A stretch of DNA of 63,835 bases, filler included, from Folioceros fuciformis (Eukaryota): assembly GCA_049999805.1 (NCBI GenBank). It is 13 parts of 13 records of this genome, joined end to end, with 100 filler letters (N's around TTAATTAATTAA, not from the genome) between each part and the next. Parts side by side here need not be neighbours in the genome. Positions count along the whole stretch, not along the records: positions 41,158 to 52,673 come from JBNGIO010004744.1; 12 more parts are not named here. The stretch is one strand, 5' to 3'. The notes under the pieces were generated by a model. It searched no databases. It was not told where the DNA came from and was given only the letters and a program-made list of their open reading frames with translations. Shown piece after piece: positions 1 through 63,835 of the stretch. Each line of letters opens with the position of its first letter. Position 1 is the first letter of the stretch. A program made the translations under genes and the position numbers.

Positions 1-3000
1 GATCGTACAGGAGAAGCTGGACAAAAACAACTTCCATGCCTGGAAGTTTCGTTTTACAAACTTTCTTATGGGAAAGGGTTATTGGGACTACATTGAGGGG
101 GAGCATGAAAAACCCCCTGTAGTACTTGAACCGAATGCAACAGCGGAGCAGATTAAGGCGCTGAAGGATTGGAGTCAACGATCTCGGAAGGTCATGTATT
201 GGCTGCCAATCAGCATTCATGACACCATGATTGGGCACATACAGGATGCAGAGTTGCCCAAAGAAGCATGGGATGAGTTGGTAAAACTCTATGAGACTAA
301 CACGAAGGCGAGAAAACTGCAGTTGAAGAATGACTTCAACACAGTTATGAAGAAGAACTTATCAATCAATGAGTACGCGTTAAAGATCAAAGGGATAGTG
401 GAATCCCTTGCGTCCATTGGTGTTAGTGTGGAAGATGATGACAAGGTCGAAGTTTGCTTGCGTGGGTTAACACCTGCCTACAAGCAGTTCAAGACTTCCA
501 TACAGACTCGGGAAAACATTCCCAATTTCTCAGACCTGATTTCTATGTTGATCATAGAGGAGAAAAACCTAGGCGAGGAATCATCCTCTAAGCCTAAGGA
601 AAACTCTGAGCAAGCCTTTTACTCTGGCAGAGGCAGAGGTAGAGCCCAAGGTGGCAGAGGGCAAAGAGGTGGTAGAGGTCGGAATCCCTACCAAAATCAA
701 CAACAGAATCAGGAGTCCCAGTACAAGAGTACACGTGGAAGAGGAGAAAATTCTCGAGGCTGGGGGAGTCAAAGAGGACGTGGAAATCAACAACAAAATG
801 ATGCAAATGCAGACAATAGTGGTTGCTAGACTTGTGGTAGGTTAGACCACTTCGAAAGAGACTGTCCAAGGAGAAATCAAGGCAACAGGAGGCAGCAGAA
901 CAATTATTCCTCTAGCAGCAGTCAGAATGACTCAGAAAACTTGTTTGTCATGCAGCATATGCTTAACTCTGTGTCTGCTAATGGATCCAACAATGGTGAG
1001 ATTGTGTGGTATGTGGACTCAGGAGCTTCGAACCACATGACATGCCATGGGGAGTGGTTCAAAGAAATGCAAGTGCTTGACAAACCTGGATATGTAGAAA
1101 CTGGAGATGACACAACACATGCAATTGTGCATACATGAACTGTACCTCTGAAGATGCAGGATGGCAAAGTGAAGTGCCTGGTAGATGTTCTTCACGTACC
1201 CAACATCACAAAGAACTTGGTGTCAGTTGGGCAGATGGTTGAGCAAGGACTGCAGGTTAGATTTACACCTGCAGGACTCTTTGTTGAAGAGTGCAAGAAA
1301 GGCGGTCGCCTGATTGCTCAAGGACAGAAGGTTGGACGGATGTACACCTTGAACGAGGAGGTTCCTAAGCTGAAGTCAGCCATGTTTGCGAAGGGTAAAA
1401 GGGTAGTGACAGACCTAGAGATGTGGCACAAACGCATTGGACATCTAAATGTGCAGAAGTTGAAGTCCATGCAGCATCAGAAGGTTGTCACAGGCATACC
1501 CAAGCTTACAGAAAATGGACTGCAAGGTATATGTGAAGCATGTCAACTTGGGAAACAGCCTAGGAATGCGTTCCCCCATGACAAACATGTCAGCAGATAT
1601 GTGTTGGATGTTGTGCATTCAGATGTATGGGGTCCTACACAGACTGCATCAATCGGAGGCTGCAAGTACTATGTGACCTTCATTGACGACCACACAAGGA
1701 AGGTGTGGGTCTATTTCATGAAAGAAAAAAGTGAAGTGATCACTCATTTTCATACTTTCAAGGCGATGGTTGAGAAGCAGACAGGTAGGCACATCAAATG
1801 CCTAAGATCTGATGGAGGGGGAGAGTACTTCTCCAGAGAGTTCAGCAAATTCTTATCAGAACAGGGCATTCAACGGCAGTACTCATGTCGTTATACGCCA
1901 CAACAAAATGGAGTTGCAGAGCGCAAGAACAGGCACATAGCAGAAGTGGCGAGAGCATTGATGACAGAGAAGAAGATGCCTCACTACTATTGGGCTGAAG
2001 CTGGAAGCACAGCAGTGTACATCATGAACAGAACTCCCACAGTAGCGGTGCACAGTGTAACACCGGAGGAGAAGTTCACAGGGAAGAAACCTGACTTGTC
2101 ACACTTAAAGGTATTTGGTTGCATTGCTTATGTCCATATTCCGGATGAGTTGCGGACTAAGCTTGATCCAAAAGCAGAAAAGTGTCTTCATTGGGTATTC
2201 TGTTACACAGAAAGGATACAAGTGTTACAATCCCAGTACACGGACTATGAGAGTAAGCAGAGACGTAGTCTTTGATGAAATGGGTAGCTGGTACTTTGAA
2301 GTACAAGGAAGTAGTGTAGTTGATGTGCTTGAAACTGAGGTAACAAGCAATGCAAGTCAACAATCACAAGTGTTGAGTGGACCGCAAGCGTCATCAAACT
2401 CGACAAATGTTCAGAATCCATGGAGTGGCAGGTTGCGAGGTAGTGTGAGTCCTACGAGCTCCACAGCTGTGTCTCGCAAAGGGAAGGAAAAAGTCCAGGA
2501 TTCAAAGATACTAGACCTAAGTGCAGGTGCGGATGATTCAAGCGACTCTGAGCAGAGCTTGGATGAGGAATTCGGTGTACCGAAAATCGAAACACCTGGT
2601 GCAAAAGAGGTTCAATCAGCCCCTGGAAGTGGTTCAATCCCACGGGGATCTGGAAGGCAGAAGGTTCCAATACAGCGGTTGACCTATGATAGCTATGTAG
2701 CTAGGCACCATGCCTATATGGCAAAGGTTGTACAGGATGTGGAACCAAGAAGCTTTGAAGAAGCTATTGGAGACACAGAGTGGGAACATGCTATGGATGA
2801 AGAAATGAATGCGTTAAATCAGAATGCAACATGGGACCTAGTACAACTACCTGAAGGCAAGAAACCAATAGGTTGCAAATGGGTGTACAAGGTCAAACAC
2901 AACGCAGATGGTAGTATCAACAGGTACAAGGCAAGGCTTGTGGCCAAGGGATATGCCCAGACATATGGAATAGATTTTGAGGAGACGTTCAGTCCAGTTG

Positions 3001-4549
3001 CCAAAATGGCAACAATTTGAACCGGGATCGCACTAGCGGCATCGAAAGGTTGGGTCCTACATCATATGGATGTGAAGAATGCGTTTTTACATGGAGAATT
3101 GCTGGAAGAAGTATACATGGACCAGCCACCAGGTTATGAGGATTTGGATCATCCAAATCATGTGTGCAAGCTGAAAAAAACGTTGTACGGACTGAAGCAA
3201 GCCCCGAGGGCTTGGCATGAGCGTCTTTCTCAGCATCTGATTCACATCGGATTCAACATGGCAGATGCGGATCATTCGTTGTATGTGTGCAAAAGTACAA
3301 AACGACTGGTCTTTGTGACCATTTATGTGGATGATCTAATCATTGGAGGTAATCAGTTGGATCAAGTGGAGCAGATCAAGGAACTTCTACAACAAGAGTT
3401 CAAGATGGCGGACCTAGGTGAACTGAGGTTCTTTTTGGGCATTGAAATTATACGAACCAACACAGGCATTTGGCTGTCACAGCGGAAGTATGCGTCGGAT
3501 GTACTAACTAAGTATGGTATGGTTGAGTGCAAGCCAATCTCGATTCCTTTGGATCAAAATCTAAAGCTCAGTGCTCATGATGGTGAAGCACTTGAAGATC
3601 CAACAATGTACAGGAAGATTGTGGGTAGCTTGATATATCTCACTCTATCCCGACCAGATTTGAACTATACAGTGGGATTGCAAAGTCAGTTTATGCAGGC
3701 GCCAAGAAAGCCACATTTGGATGCAGTAAGGCGAACGTTGCGCTATGTGAAGGCAACTATGGATCATGCTCTCTTTTATGTTGTAGATTTAGAAATAAAC
3801 TGTGTGGATACACAGATGCAGATTGGGCAGGCAGTGTTACTGATCGTAGATCTACAAGTAGATTCACTTTTTCACTTGGGAGTGCAGCAATTACATGGAG
3901 TAGCAAGAAGCAGCCTACAGTGGCTTTGTCTAGTACAGAAGCTGAATACAGAGGCGTAGCAATGGCAGCGTGTGAAGTGACTTGGATTTGTAAGTTACTC
4001 GGAGATTTTGGATTGCAGGTCAACGACAAGGTTGTTATCTACTGTGACAATCTTAGCAGCATACAGTTGGCGCGAAACCCAGTGTTTCATGCGTGGACAA
4101 AACACATTGAAATACATTATCATTTTCTTCGCGAAAGGATTTTATCTGGAGCTATTGATCTTGTGTATGTCAATACAAACGAGCAGATAGCCGATATATT
4201 TACTAAGCCAATGGGAGCAGAGAAGTTGAAGAAATTCCGAGCTATGTTAGGCGTACAGATGCTATGTTGAGCTCGAGGGGGAGTGTTGAGTTATCGAGCT
4301 CTATATGAGCTAAACTCATGTGGTGTTAGTTATCCCAGTTGGGTTCATACTAGACTAGTTCTAGTTATTAGTGAACTTAGGATAGTGTAGATTATCCCAT
4401 ATTGAACCTGGAAGTTGTGTAGCCCTAAATGTACTACTTAAATGGAGACCTCGGACCTCCATAGTAAGACAGTGGTGATGTGTATTGTTTTCATGGTTGT
4501 GATCACCAATACCACCCTCTCTTCTCTCTTCTCCTCTCCTACACTTGCA
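1..4549 (+). mobile_element. Ty1/copia LTR retrotransposon, nearly complete gag-pol (5' end outside window), inactivated; PPT and start of 3' LTR
   Basis: Gag (EKLDKNNFHAWK), zinc knuckle C*TCGRLDHFERDC, protease WYVDSGASNHM, GAG-pre-integrase MWHKRIGH, integrase (VVHSDVWGP, LRSDGGGEY, PQQNGVAERKNR), RT ([25 protein letters not shown]), RNase H ([24 protein letters not shown]). Stops at 827, 1136 and 3018; frameshifts near 2180 and 3790. PPT GAGGGGGAG at 4275-4283 is followed by TG at 4284. LTR end is approximate. Confidence 0.95.
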
Positions 4550-4639
4550 CGTAGACTGGAGTCGATCCTATTGACAAGGAAGTATACTGGTTATAGAGGA
4601 GCTATGAGGACCGGGATCTCACAAGTGCGGAAGAGGCTA

Positions 4640-4775
4640 GGAAAACGGAGGTGCAGTGCGCTTTGGCCAAGTTGGAGGAAGACAAGGCTAGAGGGTGGTT
4701 CAAGCGGGCCAAAGTCAAGTGGGTGAGGGAGGGGGACGGCCCCTCTAAATTCTTCTTCGATAAGGTGGCCTCTAA
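4640..4775 (+). mobile_element. LINE (L1-like) ORF2 fragment
   Basis: Manual translation EEDKARGWFKRAKVKWVREGDGPSKFFFDKV resembles the R-x-K-x-x-W-x-x-E-G-D-x-x-S/T-K-F-F linker motif between endonuclease and RT of plant L1s. Confidence 0.6.
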
Positions 4776-5284
4776 CCAGGGGGAGGTATTGCCTTCGTCC
4801 CCGGAGAAGACGGCTTGCACTTCATGCTAGACAGTATCGGTATCCTCATCATCCTCAGCACAGGGAGAGAAGAATAAGTCCTCCTCGGAAACGTACACCG
4901 CGTCATCTCTCATGGTGGGGCTAGCCCATTTTGTGGGGTTGGCACAATCCACCAAGGCTTTTCCGAGACACGCCGAACCTGTTCCCTCCATTCCAGACCC
5001 CGTTTCCACTCCATATCTGTGTTGACCGCGCATTGCCATAGGATCGTTCCCCATGCCAGCAGAGACCTTCCCACAAAACCTATTTCCACCCTTGGGCACT
5101 TCCAACTCCTTAATCTTTTTCCTTTCGGGGAGGTGATATCCAAGGCCATGCATTGAACGACTTTATTTAGCGCCTTCCTTGCTTTAGCCACAGCAATCTA
5201 ATCCTGGCGTTTAAGTGATCTTCCGAAACAATCTTCCACAACACCCTCAGCTCTCACTATATGCTTGGCATCATCAAAGTCAAC

Positions 5285-5936
5285 AAACCCAAATTGGTAC
5301 TTGGACAGTGGAGCTACGTCACACATTTGTCACAGTAGAAACTCTTTTGAGTCATATTCGCCAGTATTCTGACACCATGCTATCCTGCTGGGCAATGACC
5401 ACAACCTCCCCATCTCTAGTGTAGGTTCACTCGCTCTTACATGTTCTTCAGGCCAAGTTCTTTCTCTCTCTAATGTCCTTCACGTACCATCCATATGTAA
5501 AAACTTAGTGTCAACTGCCAGTTTATGTTCACAGCATAATTTGTAAGTCATTTTAGATGCAGATAGTTGTATCATCTCTTATTTCCCAAGTGAATCACTA
5601 ATCATCTACACAGGCACTTTAGAGGACGGGTTATACAAACTATTTGTCCGAGTGCGAACTACACATGATAGGATACATGTAGCTTCTCAAAATTCTGTCA
5701 CTTCAAATACAACAGTACTCTGGAATTGTAGATTAGGTCATCCTAATAGCCAAAAACTTGTACAAATGTGTAAGGGAAATTTTCATAAAAACCCTTCCCT
5801 TACAAAGATAGAACCCCTATCATGGTGTGAAGCTTTTGTCCTCACCAAAAGACATCAGGCACCCTTTCAAAACCACTCTCCCTAGCGGGCTAAGGTACCC
5901 CTTGAGTTAGTTCACACCGACATTTGCGGCCCAATC
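5285..5936 (+). mobile_element. Degenerate Ty1/copia protease-integrase fragment
   Basis: NWYLDSGATSHICH (~5292), LWNCRLGHPN and PLELVHTDICGP at the contig end; multiple stops and frameshifts. Confidence 0.85.
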
Positions 5937-6036
5937 NNNNNNNNNNNNNNNNNNNNNNNNNNNNNNNNNNNNNNNNNNNNTTAATTAATTAANNNNNNNN
6001 NNNNNNNNNNNNNNNNNNNNNNNNNNNNNNNNNNNN
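5937..6036. other. Artificial contig linker (44 N + TTAATTAATTAA + 44 N); identical linkers start at ~17660, 24743, 25994, 27602, 28923, 39411, 41058, 52674, 54406, 56854 and 61327
   Basis: Identical 100-bp cassette with stop codons in all six frames, repeated 12 times. Confidence 0.97.
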
Positions 6037-7729
6037 CCTCAAAAGCAAAATCTTGGGCAGAGGATTCAAGCAAACTTTCTGGCTTCTTGAGAGGAAAGGC
6101 GTCGGAATTGTTGTGCTTTTGCACTATAGTCTTTTCCAAATCTGACATCCCTGTGCCGTATTGCACTCCAGCTATTGAGCACTTCAGAAACTTCATTTTA
6201 TTTTGTGTAAGTGTTCCAGTCTTATCAGCTAATATGATTTTCACCTGCAAGTCCATGTAGTGTCTAATACAAGAGATGTGATACTGGAATGCAGCTCNNN
6301 NNNNNNNNNNNNNNNNNNNNNNNNNNNNNNNNNNNNNNNNNNNNNNNNNNNNNNNNNNNNNNNNNNNNNNNNNNNNNNNNNNNNNNNNNNNNNNNNNATC
6401 ATGTTCTTCACAATATAAATGTAAGTCACAAGAAATAATGTATGCTTGTGCATACTTGGTGGCCTCAAGTGACATAGGAAGTACAAGAGAGCAAGCATGA
6501 CCTAATATAGTGTAGGGAGATCAAACTCTCAAAGTCCAGAAATGCATTATGGTATGTGATTTAAATCAATAATAACTATGTTCTCACATTATGATTGAAA
6601 ACAAATGGGATGCTAAATTACCATAAGCAAGCAAACAATACACATACCGCCAAAGCCAAGCTAGCCAAATTGTTGATGACGGACCAAATTCTTGATAAAA
6701 TGGTTTGTCATGGATAGTGATTGCTTCAATTTGCAAGTACCACGGTTTTCCATGACCAGATGAGGTCCAACCACGTCCAAACCCAATTGAAATTATTGAT
6801 ATTATATGTAGAAACACTATGCTGTACAAATACAAATCGTCCACAGTACGATCTACAGAACTACGTTTTGATATTTGAGAGCTGGTAGAACTGTTTAGAG
6901 CCATTTTAGTGTCAACACCAACAAATATGATTGCTGCATATACAAACTCTGTGTTCACAAGCTTCATCCCCCGTAGCAGTAACTGTGCATGGGATACAGT
7001 AATTTGCTTTCCTTGAAACCGGAAAACCCCAGTAAAGTCTGTGAAGAAGGGATTGGGTTGCCCACATTGTAGAGTTGCATTGAACTTGTAGAAATGTTCA
7101 GGGTTGCTCTGTGTTGCGTTTAATATGCCATGTTTAACAACGGTAGCAGAACCACCGTCTAAATCTTTGGTATCAACATAACAAAAGTTTTCTGCATAGC
7201 TTGTGGACAATAATAAAAGATCTGCTGGAATACCCATGTTTGCTTCAAGTTTGACAAGGTCCCCTATTTTTAAATCTCTCCAACAACATTGATCAAAGTC
7301 TCCATTTTTCTGGCATACTAGTACTGTCTGAGAATGTAATAACTCACTGGCTTTTCTGCGTCTGTAGTCTTCAATTGCCTCTCTCAACATCCCTGTTAAG
7401 AAGAAGGCGAAACAAAATCCAAATGTGGTGTGCATGGATTTTGTTAATTGGATTACATTGATCAGTGTCAAGAGCGCAAAAAGTGTGCTCACTATATTAG
7501 GAACTCGTCTCAGTTGCTCATACAAGGTTTTTGGGATGAAAGTGATGTAAGTATATTTGTACAATTGCAACTCATTAGAAGCTCTTGGATTTCCATGAAG
7601 AGTGCGAGCAGAACCTATGTATATTGTTCGCAAACTAGAACCCAGATATATGGATTCCAAACCAGTTCTGAATGTAGATATCACCCTTGATATCAATGTC
7701 TTATTGCTGGGTGTTTCAACCTCATCCAT
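6037..7729 (-). CDS. Divergent P4-type ATPase (ALA-like phospholipid flippase), 5' part; possibly a pseudogene
   Basis: [62 protein letters not shown] and, downstream, [21 protein letters not shown] (P-type phosphorylation motif). Interrupted by introns, an N gap and the contig end. Confidence 0.85.
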
Positions 7730-8631
7730 ATCAACATAATCTGTATTTGGTACAAGCCTTGTTTTGTATCATAGCCAAACCATAAAAGTTTCCTCTTGAA
7801 GTAATGAGCTTCACAAAACTATTTGTTCATCAATATGTTGCACATATTCCAGCTCTTAAATACATGTGGAAAGTATCTTCTTGCAAATGACTATGGGCTT
7901 TTGCTTGTTGTTAGGGAAGCAATATGTTGTTTTGCACAAAAGAAGTTGGAGTTAATGTTTGAGATGTGTAACACAAGAATTGTAGCAACCTTCCANNNNN
8001 NNNNNNNNNNNNNNNNNNNNNNNNNNNNNNNNNNNNNNNNNNNNNNNNNNNNNNNNNNNNNNNNNNNNNNNNNNNNNNNNNNNNNNNNNNNNNNNACAAG
8101 AAGAAGACCATTTCAAGGTCTGTAAGAAGTGCCAAGCAAGGGTACATAAAATTATGGTGCAAAAATCTAGGTCTCTCTCTCTAGTTTAACTAACTTATTT
8201 TTAATATATATAATTATTAATTTTATAACATGACTAAAATAATATTAAAAAAAGTATTTTTCCACATAAGAGTTGTGTGTTTGGTGCCATGTTATGAATA
8301 CATCAAAACTTGCATCCATATTCATACATCTACCCTTTTACTTTGATCTACTTAGAGTATGTCACCTCCAAGTGTCTCCCATGACAATGTGACACCTCTA
8401 TGTTCAAAGCTAGTGCATCAAAGGAGTTGGGTTGCCAAATTGAGGAGATTCACTAGTTGTTGTACATCCTTCACTTGAATTCTTTGTCATGTACCCATAA
8501 AGAATTGTGATTCCATGAAGTTTTGGTCTTTGTCTATACAACTTTTGAGTCGTGGATGGACAAAGACCAAAACTAGAGATATATATAAAGTTACTAAAGT
8601 AGGATGGAGACAAACAGGCTTCATTACACAT

Positions 8632-9405
8632 TGTTAAGGAAAATTAGGTCTGTGGCCTTGGGACTAGTCTTTGGGTCATCCCCGCCTATAAGCGCCTTCA
8701 TTCATGTGCGCCATTTAGTTTGATATGCCTAGATGCTACAGAAGACGCTCTGCTCTGTCCACTTCTGTCTCGTGGTGTCAAGCTGGCGGACAGCTTAGAT
8801 AGCTTGTAGATCCCTTACTCCCTCATACTTATCTGGCACGGTAAACTTTAGATTTGCCCTCGGAACTGCTTCGAAGATATGAAAAGGATCTTGATTGTCT
8901 TCCGCTTCGTCATTTTGTAGAGCTATAGGCTGTGGATCCTTCCTTGCCTTTTTCCCAGATGCTGTCAAATCTTGGAGAACTTCCGGCAATACTTCGGGGA
9001 GAATTTGTCGTAAAGCGACCATCATCTGCGNNNNNNNNNNNNNNNNNNNNNNNNNNNNNNNNNNNNNNNNNNNNNNNNNNNNNNNNNNNNNNNNNNNNNN
9101 NNNNNNNNNNNNNNNNNNNNNNNNNNNNNNACCTCTCGTATTTGCATCCTCTAGCGCTTAGCCATCTTGGAGGAATAGACTATGCTCTGATACCAACTTT
9201 ACTTTTCCTAGATCTGTGGCCTTGGGACTAGTCTTTGGGTCATCCCCGCCTATAAGCGCCTTCATTCATGTGCGCCATTTAGTTTGATATGCCTAGATGC
9301 TACAGGAGACGCTCTGCTCTGTCCACTTCTGTCTCGTGGTATCAAGCTGGCGGACAGCTTAGGCTAGTCATGTGAGCTGGCGGACAGCTTAGGCTAGTCA
9401 TGTGA
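8632..9405 (-). mobile_element. Internally deleted LTR element: ~150-bp direct repeats (8648-8797 and 9213-9362), tRNA-iMet PBS and gag-like remnant
   Basis: Near-identical repeats TCTGTGGCCTTGGGACTAG...GCGGACAGCTTAG. GCTCTGATACCA at 9184-9195 is the reverse complement of the PBS TGGTATCAGAGC. ORF 8795-9025 contains VPDKYEGVRD (gypsy gag-like). Confidence 0.7.
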
Positions 9406-10352
9406 ACCCGCTCCCCATGGGAATGGAATGCTAATGTAGAGAAGAGCTTGGGGGTTTTACACAACAATAGCACCACACACATACGGACCTTCGAAGTTTG
9501 AAGGAGGCCTTGCTGCCACAGAGCAGCCTACCATTGTAATCACAAGCTAGTTCTGATGTGGAGCTGTGGACTTTCCAGTCTTTCAAATTATCCGGATTGT
9601 TGAGTACTCTCTTCGATTCTCTTCGATTTTGTCCGTTCGGGCGCAAGGGCGTATGGCATCCAAGCTAAGAGGTATTATTGTGGCATTTCTCCGACACCCT
9701 GTTACAAGACGCTCAGGCAGCCATATCACCGTGGTATTCGGGACTGATATAGTGCTCAAGCATTGGGGACTGCAACGGTGGTGCACTTCCAAATGACTTG
9801 GGCCAAATAGACACATTGATAAGGACACCGCTATTAAGCAACCTCCCCGTGTATCGATACTTCCAGGATGTCCTCACAAGGATGCAGGATCCAAGCCGGA
9901 GGTTGTAGTCCCGGCTGTAGCTCACTTTTCGCCTTAGCAAAACACCCCGCGTTCGCGATTCCGCTTGTGCAGCCTTCCTACCACAGGCCCGTTCACGATG
10001 AAGGATAATCCCATAGGTTAGAAGGGTACATTCGTACAGTGTTGGCAGTTTGATTTTGCTACACACCTTTTTTTTTCCCACAATGTATGGGAGCGCATTT
10101 CCATTGTTTGTTGGAGGAAGAGGTCAGCCGCCAACGCATCCTGAGACATGTCTTCCAGCGACATCCTGTTTCATGGTTACTTCTGAGGATGCACAGGCCC
10201 CTCCATGTCTGCCCACCGACTCGGGTCTCGCTGCTGCCCAGCTCTGATCCCCGTTCTCCTGCCGGCATCTCCCGTGAGAGCTCTCACATCTCAAGCAGCG
10301 CTTGGATGTGACTGAGGTTTTTCAAGTCTCCCGCTGTGGTTCTTTCTTGCTC

Positions 10353-12896
10353 TCATGCAATCGCTGACTCCGTCTTGCTGGCTCCCGGGAGCCTCTTACC
10401 GACCAAGAAAGTGTGCACCATTCCGTCCATGTCCGTCCACCATGTCTGGCCAGCCTGCTTCCATGCCCCACTTTCTCTTCTGCTTGCCTGCATCTCCAGT
10501 GCTTGCTCCCACATCTGGGCACTCGTGTATATGTTTGACATCAACACATACGCTGCAGAATCTTTCCCATCCAGCTTCACTGCTTCATCAAACGCATAGC
10601 GTCCCACCTCTACGTTGCCCCACTTTTGACAAGCCGCCAAGAGAGTGTGCCAGATTGCAGCGTTCGGCTGTAAAGGCATTGTTCTTGCTACGGCTAGTGC
10701 CTCGTCTAGTTCTCCTGCACGACCAAAGAGATCCACCATGCATGTATAGTGGTCCACCGTGGGAGTGACACCGTAGTGTTTGCTCATTTTGTCGAAGTAC
10801 TCTCGCCCCTTGCCCACTAGCCCTGTGTGACTACAGACTGTTAGTACACAAAGACACGTGACGCTGTTGGGCTGCATGCCGTCGTTTGCCATTCTGAGGA
10901 TCAAGTCAAAGACTTTTTCACTGTCTCCTTGACGGGTGTATCCTGATATGAGTGCACTCCAGGTGCAAGCATCTCTTTCGCACAACTCATCGAACACCTT
11001 CTGTGCATCCACCATGCTCCCTGCCTTTGCGTACATGTTTATCAAACTGTTGCCCACAGTGACATCGACATGAAGGCCTTGATCTTCAATCTGTGCATGA
11101 AGCTGCCTTCCAACGTGCAATGCTCCCACACTAGCACATGCTTGAAGGAGGCACACAAATGTCACGGAGTTCGGTGTAATAATGACTTCTTGTTGCATAG
11201 CCTTGTAAAGACGAAGGGCTTCCTGCGCAATGCCCTTTTGGGAATATCCTGCTATCATGGCATTCCATGTCACAACATCTTTACGAGGGAGCCCATCGAA
11301 TACAGTCTGAGCATCCTCGAGGCACCCGCACTTGGCATACATATGTACCAAACTGTTGGCTACAAACACATCTGCTTGAAGTCCTTGGTCTCTAACTTGT
11401 GCGTGAAGCTGCTTCCCCTTCTCCAATGCTAGTGAACCTACACTTGCGCATGCCTGCAGGAGGCTAACGTATGTTACAGAATCCAATGCAATGATTCCTT
11501 CGTCTTGCATAGCTTTGGAGAGACGAAGGGCTTCCTGCCCCATGGAATGTTTCGAATATCCCGCTATCATGGCACTCCATGTTACCAGATTCTTTTGTCC
11601 AAGTCCATCAAACACGGCCCTTGCATCCTCTAGGCTGCCACACTTTGCATACATGTTCACCAAACTGCTGGCTACAAATGCATCTGCTTGAAGTCTTTGG
11701 CCTCGAATCTGCACATGAAGCTGCCTCCCTTTCTCCAAGGCCGCAGTGCCCACACTTGCACATGCCTGCAGCAGGCACACGAATGTCACAGAATCAAGTG
11801 CAGTGACACCGTCTTCTTGCATAGCCCTGTACAGACCAAGGGCTTCTTGTCCCATGCCTTGCTTGGAATATCCTGCTATCATAGTGCTCCAAGTCACCAA
11901 ATCCTTTCGAGGAAGCCCGTCAAAGACTCTCTGCGCGTCTTCCAAGCTGCCACACTTTGCATACATGTCTACCAGGCAGCTGCAAACAAACATATCAGGC
12001 TCAACGACAGTAGTAAACACATCGGCATGTATCTGCTGCCCGGATTTCAAGTCTGCTCCCCTGGCACAAGCCTGAAGAGCTGGTACAAACACATGTCCAT
12101 CTGGCTTCACAGCTGACCGGCGCATCTTATGATACAACTCTATAGCCTGCTTGTCTTGCCCCATTTTAACGTGGGCGGAAATGATGGCAGACCACGTGAA
12201 GGCATCTGGTTTGTCAACGGCAACGAACACGTCCATCGCTTCTTGAAGTCTGGCATGAGAAACATACATTCGCAGAATGTGATTGCAAATGAACGTATCC
12301 GACTCATAACCCTTCTCCACGATGAGGGCATGAACGCGGCGACCCAGAAGCAGATCCTTCTTCGCCACGCATTTCTTTAAGACCGTATAAAGCAGAGACC
12401 TGGAAATGTGCCAGTCTGCTTGCACCATAACTCCCAGAGCTTCCACCGCCTTACGGAGGTGCCCCTGTTCACATAGTTCGCTCACGGCTTCAGCCGACAT
12501 TTCCATTCCCTGGTATGCATGCCTGCCAGGACTACAGTCACGTGCCAAGCTGTAATTGAATGTAAGATCCACCTGCATATCCACAGCAACCAGCGCCCGA
12601 GTTGATCTGAGGGAGTTGCTCTGCCAGCGGAGCTCCTGGCGCTGCCCATGCCAGAAGCTAGGCGCACGAGAGCTCCTCCTCGAACAAGCTGACATTCTGG
12701 TACAAGTCCTGTACCTCCCTGCTTCGCCATTTGCCAACAATTGGTCCCTTGGAGTCAGGTGACTGCGTGCCCTTCCTAGACTACGTGCCAGCCCACTTGG
12801 TTCTGGGTTCCACGAACGCTGTGCCCACAAAGGAACCTGTTTCCCTTTGCATGACTCAAGTCCAATGCTCCAAATAACCATGGCTCCAAGGGGCAA
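10353..12896 (-). CDS. PLS-class PPR protein with E domains and truncated WW-type E+ end (no DYW deaminase)
   Basis: Intronless 847-aa ORF (first ATG at 12881). P-L-S triplets (LVDMYAKCGSLEDAQRVFD / LVTWSTMIAGY), E domain (IWHTLLAAC, AAYVLMSNIY), ending KQAGQTWWTDMDGMVHTFLVG. Confidence 0.93.
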   Translation of the reverse strand: MPLGAMVIWSIGLESCKGKQVPLWAQRSWNPEPSGLARSLGRARSHLTPRDQLLANGEAGRYRTCTRMSACSRRSSRAPSFWHGQRQELRWQSNSLRSTRALVAVDMQVDLTFNYSLARDCSPGRHAYQGMEMSAEAVSELCEQGHLRKAVEALGVMVQADWHISRSLLYTVLKKCVAKKDLLLGRRVHALIVEKGYESDTFICNHILRMYVSHARLQEAMDVFVAVDKPDAFTWSAIISAHVKMGQDKQAIELYHKMRRSAVKPDGHVFVPALQACARGADLKSGQQIHADVFTTVVEPDMFVCSCLVDMYAKCGSLEDAQRVFDGLPRKDLVTWSTMIAGYSKQGMGQEALGLYRAMQEDGVTALDSVTFVCLLQACASVGTAALEKGRQLHVQIRGQRLQADAFVASSLVNMYAKCGSLEDARAVFDGLGQKNLVTWSAMIAGYSKHSMGQEALRLSKAMQDEGIIALDSVTYVSLLQACASVGSLALEKGKQLHAQVRDQGLQADVFVANSLVHMYAKCGCLEDAQTVFDGLPRKDVVTWNAMIAGYSQKGIAQEALRLYKAMQQEVIITPNSVTFVCLLQACASVGALHVGRQLHAQIEDQGLHVDVTVGNSLINMYAKAGSMVDAQKVFDELCERDACTWSALISGYTRQGDSEKVFDLILRMANDGMQPNSVTCLCVLTVCSHTGLVGKGREYFDKMSKHYGVTPTVDHYTCMVDLFGRAGELDEALAVARTMPLQPNAAIWHTLLAACQKWGNVEVGRYAFDEAVKLDGKDSAAYVLMSNIYTSAQMWEQALEMQASRRESGAWKQAGQTWWTDMDGMVHTFLVGKRLPGASKTESAIA

Positions 12897-13589
12897 AGGG
12901 CTGGAGCCAGGTCGAGGAGTAACCTGAACACGACCAGCTTGTAGATCATCGGATATTTACCTTGCGAGTGGGGTATACCAATTGATTCATACGAACATGT
13001 GACAAGAGCGTGCCGAGAGCGAGTAGAGGATTAACATGCGGCTTTCAGGAGTCCTATGTGTACACATTTGTCGACTGGACACCTAGACGGGGGCACCCAT
13101 AAGGACAGAGGTTCACTTCGTTCAGAGGCTTCCTCAAATCCAGGGGCTTGCTTCATGGGCGATTTAAGACATCCACCCAGGATGAAAATGATGAAAAGTG
13201 GCAGCCTAGAAATACAACTATGAAGAGGAAATCAAACTTGCCCCACGATAGCATCAAACGCAAGATAACACAGCATACTTGTGTCACCTGCTTGCTGTAT
13301 TGCTTTACACATCAAGGAGCAAGCAGCAATGTATCTGGTTAGACCAGGGACACGCGCCTTCTAGTTGCCCTCGCAGAACATCTGCCTCCCTCTAAACCTC
13401 AAACTCGGGATCCCTTGGTAGGTAGTGCAGTGCACCCCTTTAATTTCGTTGTGACAAATCAACGTCGACCCCGCAGATCGCCCAAAGAACATGAGGCTAC
13501 TTTCTGCTGTCTTGTTCAGGGGTCCATGCTGAAGCCAGCTGCAAACAGCTTACACTGTACTCCGTCGAAAGACTACCGTTGCCGAGTAC

Positions 13590-13860
13590 AGATGTGGAAC
13601 ATGTCATTCCTCGAGTTGCTCACTCCCGGAAAGCTTCGAATCCCCAGCCAGAAAATGATGCACCAGTCCGTTCATGTCTGCTCTGCCCTAGGCACTCGTG
13701 TGCATCCTGGACATTCAACACATACGGTGCGGCGTCTTTCTTGTCTAGTTTCACTGCTTAATCGGAAGCACTGTCTTGTCTAGCTTCATTGCTACATCGA
13801 CAGCATGGTGCCTTACCTTTCCGTTACTCCACTTTCGACATGCAACCAGTAAAGTGTCCC
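13590..13860 (-). pseudogene. PPR E/E+ domain relic (third copy in tandem cluster)
   Basis: Manual translation TLLVACRKWSNGKVRHHAVDVAMKLDK...AVKLDKKDAAPYV...TDMNGLVHHFLAGDS matches the C-termini of the neighbouring PPR genes, with deletions and stops. Confidence 0.8.
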
Positions 13861-14352
13861 CAAGTGCACCTTAGCCGTACAGGAAGTTGTCCTTACTAAG
13901 GGCAGCGCCAAAGTTCTACTTGGTTCCGTGGCAGCCAAGTTCCTACTTCATTCACTGGCTCCCTCACACCCATGGTCTTCAGAGTTTGACGTTAGCATGC
14001 TATCCAAGGAAAGATGATTGACCCAGCGGGAGCCAAAGAATCCAGGTATGAACTGGAAATCAAGGTGGCCCCATGACGGCACCAAACACAAGATGTCATA
14101 CAGCATACTCATTCCACCCGCTGTATTGGTCTACATACTTTGCAGACCATCTGTCGCAGACCAGAAACTAGCCCAGAGTAGTGATCCTCCGCAAACATTT
14201 GGATTCTTGCATACGGATATCCGACTTGCATCCCTTCAACGGATAGTTCGCTCCCTCATTTGGGTTGTGATAGATGAACATCACCTCGGAGCTTTGCACA
14301 ATGATGTGCAAGGATACCCTCCAATCCGTCATCAGCCATGTTCCAGGCCTAA

Positions 14353-17352
14353 TCAGATGTGGCACATTCTTTTGTCATGTTGCTCAATCCTTAAAGGCGT
14401 GGAATCCCCAACAAGATAACTGTGCACCACTCCATTCATGTCTGTCCACCAACTCTGCCCTGGCTGTTTCCCTGCCCTGATTTTCATTCTCCTTGCCTGC
14501 ATATCCTGTGCCTGTTGCCACATTTCGGCATTAGTATATACTTGGGACATCAACAAATACGCCGCAGCGTCGTTCTTGTCTAGCTTCACTGCTTCATCGA
14601 AAGCATGTCGCCCCACGTCTGCGTTGCTCCACTTTCGACATGCAGCCAGTAGAGTGTGCCAAATTGCAGCATCAGGCAGGACAGGCATTGACCTTATGAA
14701 GGACAGGGCCTCATCCAGGTGTCCTGCACGACCCAGGAGATCCACCATGCATCTGTAGTGGTCCGCTGTGGGAGTGATCCCATCAAGTCTGCTCATAGCC
14801 TCCAAGTACTCTCGTCCTTTGTCAACCAAACCCGTATGACTGCATACTGTTAGTATACTGAGGAACGTGAAACTGTCTGGCTGTATGCCGTTGTTTTTCA
14901 TTGTGCGCACCAAATTGAAGACCTGGTCACTGTCCCCTAGGCAAGTGTACCCTGCAATAAGTGCACTCCAGGTGACCACATTTTTTTGAGGCAAAGCATC
15001 GAACACCTGCTGAGCATCAACCATACTCCCAAGCTTTGAATACATGTTTATCAAACTGTTGCCTACAATGCAATCAGACAAAAGCCCTTGTTCTTTGATC
15101 AACGCATGCAGCTCCCTTCCCACATGCAATGCTGCAACCGTTGCACATGCGTGGAGAAGGGGCACAAATGTTGCAGAATCGGGTCCGACAATCCCTTCCT
15201 CTTGCATAGCCCTGTAAAGGCCAAGAGCTTCCTGACCCATTCCTTTTTGAGAATATCCAGCTATCATGGCATTCCACGTCACCACAACTTTCTGAGGAAA
15301 TCCGTTAAACACGCCCTGAGCATCCTCTACGCTGCCACACTTTACATACATGCTCACTAAAGTGTTCGCTACAAACACATCTGCTTGGAGCTCCTGTTCT
15401 CTGAGATGTGCATGAAGCTGCTTGCCCTCTTCCAAAGCCGGGCTGCCAAGCCTTGCACAGGCCTGCAGAAGGCAAATAAACGCCTCCGCGTCGAGTGCAA
15501 CAATGCCTTCTTCTCGCATTGCAGAGTAGAGACGAAGGGCTTCCTGCATCCTGCCCTCCTGGAAATATCCTGCTATCATAGCACTCCATGTTACTACATT
15601 CTTTTGCCCAAAGATTGTCAAACACACCCCGAGCATCCTCTAGGCTGCCACAAATTTGTCAGTCTGAAGTCCTTGTTGTCGAATCTGTTCATGAAGCTGC
15701 CTCCCCTTCTCTAAAGCTGGGGTGCCAAGACTTGCGCATGCCTGTGAGACAGACACGAAAGTTATGGAATTGGGTGCAACAATGCCTTCATCTTGCATGG
15801 CTCTGTACAGTAGAAGGGCTTCGTGCCCCATGTCCTGCTGAGAATATCCAGCTATCAAGGCACTCCATGTCACCACATCTTTCTGAATAAGTTGGTCGAA
15901 GACACTTCGAGCATCCTCCAGGCTACCACACTTGGCGTACATGTGAACCAAACAGTTGGCCACAATAACATCAGATTCAAGGCCTTGTTCTCTGATTCGT
16001 GCATGAAGCTGCTTTCCCTTCTCCAAGGCTGATGTGCCTAAACTTGCACATGCCTGCAGAAGACTCAGAAACGTCACAGAATCCAGTGCAACAATGTCCT
16101 CTTCTTGCATAGCCCTATACAGACCAAGGGCTTCCTTCCCCATGCCCTGCTGGGAGTAACCTGCTATCATAGCATTCCGTGTCACCACATTCTTTTCATC
16201 AAGTCCGTCGAACACTTGTTGAGCATCGTCTAAGCTGCCGCACTTTGCATACATGTCCACTAGAGAGGTGCAGGCAAACAAGTCAGGCTCAACGCCACTG
16301 GCCAGCACATCATGATGGACCTGTTGCCCAGATGCCAAGTCTGCCCCCTTTGCGCACGCTTGAAGGGCTGCTACACACACATGGCCATCTGGCTTAACAC
16401 CTGACCTGCGCATCTGATGATACAATTGCATGGCCTGCACATCTTGTCCGTGCTTAACATGCGCAGAAATTATAGAAGACCACATGAATGCATCTGCTCT
16501 GGCAGCCATAGTAAACACACCCATAGCTTCTTCTAACTTTGCATGAGAAGCGTACACGCGCAGTATGTGGTTGCACAAGAACGTGTCCGACTCATATCCC
16601 GTCTTCACGCTCAGAGCATGAACACGGCGACCCAGAGGCAGATTCTTGTTAGCCATGCATCTTTTCAGCACCACGTAAAACACAGAATTAGGAATGTGAG
16701 AGTCTGCGAGGACCAGAACTCCAAGAGCCTCCACGGCTTCATCGAGCTGCTCGTGCTGACACAGTTTTCTCACAATTTCAGCCGTGACGCATGTTTCATG
16801 TCCTACGGACCCGCGGTGCTCACGCACATGCAGCAGGAAGGTACGACGCATTTCCATATTGAGAGCAGCCAGCTGCCCATCCACCGAAGCTACCTTGCAG
16901 CATTTGTTTAAGCAGAGGACCTCTTGGGACTCCCTACTGACGAAGTCAGGTGAAGAGGAGCGAGTCTTGCGTTTCCTCTTATTCCACAAAAGTAGAGGAG
17001 CCAACAGGAATTGCCCGCCCAAGTGCTCCTCAGGGCAATCCTTGCTGGAAGCTCGGTCTCCAACCAGACCTCCTCTTGAAAGGGCTGTCTTTCTTGCCAA
17101 GGTGCCACACCTTGTGTTGTTCGCCACCGGCAGGATCTTTGGAGTCGAACGAGGGCAAGCTCCACCAAACCCGATACCGTGGTCCGTCCAGTAGATCCTC
17201 TTGCCACCGGACTGGACCAACGCAAACGGCCAGTCTAGCAGAGCCAAGCTATGAAAGTGCGCATGTCCAGGATACCAAGCACTTGCACCACAACATCTGT
17301 TGTCAATTCTCACGTCACATTCGCACAACGTGATCGAATCGAGGCCCTTCAC
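14353..17352 (-). pseudogene. PLS-class PPR-E (WW-type) gene interrupted by an internal deletion and in-frame TAG at 15640-15642
   Basis: ORFs 15640-17352 and 14353-15636 are in the same frame and together give one PLS array ending KQPGQSWWTDMNGVVHSYLVGD. One S motif is partly deleted. True start codon uncertain. Confidence 0.85.
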
Positions 17353-17759
17353 ACGCAGCCTGATCGGGTCTCCGAGTCACGTCTCAGGGACTCCATATCC
17401 ATGTGACATCTGCAATTCACGAAGTTTGAGTGATATGATGTGGACTCGGGATAAGAGGTTCCAGGGCTGCAATCCACTGTCACTCGGTAACCGTGACGAT
17501 GAGATTTCACTCCATCGCAGGGGATCCATTTTGGTTTTGGTTTGTGGGGTGGGGTGCGCCCGGCAATGGAAGTAGTGCAATACCAGAGCGACGCGCGCAG
17601 GGCCGAGGTAGCGAGCTACTTCATATGGTCCTGCCCCCTGAAAAAAATTAGATTAATATNNNNNNNNNNNNNNNNNNNNNNNNNNNNNNNNNNNNNNNNN
17701 NNNTTAATTAATTAANNNNNNNNNNNNNNNNNNNNNNNNNNNNNNNNNNNNNNNNNNNN

Positions 17760-18050
17760 TGCCTCATCATCACTGGACTGCAACTCAAAATCCAGATTCT
17801 CAGCGTTATAATACGCCTTCTTGGACTTCCCCCATGTGCTCTTCACCTCGTTTCTCCCTCCTCCTCATCCTCATCACTGGCCATGGCAGCCTGTTTTCGC
17901 TGCAACAGTGCCATTTGCTTGGCTATTTTGGCAGCGAAGGCAGTACGCTTTGTCTCCTCGAACTCTTCCTCAATATCCATTTCTTCTTCTGTGCGGTCGT
18001 GATCGTCGTCGTTCCCCATCAAGGGAATCTTATTCCTGTGCCTTGGGATC
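17760..18050 (-). pseudogene. Sas10/Utp3 (THALLO-like) N-terminal fragment, frameshifted
   Basis: RHRNKIPLMGNDDD...AAKIAKQMALLQRK, then after a frameshift near 17850 STWGKSKKAYYNAENLDFELQSSDDE. This resembles the plant Sas10 N-terminus as recalled (KQRDIVPL...STWGG...DFDILSSDDE). Confidence 0.7.
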
Positions 18051-18943
18051 CATTTGGCGGACTTTCGCCTGCCAGCCACTCCGCTGCGGCGGCCGTGACC
18101 ACCGACCTCTTCTAGGCGTCCCCTCGCCACACCGACTCTCGTCTCCAATCACCATGTCTCATTCGCTGCCCAACGGGACCTATATATACCATAAACCTCG
18201 AAGACCAGTTAGAAATTACCGGTTTAGGACAACACATCAAAATGGTAGGTGTCCAATATTAACTAACGCCTCAATAGCCAAGCAACCTCTAAGCGTCTAA
18301 TCTAAACCAGGTCGTTTCTAAACATAGGTAGTATCTAAAATAGTGACCTAATGAGCGTAATGTATCCAATCGGCTGTGGCCCATTCTACGGGAACCCTTT
18401 GTACTGCCCTACTCTCAAATATTTACTGTGTTAAATGAGAATTTCTTAAATAGTAATTTAAACCTTTTCCAAACATGTATTCTTCTCAGTTCTAATTCTA
18501 TGAGTGGGGATTTTTTATTCTCTTACCAAAAAGAAAAAAGTATTGCAAGCTGTTCATAAATAAGAATTTAGTTATTTCCCCTTAAAAGAACTACTGCATA
18601 CTGCCTTAGACGGAGCCCGAGCGTGAACCTGAGCCAGGAACTCCATCCTGTGTGAAACCACTTTGGAGCACCTTAAAAAATACCATGTGTACTTAAGCTC
18701 TGCAACTGCTGACAGTCCCGCCGTGGTGAACACGCGCCGCTTCTCGTGACCTCTTATGGGTGGGTAGGACGGGGTACTATCTGCTGCTTTCACGGCCGAT
18801 CCGGCGTGCTGCATGTTGGAGCGTGGTTAGAGGTATGTTGGAGACGCTTGGTACGGCCAATCTGTGTCTGAAATGGCGCAGAGGCAAGCCTGGCCAGGCT
18901 TGCAGATTGGCTGCATTTGCATTTGCTGTGAAAGCTGAATCAG

Positions 18944-20601
18944 ATGCGGGATTCGATCCCGCGCTGGCTCGACATGGTGAGCTCGGCGGGGATGGTCACT
19001 GGACTCTGGGTGACGGGGCTGCTCGGGGTTTCCTTCTTGCAGGGAGGATCGAGACGTCTTTCGATCAGCCCTTGCCCTCGAGCTCTGGTGGTGTTTGGGG
19101 ATTCACTGTGGGACACTGGAAATTTGGCTGCCAAGTTCCCTCACTTGGCGCCCGATTCCCCGTATGGAGAGACGTATTTCCGGCACCCTAGTGGTCGATA
19201 TTCGGATGGCCGCCTCTTGGTTGATTTCTTTGGTGAGATTGCCGTGAATGACAGACAGTGTGGTTTTGCATTATCGGAGCTTTCAATTTTCTGCGTTGGA
19301 CAGTTGAGGCTTATGTAAAGTCTTGACACAATTTGTTGGCTTGGAACGGATTGCAGCACAGGCGATGCAGCTGCCGCTGCTGAGTCCGTTCTTGAAGAGT
19401 GCAGGATCCGACTACAGGCATGGTGTGAATTTTGCGGTGGCGGGGTCTACTGCGACCAATTTTTCGGCGGTGAATCCGTTTGATTTGACCGTGCAGTACG
19501 GATGGTTTCAGGAGTTCAAGCAGAACGGAGCAGATGGTCGCGTGGCGGGCCCAGGTGAGGAGGGTTTTTAGTGAGCACGACGTAGATACGTATCTGTTAT
19601 AGGACAAAGTTAAATGTGTAGCACTACATCTTGTTGGGAGTTACGGGGGGTGACTGATCTGAGGTGGTTGGGGATGCAGGCACAGAAGTCATCCAAGATC
19701 CGTTGTATGTGATCTCCATTGGAAGCAATGACTACACCTATGCGCATTTGTACATCAGAATGGCATTACAAGAGATTCTCAGCCTGTTGGTGCCTGCTGT
19801 CGTAGGATCAATCCGTGCAGTAGCACAGGTCAGGTGGCTGGTGGTTTGTTGAGCTTGGGAGTAGATGATGGCTGCTTCTTGCGTTGATGCTACCATTCCA
19901 TGAATGAACTATGAACTTGACGATGTGCCTTGCCTGATGCAGAATCTGCTGGGTGGAGGTGCTAGGCATTTGATGGTTTTCAACATACCACCAGAAGGGT
20001 GCTCAGCACTGATTCTCACCGTTTTCCCTGGCTCGCCCTCGGATTACGATGAGAAAGGCTGCCTCACCCTGCACAACTCTATTGCCCAGGCTCACAATGC
20101 CATGCTCAGAGACGCGGTCAACTCTCTACGGCACCAGTATCCGGATGCAACCATTCTCTACGCGGATTACTACTCTCTTGCATATGACGTCCTGAGCAAT
20201 CCCAAGCGATATGGTAAGGACTTGTGAAGCTCGGGTTCCATGTGTAGGCAACATGTGAGAGTCACAGGACTCTACAACGAGAACGACGTTCACTGACACA
20301 GGTGAGGTTGTTGAAATGGTGTACAGGTTTCGGCAAGGCCAACCTTACCCATGCATGCTGCGGGCTAGGAGGGAACTATAACTTCAATATCGCAGTGAGG
20401 TGTGGACAGACGGGTTTCCTAGATGGAAAAACAGTGCAAGTAAAGGCGTGCACGAATCCCCAAGACTTCGTTCAGTGGGACGGTTTCCACTTTACAGAGG
20501 CATTCAACAAAGTTGCCTCCAAGACCTTCTTGGCTGGGAAATTCTCCACGGACACTCCCCACAACACCGGTTATGCATTTGCGTGCCCAACCAAGAAGTA
20601 A
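18944..20601 (+). CDS. GDSL esterase/lipase (5 exons)
   Basis: [41 protein letters not shown] and [11 protein letters not shown] catalytic blocks. GT-AG introns at ~19233-19356, 19555-19679, 19829-19942 and 20215-20326. Confidence 0.93.
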
Positions 20602-21020
20602 CTGGGAACTGACAATCTCGTGTTCCATGGACATCGTACATTCATAGCTGCATTGTACACGCCCGCCATTTACTATTACTCCACCTGAGGATATCGAATC
20701 ACATTTTTGCCTCGGAGGCATGCACCGACTCCTGTCCTACCTGTTCTGTGCCTTTGAGGCTCTGCCATATGATGTGCAGGGCAGGCCCATCCCGTCCCAC
20801 CCACCTAACCACATTTTGTGCAGGACAGGCCATCCAGTGCCACCCACCTAACCACATTGTGTGTAGGCTACTCCGTCCAGTGCCACGCACGCAAACAATC
20901 ACAATGTCTGCTGCTTTAATGCTGGACAGCATTTCCAATGACAACATTTTCAAAGTGACAAGCGGGCAGGAGACACAACTGCAGGAAGTGCATTGTAGCC
21001 CAACCTGGTGCGCCAGAGCA

Positions 21021-22216
21021 CTACTTTATGCTAGAACAGGCAAGAGGTCCGAGAGGTTCTCGCAAGCAAGCTCCTATGGCTGTCACTGCTGCCTCTATAG
21101 ATACATCCTCTCCCTGCAGACATGCACCCATAAGCATCAACCATGGGATCCAACATGTTGCTTTCAAAGTTGAAGCAGCAGGTCCAGAACGAACATTCTC
21201 ACGCCAGTAGAAGACGTTGCCGTACTTTCCGGCAAGCCGAGACCAAAAGCTCCGGGGCACAGCTAGATCGACAGTGGCGCCAACGTTGAAGTTAAGAATG
21301 TTCCCTGTCCATGCCAAAATATCGTCAGAACGCAAAAGACCATGCTTCTTCAGCAACAGCTCTTAGAAAGCTCCAGGCACTTGCCTAAGCTGGGATCAGC
21401 GACGAACACAATAGTTTCGTCATCAACCTTCCAGAAGTCCTTCACAGCCAGACCTATCATCAAAACAATCACGTCAGGCACCATCCACCCGTGGCCAACA
21501 GCAGCAAGGACTGGGATACCGCTAAGCCAGCTTAAGCACATATTCAGACCAGGTGTGTCGGGATAATTTTGGGCAAGGACTCTGAGCTTGAAGCCAGTGT
21601 CCTCTTCAATGCTGTTGACTGCTTCCACAAGCCGTCCCTCCTGCACACAAAAACCTGGCCTCGTAAGAATAATTCCTCCTCCTTTTGGCATACCTGAAAC
21701 AATGGGCTTGGAATGGAAACCAACGCACCTGGCCGCCTGACAAGAATCCAGCTACGTCAATGACCGGGGTAAAATCCTTGGGAAGAAGCTCTGGCTTGTT
21801 CACGCCTTCAAACCTAGCTTCAGCGACCTCAACTCCTTTACAGAGACGCCTGACCAGAGATGAGAAAATGGTCCATCTTCGAGATTCGCGAGACTCAGAG
21901 AAAGGCAGGGGATATTACCGCTTCCAAAACAGAGAGCAAGGCTGAGAGAGGCTGCCAGAGCAGCATTCACAGCCCTGCGAGAGGACGCGACCAAAGCCTG
22001 GATCGCAACCTGGCTAGCGGACACTGACGTTCTGCGGACTGCATCAGGCTCGGTGGCTTCAAGCCTTTGTGTTGCATCAAATCCTCCCGACCTCTTGAAA
22101 GCCACTTTGCAGCCATCGCCGTCCAGGCTGTAGCTGCAACTGACAGCCGAAGCTCCGCAAAGGCTTCCGGCTGTTCTCACAGGTAGGACGGCAGATGAGG
22201 ATGCCATGACTTCCAT
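21021..22216 (-). CDS. Thylakoid lumenal 15.0 kDa protein 2-like (TPM-domain family), multi-exon
   Basis: Exons encode KPELLPKDFTPVIDVAGFLS, IEEDTGFKLRVLAQNYPDTPG, KDFWKVDDETIVFVADP, GNILNFNVGATVDL, FWSRLAGKYGN and EAAVTAIGACLREP. N-terminus looks like a transit peptide plus lumen signal. Confidence 0.88.
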
Positions 22217-22560
22217 TGGGAAACTTGAGAAAGGATAAATAGTGCCGTGCTGGAGTCTCAAAGGTTCCAGCCTCCTGGAAGAGCTAACGGGAGATGACGT
22301 GGCCGGATAGTTTTCACATCATAACGTTAGGGTAAGATGAAAGTCCTCCGCCGAGAAAGATTGTGGTGACGTAGTAACTACGTCCCACGACGGAGGTTCC
22401 TACGCGACGACAATACTACTCCAACCCGTGGTGGAGTGAATTTCTAGGGTTCAAGCGTGCTCGTGACAGTCCACAGCCAGTATGTACTACTATAAAACGT
22501 TCTTGTATTCCGTAGCAATCTTGAAGGTGCGAGGAGAAACCAGGTATCTCGGGCACATGG

Positions 22561-24188
22561 CTAGCTGAACACCAGCCAGATGAGTATCAGAAGAAGGACG
22601 ATCAAGAAGGCGATGGTTGCGATTTGGCCCTTAATTCCTGCCTTCTTCATTACCACTTCCAGCTTTTTCTGCAAAGCAAGTTCATCCCATCAGTGAGATC
22701 GTTTCGCTGTGGTCAAGTCTGAAGCAAGGAGTGAGCACAACAGGGTAACGACATAGCACCTGCACAAAATCGACTCTGCTCAAGGTGGTGTCCATATCCC
22801 GGCCAAATTCGTCCATGAGTCTTTCCTGGAGTCAGATTTGTGGATTTACACATGGAGTCAGACAGCCAAGACAGGATCCTCACAAGTCACACACGACTCC
22901 TCTACAAGCTTCAGAGAAGCCTTTGTTGCAGGCAAGACTTCCAAAAGCATGCAGCAAGGCACACCTGCCCAGCAAGCTCTTCGTGAATAGTAAGTCCGAC
23001 CCCTCCAAGGCGTTCCACACTTGCGCTTAGCTCATCCAGGTCCTCATCTTGCTCCCTGACAGCAAGTGGCGACAGGACAAAGAAGGCATTGAGGGAATGA
23101 TTCCGCAGTGGGTTAAAAGAGAGACACAAGGCTCCGTAAATTTCTTAGTAGCAGCTTACTTCAAGATGAGAGCTTGTCTGTCAGATTCACTTCCGACGAA
23201 GCTTTCATTATCCACAAACACCGCCTGGCTGGTGCCACCACGATCGTTTGGCATCCTCAGCAGCTCCCGCCGGTTGGCAGCTCCAGCTCCAGATTTCCGT
23301 TGAGAAACATTTTGCATGGCTTTCCGCAAGCTCGCAACCTGTGCACAAAACGCAGAAGTTAGTTGTGCCAACCCCACTCCGTGCATCATCAAGCAACACC
23401 AACGAAAACCAGATTGCGAGCAGAAAATCTCCTTCCATCCTTCCTTCCTCCTTCCCTCCCTCCCTCACCTGGGCACGCGTAGAGCTTGTCCATCTTCTTC
23501 GTCGGTCAATCTCGGCAGCATCGACGCTGAATCTCGCTGGATCCCTCTCTGCCACTGCTATGGCCCTATCAAGTTCATCCACCTTCACACCCCAAAACCG
23601 GCTCCTCAACAACGGAGAAGTGGAAACACACAGCTGTGTCCCTTAAGCTTTGCCTTGGTGAAATCTGCAATTGCGCAATGCATTTCAAAAGCTGGACTAC
23701 CGAAAAGAAAGACACTCTACGCCGCATCCCGCTCCAGCCTCCCTATCCCAGCCACAAGCATCCTCAATCCGATCCGGCCAGCACACACCTCGGGCCCGTT
23801 CCAGCCTCACCTGCCAATCTATGCTCTCAAAGCCCGAAAGCAGCTCCTTTGCCAGCTGTGCGGTCTCGCTTGCGCCCGGGGGCAGCTGCTCCCATTTAGC
23901 AAAATCCCTTTGCAGATTGTTCGTCTGCACCACGCAGGGGACAGTGTTACAAGGCCATCCCAGCTAAAGTTAAGGCAGATCTAAGCCAAGCCAAGCCAAG
24001 CCAAGCCAGCACGAAACCGGATCCGCTCCCGCCAGCCAAGCCAAAGCCAAGCCAAGCCAGCTGCTACAAGGAAGCTCCCCTCGGACAGCAAACGTGAAGA
24101 GAAGACACAGATCCAAGCGGATGCATCCGCAACTCACCGAATCCTGGATCTCTTCCTTCACCAGGTAGAAGGGATCCAGAGCCGACAT
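22561..24188 (-). CDS. SYP61: Syntaxin-6 family Qc-SNARE (SYP61-like), multi-exon
   Basis: MSALDPFYLVKEEIQDS, ESIDWQVDELDRAIAVAERDPARF, EQDEDLDELSASVERLGGVGLTIHEEL, and C-terminal TM helix IATIAFLIVLLLILIWLVFS*. Confidence 0.92.
23983..24059. repeat. (AAGCC)n microsatellite in SYP61 intron 1
   Basis: Two short runs of aagcc. Confidence 0.8.
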
Positions 24189-24636
24189 GGCTGCTGCAGC
24201 TCCCCGCCGATCTACTTGGCCAGCTTCTCACGACGCAGTCTACCCTACGGAAGCCTTCGATGCTTCCAACTCAATGCTGCTCAGCACGCCATTGGCGATT
24301 ACTATACTAGTTGCTAATCTCGAATCTTAGATGATTCAACCGTTGTTTGGTTACCGTCCCAACCTGCTCTGCTTCATAGTTTCACAGTCCTCGTGATGAC
24401 TGCCGTCAGTCACTGCATGGGCCTCGACTCCAGACTGAGAAGCAGTCTAAACTGGCGCAAGGGTTTCATATTGTGCACAGGCTTTAATCCACACTATTAT
24501 TACTCCAACAAAAATTAAAATAAACTTTCAACATAAAATTTTATAACCATGGAAAGTCAAGGTCAAGAGTAAACATTTGGAAATGAGCTTTCATTGTTCA
24601 TGCTAAGGTTTTGGACCCGGTTCCTTAGTAGCAAAA

Positions 24637-24742
24637 GGTTTAGGGTCTAGAGGGTTTAGAGGGATGAGGGTTCAGGGTTTATAAGATGAGGAGGGTTTAT
24701 GGGTATAGGGTATAGGGTATAGGGTTTAGGGTTTAGAGGGTT
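24637..24742 (+). repeat. Degenerate plant telomere-like (TTTAGGG/TATAGGG) repeats at contig end
   Basis: gggtatagggtatagggtatagggtttagggtttagagggtt directly before the linker. Confidence 0.65.
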
Positions 24743-25667
24743 NNNNNNNNNNNNNNNNNNNNNNNNNNNNNNNNNNNNNNNNNNNNTTAATTAATTAANN
24801 NNNNNNNNNNNNNNNNNNNNNNNNNNNNNNNNNNNNNNNNNNTCCCCAGCACCTTCTGATCCAGCAATTGTCTTCCATGGCAGACACAAAAAAGAAATGC
24901 GGGCGTTCAACTAGCCAAACCAATCTAGCATCAAATCCATCCAAAGGGAGCACCGGCGGGGATGAGACTTCAAGTAAGAAATGGTGGCCGACCCAAGCAG
25001 ACCGCAACCAGATTGTTCACCTCTTTGAAACAGCTCAGAAGGTGGAAGAACTCATGGAGCTCCTCCACTCTGCCAAGCTTCGATCACTGGAGCTCCGGGA
25101 TCTCCTGGCATCAGCACCTCCATCACATCCTCGCATGTTTCCACTCCAGGAAATCGAGGTTGTTCACATGATCAAAGAGATGACCATGTGGCTGGATCCC
25201 AGGAGGGAGAAGGAAGCACCACCGGACGGACACACCGGAGCCGTGATCACTCCATGAAAATGTAAGAAAGTTTGCCGCACACCCATTTTTGTTACTATCT
25301 GAATCCACCGTTCGTTCTCTTTGTGTGTTGTTGTGGTTTCAATTTTCATTTTTTTTACTCGCTGATTCTCATCACAACGAGCACTGTCCAGAGTTGGTAA
25401 ACACACAATTGAATCATTCTTGCCTGCTTCATCCACTATGCTAACCCCTCTGAACAGCTGCATATAGAAAAATGGTTACTAGAAAAAACTAAACCCTAAA
25501 GCATCGTGTATGTGCAGATTAGCAATGAGGAGGGGGCAGGGCCTGAACTGAACAACACCAGTTAGGCTCTGCCCATATAAGGAACCCAGCTTAGAATCTA
25601 TAGGTTACTAATTCTCCATAATTTTGTTTTGTGGTCATATGTCACTACCGAGCTCACAGCACAGAAT

Positions 25668-27601
25668 TTAGGTAGTATTTCCAGGGACTGAAAACTCTCG
25701 CAGCCCAAGGGCTGCACTGTGTTTGTAATGTTTGAGCTTAGGTAATCCTTTCGTAAGGAGATCAGCAGTATTGTCCTCAGTGCTTATGTATTCCACTTTA
25801 ACCAGTCCCTGCTCAGCTACATCTCGTATGTAGTGATGGTAGAGCTCGATATGCTTGGTACGAGCATGGAACCGGGGATTTGACACCAAGGCTATAGCAG
25901 ACATATTGTCACACTTAAGCTGAGTTGGGCCAACTTGTGTCTGATGCACAGAATCCAAAAATTGGCGCTCCCACTCAGCTTCTTTACATGCATNNNNNNN
26001 NNNNNNNNNNNNNNNNNNNNNNNNNNNNNNNNNNNNNTTAATTAATTAANNNNNNNNNNNNNNNNNNNNNNNNNNNNNNNNNNNNNNNNNNNNGAAGAAA
26101 GAGCGATAGTCGATTGTTTCTTGCTGCTCCAAGATATGGCTCCTCCTGCTAGCAGTGTAACGTAACTACTAATGCTTTTGCGGCTCTCGTGGTCTCTCGT
26201 TTACACCATCAGTCATACGGCATCCTTACCCTTGGCACTATACATGATACCCCAGTCTGCTGTTCCAGCTATATACCGATACACCCTTGTCATGAGATCC
26301 TCGTGTGACTTATTGGGGTTTGAGACGAATCTGGAGGTAAGTCCTGAACTAAATGCCAAGTCAGGCCTGCTGCCTATCATCAAGTGCATTACATTGCCAT
26401 TCTTCGAAGGGTAGAGCTCCACATATGGCACGTCTTCTTCAGGTATGTCTCCTACTTGCTGGACATACTTCACATTCTGCTCTACTGGTGTTGCAATAGG
26501 TTTGCAACTAGACATGCCATACCTTTCAAGAATTTGTAATGCATACTTGTGTTGATGCAGGAAGATGGTACCTGCGCTTCTGTTTCTGAGGAGCTGCATG
26601 CCCAGATAGTAGGCAAGTGCTCCAGCTTCTGTTATCTTAAAATCTCTTTTCAAATGTTCTTTCAGCTCATAGATCATCCTTCTAGAGTTGCTCAGCACTA
26701 TAATGTCATCCACATATATAGCGAGCGCTAGGAAATCTGCACCTTCTCTCTTAACATACACGTTACTGTCTGCGTGTAGGCTTACATATCCAAGTTGCTG
26801 CAGGTATGTATCAATCCTCTCGTATCATGCTGGTCGGCTTTGTTTGAGCCCATACAAAGTCTTCTGTAGTTTATAAGATGGACGAAGTATGTTCGAAGGT
26901 ACTGCTACCCGTGGAGGAACCTGCATGTAAATCTCCTCCTGCAAGTTACCGTACAAGAAGGCTAAACGTGTCATCATAATCGACTCCGGGTACTTGTGAG
27001 TATCCTTTTGCTACTACTCTGCCTTTGTAGTGGGCTATACTCCCATCTGTCTTCAGTTTGATTTTAAACACCCACTTGCACCCCACTTGCTTGCTGTCTG
27101 CAGGTAAGCTTGCAATAGTCCATGTTTTGTTCTCATGCAGGGATGCCAACTCCGACTGTATGGCTTCATGCCAATGCTCAGCATCTGGACAGCTTAAGGC
27201 TGCCTCATAAGTAGGAGGCTCATAGAATAAAGTGTTGGCAGCTAGACAGTGTGCCAGATTAGTCTTAGGGCGCCTGAAATCATCTGACACATACATATTA
27301 GGAGGCTTTTGAGCTCTAAGGGATCACTGAGGCTCGAGGTGAGCAAGCTTGTCCTTCCTCCTATGTAGTCCTTCTGGTGTAGCTATCGAAATGATTGTCT
27401 CAGGTGCATCAAGATCAAGGGTAGAAGGGGACTCAAACAAGCTGCGGGAGCTATGCACTCGCAGAGGTGTGTGCATTACAGGGGACTGTGGCGCAATTGG
27501 TGGTCTGGGAGGTGCCACTAGAGGTTTATTCTGTGCTGGAATGGGTCCTGGAAGAGGTACCGGAATCTGTCCAACAATCATCTCCTCCACTTCTTTTGTG
27601 G
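25668..27601 (-). mobile_element. Ty1/copia RT-RNase H remnant spanning a linker
   Basis: [44 protein letters not shown] | ACKEAEW, CDNMSAI, RTKHIELYHHYIR and ADLLTKGL. Confidence 0.92.
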
Positions 27602-27701
27602 NNNNNNNNNNNNNNNNNNNNNNNNNNNNNNNNNNNNNNNNNNNNTTAATTAATTAANNNNNNNNNNNNNNNNNNNNNNNNNNNNNNNNNNNNNNNNNNN
27701 N

Positions 27702-28922
27702 CCTTTGAAGTGGACCTTCCTCTCACCATGAGGGCATTAGAACCTTTCAAAGGTTCCATATTCTTCCTGTTCACCTCCTCTGTTAACAGGCTACCTTCTA
27801 CATTTACAACGGTAAGACCACTAGCAGGAGCGGAATTACTCAGAGCCGTACGGAAGGTGTCCCAGCTCTCTGGTAATGTGGCCAACAGAAACATAGCTCT
27901 CACGGAATCTGGGAACGAGATACCTTGAGATGAGAGCTGGCTGAAAATGGTATTGAACTCATTCAGATGATCAAACATCCTCGTCCCTTCCTTCATCTTC
28001 AAGTCCACCAGCTGTTTCAACCAATACACCTGAGAAGCCGCACTTTGCTTCTCATACAAGTCACACAGCTTCTGCCATAGCTCGAAACTTGTGGTCTTGT
28101 CTTTCACGTTGAAGTAGACCGACTTCGACACTGTTAGCATGATGGTAGACCTAGCAAGCTCATCTAGATCCTGCCACTCATCCTGAGTCATGCTAACAGG
28201 TTTCACTCCTAGCAGCTTGATGGGCTTGATCTGCTTCTTCTGTACTAGAACATTATACACTTGTTCTTTCCAGAACGGGAAGTTAGTACCATCTAACTTC
28301 TCGATATTGAACATGACGTTTTCAGAGGACGTCATGCTTCAAAATCGATCCAAATCAACCAAAAAGCTAGTTTGAAATTGGTCGAAATGAAACGTAGATT
28401 CTACAGGTTACCCTCACAACTTCTTCCGAATCGTATGTCCACAACTTGGGCCTCTGTCGCTCATAACAGGAATGTCCTCCTACATCTGATCGAGATCCAG
28501 ACTTCCTCAGCCGGGGTCAATACGGCGCCCACACTCTCGCTCCCGGCATCTGCGATTTGTTCACTTTCGGCGCTCGTCAATTGGGTCCTCGCTTCACTGG
28601 CACGCTCGTTTCGCGCATCACGGGCGCCCACGTGGTGCCCGGTGGCGCCTAGGTGGTATCCAAGTGGCGCCTAGGTGGCGCCTGCCTAGCGCCCAAGTGG
28701 TGCCCAAGTGGCACCTATGTGGCGCCCTGATGGCACCCAGTGGAGCCCATGTGGCGCCTGGGTGGCGCCCAAGTGGCATTGGGTGGCCCCGAGGTGGCGC
28801 CCGCGTGGTGCCCAAGCGGCGCTAATGTGGCGCCCTCTGGCACTCACATGGCGCCTAGGTGGCGCTCGTATGGCGCTGATGTGGCGCCCGGTGGCGCCCA
28901 AGTGGCTCTCACATGGCGCCTA
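27702..28922 (-). mobile_element. Ty1/copia gag 5' region with GC-rich GTGGCGCC-repeat leader (~28620-28922)
   Basis: ORF FNIEKLDGTNFPFWK...LPESWDTF...SLLTEE (copia gag). The upstream ~300 bp consists of repeated (G)TGGCGCC/GGTGCCC motifs. Confidence 0.85.
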
Positions 28923-29022
28923 NNNNNNNNNNNNNNNNNNNNNNNNNNNNNNNNNNNNNNNNNNNNTTAATTAATTAANNNNNNNNNNNNNNNNNNNNNN
29001 NNNNNNNNNNNNNNNNNNNNNN

Positions 29023-29326
29023 CTGTCCAGATCTCTCAGCTCGAGAGCACTGTCCAGATCTCTCAGCTCGAGAGCACTGTCCAGATCTCTCAGCTCGAGA
29101 GCACTGTCCAGATCTCTCAGCTCGAGAGCACTGTCCAGATCTCTCAGCTCGAGAGCACTGTCCAGATCTCTCAGCTCCATAGCACTGTCCAGATCTCTCA
29201 GCTCCAGAGCACTGTCCAGATCTCTCAACTCCAGAGCACTGTCCAGATCTCTCAACTCCAGAGCACTGTCCAGATCTCTCAGCTCAAGAGCACTATCCAG
29301 ATCTCTCAACTCGAGAGCACTGTCCA
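29023..29326. repeat. 27-bp minisatellite CTGTCCAGATCTCTCAGCTCGAGAGCA, ~11 copies, running into gap
   Basis: Direct reading; translates as (LDSALELRD)n on the minus strand. Confidence 0.95.
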
Positions 29327-29444
29327 AGAGACTCTTGCTGTGGGGTCTGTGAAAGACAGACTCATCCGAACTTTGGAGGAACATGTGGTAAGGGTTTTGG
29401 AGGAACAGGTGCAGGATCTGCGTCTCAAGTTAGTAGAGTTAGTA

Positions 29445-29580
29445 GAGAGCAAGGGGCTTACAACGCTCCGAGGTTTGTGGGAACATCTTCAGATCAAGGG
29501 GTTTACAACGCTCCGAGGTTTGTGGGAACATCTTGAGAGCAAGGGGCTTACCACGCTCCGAGGTTTGTGGGAACATCTTC
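29445..29580. repeat. 45-bp tandem repeat x3
   Basis: AAGGGGCTTACAACGCTCCGAGGTTTGTGGGAACATCTT core repeated three times. Confidence 0.9.
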
Positions 29581-30354
29581 AGGAGGAGCTCATTATTGCT
29601 CATGCTTTGGAGGGTAGGGATTGGTTTAAGAAACGTTTCGCTGCTCAGCAAGGTGGACGCGCGCATAACTGCCGGATCCCCCTGGAATTTCACCCCCGCC
29701 AATTTGGGCTGAAACTCCTATAATCTGAATTTCGCAAGATGCAGAAGGGGCACCAAGCCCAAGCAACCTTTTTGGTATGAGATCTGAGCCGGCGCCGTCC
29801 AAAACCACCACTGAACGACTAGAAACCTCTAGCGTCAAATCCTTCGAAATCTTGAGCTGATTGAAGGCTGAAGGAGGCGTGCTTCTGAGGATAGAGGCGC
29901 CCAGCACAGCGTTCACGCTGGCCGAGTCTCACAGCTGGCGCACGCTTCAGTGCCATATGGTACCTCCTCAAAATTTCTTGATGCTCCGACATTGTGTACT
30001 GAAATCGGAGCCTGTGCCTGCTCAAATCTGGACTTTAGAGGATCAAAAGGAGCGCCAAGAGAAGGCACACTTGCTGCCAAAGTTTTGCAGCCGGCGGGTG
30101 AGCCGTCGCCTGTCGACACCTCCTGAAAGAATCTGGCCGCTCCAAATTTGCCTGCTGAAATCTCAACCTTACCTACTCAAACACCAAACTATTTTATTAT
30201 TAGAAAAACTATTTTATTATTAGAAAAACTATTTTATTATTAGAAAAACATGTATGGTTGAATGTAAGAGAAACTATGAATAAGTATGAAATAGCTTCAT
30301 ATTACAAATACCAAAGGCATAAGAAAGAAAGGCGTTGCATATTAGAAGAACATT

Positions 30355-30551
30355 TAGATTCACATCATAATGCCTGATGAACTTAGTAATCAAACTTATG
30401 CTCTGATACCAAGTTTGTAATGCTTTGCGGAAGCGTTCGATCAAAGATAGTGTAGATTCACATCATAATGCATGATGAACTTAGTAATCAAACTTATGCT
30501 CTGATACCAAGTTTGTAATGCTTTGCGGAAGCGTTCGATCAAAGATAGTGC
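30355..30551 (-). mobile_element. LTR/PBS junction duplicated in tandem (~98-bp unit)
   Basis: GCTCTGATACCA (reverse complement of tRNA-iMet PBS) at 30400-30411 and 30498-30509, each followed by AGTT-TGTAATGC (LTR edge). Confidence 0.8.
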
Positions 30552-30619
30552 TTTATTAATGTTCGATCAAAGATAGTGCTTTACTAATTGATAAAATTGA
30601 TTACAAGAGGTGGGCTTTT

Positions 30620-32456
30620 ATAGCCTGTGTTTGAAGAGTTAGAGTTATACCTCTTCGGTACTAGATACCAAAGGGTATGACCACGCTGGGTTTAGCTAAG
30701 TTAACCATAACCAACGCGGTCTGTACTTCTAACTGTTTTTGTCTATGCCAGTCCATGACTAAGGCATTATGTTGAGCCTTGATAATACTCGTCATAGGAT
30801 TTTCATCCACACTTAACAAGTTGATTGGAACATTATGTGGTAGAGGATACTCCTCCACCCTTAGTTCCAAAGGTTCTAACTCACTTGCCAATATGCAAAA
30901 GTTGTGCAAAACACCCTAAACAGCTATTGTCTTCGCAGCATATTTCACATGTACATTGAGGTTCTTTAATATTCTCCACCTATTCTTCAATAAGGATAAA
31001 GCATTCTCTATAACAACTTGCCCATAAGAAAATGATAGCCTGTGTCTAAAGAGTTATACCTCTTCGGTACTAGATACCAAAGGATATGACCACACTGGGT
31101 TTAGCTAAGTTAACCATAACCAACGCGGTCTGTACTTCTAACTGTCTTTGTCTATGCCAATCCATGACTAAGGCATTATGTTGAGCCTTGATAATACTCG
31201 TCATAGGATTTTCATCTATACTTAACAAGTTGATTGGAACATTATGTGGTAGAGGATAGATACTCCTCCACCCCTAGTTCCAAAGGTTCTAACTCACCTG
31301 CCAATATGCAAAAGTTGTACAAAACATCCTAAACATCTATTGTCTTCGCAACATATTTCACATGTACATTGAGGTTCTTCAATATTCTCCACCTATTCTT
31401 CAATAAGGATAAAGCATTCTCTATAACTAATTGCCCATAAGAAAATGAAGAGTTGAATGCTCTTTGCTTTACATTAAGAAGCCTTTCATAAGAAAAGGGG
31501 TTAAAGGATACATGGAGTGAGCAACTACGGAAGGTGGTACTAGAACTCTCTCCAGTTCAATGATTGGCTCTACAAATACCTGTCTTGTGATAAGGCATTG
31601 CCACAAGGTACTATTCTTGAGAATATCAGCGTTGTTTGAACCTCCTCCACTATATGTACATATATCTATGAACGTCTTCTGGTTGTTACTTACTGCCATG
31701 TAATGCATATTGTATCATTTGGAATGATAGGCTGTTGGAGTGTACTGCTCAGCTGGTTTTGAGGCAAACTTGATAAGAGATCCATCTATAGCACCAATAA
31801 TATTAGGCAACAAGGTCCATTGCTCAAATGCTTTTGATATATCAGCTTGTCGCTTGATAAGAGATCCATCTATAGCACGAACAATATTAGGCAACAAGGT
31901 CCACTGCTCAAATGCTTTTGATATGTCAGCTTGTCGACGAGTTGACGTAATGACAATAAATGAAGAATATAGCTTGGCAGGGTCACTTAATATAAAAACA
32001 ATAAACTTAATATGGTGAACAACGATTGCATCAACAACACCACATCTCGAAGGAACGGTGAGCGAAGGAAGCCCGTGCCCAAGCCTATACAACATCAAAG
32101 CAATAACTCTATCATATGGTATTCGTGTTCTATGTGAGGTTTGTACCGGGAAAGGTTGTAGTTGTTGAACAAAAACCATGAAAGTCGGATATGACACTCC
32201 ATATTCTCTCCACCAATGCTCATGTCTTGGTTTAGGACCTTCCAAGTGCTAAGTTTGCATGTGTAGCTCTTCCCAAAGCCCTGTAGAGGATGAAGCCTTC
32301 CACCAAATACGACTCCTTCGTCTGCAAAGTCTCCACAAGAGCACCACTTGAAGCTGCCAAAAGTAGTGTGAACAAGACATGCATCACATTGTCATCGTAT
32401 CCCATATAGTGTACATCATCTAAGTGCAAAGAATGTGAATACAACCTTTGAAACAT
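30620..32456 (-). mobile_element. PIF/Harbinger transposase pseudogene with tandemly duplicated 3' end
   Basis: ALMLYRLGHG, LPNIIGAIDGSLI, MAVSNNQKTFIDI, HSMYPLTPFLMKGF and VIENALSLLKNRWRILK (DDE_Tnp_4-like). Duplications of ~415 bp (30620-31035 / 31036-31447) and ~81 bp (~31770-31935). Confidence 0.85.
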
Positions 32457-33046
32457 GACTTGAAGTATTATAGTACAACGTAGAATCCATAACCAAAAGT
32501 ATCAAAATTAGAAAAAAAAAAAAAACCAAGATAAAGGGCCGCCAAGTGCTGCTCCATCGAGGTCCGCTCGGTCCAGGTTGCCAGACAAAGCTACGAATGA
32601 AGAGGAGATCGGGCAAAAGGGCGAAGGACGGAGGCCTGATGCGTTGGAAGTGGCCCTCGCTTACGCTAACCCCGACCTCATGGTCAGAGGTCGTTTGTGG
32701 TTACCAATGATGGATGTATGTGTTCGGGTTGATCAGGAATGTAAGAAATTAATTTACCATGACTCTTCTGCCCAAAGTCGAGATTCGCGTTTTTTTGTTC
32801 TCCGTGTCGGATTCGTGGCCTTCGGTGCTGGTAGTGCCGAAGTGGAAGAGGACCGGAAGGTCGGAAGGCGGACCTTGGGAGGAGAATGGTTAGGGGGAGG
32901 TGATGGCCGCGAGGGGATGCCTTTGTTTCGTTCTTTGTCCTGTTGTTCTGCAGCTGCTGCTGTGGCGGCTGAATTGTGTTGCAGCTGCGGTAGCGGGAAG
33001 GCGGTTTGTCTTTGCGACTTAGGGTTTGGAAGTAGCCATTGCGAGG

Positions 33047-35128
33047 ATGGACGGCAAGACTGCGCACAGGGCCGCCAGGGATGGCCCTGCTGATAGAGTT
33101 CAGGAGAGGGATGAGGAGCGGGTGAGGAGCACCAGGGATCGGAGTAGAGACAGGTACAGAGGGAGTAGAGGTGACGGAGAGGACGGTGTTGATAGGAATG
33201 ACAAAGGTGACGAAAACGCGAGAGTTGACAGGAGTGACAGAGGGGATAAGATCGAGAAAGGCAAGCGTGGTGACAGAGGTGATCGGAGGGACAGAGGTGA
33301 TCGAAGGGAAAGAGGCGACCGAAGGGAGAGAGGGGATCGAAGGGAGAGAGGCGATCAGGGCGATAGGGGAGACAGGAGGGAAAGAGGGGATCCGGGAGAT
33401 CGAGGTGATCGGAGGGAAAGAGGGGACCAGGGAGATAGAAGTGACCGGAGGGAAAGAGGTGATCACGGGGACAGGGGTGACCGCAGGGACAGAGGTGATC
33501 GGAGTGACAGGGGGGATGCGATTGACAAGGGCGACCGCAGTGACAGAGACGAAAGGAGTGACAGAGGGAGGAATGGACAAGAAGATTCGATGTCGTTGTC
33601 CAAGTCCAGCGCGCGACCTCCGCGTCCTCGGTCGGAATCGCCAGACAATCGTAGGCAGCGGCGACGTCTGACGCCTTCCGAGGATCGGCCTGAAGATCCA
33701 GCTCAGCGGACTCCAGCAACCGGGGAACGACTAGAGGACGATGCGGAGGAGGAAGATCCTTCGCTCGCTATTATGAAGGCGACTCAAGCTGCGCTCGAAG
33801 CGAAGGAGAAGGAGAAGGTAGGTCAGATTGAGCGTGAATGCATGGTCTTTGCATCTTGAGTTGTTTGAGGTAGGGCTGTTCTAGCGCCGTGCTGTGTTTC
33901 TCAGCTTGTGTTGTTGTGGTTTAATATCTTCTGACAGGAGAAACCGTCACTAGAGTACTCCGGAAGACTTGCGGCAGAGACCAACAAAGTAAAGGGTGAG
34001 CGATGAAGTTCTTAGGAATCGCAAATTTTTTACTCTCTGAGCAGATTCAAGTTGGTTGTGGGGTCATGGAGTGATCCAGATGGGCTCTTTCCCTAAAGGA
34101 ACGTGACATCGATTGAGAAGGTTGGTTTAGCCCATTTGATGACCAGTCTTTAGACCCCCATGTTCTTCTCTTACTGACTCTAAGTTTTGTCCTTGCAGGT
34201 GTGACGTTGCAGTTCACTGAGCCTCCGGAAGCTCGTGTACCAACAATGCGGTGGCGTCTCTATGTCTTCAAGGATGGACAACCTATGAAAGGTTAGGACT
34301 GGTTTTCATAGCTGTGGACATTGGCAGGGCTGTAGATTTCCGGTGCTGACTAGTGACTATTTCCGAGTTTTGGTGTGTCATTGCAGATCCTCTTTACATT
34401 CATCGTCAGAGCTGTTATTTGTTCGGAAGGGAACGAAGAGTAGCGGATGTACCAACTGATCATCCTTCCTGCAGCAAGCAACATGCCGTCATACAATACA
34501 GGTGGGTGTGCCAAGTGGTGAGCAAGCTTTGTCCTCCTCTGTTTCCTTGTCTGTTGGCTGGATGTGTGAATAGTCCCCCAAGCATTACTTGACGAAGACT
34601 TCGTGACTTGTTTTGCCAGGTTGACAGAAAAAGAGAAAGCGGATGGAATGATGGGAACGAAAGTGAGGTACAGGCTACGTAACTTTCGCGTAGTCTTTCG
34701 CTTACGTTCACCATTCTAGCTGCAAACATGCAATAAATCAACGGTAACAGTAATCTGAGTCCGCTGAGCTTTATTCTGCTCACAACTCGCACAGGCCGTA
34801 CTTGATGGATCTAGGCAGCACCAACGGCACTTTCTTGAATGTAAGCCCACAATATTCCCATGTCCAAGACGATGCACGTCATCACTTAGGTTCAGAGCTG
34901 ACGGACGTGGCCAATGTGGCACAGGGGGAGCGCATCGAAGCGCAACGGTACTTCGAACTGATGGAGAAGGACACCATCGTATTTGGGAACAGCAGGTAAA
35001 TGATGCAGAACTACTTGGGTAACCAGAGCGTAGACGTGGAGGGACTATTCAGCAGATAGCAAATCTGACTTTCTGTGAACGCGTGCAGTCGCGAGTATGT
35101 TGTCCTCCACGAACATTCTACAGGTTGA
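33047..35128 (+). CDS. DDL: FHA-domain protein DAWDLE/SNIP1 homolog with long RD/RG-repeat N-terminus, multi-exon
   Basis: KEKEKPSLEYSGRLAAETNKV, FTEPPEARVPTMRWRLYVFKDG, PLYIHRQSCYLFGRERRVADVPTDHPSCSKQHAVIQYR, YLMDLGSTNGTFLN and VFGNSSREYVVLHE. Confidence 0.93.
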
Positions 35129-35885
35129 GCGACGAGTCGAACCTGCGAAAGGCTTCTGTGGAGCACGTGTAGAAACTTAGTGGGGATACTCTCGTAGGGT
35201 GGGGATGAGCCAGACTCCTCATGGTGCAGGGTAGTAGATGTCTTGGCGTACTAAGAAGTGTACTTCAATTTTTTGTGGAAAGACCCAACCAACTTCAGGA
35301 TTCACTGGCACAAATGTTTCGTATGCAGACTTATCGTAGGCAGGTTCGGTACAGTCATCATCAAGGCAAGCACCACAAGACCACAGCACCGAAGCCATAT
35401 TTTGGGTGCCCTCATGTTAGGTTTCTGTTTGAAGGACGAAATTTTAAAAAGGGGTACAGTGTAGTGTCTATCGGCATCCATTGCCGGGGTTTAGGCGATC
35501 GCATGTCCGGTCCTGAGTCGCTGCCCCCGACTAGCGGGAGACGCGAGAAAGCGCTCTTGCCAGTTGAACCGATTGATAACGCAGAGGTGGATTGTTTGTC
35601 TTGGCATCTGTAATATCATTATTTTAATAGTAAAGTAAGTGGAGTTACGAATTCTCCGACCAGACTCGCTCTCTGATTTGCTGCCCCTTGCAGAGTTGCA
35701 AGCCAGAGATTCCAGTCCGATGGCCCTCGTCGCATGGAGAGGTTCTCGTGCAGGGTTTAGGGTTTAACAAGTAGGCAGTTGCTCGGACGAGAAATGCAGC
35801 AGACCGTGGATTTGATGTGGCTGGCGTTGTGTGCTTGAGCATCGGCCAGCTTTCGTAAAATTTGGTGTGATTCCAGGAGGTGCCG

Positions 35886-37566
35886 ATGGTGTTGGTGAGG
35901 AAGCTGTGCAGGAATCGGGGAGCGGTAATGGACTTGCTGTTGCGATCTCCCTGTCCTGCCGTTTGGCATCCCACGACCGCGCGCTTGGCCAGGCGCGTAC
36001 TGACGTGCGAAGGGAATGCCTGGGTGAGCAGCAGGCCAGATGCTAGCAGCAGGATTGGGTTTCTTGCTGCCCGAGGAATTTTCCAGATTGGAAGGATGGA
36101 CGGAGCGGGGCCTGGCGGGAATGGCAGGAAGAGCTTCTCCAAGCTAGGGTTTGGGGAGGGGCCCTATCAGAGTGTCGCCACGGGAGGGGACGGTGGAGGA
36201 GGCGGGGGAGGGGCTGGGGACAGGTACACTGGCGGAGGTGGCCCGGAAGATGGAGAGCAGCCCGGCGGGAGCACCGGTGGATGGCGAACCTTGTTGGCTT
36301 GGTAATTCTTACAGCAATTTGGTGCCTGAGCTTTGCAAGCAATGCAGCAGGGGTGGCTGTGAAGTTCAGAGCCTCCGACCGATGATGCCATCAATCGGGG
36401 ACGACTGAATGCGGCAATGTAGGCGTCTGCTGTGTTGCTGCGGCATTAGTGATTGTCACAGCCTCCGCAGGGTTTCGTTAGGTTGGTTCATGCTCTGCGG
36501 TTTCCTCTTAGGTACATGTCGAAGCTTGAGGAGCATCCCGTGCGAACCAAAGCTTTGACGGCCGGCATCTTGAATGTTTTTGGCGATCTGCTTTCGCAGG
36601 TGAGGGCCAGGATCTGGGAGACGTGTTTTTGCCGGGGTATGCAATTTTTCGGGGACATAATCGTGTCGTGCTGCTTTTCGGCGCTGGTTTCAGGTGCTGA
36701 TGGAGAAGAAGGAGCACTTGGACCTGAAGCGGTCTGCCATGTTCTTTGTGATAGGATTGGGCTTGGTCGGGCCGGCTCTCCATTACTGGTACGGTTGTGA
36801 GTTGCTTGCGGAGGCGCGATGAAAACTCTTTCGCTCTCTGATTTGGCATGCTTTCTCCGCGCACTCGTGGAAAGCTTTTTTGCTTCGCTGACGATAGTAG
36901 ATTCAAGGTATTCTACTCTGAACAGAGTGATTACGCTCGGAGGCCCTAAAGGGGCAGGCCTGCGGCTTGTATGTGACCAGGTTAGCTGCTGTAAGTCCTG
37001 GAGACTGTTCGACCCCTGAATTCGTGTGACGAGACTTACATAACGGTTTGCTGCAGTTGGCGTTTGCACCATTGTTCATCGCAGCTTTCTTCACCGTCCT
37101 TCTGACGTTGGAAGGTCGACCGTCCGACATCGGTCCTAAGCTGCACCAGGTGAGCCATGGATTCTCAACCTCAATCTGGCTTACAAGCAAACCTTGAGTT
37201 CTTGTATGTTTAGTCCAGGCCAACGAATGGTTTTCTTGATCAAGGAGACTGATTCGTTGGCATTGCGACTAGGATTGGTCAGCAGCGGTAGTGACAAACT
37301 GGAAGATCTGGGTCCCGTTTCAGTTTCTCAACTTCCTGTTCGTACCCCCGCAGCTCCAGGTAGTTGTCGACCTGTCTGGGGGATCACGCGCTCCTGCATA
37401 GGAATTCACGTACTTCAGCTCCCCTAGCAACTTCTTTGTTCATACTGACGTGGCGGGTGTGTTGCAGGTTGCTGCATCCAACGTGATCGCGCTCGTGTGG
37501 AACATGTATCTATCATATTCAAGTCACAAGGAGGTTGAACATGCAGCTCCTTCACCATCGGCATGA
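35886..37566 (+). CDS. Mpv17/PMP22 family membrane protein with N-terminal transit-like and Gly-rich extension
   Basis: YMSKLEEHPVRTKALTAG, GLVGPALHYWY, DQLAFAPLF, NWKIWVPFQFLNFLFVPPQLQV and NVIALVWNMYLS. Start codon uncertain. Confidence 0.9.
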
Positions 37567-38293
37567 CGCCTGAATCCCGGCGCTAGGAAATCGGAAATGG
37601 GCCTTGTATCAATGGTCCCCTACCGGAGTTTACTTACAGGGGACAACTGAAGCTCACCCCATTTTGCACATTTCAAAACTCGTGTATGGCTGAAGCCCAA
37701 ATGACTCTGGCATCTAGAAGTCACCTTCCTTCGCTGGCCACGGAAGCATCACAGCGAGCCCCGTTTGCTGAGAGATCTGTGTGCCATCGGCTTGATTGTA
37801 GGAGGTCTCCAGGTGGAGGTGTTGTGTTTGTGAACGTCGTAAAACCGTGTTAAGACCACGCCCGTAGATTATGACCTCCAATCCTCCATCGCCAAGACGT
37901 CGCCTTCCAACCAATGACCCTTCAAAAGTGAAGGGCCTTCTGTGGGAGGAACCTCAAGACTTCCACGTGGTGAGAAGGCCACGAGGCCTCCATGCATGAC
38001 ACACCCTCCACACGCCTGCCTCACATTCCCTGACTGCTGCTCCGGAACCCCATAAAAATGATGCCCCACAGTGCAATTTGTCGGCGAAACGCGCATTCGA
38101 TCCTTCCGCTGCGAAGTACTCTGGCACTCGACTCCATTGCCAGGTAAGGGCTCTGCGATGCACAGCAGACTTGTGCAATTGGCTGTAACGTACAATGCAG
38201 TGGCTGAAAGGTGCAGTTTGAATCTCCAATGTGAGACAGGACAGGTTTTGCTCACCGCTGAGACCTCACGACATTGAACTTTGCCACGAGAAG

Positions 38294-39106
38294 ATGACGA
38301 TGACCTTGACGTCCACCAACATGGCTGCTGTGGGTAGCTTGACTCCCAGTTTGCAATCCAGACTCACCATTGGGACCAGGAATGTGGTATCCTTGGGGGC
38401 AATGAGGTCATCATCCTATGCAGGTACAGATTGAGAGCATACTGAACCCATGTCACTCCGTCCAGTTACCTTCAGGGATGCTCCTCGGGGAAGTAGACAT
38501 CTTCCCAGGACAGCTCTGCGAACATGTCTCCTTTCCCAAGGATCATCTCTGAATGCGGCATGGACCTCCGATCGATCTGTCTTCTGCTCTCACCCAGTTC
38601 CAGTGGCTCCTCACTCACACATTATCTTGGTGGGCTTGCAATCAGGTGCTCCTTTGAAACTGAGCAATGTTACATCGGGCTACCAGAAAGCGTCTGGGCT
38701 GTGTGTTAGAATGGAGGCGGAGGTGAAGACAGGGACAGGAGGCCCACAACCACCCTCCTCCCCCCCAGGTTTGGGAGGAACTGAAATTCCTCTCGGGGTG
38801 ATCACCACATCGGCTCCTTTGGAGCAGAAGGGCACTCCAGTGCCTCAAAGAATTGCTTACATCTGCCAAGATTGTGGCTACATCTACGACTTAGAGACTC
38901 CATTTGAGGAACAACCCGAGGACTACAACTGCCCTGGTTCGTACACTTTTCCTGATTGTCATACCAATGAGCTTGTCCTTCTGCCCAATCCGGCTTCTCA
39001 TGTTCTGGTATTTGATACAGTTTGCACTGCACCCAAGAATCGGTTTGTACCGTCCAACTCGACCGTGGAGGAAACTCGAGCTACTACTAAAGAGAACCAA
39101 AACTGA
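38294..39106 (+). CDS. Plastid rubredoxin-like protein
   Basis: AYICQDCGYIYD...FEEQPEDYNCP|VCTAPKNRF after removing the intron at 38937-39020. First exon looks like a transit peptide; 5' exon boundaries uncertain. Confidence 0.8.
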
Positions 39107-39510
39107 AGAGATGGACATATGTAGGCGACGGGCTTAGGCCAGATGTGTGTGTGTATAGATGTTTCGAGGCACAAAACCTTTAGTTGTTGTAAACTTCTTT
39201 GTAAAGTTTCAAACTCCACAAGTCTCTTGGATTTTTTTTGGCTCTTTTTTCCACTTTATAATTCGAATCAAATTCACAAAAATTTCACAAAATAGCTTCT
39301 ATTGATGGGGAGCGATGGTCAACCAAGGGAAAAGCGATATTCTCGTTTTCCTAAGAAAGATGGTTTATCTCGTAGGTCTAATAAGCCTAACCTTGATAAT
39401 GTGTTTTAGTNNNNNNNNNNNNNNNNNNNNNNNNNNNNNNNNNNNNNNNNNNNNTTAATTAATTAANNNNNNNNNNNNNNNNNNNNNNNNNNNNNNNNNN
39501 NNNNNNNNNN

Positions 39511-41057
39511 GTATTAAGTATAGTAGTACTTAGGTTAAGTTTTATAGATAGAGTAGGCTTAATAAATAAAAGTTAAGATAACTAAGTAGTTTTAAGTATA
39601 GTACCTAAGTTAAATAACTAAGTTAATTATAATATTCTAGTAATATTAAATTATAAGATCTATATATCTATATTTCTTACCTTTCTTACTTAGAGAAGTC
39701 TAAGAGTTCTTTATATATCTTATATAGAGAACTAATACTAAGTCTTTTCTTATATATAAGAGTCTAAGAAAGTTATATAACTATTTCTATATTACTTATA
39801 TATAGAGTTAACTAGCTATTATTCTTTTATAAATAACTTACTATACTACTTTACTCTAGATTTATAATACTATTCTCTTTTCTTCTTAAGCTTATTTCTA
39901 AGCTTCTTTATTTACTTTTTCTATAGTATAAATTATATTAATAATATCTATACTTAGATCTAAAGAATATCTCTACCTTACTCTTAAAATCTATTATAAT
40001 AGTTAACCTACTCTAGTTTCTTATAATTATTATTTTATAAATAACTATTAGTATATTATAATACTTAAAGTTAATAGTAAGTATCTTAAGTATACTAAGT
40101 ATACTTACCTAGGCTACTTATATATAAATATATTATAGGTATTTCTTAATAAGACTTAGAAGAAGTACTAGAAAAAAGTAAAAAAGAATAAGAAATTACT
40201 AGTAGAAATTATTTCTTATTTAATATAAAATAAAAAGATTTTAAAGTAAGCTAAGAATTATACTATAAAGAAAATAATTTATCTAGCTAATAGCCTTTAT
40301 ACTAAGAGTAATAATATTAATATATAGAAATCTATAGATTACTCTACTACTAATATATTAGTAGAGTTTTCTTTTATATTATAGAGTACTCTAGGCTTAT
40401 TAAATACTCTAGCTAATTCTATAAATTCTAGTAATATACTTATCTTTTCTTTATAATATTTCTTTTATAGTTTCTAATAGTAAGTTTTTCTTTACTTCTT
40501 ATTTTTCTAGAATTCTTTTAATTTTTTATAATAGTTTATAAGATTAGACTTAGTATTACGAATATAATTTATAATATAAGTATTAGTCTAGAACTAATAG
40601 ATTCTAAGATATCTAACTATAAACCTATAGAAGATAAAGTTATAGATACGATTAATAATCTATATATAGAGCTAAATAAGATATAGTTAGAGTATAACTA
40701 GCTAAATACGTAACTAATTTATAATTTATACTTTATAATAATTTATAAAGTACGTATTATAAATTATCTAAGAACCTTATATATATATATATAACTATAA
40801 TTACTTAGATAGAACTCTATAGTTAAGATACTTAGTTTCTTAGAAGTACCTCTAAATATACTATTATAATATTATATTCTACGTACTATCTTACTTACTT
40901 ACCTAGTTCTAGCTATTTACTTACCTAACTACTATATACTTATAATATATTCTACTAAGATCTTAGTATATATAGCCTAATTATTAGGGTTAGGGTTAGG
41001 GTTAGGGTTAGGGTTAGGGTTAGGGTTAGGGTTAGGGTTAGGGTTAGGGTTAGGGTT
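39511..41057 (+). other. RIP-mutated AT-rich contig with terminal TTAGGG array; probable ascomycete fungal chromosome end (contaminant or endophyte)
   Basis: No CpA/TpG dinucleotides seen by eye, very frequent TpA, no ORFs, and a perfect (TTAGGG)12 at 40984-41055. Confidence 0.88.
40984..41057 (+). repeat. (TTAGGG)12 telomeric repeat
   Basis: Perfect hexamer array at the contig end. Confidence 0.97.
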
Positions 41058-42358
41058 NNNNNNNNNNNNNNNNNNNNNNNNNNNNNNNNNNNNNNNNNNN
41101 NTTAATTAATTAANNNNNNNNNNNNNNNNNNNNNNNNNNNNNNNNNNNNNNNNNNNNGCTCAGCCACCAAGGGTGAACAGTTGCAGGGGAAGACTTAGCG
41201 GGCGGCCATCTAGCAAGGAAGAGGCGGCGTCCGCAGATCTTTGATGATCAGACATCCTCCGAAGTCTAAGGATAGTCTAAGAGGTGGTAGATCCTTGTGG
41301 TGGTAGGGCCAGCTCATTGGTGGCAGGATGTGCTAGAAGTATAAATAAGTGGCTGGTGACAGCCGATTAGGCTAGTGGTCCTATTAAAATAATATTTGTC
41401 AAGTTAGAGAGAGNNNNNNNNNNNNNNNNNNNNNNNNNNNNNNNNNNNNNNNNNNNNNNNNNNNNNNNNNNNNNNNNNNNNNNNNNNNNNNNNNNNNNNN
41501 NNNNNNNNNNNNNTGTTGCCGGCTGTGCAACGTCTGGTAGGATCGCAAGCCGCGTGTTGCTGGTTGTACAGTGTCTAGTAGGATCACAAGGTGTAATGAC
41601 CAGGGTGAAGGGGCTTGCCCCTAGCTCTTGATTGTAAAGGATGTGTCTTTCTCTCGACCTGTCCACTCTTGTTCCCTGTTTGGACAAGTGTTGTAGGCCG
41701 GCCATGTTTCATGGCGTCTGGTAAGGTTGTTGGGAGGAGATATCCGAGAGGGGAGTGTGTTCCCTTCTTTCTTTTCTTTGGGGTTAGTCTAGTGACTCTT
41801 GCTGGGTAGGAGGAGTCAATAGGGAAGTGTAGAAGGTAGTGGTGTCGTTATTAGTTGCTGGTGTTGATGCTAGAGTGAGAGAGCGAGTGAAGTGAGTGAG
41901 GGAAGTCGCAGATCTGAAAGGTCAGGGTCGTTGTAGTGACTGGAGTGAGTTTGTGGGCACCGAGAGAGGTGCAGCTGACCGCTGGACAGCGAGGCCTGTC
42001 CTACGCCTGATCGGAGCTGGAGGGGAGCCCTTGAATCCATCATCGAGTCAATTGAGTCCGACCCTCCATCCATAGCAGCAAGGAACCCCATCGCTCCTTC
42101 GTGGGAACGAAACCCAATGTCTCAACGACAGTGGGATAAGTGTGGCCACTAAAGGTGGAACCCGTCGACAATTAGGAAGTATTGCTTGCAAAATATCACG
42201 TAAGATTGGGATGAAGTGGTGCCATTTATGTTGCTTAGCTATTGGGTAAGCACTCAAGNNNNNNNNNNNNNNNNNNNNNNNNNNNNNNNNNNNNNNNNNN
42301 NNNNNNNNNNNNNNNNNNNNNNNNNNNNNNNNNNNNNNNNNNNNNNNNNNNNNNNNNN

Positions 42359-42895
42359 ATGTGCAGCAAGCTGCTATGGAAAGACCAATATCATGGCGAG
42401 ATGTGGATGGTTGCATGAGAGAGCTGCAAGGACGGGCAATGTTGTTTCAGAATATAATGCCAATGGCAATGGAAAATTTGGCCATTGCACAACATAGGGA
42501 TAGACTACGCTATGCTCATACAAAAGCAATCACCCGGAAGGTGGGATCCTACTGTGCCACGATAAAGTCGAAGCTCTTGGTCCTCCTCTTGGTCGACAAC
42601 TCCCCTTCCAATCCACCCGCAATCGTGCTCTCCAAAGTCGAAGCTCTTGGTCCTCCTCTTGGTCGACAACTCCCCTTCCAATCCACCCGCAATCGTGCTC
42701 TCCANNNNNNNNNNNNNNNNNNNNNNNNNNNNNNNNNNNNNNNNNNNNNNNNNNNNNNNNNNNNNNNNNNNNNNNNNNNNNNNNNNNNNNNNNNNNNNNN
42801 NNNNATAGTCAGTTGAACATAGTGATAAAGACTGCGCTATGCGAGGACATTGGAAGCCCAAAGTGCGTCGATTCAAACTTGGCGATTAGGTAGTA
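42359..42895 (+). mobile_element. Gypsy integrase C-terminal remnants with an inserted, duplicated dispersed repeat
   Basis: MPMAMENLAIAQHRDRLRYAHTK and WKPKVRRFKLGD. A related copy lies on the minus strand at ~50590-50800. Confidence 0.6.
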
Positions 42896-43469
42896 AGGGC
42901 CAATTGCTTTAGTGTTATTTCCAAGCACACACAATTCATAAGTCAACGAAGGTGGTCCGATTGTTTGGAATAGCCCATTGCAGCACCTATGGGTATACTG
43001 CACGCACCGCAATTGCAGAACAAAATACTTGAACAATACGATAACCAGTGCCTCACTGCGCGTGGCTGTGATACACAACATAAAGCCCCAGTTGGCTATA
43101 TACCACATTGACTAGAAGCAGACAAGCTTATGAGCACATAAGGCTGGAAACAACGGCTGGTTCTGAATCCTTACACAAATCGGGTAGGATTTCCAGGTTA
43201 TGGGGATGGGTGCTTCTCACGGATGTGAGGAGGCAATCAGCACGATTGTCTGAAGTCTTCTGCTGCCCAAGGTGTGGAATGGTTCACACTCTGCCCCAAA
43301 GACCCATCTTCCTCTCAGTGAGTACCGTGCCTGCTTTTTTCTTTGAAGGTTGGTGACCCTGACTGCCCTTCTGTGGCAACCCTAGTAGGCGTGTTGCGTT
43401 CTAGTTCCCCTTCGCCTGGACATCTTTAAGAGGACGTGCAACTCATCATGAATAAACATCCTCATCGAA

Positions 43470-43532
43470 CAGGATAACAGTCGATGCGCACGGTACCCAT
43501 GCCTTCCAACAATGTCCCTCTGTTCAAGCCTT
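43470..43532 (-). pseudogene. Relic of DYW:KP C-terminus
   Basis: RLEQRDIVGRHGYRAHRL vs RLEQRDIVVRDGYRVHRF of the adjacent gene. Confidence 0.7.
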
Positions 43533-43968
43533 CTACCCCCAGCCAGACACCCTTGAACCACCCTCAAAATGCACTGGTATTGCTGGGACCGGTATCAATC
43601 CTTAAGTCCCCGAGCCTTGCAGCTTGGCAGCTCTGCTTCGAAAGCCACAAAACCAGAAGCCAAATGATCTTGCAAATCCGCTCTCACACGCTACATGCTT
43701 GAATCCCGCAAGCACAGCCCCGATTCCACAGGATCTGATCCGACCACCCAGGCCCGCACTGGGGCCCTGACCCCCGATCTCCAAGACCCAGCCCAATCCC
43801 AAGCGAGTCCCCAAGAGGTGCAAAGCCGTAAGTGCCCCCCGCACGGATCTATTCAGATTGAGGTCCAGGCTCAGTGTGAACCATCCATTTCCATGCCTCG
43901 GTTGGCAAAGGAATGAACATGTCCACGTCTCAGCAAGTAATGAGCACTGGCGACACTTCTTCATTTTC

Positions 43969-46458
43969 TCACGGTCGACCCTTACAACTGCAACGACCAC
44001 CTGTGAATCGATGTACACGATACCCATCCCTTACAACAATGTCTCTCTGTTCAAGCCTTGACATAATCTCCGTGGAACTGTGGCAGTCACTGCACATCCG
44101 AAGATTCTTCGTTACCATCAGAGGTGTCCCACTCGAAGTGTTCAATAGACCAAACGCTAAGGCTAGCTTCTCAGCATGCCCACAAAGCACATCTTCCTTT
44201 TCCTTCTCACACACTGGCTTCAACACCAACTTTGTGTGAGGTGCGTGGCCTCCTTCCTGCTTCACACGTGCATTTGTTCTTTCCACCTGAAGCACAATAT
44301 CCTTTCTCATGTCTCCCACCAGAAACCTGTGTACCTGCTTATTCACCTCAATGGTCGCCACTGCAGGTTTCTTGTTAGCTCCTGCTACCCTTCTCAGTGT
44401 CTCAATCCTTTCTACATCCCTCCACCTACCCGCATCAGCACAGGCATTGGCCATGAGAACATACGCAGGCGCATCCTGAGGGTCCAACCTTACAATGCTT
44501 TTGAAACACCACATCGCCCTTGCCAAATCCCCGTGAATTTTGCACGCATGCAACAATGACCTCAAGCCCACAACACTGTTTTGGCCCTCACACGACGACA
44601 GCATCTTCTCTGCCTCATCTAAGTGACCAGCACGTCCAAGAAGATCAATCATGCAGTTGTAATGCTCAATACTAGGTTCAATGCCATGCTGTTCAGACAT
44701 AGAATAGAAGTGTTTGCAACCCTCGTGGACCAGTCCTTCATGACTGCAGGCTCCTAGAAGGGAAGTAAAAGTAGCATCATCAGGCTGAACACCGGCAACT
44801 AACATCTCCTCAAAACAAGCTAGTGCCTTGAGACCTTCATCACACGCACCGTACCCAGATATCAGGGCAGTCCATGTCACCACATTCTTTGTGGGCATGC
44901 TGTCAAAAACCTGGCGTGAATCTTCCAGATCACCAAATTTTGCATACATGTCCACAAGGCAGGTGCCCACCACAACGTCATCCAGCAGTCCTCTTTCAAC
45001 AATCTGTGAGTGCAGCTGCCTGCCCTGTTGTAAGGCGCCCGTGTTTGCGCAGGCCTTCAAAAGGCAACCAAATGTGACACCATCCGCCAGAATGAGGCCC
45101 CCCTGCTCCATTTGTTCATAGAGAAGAAGCGCGTCATGTCCGAGCCCTTTCTGCACATACCCAGCTATCAAGGCATTCCAGGTCACCACATTCTTTGTGT
45201 TCATGCTGTCAAAAACCTGGCGTGCGTCTTCCAGTTCACCATATTTTGCATACCCAGCGATCAGGGCATTCCATGTCACCAAATTCTTTGTGTTCATGCT
45301 GTCAAAAACCTGGCGTGCATCTTTCAGTTTACCACATTTTGTATACCCAGCTATCAGGGCATTCCACGTCACCACGTCCTTTGTGGCCATGTTGTCAAAA
45401 ACCTGGCGTGCGTCTTTCAATTGTCCACATTTTGCATACATGTCCACCAAGCAGTTGCCAACAAACAAGTTGCTAGCATTCCCACTCTGCACCACATGAC
45501 GGTGCACTTTTCTGCCAGAGTCCAAGTCGGCGGCAAGTGCGCAAGCCTGAAGGGCAGCTACGAAGACATGACCATTCATCTTCATTCCTGACCTACACAT
45601 CTCATGATAAAGTTGTATGGCCTCCTTCGGTTTTCCGTGCTTTGTATGTGCAGAGATTATGGAAAACCACATGAAGGCGTTTGGTCTGCCCACCCTGGAG
45701 AACACATCCATGGCTTCCTGCAGCCTACCTTCACTTGCATACATGCGTAAGATATGGTTCCCTAAGAACGCACTCGACTCGTACCCAAGTTTGACAGTGA
45801 GATCATGAACTCGACGCCCCACAACCAAATTCCTCTTAGCTGTACATAGTTTCACCACCGTGTACAACAGAGACTCGGGAATCACCGAGTCTGTTTGCGC
45901 CAGATATTGAAGGGCTCCAACGGCCCCAGAAAGCTCCCCCTGTTGACACAACGTGCTCACGGTACCAGCAGTAACGACACCCATCCCCGATGTTGAACAC
46001 CTCCAAGATTCAGGCTTGTTCGGAGAGATGGATTCAGAAGAGGAAGCAGCATGCTCCATCTGCATATCCAGGGACATGAGCTGCTCATCAACCCAAGCTG
46101 GCTTAAGCATGTTGTTTAACCACAGGACCTCGCCGGACGCCTTGCGCCTGAAGTCGGGGCAACGAGAGCTCTTCTTATCTCGCCTGTTGTCCCACCACAT
46201 CATAGGGTCCAGAAAGAACTGTTGCCACAAGTGCTCCTGTCCCTGGCGACGAGCATCGTCGGAAATCACGTCCCCACCCACACATCTTCTCACAGGTGGA
46301 CGTGCTTGGCTCCTTACGCTGCCGCACCTGGAGGCTATGTCGATGGCCGGGGATGCAATCCGTGGTGTGGTAAGCTGAGCCGAAGTCCCTCCCAAGAGCC
46401 CTGAACACGCTCCGATTTGTTGGGTACACAACGGGTCCGCTTGCCTTAGCGCCGCCAT
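43969..46458 (-). CDS. PLS-class PPR-E-DYW:KP protein (GRP C-terminus) with N-terminal OSB-type PDF motif; candidate organellar U-to-C editing factor
   Basis: Intact intronless ORF (open to 46521; first ATG at 46458). PLS/SS repeats, KKPAVATIEV box, HAEKLA, CSDC and terminal CSCKGRP. N-terminal LWQQFFLDPMMWWDNRRDKKSSRCPDFRRKASGEVLWL. Confidence 0.94.
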   Translation of the reverse strand: MAALRQADPLCTQQIGACSGLLGGTSAQLTTPRIASPAIDIASRCGSVRSQARPPVRRCVGGDVISDDARRQGQEHLWQQFFLDPMMWWDNRRDKKSSRCPDFRRKASGEVLWLNNMLKPAWVDEQLMSLDMQMEHAASSSESISPNKPESWRCSTSGMGVVTAGTVSTLCQQGELSGAVGALQYLAQTDSVIPESLLYTVVKLCTAKRNLVVGRRVHDLTVKLGYESSAFLGNHILRMYASEGRLQEAMDVFSRVGRPNAFMWFSIISAHTKHGKPKEAIQLYHEMCRSGMKMNGHVFVAALQACALAADLDSGRKVHRHVVQSGNASNLFVGNCLVDMYAKCGQLKDARQVFDNMATKDVVTWNALIAGYTKCGKLKDARQVFDSMNTKNLVTWNALIAGYAKYGELEDARQVFDSMNTKNVVTWNALIAGYVQKGLGHDALLLYEQMEQGGLILADGVTFGCLLKACANTGALQQGRQLHSQIVERGLLDDVVVGTCLVDMYAKFGDLEDSRQVFDSMPTKNVVTWTALISGYGACDEGLKALACFEEMLVAGVQPDDATFTSLLGACSHEGLVHEGCKHFYSMSEQHGIEPSIEHYNCMIDLLGRAGHLDEAEKMLSSCEGQNSVVGLRSLLHACKIHGDLARAMWCFKSIVRLDPQDAPAYVLMANACADAGRWRDVERIETLRRVAGANKKPAVATIEVNKQVHRFLVGDMRKDIVLQVERTNARVKQEGGHAPHTKLVLKPVCEKEKEDVLCGHAEKLALAFGLLNTSSGTPLMVTKNLRMCSDCHSSTEIMSRLEQRDIVVRDGYRVHRFTGGRCSCKGRP

Positions 46459-46836
46459 GGTTCGCGGGCCGTCGTCGGAAGATGACTTTAACAAAAGACT
46501 GCGGCAGGATCCCCCAGGCACCGAGCATCGCTATACCACCCTGGAGAACTAACCAGACTGTTCTGCATTGCTTGCAGAGGAAGAGAACACACGGTATGGC
46601 TTGGAAGGATGCAAAGTCAAGATTCTTTCCACGGTGCAGTCAGTCTTCATCTTCCTCCTTCCAGGAAGAAACGACCCATTCCACTCTAACTGTGTCCCTC
46701 GTTCCAGAAGCAAAGACAAGACGGAAGGCGGAGAGCGTTAGCCATTCATGGCCATCCAGAGCACCCTACAGGAGCACACATTGTCCTCCAGCGTAAATGA
46801 ACATTTGGAACACTGGCTACTTCTACGTTATTTTTC

Positions 46837-49136
46837 TCACGGTCGACCTTTACAACTGCAACAATCAGCTGCGAATCGATGCAAACAATAGCCATCCCTT
46901 ACAACGTCTCTGTGTTCGACCCTGGACATGATCTCCGTGGAACTGTGACAGTCACTGCACATGCCTAGGTTCTTGGTTACAACCAGGGGTGTCCCACTCG
47001 GAGTGTTCAACAGACCAAACGCCAGGGCTAGTTTCTCAGCATCCTTGTACAGCACATCTTCTTTCTCCTTCTCAGACAGTGGCTTCAACACCAACTTTGT
47101 GTGAGGCACGTGGCCCCCTTCCTGCTTTAGACGTGCATTCGTGCTCTAGACCTTGAACGCAATATCATCTCTTTTTTCTCCCACCGCAAATGAATGTACC
47201 TGCAAGTTCACCTCAATGGTCGCCACTGCAGGTTTCTTGTTAGCTCCTACTGCCATACTCTGTGTTTCAATCCTACCCACATCGCTCCACCTGCCAGCGT
47301 CTGCAAAGGCGTTGGCCATGAGCACATACGCAGACGCCCTTTGAGGGTCCAGCCTAACGAGGCTCTCGAAACACCACATTGCCCTCTCTACATCCCCATG
47401 ACTTTTGCATGCATACAGCAATGACATCTAGCCCACGACATCAAGTTGGCTCTCGCATGATAAAAGCATCTTCTCGGCCCCATCTAGATGGCCTGCACGC
47501 CCAAGAAGATCGATCATGAAATTGTGATGCTCAACGATAGGTTTGATGCCATGCAAGCAAAGAACTTGCGACCCTGGTCCACCAGTCCCTCATGACTGCA
47601 TGCTCTTAGAATGAAAGAAAATATAGCACTATGGGGCTGAACACTGGCACCTAACATCTCATCAAGGCAAGCTAGTGCCTTACGAGCTTCACCACAAGAG
47701 CCATACCCAGATATCAGGGTGGTCCAGGTCACCACATTCTTCGTGTTCGTGCTATCGAAAGCCTGGCGTGCATCTCCTAATCCACCACACTTTGCACACA
47801 TGTCCACCAGGCTGGTGCCCACGACTACGTTATCCAGCAGTCCTCTTTTAACAATCTGCGAGTGCAGCTGCCTACCCTTTTGTAAGGCACCCGTGCTCGC
47901 ACAGGCTTTGAGAAGGCAAGCAAACATGAAACGGTCAGCCAATATGAGGCACTCTTCCTCCATTTGTCCATAGAGCAGAAGCGCTTCTCCGCCGAGTCCT
48001 TGCTGTATGTACCCTTCAATCAGGATGGTCCATGCCACTACATCCCTTTGTGACCAAGTTGTCAAAGGCCTGCCGTGTATCTTCCAGTTCGCCACATTTT
48101 GCATACATGTCAACCAGGCAGTTTCCAAAAAGAAGTCGGGAGGAATGCCACTCTGTAACATATTACAGTACACTTTCCTGCCAGACTCCAAGTCGGCGGC
48201 AAAAGCACAAGCTTGAAGGGCAGCTGCAAATACATGAGGATCCGCCTTCACACCTGACCTGCACATCTCGTGGTACAGTTGTACTGCCTCGCTCGGTTTG
48301 CCCTGTTTAGCATGGGCAGAGATGATGGAAGACCAAGTGAAAACATCTGGTTGGCCTACCCTCGTGAACACATCCATGCCCTCCTCTAGCCTGCCTCCAC
48401 ATGCGTACATACGCAAGATACGATTCCCCACGTATGCAATCGACTCGTAACCAAGTTTGACAGTAAGATCATGAACTCGCCCAACAACCAAAGTGTTCTG
48501 AGCTGTCCATAGTTTGAGCACAGTGCAAAGCAAAGAGTTTGAGCGTGTCCGGGCCAGAGATTCCAGGGCTCCAACGACATGAGAAAGCCTCCCCCCCTGA
48601 CAAAAAATGCTCACGGTTTCAGGCGTTACGACGCCCATTTCCGATCCTGCACGACTCCCACATTCAGACTTATCTGGTGAGCTGGACTTGGAAGAAGAAG
48701 CACCGTGAGACATGTGCATATCCAAGGAAACGAGCTTCTCATCAACCCAAGCTGGCTTAAACAAACTGTTTAACCACAGAACCTCGCCAGACCCTTTGCG
48801 CCGGAAGTCAGGAGAACGGGAGCCCTGCTTATCTCGTCTGTTGTCCCACCACGTGGTAGGCTCCACAAAGAATTGCCGTCACAAGTGCTCCTGCTCCTGC
48901 TCCTGCTCCTGCTGCTCGAAACGACCGACTTCCTTCGGATATCCGTCCCCAGCCAGCCATTTTCTCGGAAATGGAATCCTTACACTGCTGCTCCTCGAGG
49001 CTTCATTGTTTACAACGTGTTGACTCCCTATGATGAGGTGAGCGGGACCCGGAGTTCCTACAAGCATCCCTGTCGTGTATGCACACAAAACAATTTGTTG
49101 GGTCCACAACGGGTCCGATTGCCATACTGTGGCCAT
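46837..49136 (-). pseudogene. Tandem paralog of PDF-PPR-DYW:KP gene, pseudogenised
   Basis: Same architecture, ending CSCKGRP. Stops at ~48879, 47428 and 47146; frameshifts near 48130, 48055 and 47550; HAE changed to DAE. Confidence 0.9.
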
Positions 49137-49498
49137 CGTTCGGGTAATGCTATCGGAAGATGAATTCGTCATAATCCCCGGGCACACACCACCCTGAAGG
49201 AGTCGGCACACTGTTTTGCAAGGCTTTGCTCTTTGCAAAAAAACGGAAAAAAACAGGAAAATGTAATGGTTTGTGTGAGCGGTCACCCTGAAAAGTGTCT
49301 TGGATGTTGGGCCCAGCACTCTCTAGGATAGAGCCCAACTTAATGTACTAGGACAAAACATGCGTATACTTTATGTAGGAAGGCCAAGAAGCAACCAAGC
49401 ACTGAATCATGGACGAGGAATGATGGACGAGTAAGGAGCGTGTACGGAGATGCTGCCGTAGTATAAATGGTTGGCTAAGCAAGGGGGATAGCGAGAGG

Positions 49499-49677
49499 AC
49501 TCTTTGTCCGGGCATTGGGGTCTTGAGTAGGGGCATAGTGTTGTAGTACAAATGGTTAGCATAGGAAGGGGCATAGTGGGACGACTCTTTGTCTAGGCAC
49601 TAGGTCTTGAGTAGGGGCAATATTGTAGAGACTTTTTGTCTAGACACTAGGTCTTGAGTAGAGGCAATATTGTGGAG
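49499..49677. repeat. ~47-bp imperfect repeat x3
   Basis: ACTCTTTGTC...GGTCTTGAGTAG(G/A)GGCA core at ~49499, 49583 and 49631. Confidence 0.75.
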
Positions 49678-51107
49678 CACAACATTAGAATCCTTCTTAT
49701 GAACTTATAGAGCTGGTATGATAAAGAGGTTATAAGCTCACCACACCTCTTCTCCATGTAGATGAGGAGGTAATTTTGGAGGAAGCCATATTGCGTGACG
49801 TCCTAGTGAGGGACACGTACTACTGCGTTGCTTATCAAACTATCATAAGATGTAAGGGCCTCTGAGGCTTAATGGCTAAATGGGGATACAATGGAAATAC
49901 AAAAGGGGACGATCATTGCAAATCCTCGTGAAATAGACATTCATGACAGAGCGTTCTAGTTGGCAAAGGTTATGTGGCCAAAACTTGAGGTCACAAATTC
50001 GTTTATCGTTTATGCAGTCTGGTGTGTTGTGCTGTGCCGCTGAACATCACACTCATGCATTGTTCATTAGTTAACAATATCACACCACGCCACATTACAC
50101 ACACATTAAACACTGCATGATGGTGCTGCAACTCTATCCCCCCTACTGGTTAGTACTCTGCCAGCACATATATGCTACAGCACTACTACGACATACTAAG
50201 AATTCAAACATACATATTACTCTTGAACACATCAATCATGCATCAACTTGTATCACTTGTTAATGAAGATTAGATTGCAGGCTCATGGCTTTGGCAACTT
50301 TGTATAATCTGGGCAAAACCAATCTTCTTCAAGTACTTCTTCCAAGACTGAATGTAGACAAAACAAGTGATACCCTTGATTGCAACAGTCACACAAGAGC
50401 ATGGCATCTTCTTCATTAGAGTGACCACAAATGCAACATTCCAAGTCCTTGGGTGGTATCCAAGTGCTAGGTTATAGCTCTGGATTCAGATCTGACAATG
50501 ACAAGAAGCTAGGTTCTTCAAATGATCTTGCCACCTTCGTCCATCAGATCCCTCCAACTTCACCACCCCAGTGTCCTTAACAATGACCACTCGCAGTATC
50601 GTGCGCGTAGCACAACTATCAAGTGTATCTGAAGGTTGCTGAGCCAAGTATATGTAATCACCAAGTTTGAATCAACGCACTTTGGGCTTCCAACTTCCTC
50701 CTTTTGTTTGTATATAGCGCAATTTGTCCCTATGTTGTGCAATAGCCAAATTTTCCAACTGGCTGTGCAGAAACATGAATCTTCGGGCAATAGCAGCCCT
50801 TTGCGAAGAGCTGGGTGGAGAGCACGATTGCGGGTGGATTAAAAGGAGAGACGTTGCCCAAGAGAAGGACCAAGAGCTTCGCCTTGGGCGTGGCACAGCA
50901 GGATCCCACCTTCTGATTGGGGAATTCCTACAGAGGTAGAAGGACTCGACGAAGCCGATGCTGGACCACGATCTGGACTTGAAGGGCTAACACTGCTCCC
51001 GGGGCAAGCTAGAACGGTGGCTCCGGGGCGGACGCTGTCAGCATTGTCGGAGCCTGAGAATGAGCCTTTCCAGAGCGTGAAGGGGGCAGGAGTTCGGCGG
51101 CAAGAAG

Positions 51108-51250
51108 ATGAATCACAACAACGTCGTGCTGAATATTCACTTTAAGAAGGACTAGCAAAACTACGTGAGGACGTGGTTCAACCAGCCGGCGCATAAGAAG
51201 AGAAGACGTCTTGCAAGGCATAGGAAGGCTGTGAGGATCTTCCTGCGGCC
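51108..51250 (+). pseudogene. RPL13: 60S ribosomal protein eL13 N-terminal fragment
   Basis: [47 protein letters not shown] matches plant eL13 ([30 protein letters not shown]...KAVKIFPRP), with W changed to a stop. Confidence 0.88.
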
Positions 51251-52009
51251 GAAGTATTAGAACATATTAAGTAAATAACTACTTGGCAGTTATCTACCTT
51301 AGGTAGGTAGTCTCACATTTCTAGTATAGCGGTTAATAATTGAATGCCTTTGAGCTTTAATACACTCTTAGTCATAATACAATATACTATTCTCATACAT
51401 CCTTATGCTTTTCTTGTGCACACTTCCTGGCCTTCCCTGTTTAATCACCACCTAAGTGAAGATGCTCATGGTGGTGTACCCTTGCCTGCTTTTATGGTTG
51501 TAGAGCAAGATTTAAGCAACCAAGCCGGGCGCTCGTGCACCCAGGTTCCATGATTCAATCTGCTTACCAACAAAATGCCGCATCATAGATCTCAACCCTC
51601 TCCACCATGACCTGCTTGCAGATTTGCGCACCCTGCAGTAGTGTGCCAGCAACTCTGCGACGATTGCAGACTGGAACAGAGGCTAGAGTCTACATTATCA
51701 CCAAGGAGTTGATAGCAATTTGCATGTCAGTGTCCGAGCATTCCTACGCGATGTGTATTGACAGATCATGAACCACCTTCAAGGAAAAAAGAAAGTGCAC
51801 TCCGATAGATTGCAGATTTGCGAGCACGCACAAGAAGGCAAGACGAGCTCATTAATCAGCTAACCAACAGCACCAAGGATCTCCTTATGATCTGCAAGAG
51901 GCATTCTGTTATTGAAGCAATGCGCTCCACAATCAGCAGTTGTCGTCCCTCGGTGCCTTGCACCCTTCTAAAATTTCTCTCTTTTTGTTTATGTCACAAG
52001 GTTCAAGAT

Positions 52010-52673
52010 TAGATGATGATTTCGACATCTCTTTTCTCTTTTGCTAATGCTGCTACTTACTCTTATTGGGATTATTCCCCACCCAACCTTTTGAAGCTAG
52101 CAAGACAAGCAAATCTTCAGTTTGTCCTTAATAATCTCCTACCACAACCTGCAGTCATGATAGGAGGCAATCCACTAGTTATTCCTGTAGTACCTACACC
52201 CTTAAAGATAGAGTTCAAAGATAAGGACAAGTTTGAAGGATCGCTAGAGGAGCTGCATGGTGAAGGAGGAGAGGAGGAAGTAAGGAGGAGGAGAAGGAGA
52301 GGTCACACTCTCACGATGTCTCACATTGCAAGGGAGCTCAAGGGGGTATTTATACCCTTTAGAAAAGCTCCCTAGGAAGCTTCACTAAAAGTGCACAGGA
52401 AGCTACGCAAGAAGCTTCCTACAGATTAGCTTAAGCTAATCTAAATTAATGGTACTTACTAAATACTAATCTTAGACTAAACATATTAGTCTAAGCACAT
52501 TGGGCTTTACTAACCCTACAACCTCCCACTTAAAGGCCAATTTACCTTCATAGGAGAGTGGTCTACCTCATGCCCATGAGTGTCCGAGCTTGTGCGAATT
52601 GCTCTATAGAGAGCCCCTTAGTAAGATGTGAACCTCCAAAGTTTGGGGTAGTAGTTTGTTTTGGTTGAAAAAG
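52010..52673 (-). mobile_element. Copia 3' end: RNase H terminus, PPT and 3' LTR
   Basis: Minus-strand LTKGLSIEQFAQARTLMGMR*, then AAGTGGGAGGT (PPT) and TGTAGGG starting at 52520. LTR distal end approximate. Confidence 0.7.
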
Positions 52674-52773
52674 NNNNNNNNNNNNNNNNNNNNNNNNNNN
52701 NNNNNNNNNNNNNNNNNTTAATTAATTAANNNNNNNNNNNNNNNNNNNNNNNNNNNNNNNNNNNNNNNNNNNN

Positions 52774-54405
52774 GAAGCTCTTGTGGATGAACAGGTGGAG
52801 GTTGAAGGAAGGAAACTTCAGAAGTTCCTACCTTCGAGAGTGAAGGCCAAAGCGCTGGTTGCCTTCTACGAGGCGTTTGTCGAGCCCGAGTACATCAAAG
52901 ATGGCAAGATTCAGCTGGGTGCCACGGACGTCCCAGTGTTCGATAAGCATGCTGTGGTCGTGAAAAGCATCCGGCGCCGACCGGAAAAATGGCTTTGTCC
53001 GGTAAGTGCACTCCTTTTTTTTGCACTGTATGGATTTTTTTTGTGTCCCACCATCGTTGTTTGTGTAAACCTTTGCACAATCGTTCTGAGAGTTACCTGG
53101 TTGCACTAAGAACCGTGTTCATATTGATTTCAAGCCTTGATCGATTTGAAGACAGTTTACGGTCAGGCTGTCCCAAATGGGGCTTTGAAATTTCTGCCTG
53201 TCCTGTTGGATGGTTCAGATGACGAAACCTGGATGGACCTGGGGCACGTTGTAGATTGGCTTACCGGTAAAAAATAGTATACGGAGCGCCTGCTCGAAGA
53301 CGTCATAAGCAGGGAGGTTATGGAAAGGAAAGCGTTGAAGCAGAGGGAGAGGCTGCGGGAACAGTTCAGCACACTGGTCACCTTGTTCGTGAGGTATATG
53401 TTCCTGACGCAAGAGGAGAGGTTTTGGGATTGCGAGGACAAGGACAAAAAAATCGCCGCAAGAGTGAAGTAGGGGGATAGGGGGCTAGGACGGGGTCTCC
53501 TAATATGGAGCTTGCCCAGTCTGAAGCACATGTCGCACCTGCTGCCTCCACCATGTGACTTGCTGCCGGTGGTTGCGAAGCCTCCTATAGCAAGGAGCCA
53601 CCATCCTCCATTGCCTGCGTTGCATGTGCATTGAATCCGATTGCTCCCTTGCTCTGAATCCGATTCTTCAAGTCGGCCTTTCCTTGCAGCCTTGGCAGCT
53701 CTAAGCTGTGCGAGGTACTTCACTCTTGCGGCGGTTTTTTTGTCCTTGTCCTCGTAATCCCAAAACCTTTTTTCCCGCGTCAAGAATATATACCTCGTGA
53801 ATAAGGTGACCAATGTGGCCTCTCCCTCTGCTTCAACGCTTTCCTTTCCATAACCTCCCTACTTAGAACGTCTTTGAGTAGGCGCTCCATATGCTGTTTC
53901 TTACCGGTAAGCCAATCTACAACGTGCCCCAGGTCCATCTAGGTTTCGTCGTCTGAACCATCCAACAGGTCAGGTAGAAATTTCAAAGCCCCATTTGGGA
54001 CAGCCTGACCGTAAACTGTCTTGAAATCGATCAAGGCTTGAAATCAATATGAACACAGTTCTTAGTGCAACCGGGTAACTCTCTGAACGATTGCGCAAAG
54101 GTTTACACAAACAACGATGGTGTTACAACTTGGGACAAAAAAAAATCCATATAGTGTGAAAAAAGGAGTGCACTTACCAGACAAAGCCATTTTTCCGGTC
54201 GGCGCCAGATGCTTTTCAAGACCACAACATGCTTATCGAACACTGGGACGTCCATAGCACTCAGCTGAATCTTGCCATCTTTGACGTACTCGGGATCAAC
54301 AAACGCCTCGTAGAAGGCAACCAGCGCTTTGGCCTTCACTCTCGAAAGTAGGAACTTATGAAGTTTCCTTCCTTCAACCTCCACCTGTTCATCCACAAGA
54401 GCTTC
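52774..54405. repeat. Long imperfect inverted repeat (arms ~52774-53470 and ~53716-54405, ~245-bp spacer) of an intron-containing gene fragment
   Basis: Contig begins GAAGCTCTTGTGGATGAACAG and ends with its reverse complement. Mirror ORFs 52783(+) and 54396(-) give near-identical peptides. Confidence 0.95.
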
Positions 54406-54505
54406 NNNNNNNNNNNNNNNNNNNNNNNNNNNNNNNNNNNNNNNNNNNNTTAATTAATTAANNNNNNNNNNNNNNNNNNNNNNNNNNNNNNNNNNNNNNN
54501 NNNNN

Positions 54506-56853
54506 GAGCAGTATACTTCCTCTCTTTCCTTGATGAGTGGAGCCACTTTTGTACATTGTTTTTCCTCCAAGGTCAACATCAAGTATTCGCCAAGTTTCAG
54601 GAATTCGTTGCCATGGCTGAGACATTAACAGGCAAAACAGTCAAGAGACTACGTACAGACAATGCTAAGGAATACCTCAGTGCAGGATTTACAGAGTTCT
54701 GCAAGCAGAAAGGCATTATTCATCAGTTAACTGTGCCTTATCATCCTGCACAGAATCCCTATGTAGAAAGGTACAATCGTACTCTGCAGGAACGAACTCG
54801 AGCTACTTTAACTTTAGCTGGTCTTACCAGGGGCTACTGGGCTGAAGCAGTCGACTATGCCAATTACGTTGCCAATCGTCTACCTCTCAAGCCCCTTTAT
54901 GATACAACTCCTTATGAGTGCTGGACTGGTAATAAGCCACGAATTAGCCATCTTCGAACATTTGGGGCTATGGCATATGCCTATGTCCTAGCAGATTGAC
55001 GGTATAAAATGGACAACAGGGCATCTAAGCATGTATTTGTTGGATACTCAGACACTATCAAAGGCTACAAGTTATTCAACCCTCTCACTAGGGTACTGTC
55101 TATTGCCCGCAGTGTCAGTTTTAATGAGACTTACATTCTGAAGTCACATTATCTCACCAGCACTTCTCATGCTCCAATTCCTACAGCTTCAGTATATGGG
55201 CATACGCCCTCCGAGTTTTTCTCTGACTAGACTGTACAAGACGAGCCTGAAGTCTCAGCATATGAAGATGACCCAGATACATTTGATCAAGATGACTCAT
55301 TTTCTACCTATGAATTTTCAGACTTAGCTGAATCATTACCTCAGCAACAAATCCCGCCTGAGGTACTGGAGCTGCGTGATCGGCCAAGTTCGCCTTGTCA
55401 GGACTCTACCCCAAATGGGACTGACCTCTCTGAACAGTGAGTTCAGCCTTTAGTACCAATACCAGCACCAGGTGAAAACTTACCTCTTCGTAGGTCTTTG
55501 CATTCACACAGACCCCGATCTGCTTGGCTTGCCCCTCCATATGAACTAGGTGGCTCGTTTGTCTCTCATTTCGAGTCACAGTCCACAACATCCGATACTG
55601 TTCATATCAGCTTAGCCCATATGGCTCACCATGTAGCCATGACAATCATGGATCCTCCTGACACCACTCACGTATAAGGAGGCACTTAATTCTCCTGAAA
55701 AACAGGCCTGGCAGGAAGCGATTGACAGTGAGTACAAGTCTTTAATTGACAATCATACATGGAAGCTTGTCAACTTGCCAGCAGGTCGGAAAGCAATCAC
55801 CAATAAATGGGTTTTTAAGCTAAAGCTTAATCCAGATGGATCAGTTTCACACTACAAGGCCTGCCTTGTGCCTTGAGGCTATATGCAGGTACATGGTCTC
55901 GACTATCATGAGACATTTAGCCCTGTTGTAAAACCTACTTCCATGCGAATTTTATTATGTTACGCTATTTAGCATGGTTTCCTAGTGCATCAAATGGATG
56001 TCAAAACGGCTTTCCTAAATGGACCTTTAGAGGACACTATCTACATGCAGCAACCAGAGGGGTATGTGGAGGACCCTGACTTGGTTTGTGAGCTGCTTAA
56101 GTCAATTTACGGGCTCAAGCAGTCAGCTCAGATTTGGAATGGTAGAGCTGATACAAAGCTGCGAACACTTGGTTTTGAACCTCTCGCAGCAAATTGCAAT
56201 GTTTATGTCTTGCGTAAAGACAACCAATTGTGCATCATCGCACTATATGTAGACAACAACTTCTTATTTGCTAGCAACATAAATATCCTTACCTATATCA
56301 AGGAACAACTCTCTTCAGAATGGGACATGACGGATGTGGGCCCCCTGCGGTTTGCACTTGGAATACAATTCTTCTTCGACCCCACAACTGGCTCTGTTAC
56401 ATTACACCAAGAACACTTTGTCCGCTAGCTCCTAACCGCTTATAATTTGCAGGATTTGAAGCTTGTGTCAACTCCAATGGCAGCAGGTGAGAAGCTAACC
56501 TTGGCAGATTGTCCAGTAAGTGAATCCCACAAGGCTGAGATGGCCACTGTACCTTACCGAGAGGTTGTTGGCAGCCTCCTATACCTAGCAGGCTGGACAA
56601 GGCCGGCCATCTCATAAGCAATAGGAGTAGTTTCACGTTTCCTTTCCAACCCAGGCAAGAAGCATTGGATGGCCGTCAAGCGAATACTACGCTATTTACA
56701 GGGCACTCGATACTTATGCCTCAAATATACCAGAACCTCAGTTTTTGATCTAACTTGTTATTCAAATGGTGATTGGGCTGGTGATGTCGACAACCGGAAG
56801 TCAATCGCCGCCTATTGCACCCTCTTATGTGGCTCTGCGATCAGCTGGCAAAG
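54506..56853 (+). mobile_element. Degenerate Ty1/copia integrase-RT-RNase H
   Basis: LRTDNAKEY, PAQNPYVERYNR, HQMDVKTAFLNG, ALYVDN, AVKRILRYLQGT and DWAGDVDNRKS; many stops. Confidence 0.93.
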
Positions 56854-56953
56854 NNNNNNNNNNNNNNNNNNNNNNNNNNNNNNNNNNNNNNNNNNNNTTA
56901 ATTAATTAANNNNNNNNNNNNNNNNNNNNNNNNNNNNNNNNNNNNNNNNNNNN

Positions 56954-57000
56954 CTTCCTTCCTTCCTTCCTTCCTTCCTTCCTTCCTTCCTTCCTTCCTT
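56954..57000. repeat. (CTTC)n microsatellite
   Basis: Perfect tetranucleotide run at the contig start. Confidence 0.95.
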
Positions 57001-58320
57001 TGGCTACTGGAGTCCTTTGACACAAGTTTCAGTGCCCACCACCGGCCTCACAGCCTCCAGCCGGAACCCCACTCCCTGTTCTTGTGCTTTCCACTCTTGC
57101 TGCTGCCTGCCCCTTTTTGGTCCAAGTCGCATTAAAGCCCGGGGGGGGGGGCGCCGGCACACCATGCTCCCATGGCTTCTTCAGTAGCTTCTTCAGCGAC
57201 GTGTTGGAGATAAGGTGCGAAATGCAGGGCGAGCAGAGGGCATGACGTAGCCCACAATGCCATTGGCATGAGCATATGGGCATGTGGGCATCTGGCATTG
57301 CCACTACCCGGAATGGTGCCGTATCCGGGCTGTGCGCGGGTCCCGGGTAGGGACCGGGCACTCGCGCTCAATACTGACATGCTATTCCAGGCAAGTGCTG
57401 GCAGCTAAAAACGGCAGTGATCTTGCTTGTCCCGTAATCGGAGCGGGATAATAATATCGCGTGCGCGGGTCCAACGCCGTTCCCCGCGACTGTTACCAGG
57501 ACACAACAACAGCTACAGTAACAACACCTACAGTGCAGTACATACGTATGTCCAGTAGTAGTACGCATGTACAAGCTGCGATACCAACCAGCCTGCGATT
57601 CTCTGTGTCCTCTGCCTCTGCCTCCGCCTCCGCCTCCGCCTGCGCCCCCGCTCCGCGTCGGCATCACCGCGCGGAGTCGTCCAGTCTAATGCCTCGACCA
57701 TGACAATGATTAGTGCACACTCGGATCCGCACGTCACGCTCGCCACGTCGTCGCTACCTGGCCAGCCTCTCATCCGACGCTGCCAGGCCGGCCACACCTG
57801 CTTTCAGGGCCCATTCTCTCTCTCCCATGTCCCATGTCCATGTCCATGTCCATGGGTCCAGGCCAGGCAATGGCATGGCACTGGAGAATTGGGATGGCCA
57901 TGCGGCCGCGTGCGCTGCACGCGATGCCCACACTGCCACGTCACCGACACCAGCGCTGTGTCACCACATAGGCTACAGTATGTACTTTGTGTACCAGTGC
58001 AGCCGGGGCCGCCAGGCCATCATGCTGGCCCGTGGAAGCCCCCAAAATTCTGCCCCTAATAAGCACATCTGGCCATGATGGAAGCGCCCCCCTAGGTACA
58101 CCACTGCAGCCTGCACTGTAGGCAGCACCACGGCAGAGATCGCGGGCGCCAGGTCACGTGCCCCATCACATGGCCCGCAGCCCTGCCCGGGCTCTCCCGA
58201 GCCACCAGTTTCTTCCCCACCGGATACGACAACCGCTCCTGACCTCACACATCCTCCCATGTCTCTAACGATATTCGGGGGAAGATTGCCGGTTCCCTAC
58301 CGGATAAAAGGGCAGGGATG

Positions 58321-58405
58321 TGGGGTGAGAGAGGCTCGAACTCTCGACCTCAGGATTTCTCTGGAGCTATGAGACCTACGCGCTAGCCAACTGCGCCACC
58401 ACCCC
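58321..58405 (-). tRNA. trnM-CAT: Elongator tRNA-Met(CAT) with 11-nt intron (58357-58367)
   Basis: Reverse complement GGGGTGGTGGCGCAGTTGGCTAGCGCGTAGGTCTCATA[GCTCCAGAGAA]ATCCTGAGGTCGAGAGTTCGAGCCTCTCTCACCCCA is the canonical plant cytosolic tRNA-Met(e). Upstream CAA and downstream TTTT are present. Confidence 0.96.
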
Positions 58406-58680
58406 GAGTTGCCCACTCAAGTTGTCTTAACACAAATAAATCAAAATTTTGTTTCAAAATGTCTGAGAGTTACTCAATGTTTGTGAGTGAAATTACAGAG
58501 CCCTTCAATTGGTAAAATAAATTTGTTTAGAGATCCCGAGGGGAGCAAAATACGGCGATCACTCCGGCTTCAACGTCAACTCTCTTCGCACGGCGAGGAA
58601 CAGACCATGGCAGAAGCAGCAGCGAGGATCCCCAAGCCAGCCAGCCAGCCAGCCAGCCAGCGAGCCAGCGCTTTCAACAA

Positions 58681-59817
58681 TCAGCTGCCTTGGGGCAAGG
58701 GCGTGGTCAAGTAAGGGTCGTCCTTGTACTCAGAGAAAGGGGTTAACTCCAGGGCTTCCTCTGCGATGCGGGCGTCCTCATGGATGCGAGCCACCAGGGC
58801 TTCCAAGGACGGGAAGTCGGATTCCGCGCGGATGTAGCCCACCACCACCAGCCGCAGCTCCTGCCCGTAGAAGTCCTCGGGGAACTGGTGCAGCAGCCAC
58901 GGCTCCACCGTCTTCTCCGAGTTGTCGAAGAAGGGGTTCCAGCCCACGCTCACTACCATCTTGTGCACCCCGGACCCCGCCAGGCCGGCCCAGCCGAGGT
59001 AGATGCCGCAAACATGTGTGGCCAGTGTGCCGGAGAAGGCCGAGGTGGCCAGATTGGCAGTCGGGATGCCCAGCATCTTGGACCCCCGCCCGAACCCCCT
59101 CACCACGGGACCACCTACATACCACGGCTCCACCGGCAGCGCGCAGGACACACGGTCCTGGAACGCCGGCAACCCCCACCGCTCCAGCTCCAAATCCAGC
59201 AGCGATCCCAGCACCTCGTCCGCGCCTGCGTACAGCTGCCTGGCACACTTCCCCCGCATAGACGGTACAGCCACCACCGCCATTCCCGCGGCCTTCCCTG
59301 CAGCCACGCCCGCCGGGGCATCCTCGATCACCAAGCACCTGCCCGATTCACACCCCACCTTCCGCGCCGTCTCCAGGAAGATGTCCGGCCAGGGTTTACC
59401 CAGCTCCACCTCGTCCCCGGCCACGGTGGTGGCCATAGCCTCCGCCCATCCCTCCTGGCTGCCCACCTTCAGGTCCAGGTATCTGCGGGGCGAGCTGGAC
59501 GCCACAGCCATCGTCACCCCGTGCCTCGCCAGATGACGAATGAGCCTGGTCGCCCCGGGAAGAGGCCGCACCGACGGCCATCTCTCCAGCAGCATCTCCC
59601 CGGTGCGCGCGAACACATACTCGGCTGTGCACGGCAGCTCGTAGTCGGCGATCAGCGCTGCCGCTGCCTCCAGCGGCCGCTTGCCCAGCCGCTTCTCCGC
59701 TCCCCTGCCATCCCACACTTTGCCGTACTCCTCCCGCACCAGGATCTCCGACACCTCCTCCACCACCCTTTCTGTGTCCAACAACGTGCCGTCCAGGTCC
59801 AGTATCACCGCCAACAT
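58681..59817 (-). CDS. FHY: Bifunctional FMN hydrolase (HAD) / riboflavin kinase, intronless
   Basis: VILDLDGTLLDTE, GKPWPDIFL and CLVIEDAPAG (HAD); GPVVRGFGRGSKMLGIPTANL, SVGWNPFFDN and EPWLLH (riboflavin kinase). Confidence 0.95.
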   Translation of the reverse strand: MLAVILDLDGTLLDTERVVEEVSEILVREEYGKVWDGRGAEKRLGKRPLEAAAALIADYELPCTAEYVFARTGEMLLERWPSVRPLPGATRLIRHLARHGVTMAVASSSPRRYLDLKVGSQEGWAEAMATTVAGDEVELGKPWPDIFLETARKVGCESGRCLVIEDAPAGVAAGKAAGMAVVAVPSMRGKCARQLYAGADEVLGSLLDLELERWGLPAFQDRVSCALPVEPWYVGGPVVRGFGRGSKMLGIPTANLATSAFSGTLATHVCGIYLGWAGLAGSGVHKMVVSVGWNPFFDNSEKTVEPWLLHQFPEDFYGQELRLVVVGYIRAESDFPSLEALVARIHEDARIAEEALELTPFSEYKDDPYLTTPLPQGS

Positions 59818-60013
59818 CGATCCGGCGTCCGTACCGGCCGCGGAAAAAAAAAAAAAAAATGCCGCACCGTTTTGCCTCCTCTCGCTTCCTTACTTATCTA
59901 CCCGCTCCCAATTCGGCTTCCACTTCCACACGTAGCTCATCAACTCAAAGTTTGCAGTCTAATCCGAACAATAATGAACCCATTACCAATGTGGCTTGGT
60001 TTATGTGCCTAGC

Positions 60014-60528
60014 TAGGCACAATTGACGCGAAGGAGCTCCAGATTGCACTGAGGTAACAAGGCCAAGTAGGCGCGGGCATGCTACGGAAGGGAGATGAGT
60101 GAAAGCGCACTTCTAACCGCTGAGCTGATGATTCAGCTTGGAGTCGTTCATTTTACGGTCCTTGAAGTGCACAGGACAGGAGATCTCAATCATGCTTGCA
60201 GGCATCGATAAGGACAAGGTTTCACGATCCACGTTGAAGGATGTCTGCCTCGATGACTCAAAAAATGGGGGAGCGTGATTCCAAGGAGGAGATCATGAAG
60301 GAAGTCCGTGTGTTGCCCGATGACGACGAGACTGTAGGTTCAGTTTCATCTAGTAGCATGCTCTCGAGTCGTACCGTTCTATCCAGATGCGATGACATCA
60401 CGCCTGCCGATCAGGCAAAGATCACCTTCGAAAACCTCCAGAGAGTCGCGAAGGAGCTGGGGGAGAACGTGACGGATGAGGAGTTGCAGCAGGAGATGAT
60501 AGACGAGGCTGACCGTGATGGTTGGTGA
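60014..60528 (+). pseudogene. Centrin/caltractin fragment with introns, degenerate
   Basis: [29 protein letters not shown] and [37 protein letters not shown]-terminus and last EF-hand missing; indels present. Confidence 0.85.
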
Positions 60529-60547
60529 CCACCTTCTTGCGTCCTTG

Positions 60548-60650
60548 CGACTTGCGTTACGATCGCAAGACCTCCCCTGGGTTACAGTCGACCTGTGTTA
60601 CGATCGCAAAACTTCTTCCGTGTCACAGTCGACTTTGTGTTACGATCGCA
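60548..60650. repeat. ~41-bp period tandem repeat x3 (CGAC..TGYGTTACGATCGCA core)
   Basis: Core at 60548, 60589 and 60630. Confidence 0.8.
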
Positions 60651-60770
60651 CGCCTTCCTCTGCGCAGGACATCTTCTCTTCTTGCGCGCCGGCATGTTGA
60701 ACCACGTCCTCACGTAGTTTTGGCAGTCCTCCTTGGACTGGCCAGTTGGCACGACGTTGTTGTGCTTCAT
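60650..60770 (-). pseudogene. RPL13: Second eL13 N-terminal fragment
   Basis: [40 protein letters not shown]. Confidence 0.87.
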
Positions 60771-61426
60771 CTTCCCCCGCCCGAGCTCTCACTTCCTTGC
60801 AATCCGAGAAGAGCATTTCGGGAAGGCCTCCTTCCCTTTATAGGTAGGCTCCTTTCCCCTTCGTACATAGTTGCCCTAACCTGGCCTGACCCAACTCGGT
60901 AACCAAAGTTAGGAACTAATTCAGTGTGTTAAACTAACCCGAGGTGGCGATGACAGGAGGAGCTGTGAGATGCGCGAGACACGATGAAGGTGGGGACTAT
61001 ACGGGTTGCGGCGGCCTCCGTCTAGCGCAGTCCGCACTGCCCCAGTCTCTGGCGATGGAGAAGGCTTGAGCAGCCGAACGGGAAATGTTTCAAGCCCTGG
61101 CTATAGCAGTCAGGTGCAGGGGCGGGAGGGGCTTGTTGGGATTGCCATCGAGTTGTTTTCCATGCATCTAGAGGGCGGGGCGATGAGGCGAGGAGTGGCT
61201 TGCTTCTCGAGCTACTTGGGTCGGCCCACGTACCCAAGCATGGTGGAGAAAATGACGGATCCCTGCATGACGCTGCACCAGGCGTGGGCGTCGTTGCTCA
61301 CACATGGGATGAAGAGTATTCAGTAGNNNNNNNNNNNNNNNNNNNNNNNNNNNNNNNNNNNNNNNNNNNNTTAATTAATTAANNNNNNNNNNNNNNNNNN
61401 NNNNNNNNNNNNNNNNNNNNNNNNNN

Positions 61427-63460
61427 AGATCATCCCTTTCCCTCAGACCCCCTTCGCCTTCAGGCCCCTTCCTCCATTCTATTGGCCAAGACCCCTGACC
61501 CGGCAAAACTACCCCTGCACTGCACGTTGCCCAAAGCCATAGTTGAAGACGCTCCTCTCTGATTGCACACGTCGCTGCCATGGCCCGAATTCTTCCTTGG
61601 GCGCCAGTCCCCGATTCGCACTGCCCAATTCAACACCCCTCCACAGTGCCATCAGAGCCTGCCTTTGGACCTGGCCGTCCCCGAGCGCCTGTGCCTACCT
61701 GGATTCGCCTGCAACCACCCCTGCTAGCGGATCAACCCAGCCCCCCTGCCTGCTCTGCCGACCTCCTGCTTTCCGGAATTCGTCAGCCTCCAGCCTGCTC
61801 GCCAGGTCGATCAGCGCCTGGATATGCCAGCCCGGTCTCCAACGATCATCTCCTCGTAACAGACTCCCTTGTTAACCAGCCGGGCCGTCCTGGAAGGCTG
61901 AACTCGGCACCGCCCTATGGGCCTCTAGATGCATCCAGCCAACCAGCCCCAGGCGCTCTGCCCCCATATCAGCTAGCCATCCTGCTACGTCCCGATCTAC
62001 CTCTGTAGCTGGCTAGCGGCCGCCTAGCCTGAACCTCACTTGCCAGCCAGCATTGCAAGCACAACCTGGATCAACCCGAGGCTTGCTTGGCCAACTTGGG
62101 TCATCCCAGCTGCCTACTTGGACTCCAACAGCCGGACATGTTTGGATTTTGCTCTGCCTGACCACCTTCAGCTGCAGCTAGGTCGGCCCCAGCCCAATCC
62201 GCTAGTCCTCCCAGGCCTGACCATCCTGGATCCACGTGCAGCTAGTCCTGGCTACTTGCTTGCAGCCGAGTTTCTGCGCTGCTGGGGCCCCTGCCCACCC
62301 TCAGCAGCCAGGCTGCTCGCCAGCCCCTGCAAGCCGCCTGCCTACCGCCTGCTTCCGGATCCGGCTAGCTGGCCACACGACACCCTCCTAGCTGCTTAGC
62401 CCAGGCCGCCTGTCCACCGCGATCCAGGCCAGCCTGCCTGGATCTTGCCATCCTGCATTGCCAACCCCTGCTCGGGATCCTGCAGCCAGGCCACCGCCCG
62501 GCTTCCAAATTCGGCCCCGACTGCCTGCTCTGCCGACCTCCTGGATTTGGCAGCCTCACCTGGTTGCCTAGCCGAGCTAGGCTACCTGCTCCTTACGAGC
62601 TCCTGCTGGGCAGCCCAGATCTAGCCATCTGCAGCCGCTGCAGCCCTCTGACTGGCCTAGCCTCGACTAGCCGACCGGCCCTGCTAGCCGACAGCTGCTG
62701 GCCCGGTCATCCTCCAGGCCGCCTGCCTCCAACTCCGACCTGCCCAACTGCCCAGCCAGGCTACCCGCTCTCCGCTTAGTCGGGCTAGGTCCATTCCTAC
62801 TGCCTGCTGCCTAGCCGGCCTGCCAACCTCCAGATCCAGCCCCAGCTACCTGCAAGCCAGCGACTGCCTGGCTAAAACAACTGGCTAGGCCGCTACCTGG
62901 CTTCGGGATCCCCCAGCCAGCCTGCTGGTTTTGTTTGCCGGCCAGCAGGTCTTCCACTCGGCTGCTGCTGGCCCGGCCAACCCGCCGCCGTCTCGGGCTG
63001 GCTGCTTCTTGCCTAGCTAGCCGATGTCTAGTCCCTCCTAGACCAGCCAGCCCGTCTGCTAGCTGGCTAGATTCGGCTGCCTTGCCACCACAACCTAGCC
63101 TGCTTGGAGCCGCCCTACGGTAACCCGGCCTGTTGAATCAGGCGAAGCAGGCGGTAGGCAGGCGAGGGTCCCTGCTTCGCCAGACAAGGGCTGCTTCGCC
63201 TGCAGGGGAGGGCCCCTGCAGCGGCAGGCGAGGGCCCCTGCTTCGCCAGCCCCTGCTACCGCCTGCCTACCGCCTGCCTCGTCAAATCCATTCCAGCAGC
63301 AGGCCAACCCGCCTTCCAGCTAGACCCTCAGCTGGCCTAAGGCCAGAGCAGGCCTAGGCACCCTACCTCCCTGCCTACGCCCAACCGCCTTCCGCACGCT
63401 CCCGAGGCCCCAGCTCACCCTCACACGCCCGACTTAGGGTCCCACGCACGCTGGCATCCC
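61427..63460. repeat. GC-rich, C-skewed low-complexity region (GCCTGC/GCTAGC/CCAGCC motifs), probably an LTR-element internal leader
   Basis: Dense short motifs, no credible ORF, and upstream of a copia gag fragment. Confidence 0.5.
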
Positions 63461-63649
63461 TCTCCACGGGCACACCCTACCCCCTACTTCACATTTTCCA
63501 CGGCCACGGGTTAGCTAGACGATTGTTGTCTTTCTCAACTGCACCACCACTATCTCCTAATCATCCTATTTAATCTAGCCTTATCTAACATAGTTTCCTA
63601 ATTACCTCTACAAAGAATTCTATCAAAACTCCAAAAAAAAACAAATACC

Positions 63650-63835
63650 ACCCATTTTCTAAGAGGCCTATCTCCCCTATGGTCTCCACACCAGCCTTCC
63701 TCCTTCCTATCAGACATTTGTGTCTAGCCAAAATGCATCTCTCAGGGACTCATATGCTGTTGTCGCTGCTGGGAAACCTGCTACTATTAATTTCAATGAG
63801 GTGGTTGGCGCCCTTCTCCAGGAAGAGCAGAGTCG
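63650..63835 (+). mobile_element. Copia gag fragment (continues beyond window)
   Basis: TSLPPSYQTFVSS...INFNEVVGALLQEEQS, a copia gag UBN2-like motif. Confidence 0.7.

Follow-up and report, generated by a model that had tools for sequence, protein, structure and literature searches.

A PDF Motif of the OSB Type in a Predicted PPR-DYW:KP Editing Factor of Folioceros fuciformis, and Its Place in a PDF+PPR Family of Seed-Free Land Plants

Introduction

The factors editing plant RNAs are usually described on a single plan, in which a presequence precedes an array of PPR repeats and terminal E and DYW domains, and the synthetic C-to-U and U-to-C editors follow it as well. On the RNA, the N-terminal repeats of the array lie toward the 5′ end, and the edited base is where the DYW domain sits. 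Two described groups of proteins are closest to the gene reported here. The first comprises the organellar ssDNA-binding (OSB) proteins of plants, carrying the PDF motif, which has been defined as a stretch of about 50 amino acids with a conserved Pro-Asp-Phe signature, the motif of AtOSB1 being on its own enough for ssDNA binding (PMC6963530). AtOSB2 binds ssDNA on a 10-nt overhang with a Kd of 8 nM (PMC6451138), and AtOSB1 and AtOSB2 are both reported to favour ssDNA over dsDNA or RNA (PMC4166229), the evidence for such binding coming from Arabidopsis OSB proteins. The second group consists of PPR-DYW:KP proteins of the GRP subgroup, known from hornworts and recognised by a deaminase-like domain of 132-133 amino acids with a K-P start in place of the PG box, an HxE motif, a CxxCH zinc site, Lys88 and a GRP end (PMC9478123; PMC11845758). 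The designer proteins KP2 and KP3, without a PDF motif, have reached U-to-C editing of approximately 22-26% in E. coli (PMC9478123). Helper domains joined to PPR proteins are also on record, as RRM-PPR fusions (PMC13386178).

A sequence-only reading of DNA from the hornwort Folioceros fuciformis had placed an OSB-type PDF motif between the presequence and the repeats of a PPR-DYW:KP protein. We will refer to the whole stretch of DNA analysed, 63,835 nucleotides long, as “the window”.

Results

The motif was located at 46078-46233, as first reported, and its coding strand is the minus strand; translation of the plus strand over the same positions was rejected, being unrelated and containing a stop. 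It belongs to a complete intronless CDS (43969..46458, minus strand), a single ORF of 829 codons plus stop in which Pfam recognises PPR, E and DYW_deaminase families. The ORF of 829 amino acids is counted from its ATG, the frame measured from stop to stop having 853 codons and its upstream stop lying at 46531-46533; the 850-aa ORF of the earlier reading, with the motif at about aa 97-148, is the same object numbered from that upstream stop, the motif being aa 76-127 of the ATG-started ORF (52 aa; HLWQQFFLDPMMWWDNRRDKKSSRCPDFRRKASGEVLWLNNMLKPAWVDEQL). Before it, aa 1-75 (46234..46458, minus strand) probably form an organelle-targeting presequence, judging by composition (in the first 60 residues, R+K 7, D+E 2 and S+T+A 19) and by low identity to relatives. 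After it come a Ser-rich linker of low conservation that extends into the first helices of the repeats (aa 128-195; 45874..46077, minus strand) and a PLS-type PPR array (aa 196-641; 44536..45873, minus strand) matched by Pfam PPR, PPR_1, PPR_2 and PPR_3, with PF01535 found in 10 stretches (E 1.7e-72). Within the array, three tandem, near-identical units of 31 residues occupy aa 364-456, each opening with TWNALIAGY (aa 364, 395, and 426).

The tandem PPR repeats are followed by an E motif (aa 642-704; 44347..44535, minus strand; PF20431, E 9.7e-12), the arrangement of PLS-class editing factors, and by a DYW:KP deaminase-like domain of 133 residues (aa 697-829; 43972..44370, minus strand; PF14432, E 1.4e-32). 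All the features of the GRP variant are present in this domain (K1, P2, H65, E67, K88, M92, C93, C96, H97, and G131-R132-P133), upholding the original DYW:KP call, and presequence, PDF motif, PLS array, E motif and DYW:KP domain stand in one frame, as had been proposed, on the joint evidence of the frame, Pfam and a profile comparison by hhalign. From these sequence features we predict that the gene is nuclear, intact and without introns, and that it encodes an RNA-editing factor of organelles belonging to the hornwort GRP subgroup. Between aa 1 and 200 the Pfam search returned no family at E<=10, SSB (PF00436) included, and at E<=1 the protein as a whole shows no SSB/OB-like domain; the PDF motif itself has no Pfam model.

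The relationship with OSB motifs was examined by means of a profile built from 40 PDF motifs, all belonging to proteins without PPR, named OSB1 and OSB3 proteins among them. The hhalign comparison, a check of the kind proposed in the earlier reading, matched the window piece to this profile with a probability of 99.65% (E 5.2e-25, 59 columns), and a profile of 20 PPR-linked PDF motifs matched the OSB-type profile with E 1e-35. In a phmmer search of 1.84 billion representatives, a 72-aa piece retrieved 615 proteins with E<=1e-3, of which 182 reached E<=1e-10 and 16 reached E<=1e-30, and many of the proteins have 2-13 matched stretches; OSB1 of Populus and OSB3 of Euphorbia, Amborella and Chenopodium were among the matches, and the profile of PPR-linked motifs also retrieved many named OSB2/3/4 proteins. 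The window motif has its P-D-F at aa 101-103, in agreement with the published definition. In a merged alignment of 60 sequences it keeps every invariant column (R22, D32, and F33, in the numbering of a 66-aa piece) and every near-invariant one (W8, W18, D20, K25, P31, L42, W43, P50, and W52), the same residues being conserved in OSB motifs and in PPR-linked ones. Thus, aa 76-127 are a genuine PDF motif, homologous to those of OSB proteins. A word-index search with aa 60-140 returned three candidates, none of them significant, and the ESM Atlas gave no usable match for aa 66-137.

In an AlphaFold2 model (pLDDT 91.7, pTM 0.76), the motif is predicted to fold as a compact helix-strand-strand-helix unit. 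The OSB-type profile found no sequence in the PDB at E<=10, and neither Foldseek (best E 4.5) nor a wide VIA-align search (best Z 3.6, 57 residues, rmsd 3.7) gave an informative match to the model; with no solved counterpart of the fold, structure lends no support to a nucleic-acid-binding mode. The prediction of a complex of two copies of the PDF piece scored 0.00 in a run where the supplied alignment was not used by the tool.

The fusion could in principle be an artefact of assembly or gene calling by which an OSB fragment was joined to a PPR gene: the window contains 1656 N letters, PPR repeats fragment short-read contigs, and at least one match to the motif, the kinesin P0047 of Coptis, resembles a merged gene model. 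We consider this extremely improbable, given that the frame runs unbroken from the PDF motif through the PPR array, with no N or stop and no splicing needed, and that 45801-46101 and 46210-46863 are matched without a difference by contigs of the DNA run X1. A tandem paralogue of the gene has its domains in the same order, as do 96 proteins whose assemblies are independent and represent at least five plant lineages. Run X3, guessed to be RNA, was rejected as evidence of transcription, the intergenic segments 43500-43993 and 46410-46863 being covered at a similar depth as well. In the contigs of all four runs, the bin with the PDF motif (46061-46257) has a summed depth 30-80 times that of the bins beside it, and an A>G difference at 46202 occurs in 10-26 contigs per run; both observations, which we set aside from the evidence, hint at a multi-copy PDF segment in three organisms.

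Fusions of this kind proved to be numerous. The tally of PDF+PPR proteins suggested in the sequence-only reading gave at least 96 among the 393 proteins collected. Diphasiastrum contributes dozens of loci, and the others come from Selaginella, Adiantum and Sphagnum or from records whose ends are of the hornwort GRP or DRH type. In 94 of the 96 the PDF motif stands on the N-terminal side of the PPR match; 44 proteins have one copy of it and 44 have two, with three copies in seven and four in one. PPR repeats were found in 10 of the best 150 of the 615 phmmer matches and in 53 of the 90 newly listed matches of the PPR-linked profile (the best 120 of 367 being considered), while 29 of the 119 PPR relatives listed carry a PDF motif. 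Among the matches listed, the named PDF+PPR proteins all belong to mosses, lycophytes or ferns. The link with DYW:KP or U-to-C editing that the first description implied was not borne out, as 66 of the 96 proteins end without a DYW signature, 25 with DYW, two with DSW, two with GRP and one with DRH. The fusion is, from these comparisons, a general feature of PLS-class PPR proteins of seed-free plants, unique neither to the window gene nor to DYW:KP proteins, and the window gene is part of a large and old family in seed-free land plants. In agreement with the earlier suggestion that this architecture is undescribed, no previous description was found in the full-text papers that could be searched; a survey of 2026 that covers the domain fusions of editing factors kingdom-wide mentions neither OSB nor PDF (PMC13386178).

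Such a family might have spread with an idle motif, i.e., a fragment of an OSB gene that entered one ancestral PPR gene and was copied by retroposition, remaining functionless in the window gene or being cut off there with the presequence. Retroposition has mostly driven the PPR expansions of hornworts and lycophytes (PMC13386178). In a tree of 163 PDF motifs (57 columns; five of the 160 inner branches starred), labels for PPR and non-PPR proteins change four times, against 53.5 for shuffled labels, so that few origins of the fusion are allowed and a single one is compatible; moreover, the motif has been lost or has decayed in several relatives, for instance in the KP-type proteins with complete N-termini P0187 (no PDF) and P0251 (decayed PDF), and is thus dispensable in some lineages. 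However, the invariant and near-invariant OSB residues are kept across moss, lycophyte, fern and hornwort-type sequences, and the motif of the window protein exceeds its flanks two- to threefold in conservation, with 60, 58 and 46% identity to the relatives P0172, P0276 and P0224, against 20-31% for the presequence and 15-31% for the linker. Its dN/dS relative to the tandem copy is 0.23 (51 codons), and in two neighbouring broken paralogues within the window it has visibly decayed, which argues that it would not persist without selection. Furthermore, the PDF motifs of Diphasiastrum proteins extend to aa 250-340, too deep for removal with a presequence. Altogether, the motif is kept under purifying selection, and we regard the idle-fragment explanation as distinctly improbable. 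A supposed PDF remnant upstream of the PPR-E gene at 10353-12881, a P-S-F / L-R-W pattern seen by eye, was discarded, since the HMM reports nothing there.

Discussion

The reading that we favour, with a probability of roughly 0.6, is that the PDF motif stays on the mature editing factor as an accessory binder of single strands, acting without sequence preference either 5′ of the PPR footprint or as an anchor to the nucleoid. The domain would be retained after removal of the presequence and would bind single-stranded nucleic acid; the polarity of PPR arrays on RNA would place it 5′ of the footprint, where it could add affinity and keep the upstream RNA single-stranded. Alternatively, it could hold the factor on the ssDNA of a transcribing nucleoid, so that editing would take place close behind transcription. 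Specificity would still come from the PPR code and chemistry from the DYW:KP domain. The reported preference of AtOSB1 and AtOSB2 for ssDNA means that direct RNA binding is not the default expectation. Further points against this reading are that some lineages dispense with the motif and that the designers KP2 and KP3 edit without it. That the motif lets the deaminase itself reach ssDNA, as was also contemplated at first, is unlikely, because the two domains sit at opposite ends of the protein.

The motif could act instead on other proteins, making the factor oligomerise or docking it onto OSB, nucleoid or editosome proteins, as an in-cis counterpart of MORF. AtOSB2 and AtOSB3 elute as tetramers (PMC6451138), whether these are formed through the PDF motif or through another part of the protein, and the one to four PDF copies per protein would fit a role in avidity or as a scaffold. 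MORF genes are confined to seed plants (PMC13386178), and the named PDF+PPR proteins listed here are all from seed-free ones; nevertheless, the putative absence of the fusion from seed plants refers to the best 150 of 615 and the best 120 of 367 matches. Since the available text of the OSB studies credits the PDF motif with ssDNA binding and no other activity (PMC6963530; PMC4166229; PMC6451138), we judge this explanation unlikely, and retain single-strand binding as the preferred reading.

If the latter is correct, a conserved PDF motif would supply a missing piece in how editing factors locate their substrates or keep hold of them. The motif, a loan from the ssDNA-binding proteins of organelles, sits on dozens of lycophyte editing factors and on hornwort-type KP proteins, and could bear on the modest efficiency of GRP-type designers (PMC9478123). 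The range of the motif is extended beyond OSB proteins, with a possible tie between the DNA metabolism of the nucleoid and RNA editing. A broader and more doubtful proposal is that the motif is a built-in accessory module of the editing factors of seed-free plants, lineages without MORF, coupling C-to-U and U-to-C PPR editors alike to single strands at the transcribing nucleoid. Were this so, PDF would be a single-strand module common to organelle genome maintenance and RNA editing, and its loss from PPR proteins would coincide with the rise of MORF in seed plants.

Comparison With Known Systems

OSB proteins share with the window protein a homologous motif of about 50 residues, with the W, D, R, K, P-D-F, L-W and P-x-W positions kept; like PDF+PPR proteins, they vary in PDF copy number, and the window protein is probably organellar too. 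Unlike the window protein, they have an SSB/OB-like domain N-terminal of their PDF motifs (weak PF00436 matches were obtained in the OSB-type proteins P0032, P0036 and P0001, and precomputed ones exist for several further matches), whereas the window motif is itself N-terminal of RNA-binding repeats and a deaminase-like domain. Lacking the former domain, and in this PPR and deaminase context, the window protein is not an OSB. With the hornwort GRP-subgroup PPR-DYW:KP proteins, candidate U-to-C factors and templates of KP2 and KP3, it shares the PLS array, the E motif, the DYW:KP domain of 133 residues and the GRP end; these proteins are described from the first P1 motif on, with no N-terminal domain mentioned in the available text, and the designer KP proteins bear thioredoxin and a His tag at the N-terminus, where the window protein has its PDF motif (PMC9478123). 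MORF/RIP proteins, ORRM RRM-PPR fusions and OZ proteins share with it the idea of adding a sequence-independent helper to a sequence-specific PPR protein, but belong to other folds and families; MORF proteins are trans-acting and restricted to seed plants (PMC13386178), whereas the PDF motif is present in cis and has been observed in seed-free plants.

Architecture of the gene

The gene is a single ATG-started open reading frame (ORF) of 829 codons, running from 46458 to 43969 on the minus strand, and its residues 76-127 (HLWQQFF...PDFRRK...VLWL...PAWVDEQL) are encoded at 46078-46233, where the PDF-coding strand is the minus one and the plus-strand translation is unrelated and contains a stop. 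The sequence-only reading had located here a PDF motif of the organellar ssDNA-binding (OSB) type, and its coordinates are correct; its ORF numbering differs because the frame extends beyond the ATG, with 853 open codons before a TAG is reached at 46531-46533. It had also described a fusion to a PPR-DYW:KP editing factor, which is borne out by the single ORF and by the Pfam matches downstream of the motif on the same strand: 10 stretches of PPR repeats (E 1.7e-72), followed by an E motif at aa 642-704 and a C-terminal DYW deaminase domain (E 1.4e-32). Residues 1-200 matched no Pfam family, even at E<=10.

The C-terminal domain comprises 133 aa, starts with K-P, carries H65xE67, K88, M92 and C93xxC96H97, and ends in G-R-P. 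DYW:KP domains are reported to be 132-133 aa long, with Lys88 as the sole lysine conserved across all of them and essential for U-to-C activity, and the two hornwort subgroups, DRH and GRP, are named for their final residues (PMC9478123; PMC11845758). It is on account of these traits that the gene is classed, at the sequence level, as a hornwort-type GRP member of PPR-DYW:KP. Three tandem, almost identical 31-aa PPR units (TWNALIAGY...DARQVFDSMNTKN) occupy aa 364-456 (45091-45369, minus strand); the pattern suggests that an S-type motif was recently duplicated within the array, and the units would give the RNA footprint extra repeated positions.

Elsewhere in the window, Ty1/copia-type retrotransposon polyprotein fragments with GAG-pre-integrase, integrase core and RVT_2 domains (1-3959, plus strand) are split across several ORFs, and the element is thus degraded. 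The ORF at 6584-7729 (minus strand) encodes a P4-ATPase (phospholipid-translocating) N-terminal domain and probably represents a single exon of a longer gene. An intact PPR-E gene of 842 aa lies at 10353-12881 (minus strand), and no PDF motif was detected in it by the PDF HMM. A 378-aa ORF (58681-59817, minus strand) combines HAD hydrolase and riboflavin kinase domains (FMN hydrolase/riboflavin kinase type), and is overlapped on the opposite strand by a 410-aa ORF without Pfam family (58780-60012, plus strand), which is probably not a gene.

Identity of the PDF motif

A phmmer search of 1.84 billion representatives with a 72-aa piece returned 615 proteins with E<=1e-3, of which 182 reached E<=1e-10 and 16 reached E<=1e-30, with up to 13 matched stretches per protein, fitting a repeated module. 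Among the matches named through exact-sequence lookup are a Populus nigra "protein OSB1, mitochondrial-like" (E 4.6e-25), a Euphorbia peplus "organellar single-stranded DNA binding protein 3", and OSB3 of both Amborella and Chenopodium; SSB (PF00436) matches, weak or precomputed, were present in several of the proteins found. The profile comparison proposed in the sequence-only reading gave a clear answer: an OSB-type profile of 40 PDF motifs, taken exclusively from proteins without PPR, aligned to the window piece in hhalign with a probability of 99.65% and an E of 5.2e-25 over 59 columns. The same profile matched that of 20 PPR-linked PDF motifs at E 1e-35, and all invariant and nearly invariant residues of the merged 60-row alignment are present in the window motif. 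By these sequence comparisons, residues 76-127 are a genuine PDF motif.

Other PDF-bearing proteins were also seen: an Ulva protein with SSB and PDF, unnamed or "hypothetical" proteins with 9-13 PDF copies, and a Coptis chinensis kinesin model, perhaps produced by merging two genes, in which three PDFs precede the motor.

A family of PDF+PPR fusions

Among the best 150 of the 615 phmmer matches, 10 also contain PPR (Pfam-confirmed for nine) and none has a DYW domain like the window's; those named are from Diphasiastrum complanatum, Selaginella moellendorffii and Adiantum capillus-veneris. Selaginella is listed as lacking OSB (PMC4166229) and does carry a PDF+PPR protein (XP_024517303). Of 119 further PPR relatives listed for the full-length window protein, 29 have one to three PDF motifs, including a Sphagnum jensenii "DYW domain-containing protein". 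Also among these 29 are three Logan proteins that combine PDF and PPR with DYW:KP, two ending in GRP (P0172, P0276) and one in DRH (P0224). A search among longer proteins with the PPR-linked profile gave 367 matches at E<=1e-5 and, of the best 120, PPR was present in 53 of the 90 newly listed; as read from their entries, all 53 come from D. complanatum, under dozens of locus tags and with a few being isoforms of a single locus, in a match list biased by a Diphasiastrum-rich query alignment.

Overall, PDF and PPR are combined in 96 of the 393 proteins collected, with the PDF N-terminal of the PPR match in 94; that the fusion is an artefact is hard to credit. These proteins carry one (44), two (44), three (7) or four (1) PDF copies, and public databases list them as "hypothetical" proteins or generic PPRs. 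Since 66 of them end without a DYW signature, 25 in DYW, 2 in DSW, 2 in GRP and 1 in DRH, the architecture is not tied to DYW:KP; the sequence-only reading was right as to the architecture and too narrow as to its distribution. In a quick tree of 163 PDF motifs (57 columns), the PPR-linked motifs cluster strongly (4 label changes vs 53.5 for shuffled labels), and the window motif groups with P0276, P0172, P0224 and P0005 as well as three fern proteins, on an unstarred branch with a support of 87; with 5 of 160 branches starred, the tree is compatible with a single origin or several.

Constraint and decay

Against P0172, P0276 and P0224, its nearest PDF-bearing relatives, the window protein is 60, 58 and 46% identical in the PDF, 20-31% in the presequence, 15-31% in the linker, 52-60% in the PPR array and 66-71% in the DYW domain. 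Directly upstream, a tandem paralogue (46840-49136, minus strand; 77-80% nucleotide identity) shares the order PDF-PPR-E-DYW:KP(GRP) and is a pseudogene: within its PDF motif, the TGG codon for the conserved L-W tryptophan has become TGA (48879-48881), the frame changes near 47550, some of the PPR array is out of frame, two further in-frame stops occur, and the His of HxE is replaced. The PDF dN/dS between both copies is 0.23, a noisy figure over 51 codons. Scanning all six frames of the window with the PDF HMM revealed a third, decayed motif (16861-17013, minus strand; E 5.1e-6), which keeps P-D-F, has lost several nearly invariant residues, several conserved Trp among them, and has no in-frame ATG upstream. 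It precedes a PPR gene of the PG type, which an in-frame stop divides into two ORFs (15640-16857 and 14353-15636) and which ends soon after the PG box. This suggests that the ancestor of the local PPR cluster already had the PDF, which is now being lost.

Of two KP-type relatives, one (P0251) shows a similarly decayed PDF motif, and the other (P0187) has a full N-terminus without one. The domain is thus kept by selection in intact genes, though not every lineage of the family requires it. That the PDF is a selectively neutral passenger, or is removed with the presequence, is a reading we hold to be improbable.

In assembled contigs of four sequencing runs labelled as three organisms (X1, X3, X5, X17), the summed depth of the bin holding the PDF (46061-46257) is 30-80x that of the flanking bins, and an A>G at 46202 occurs in 10-26 contigs per run; in those genomes, the PDF-coding segment seems to be present in several copies and to be more conserved than the sequence on either side.

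Structure and possible function

AlphaFold2, with the 60-row alignment, gave a compact, confident model of a 66-aa piece (pLDDT 91.7, pTM 0.76), with a predicted helix (4-13), strands (18-20 and 33-35) and a second helix (52-65). A PDB sequence-profile search for the motif gave no matches, and neither Foldseek (best E 4.5) nor an all-against-representatives structural search (best Z 3.6) found an informative counterpart of the model, so the predicted fold adds no functional clue.

When a PPR array binds RNA, its N-terminal repeats point 5' and the DYW domain is positioned over the edited base. Given this polarity and the N-terminal position of the PDF, the module would touch nucleic acid that lies upstream of the recognised footprint, at a distance of tens of nt from the edited base, or alternatively nucleoid DNA; it would not feed ssDNA to the deaminase. 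An accessory single-strand binder or nucleoid anchor is our preferred reading (probability of about 0.6). A protein-protein module is the less favoured possibility, and rather unlikely; it would agree with the description of MORF helpers as confined to seed plants (PMC13386178), as every named PDF+PPR protein among the matches listed (best 150 of 615; best 120 of 367) is from a seed-free plant and none from a seed plant. Binding to single strands has its precedent in the OSBs: the PDF motif of AtOSB1 suffices to bind ssDNA, its OB-like fold seeming to have lost this activity (PMC6963530); OSB1 and OSB2 prefer ssDNA over dsDNA or RNA (PMC4166229); and AtOSB2, a tetramer, has a Kd of 8 nM for a single-stranded overhang of 10 nt (PMC6451138). 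Because the same residues are conserved, the PDF of PPR proteins likely makes the same kind of contact.

The sequence-only reading knew of no description of this architecture, and none was found in the full texts searched, though a brief earlier mention may exist elsewhere; a 2026 survey of the OSB family (PMC13393729) has no occurrence of PPR or pentatricopeptide, and a 2026 kingdom-wide survey of editing-factor domain fusions (PMC13386178) none of OSB or PDF. The fusion is directly testable, and of interest to the fields of RNA editing and organelle genomes: the PDF motif and the PPR editing factor are each well known, and it is their combination that is new.
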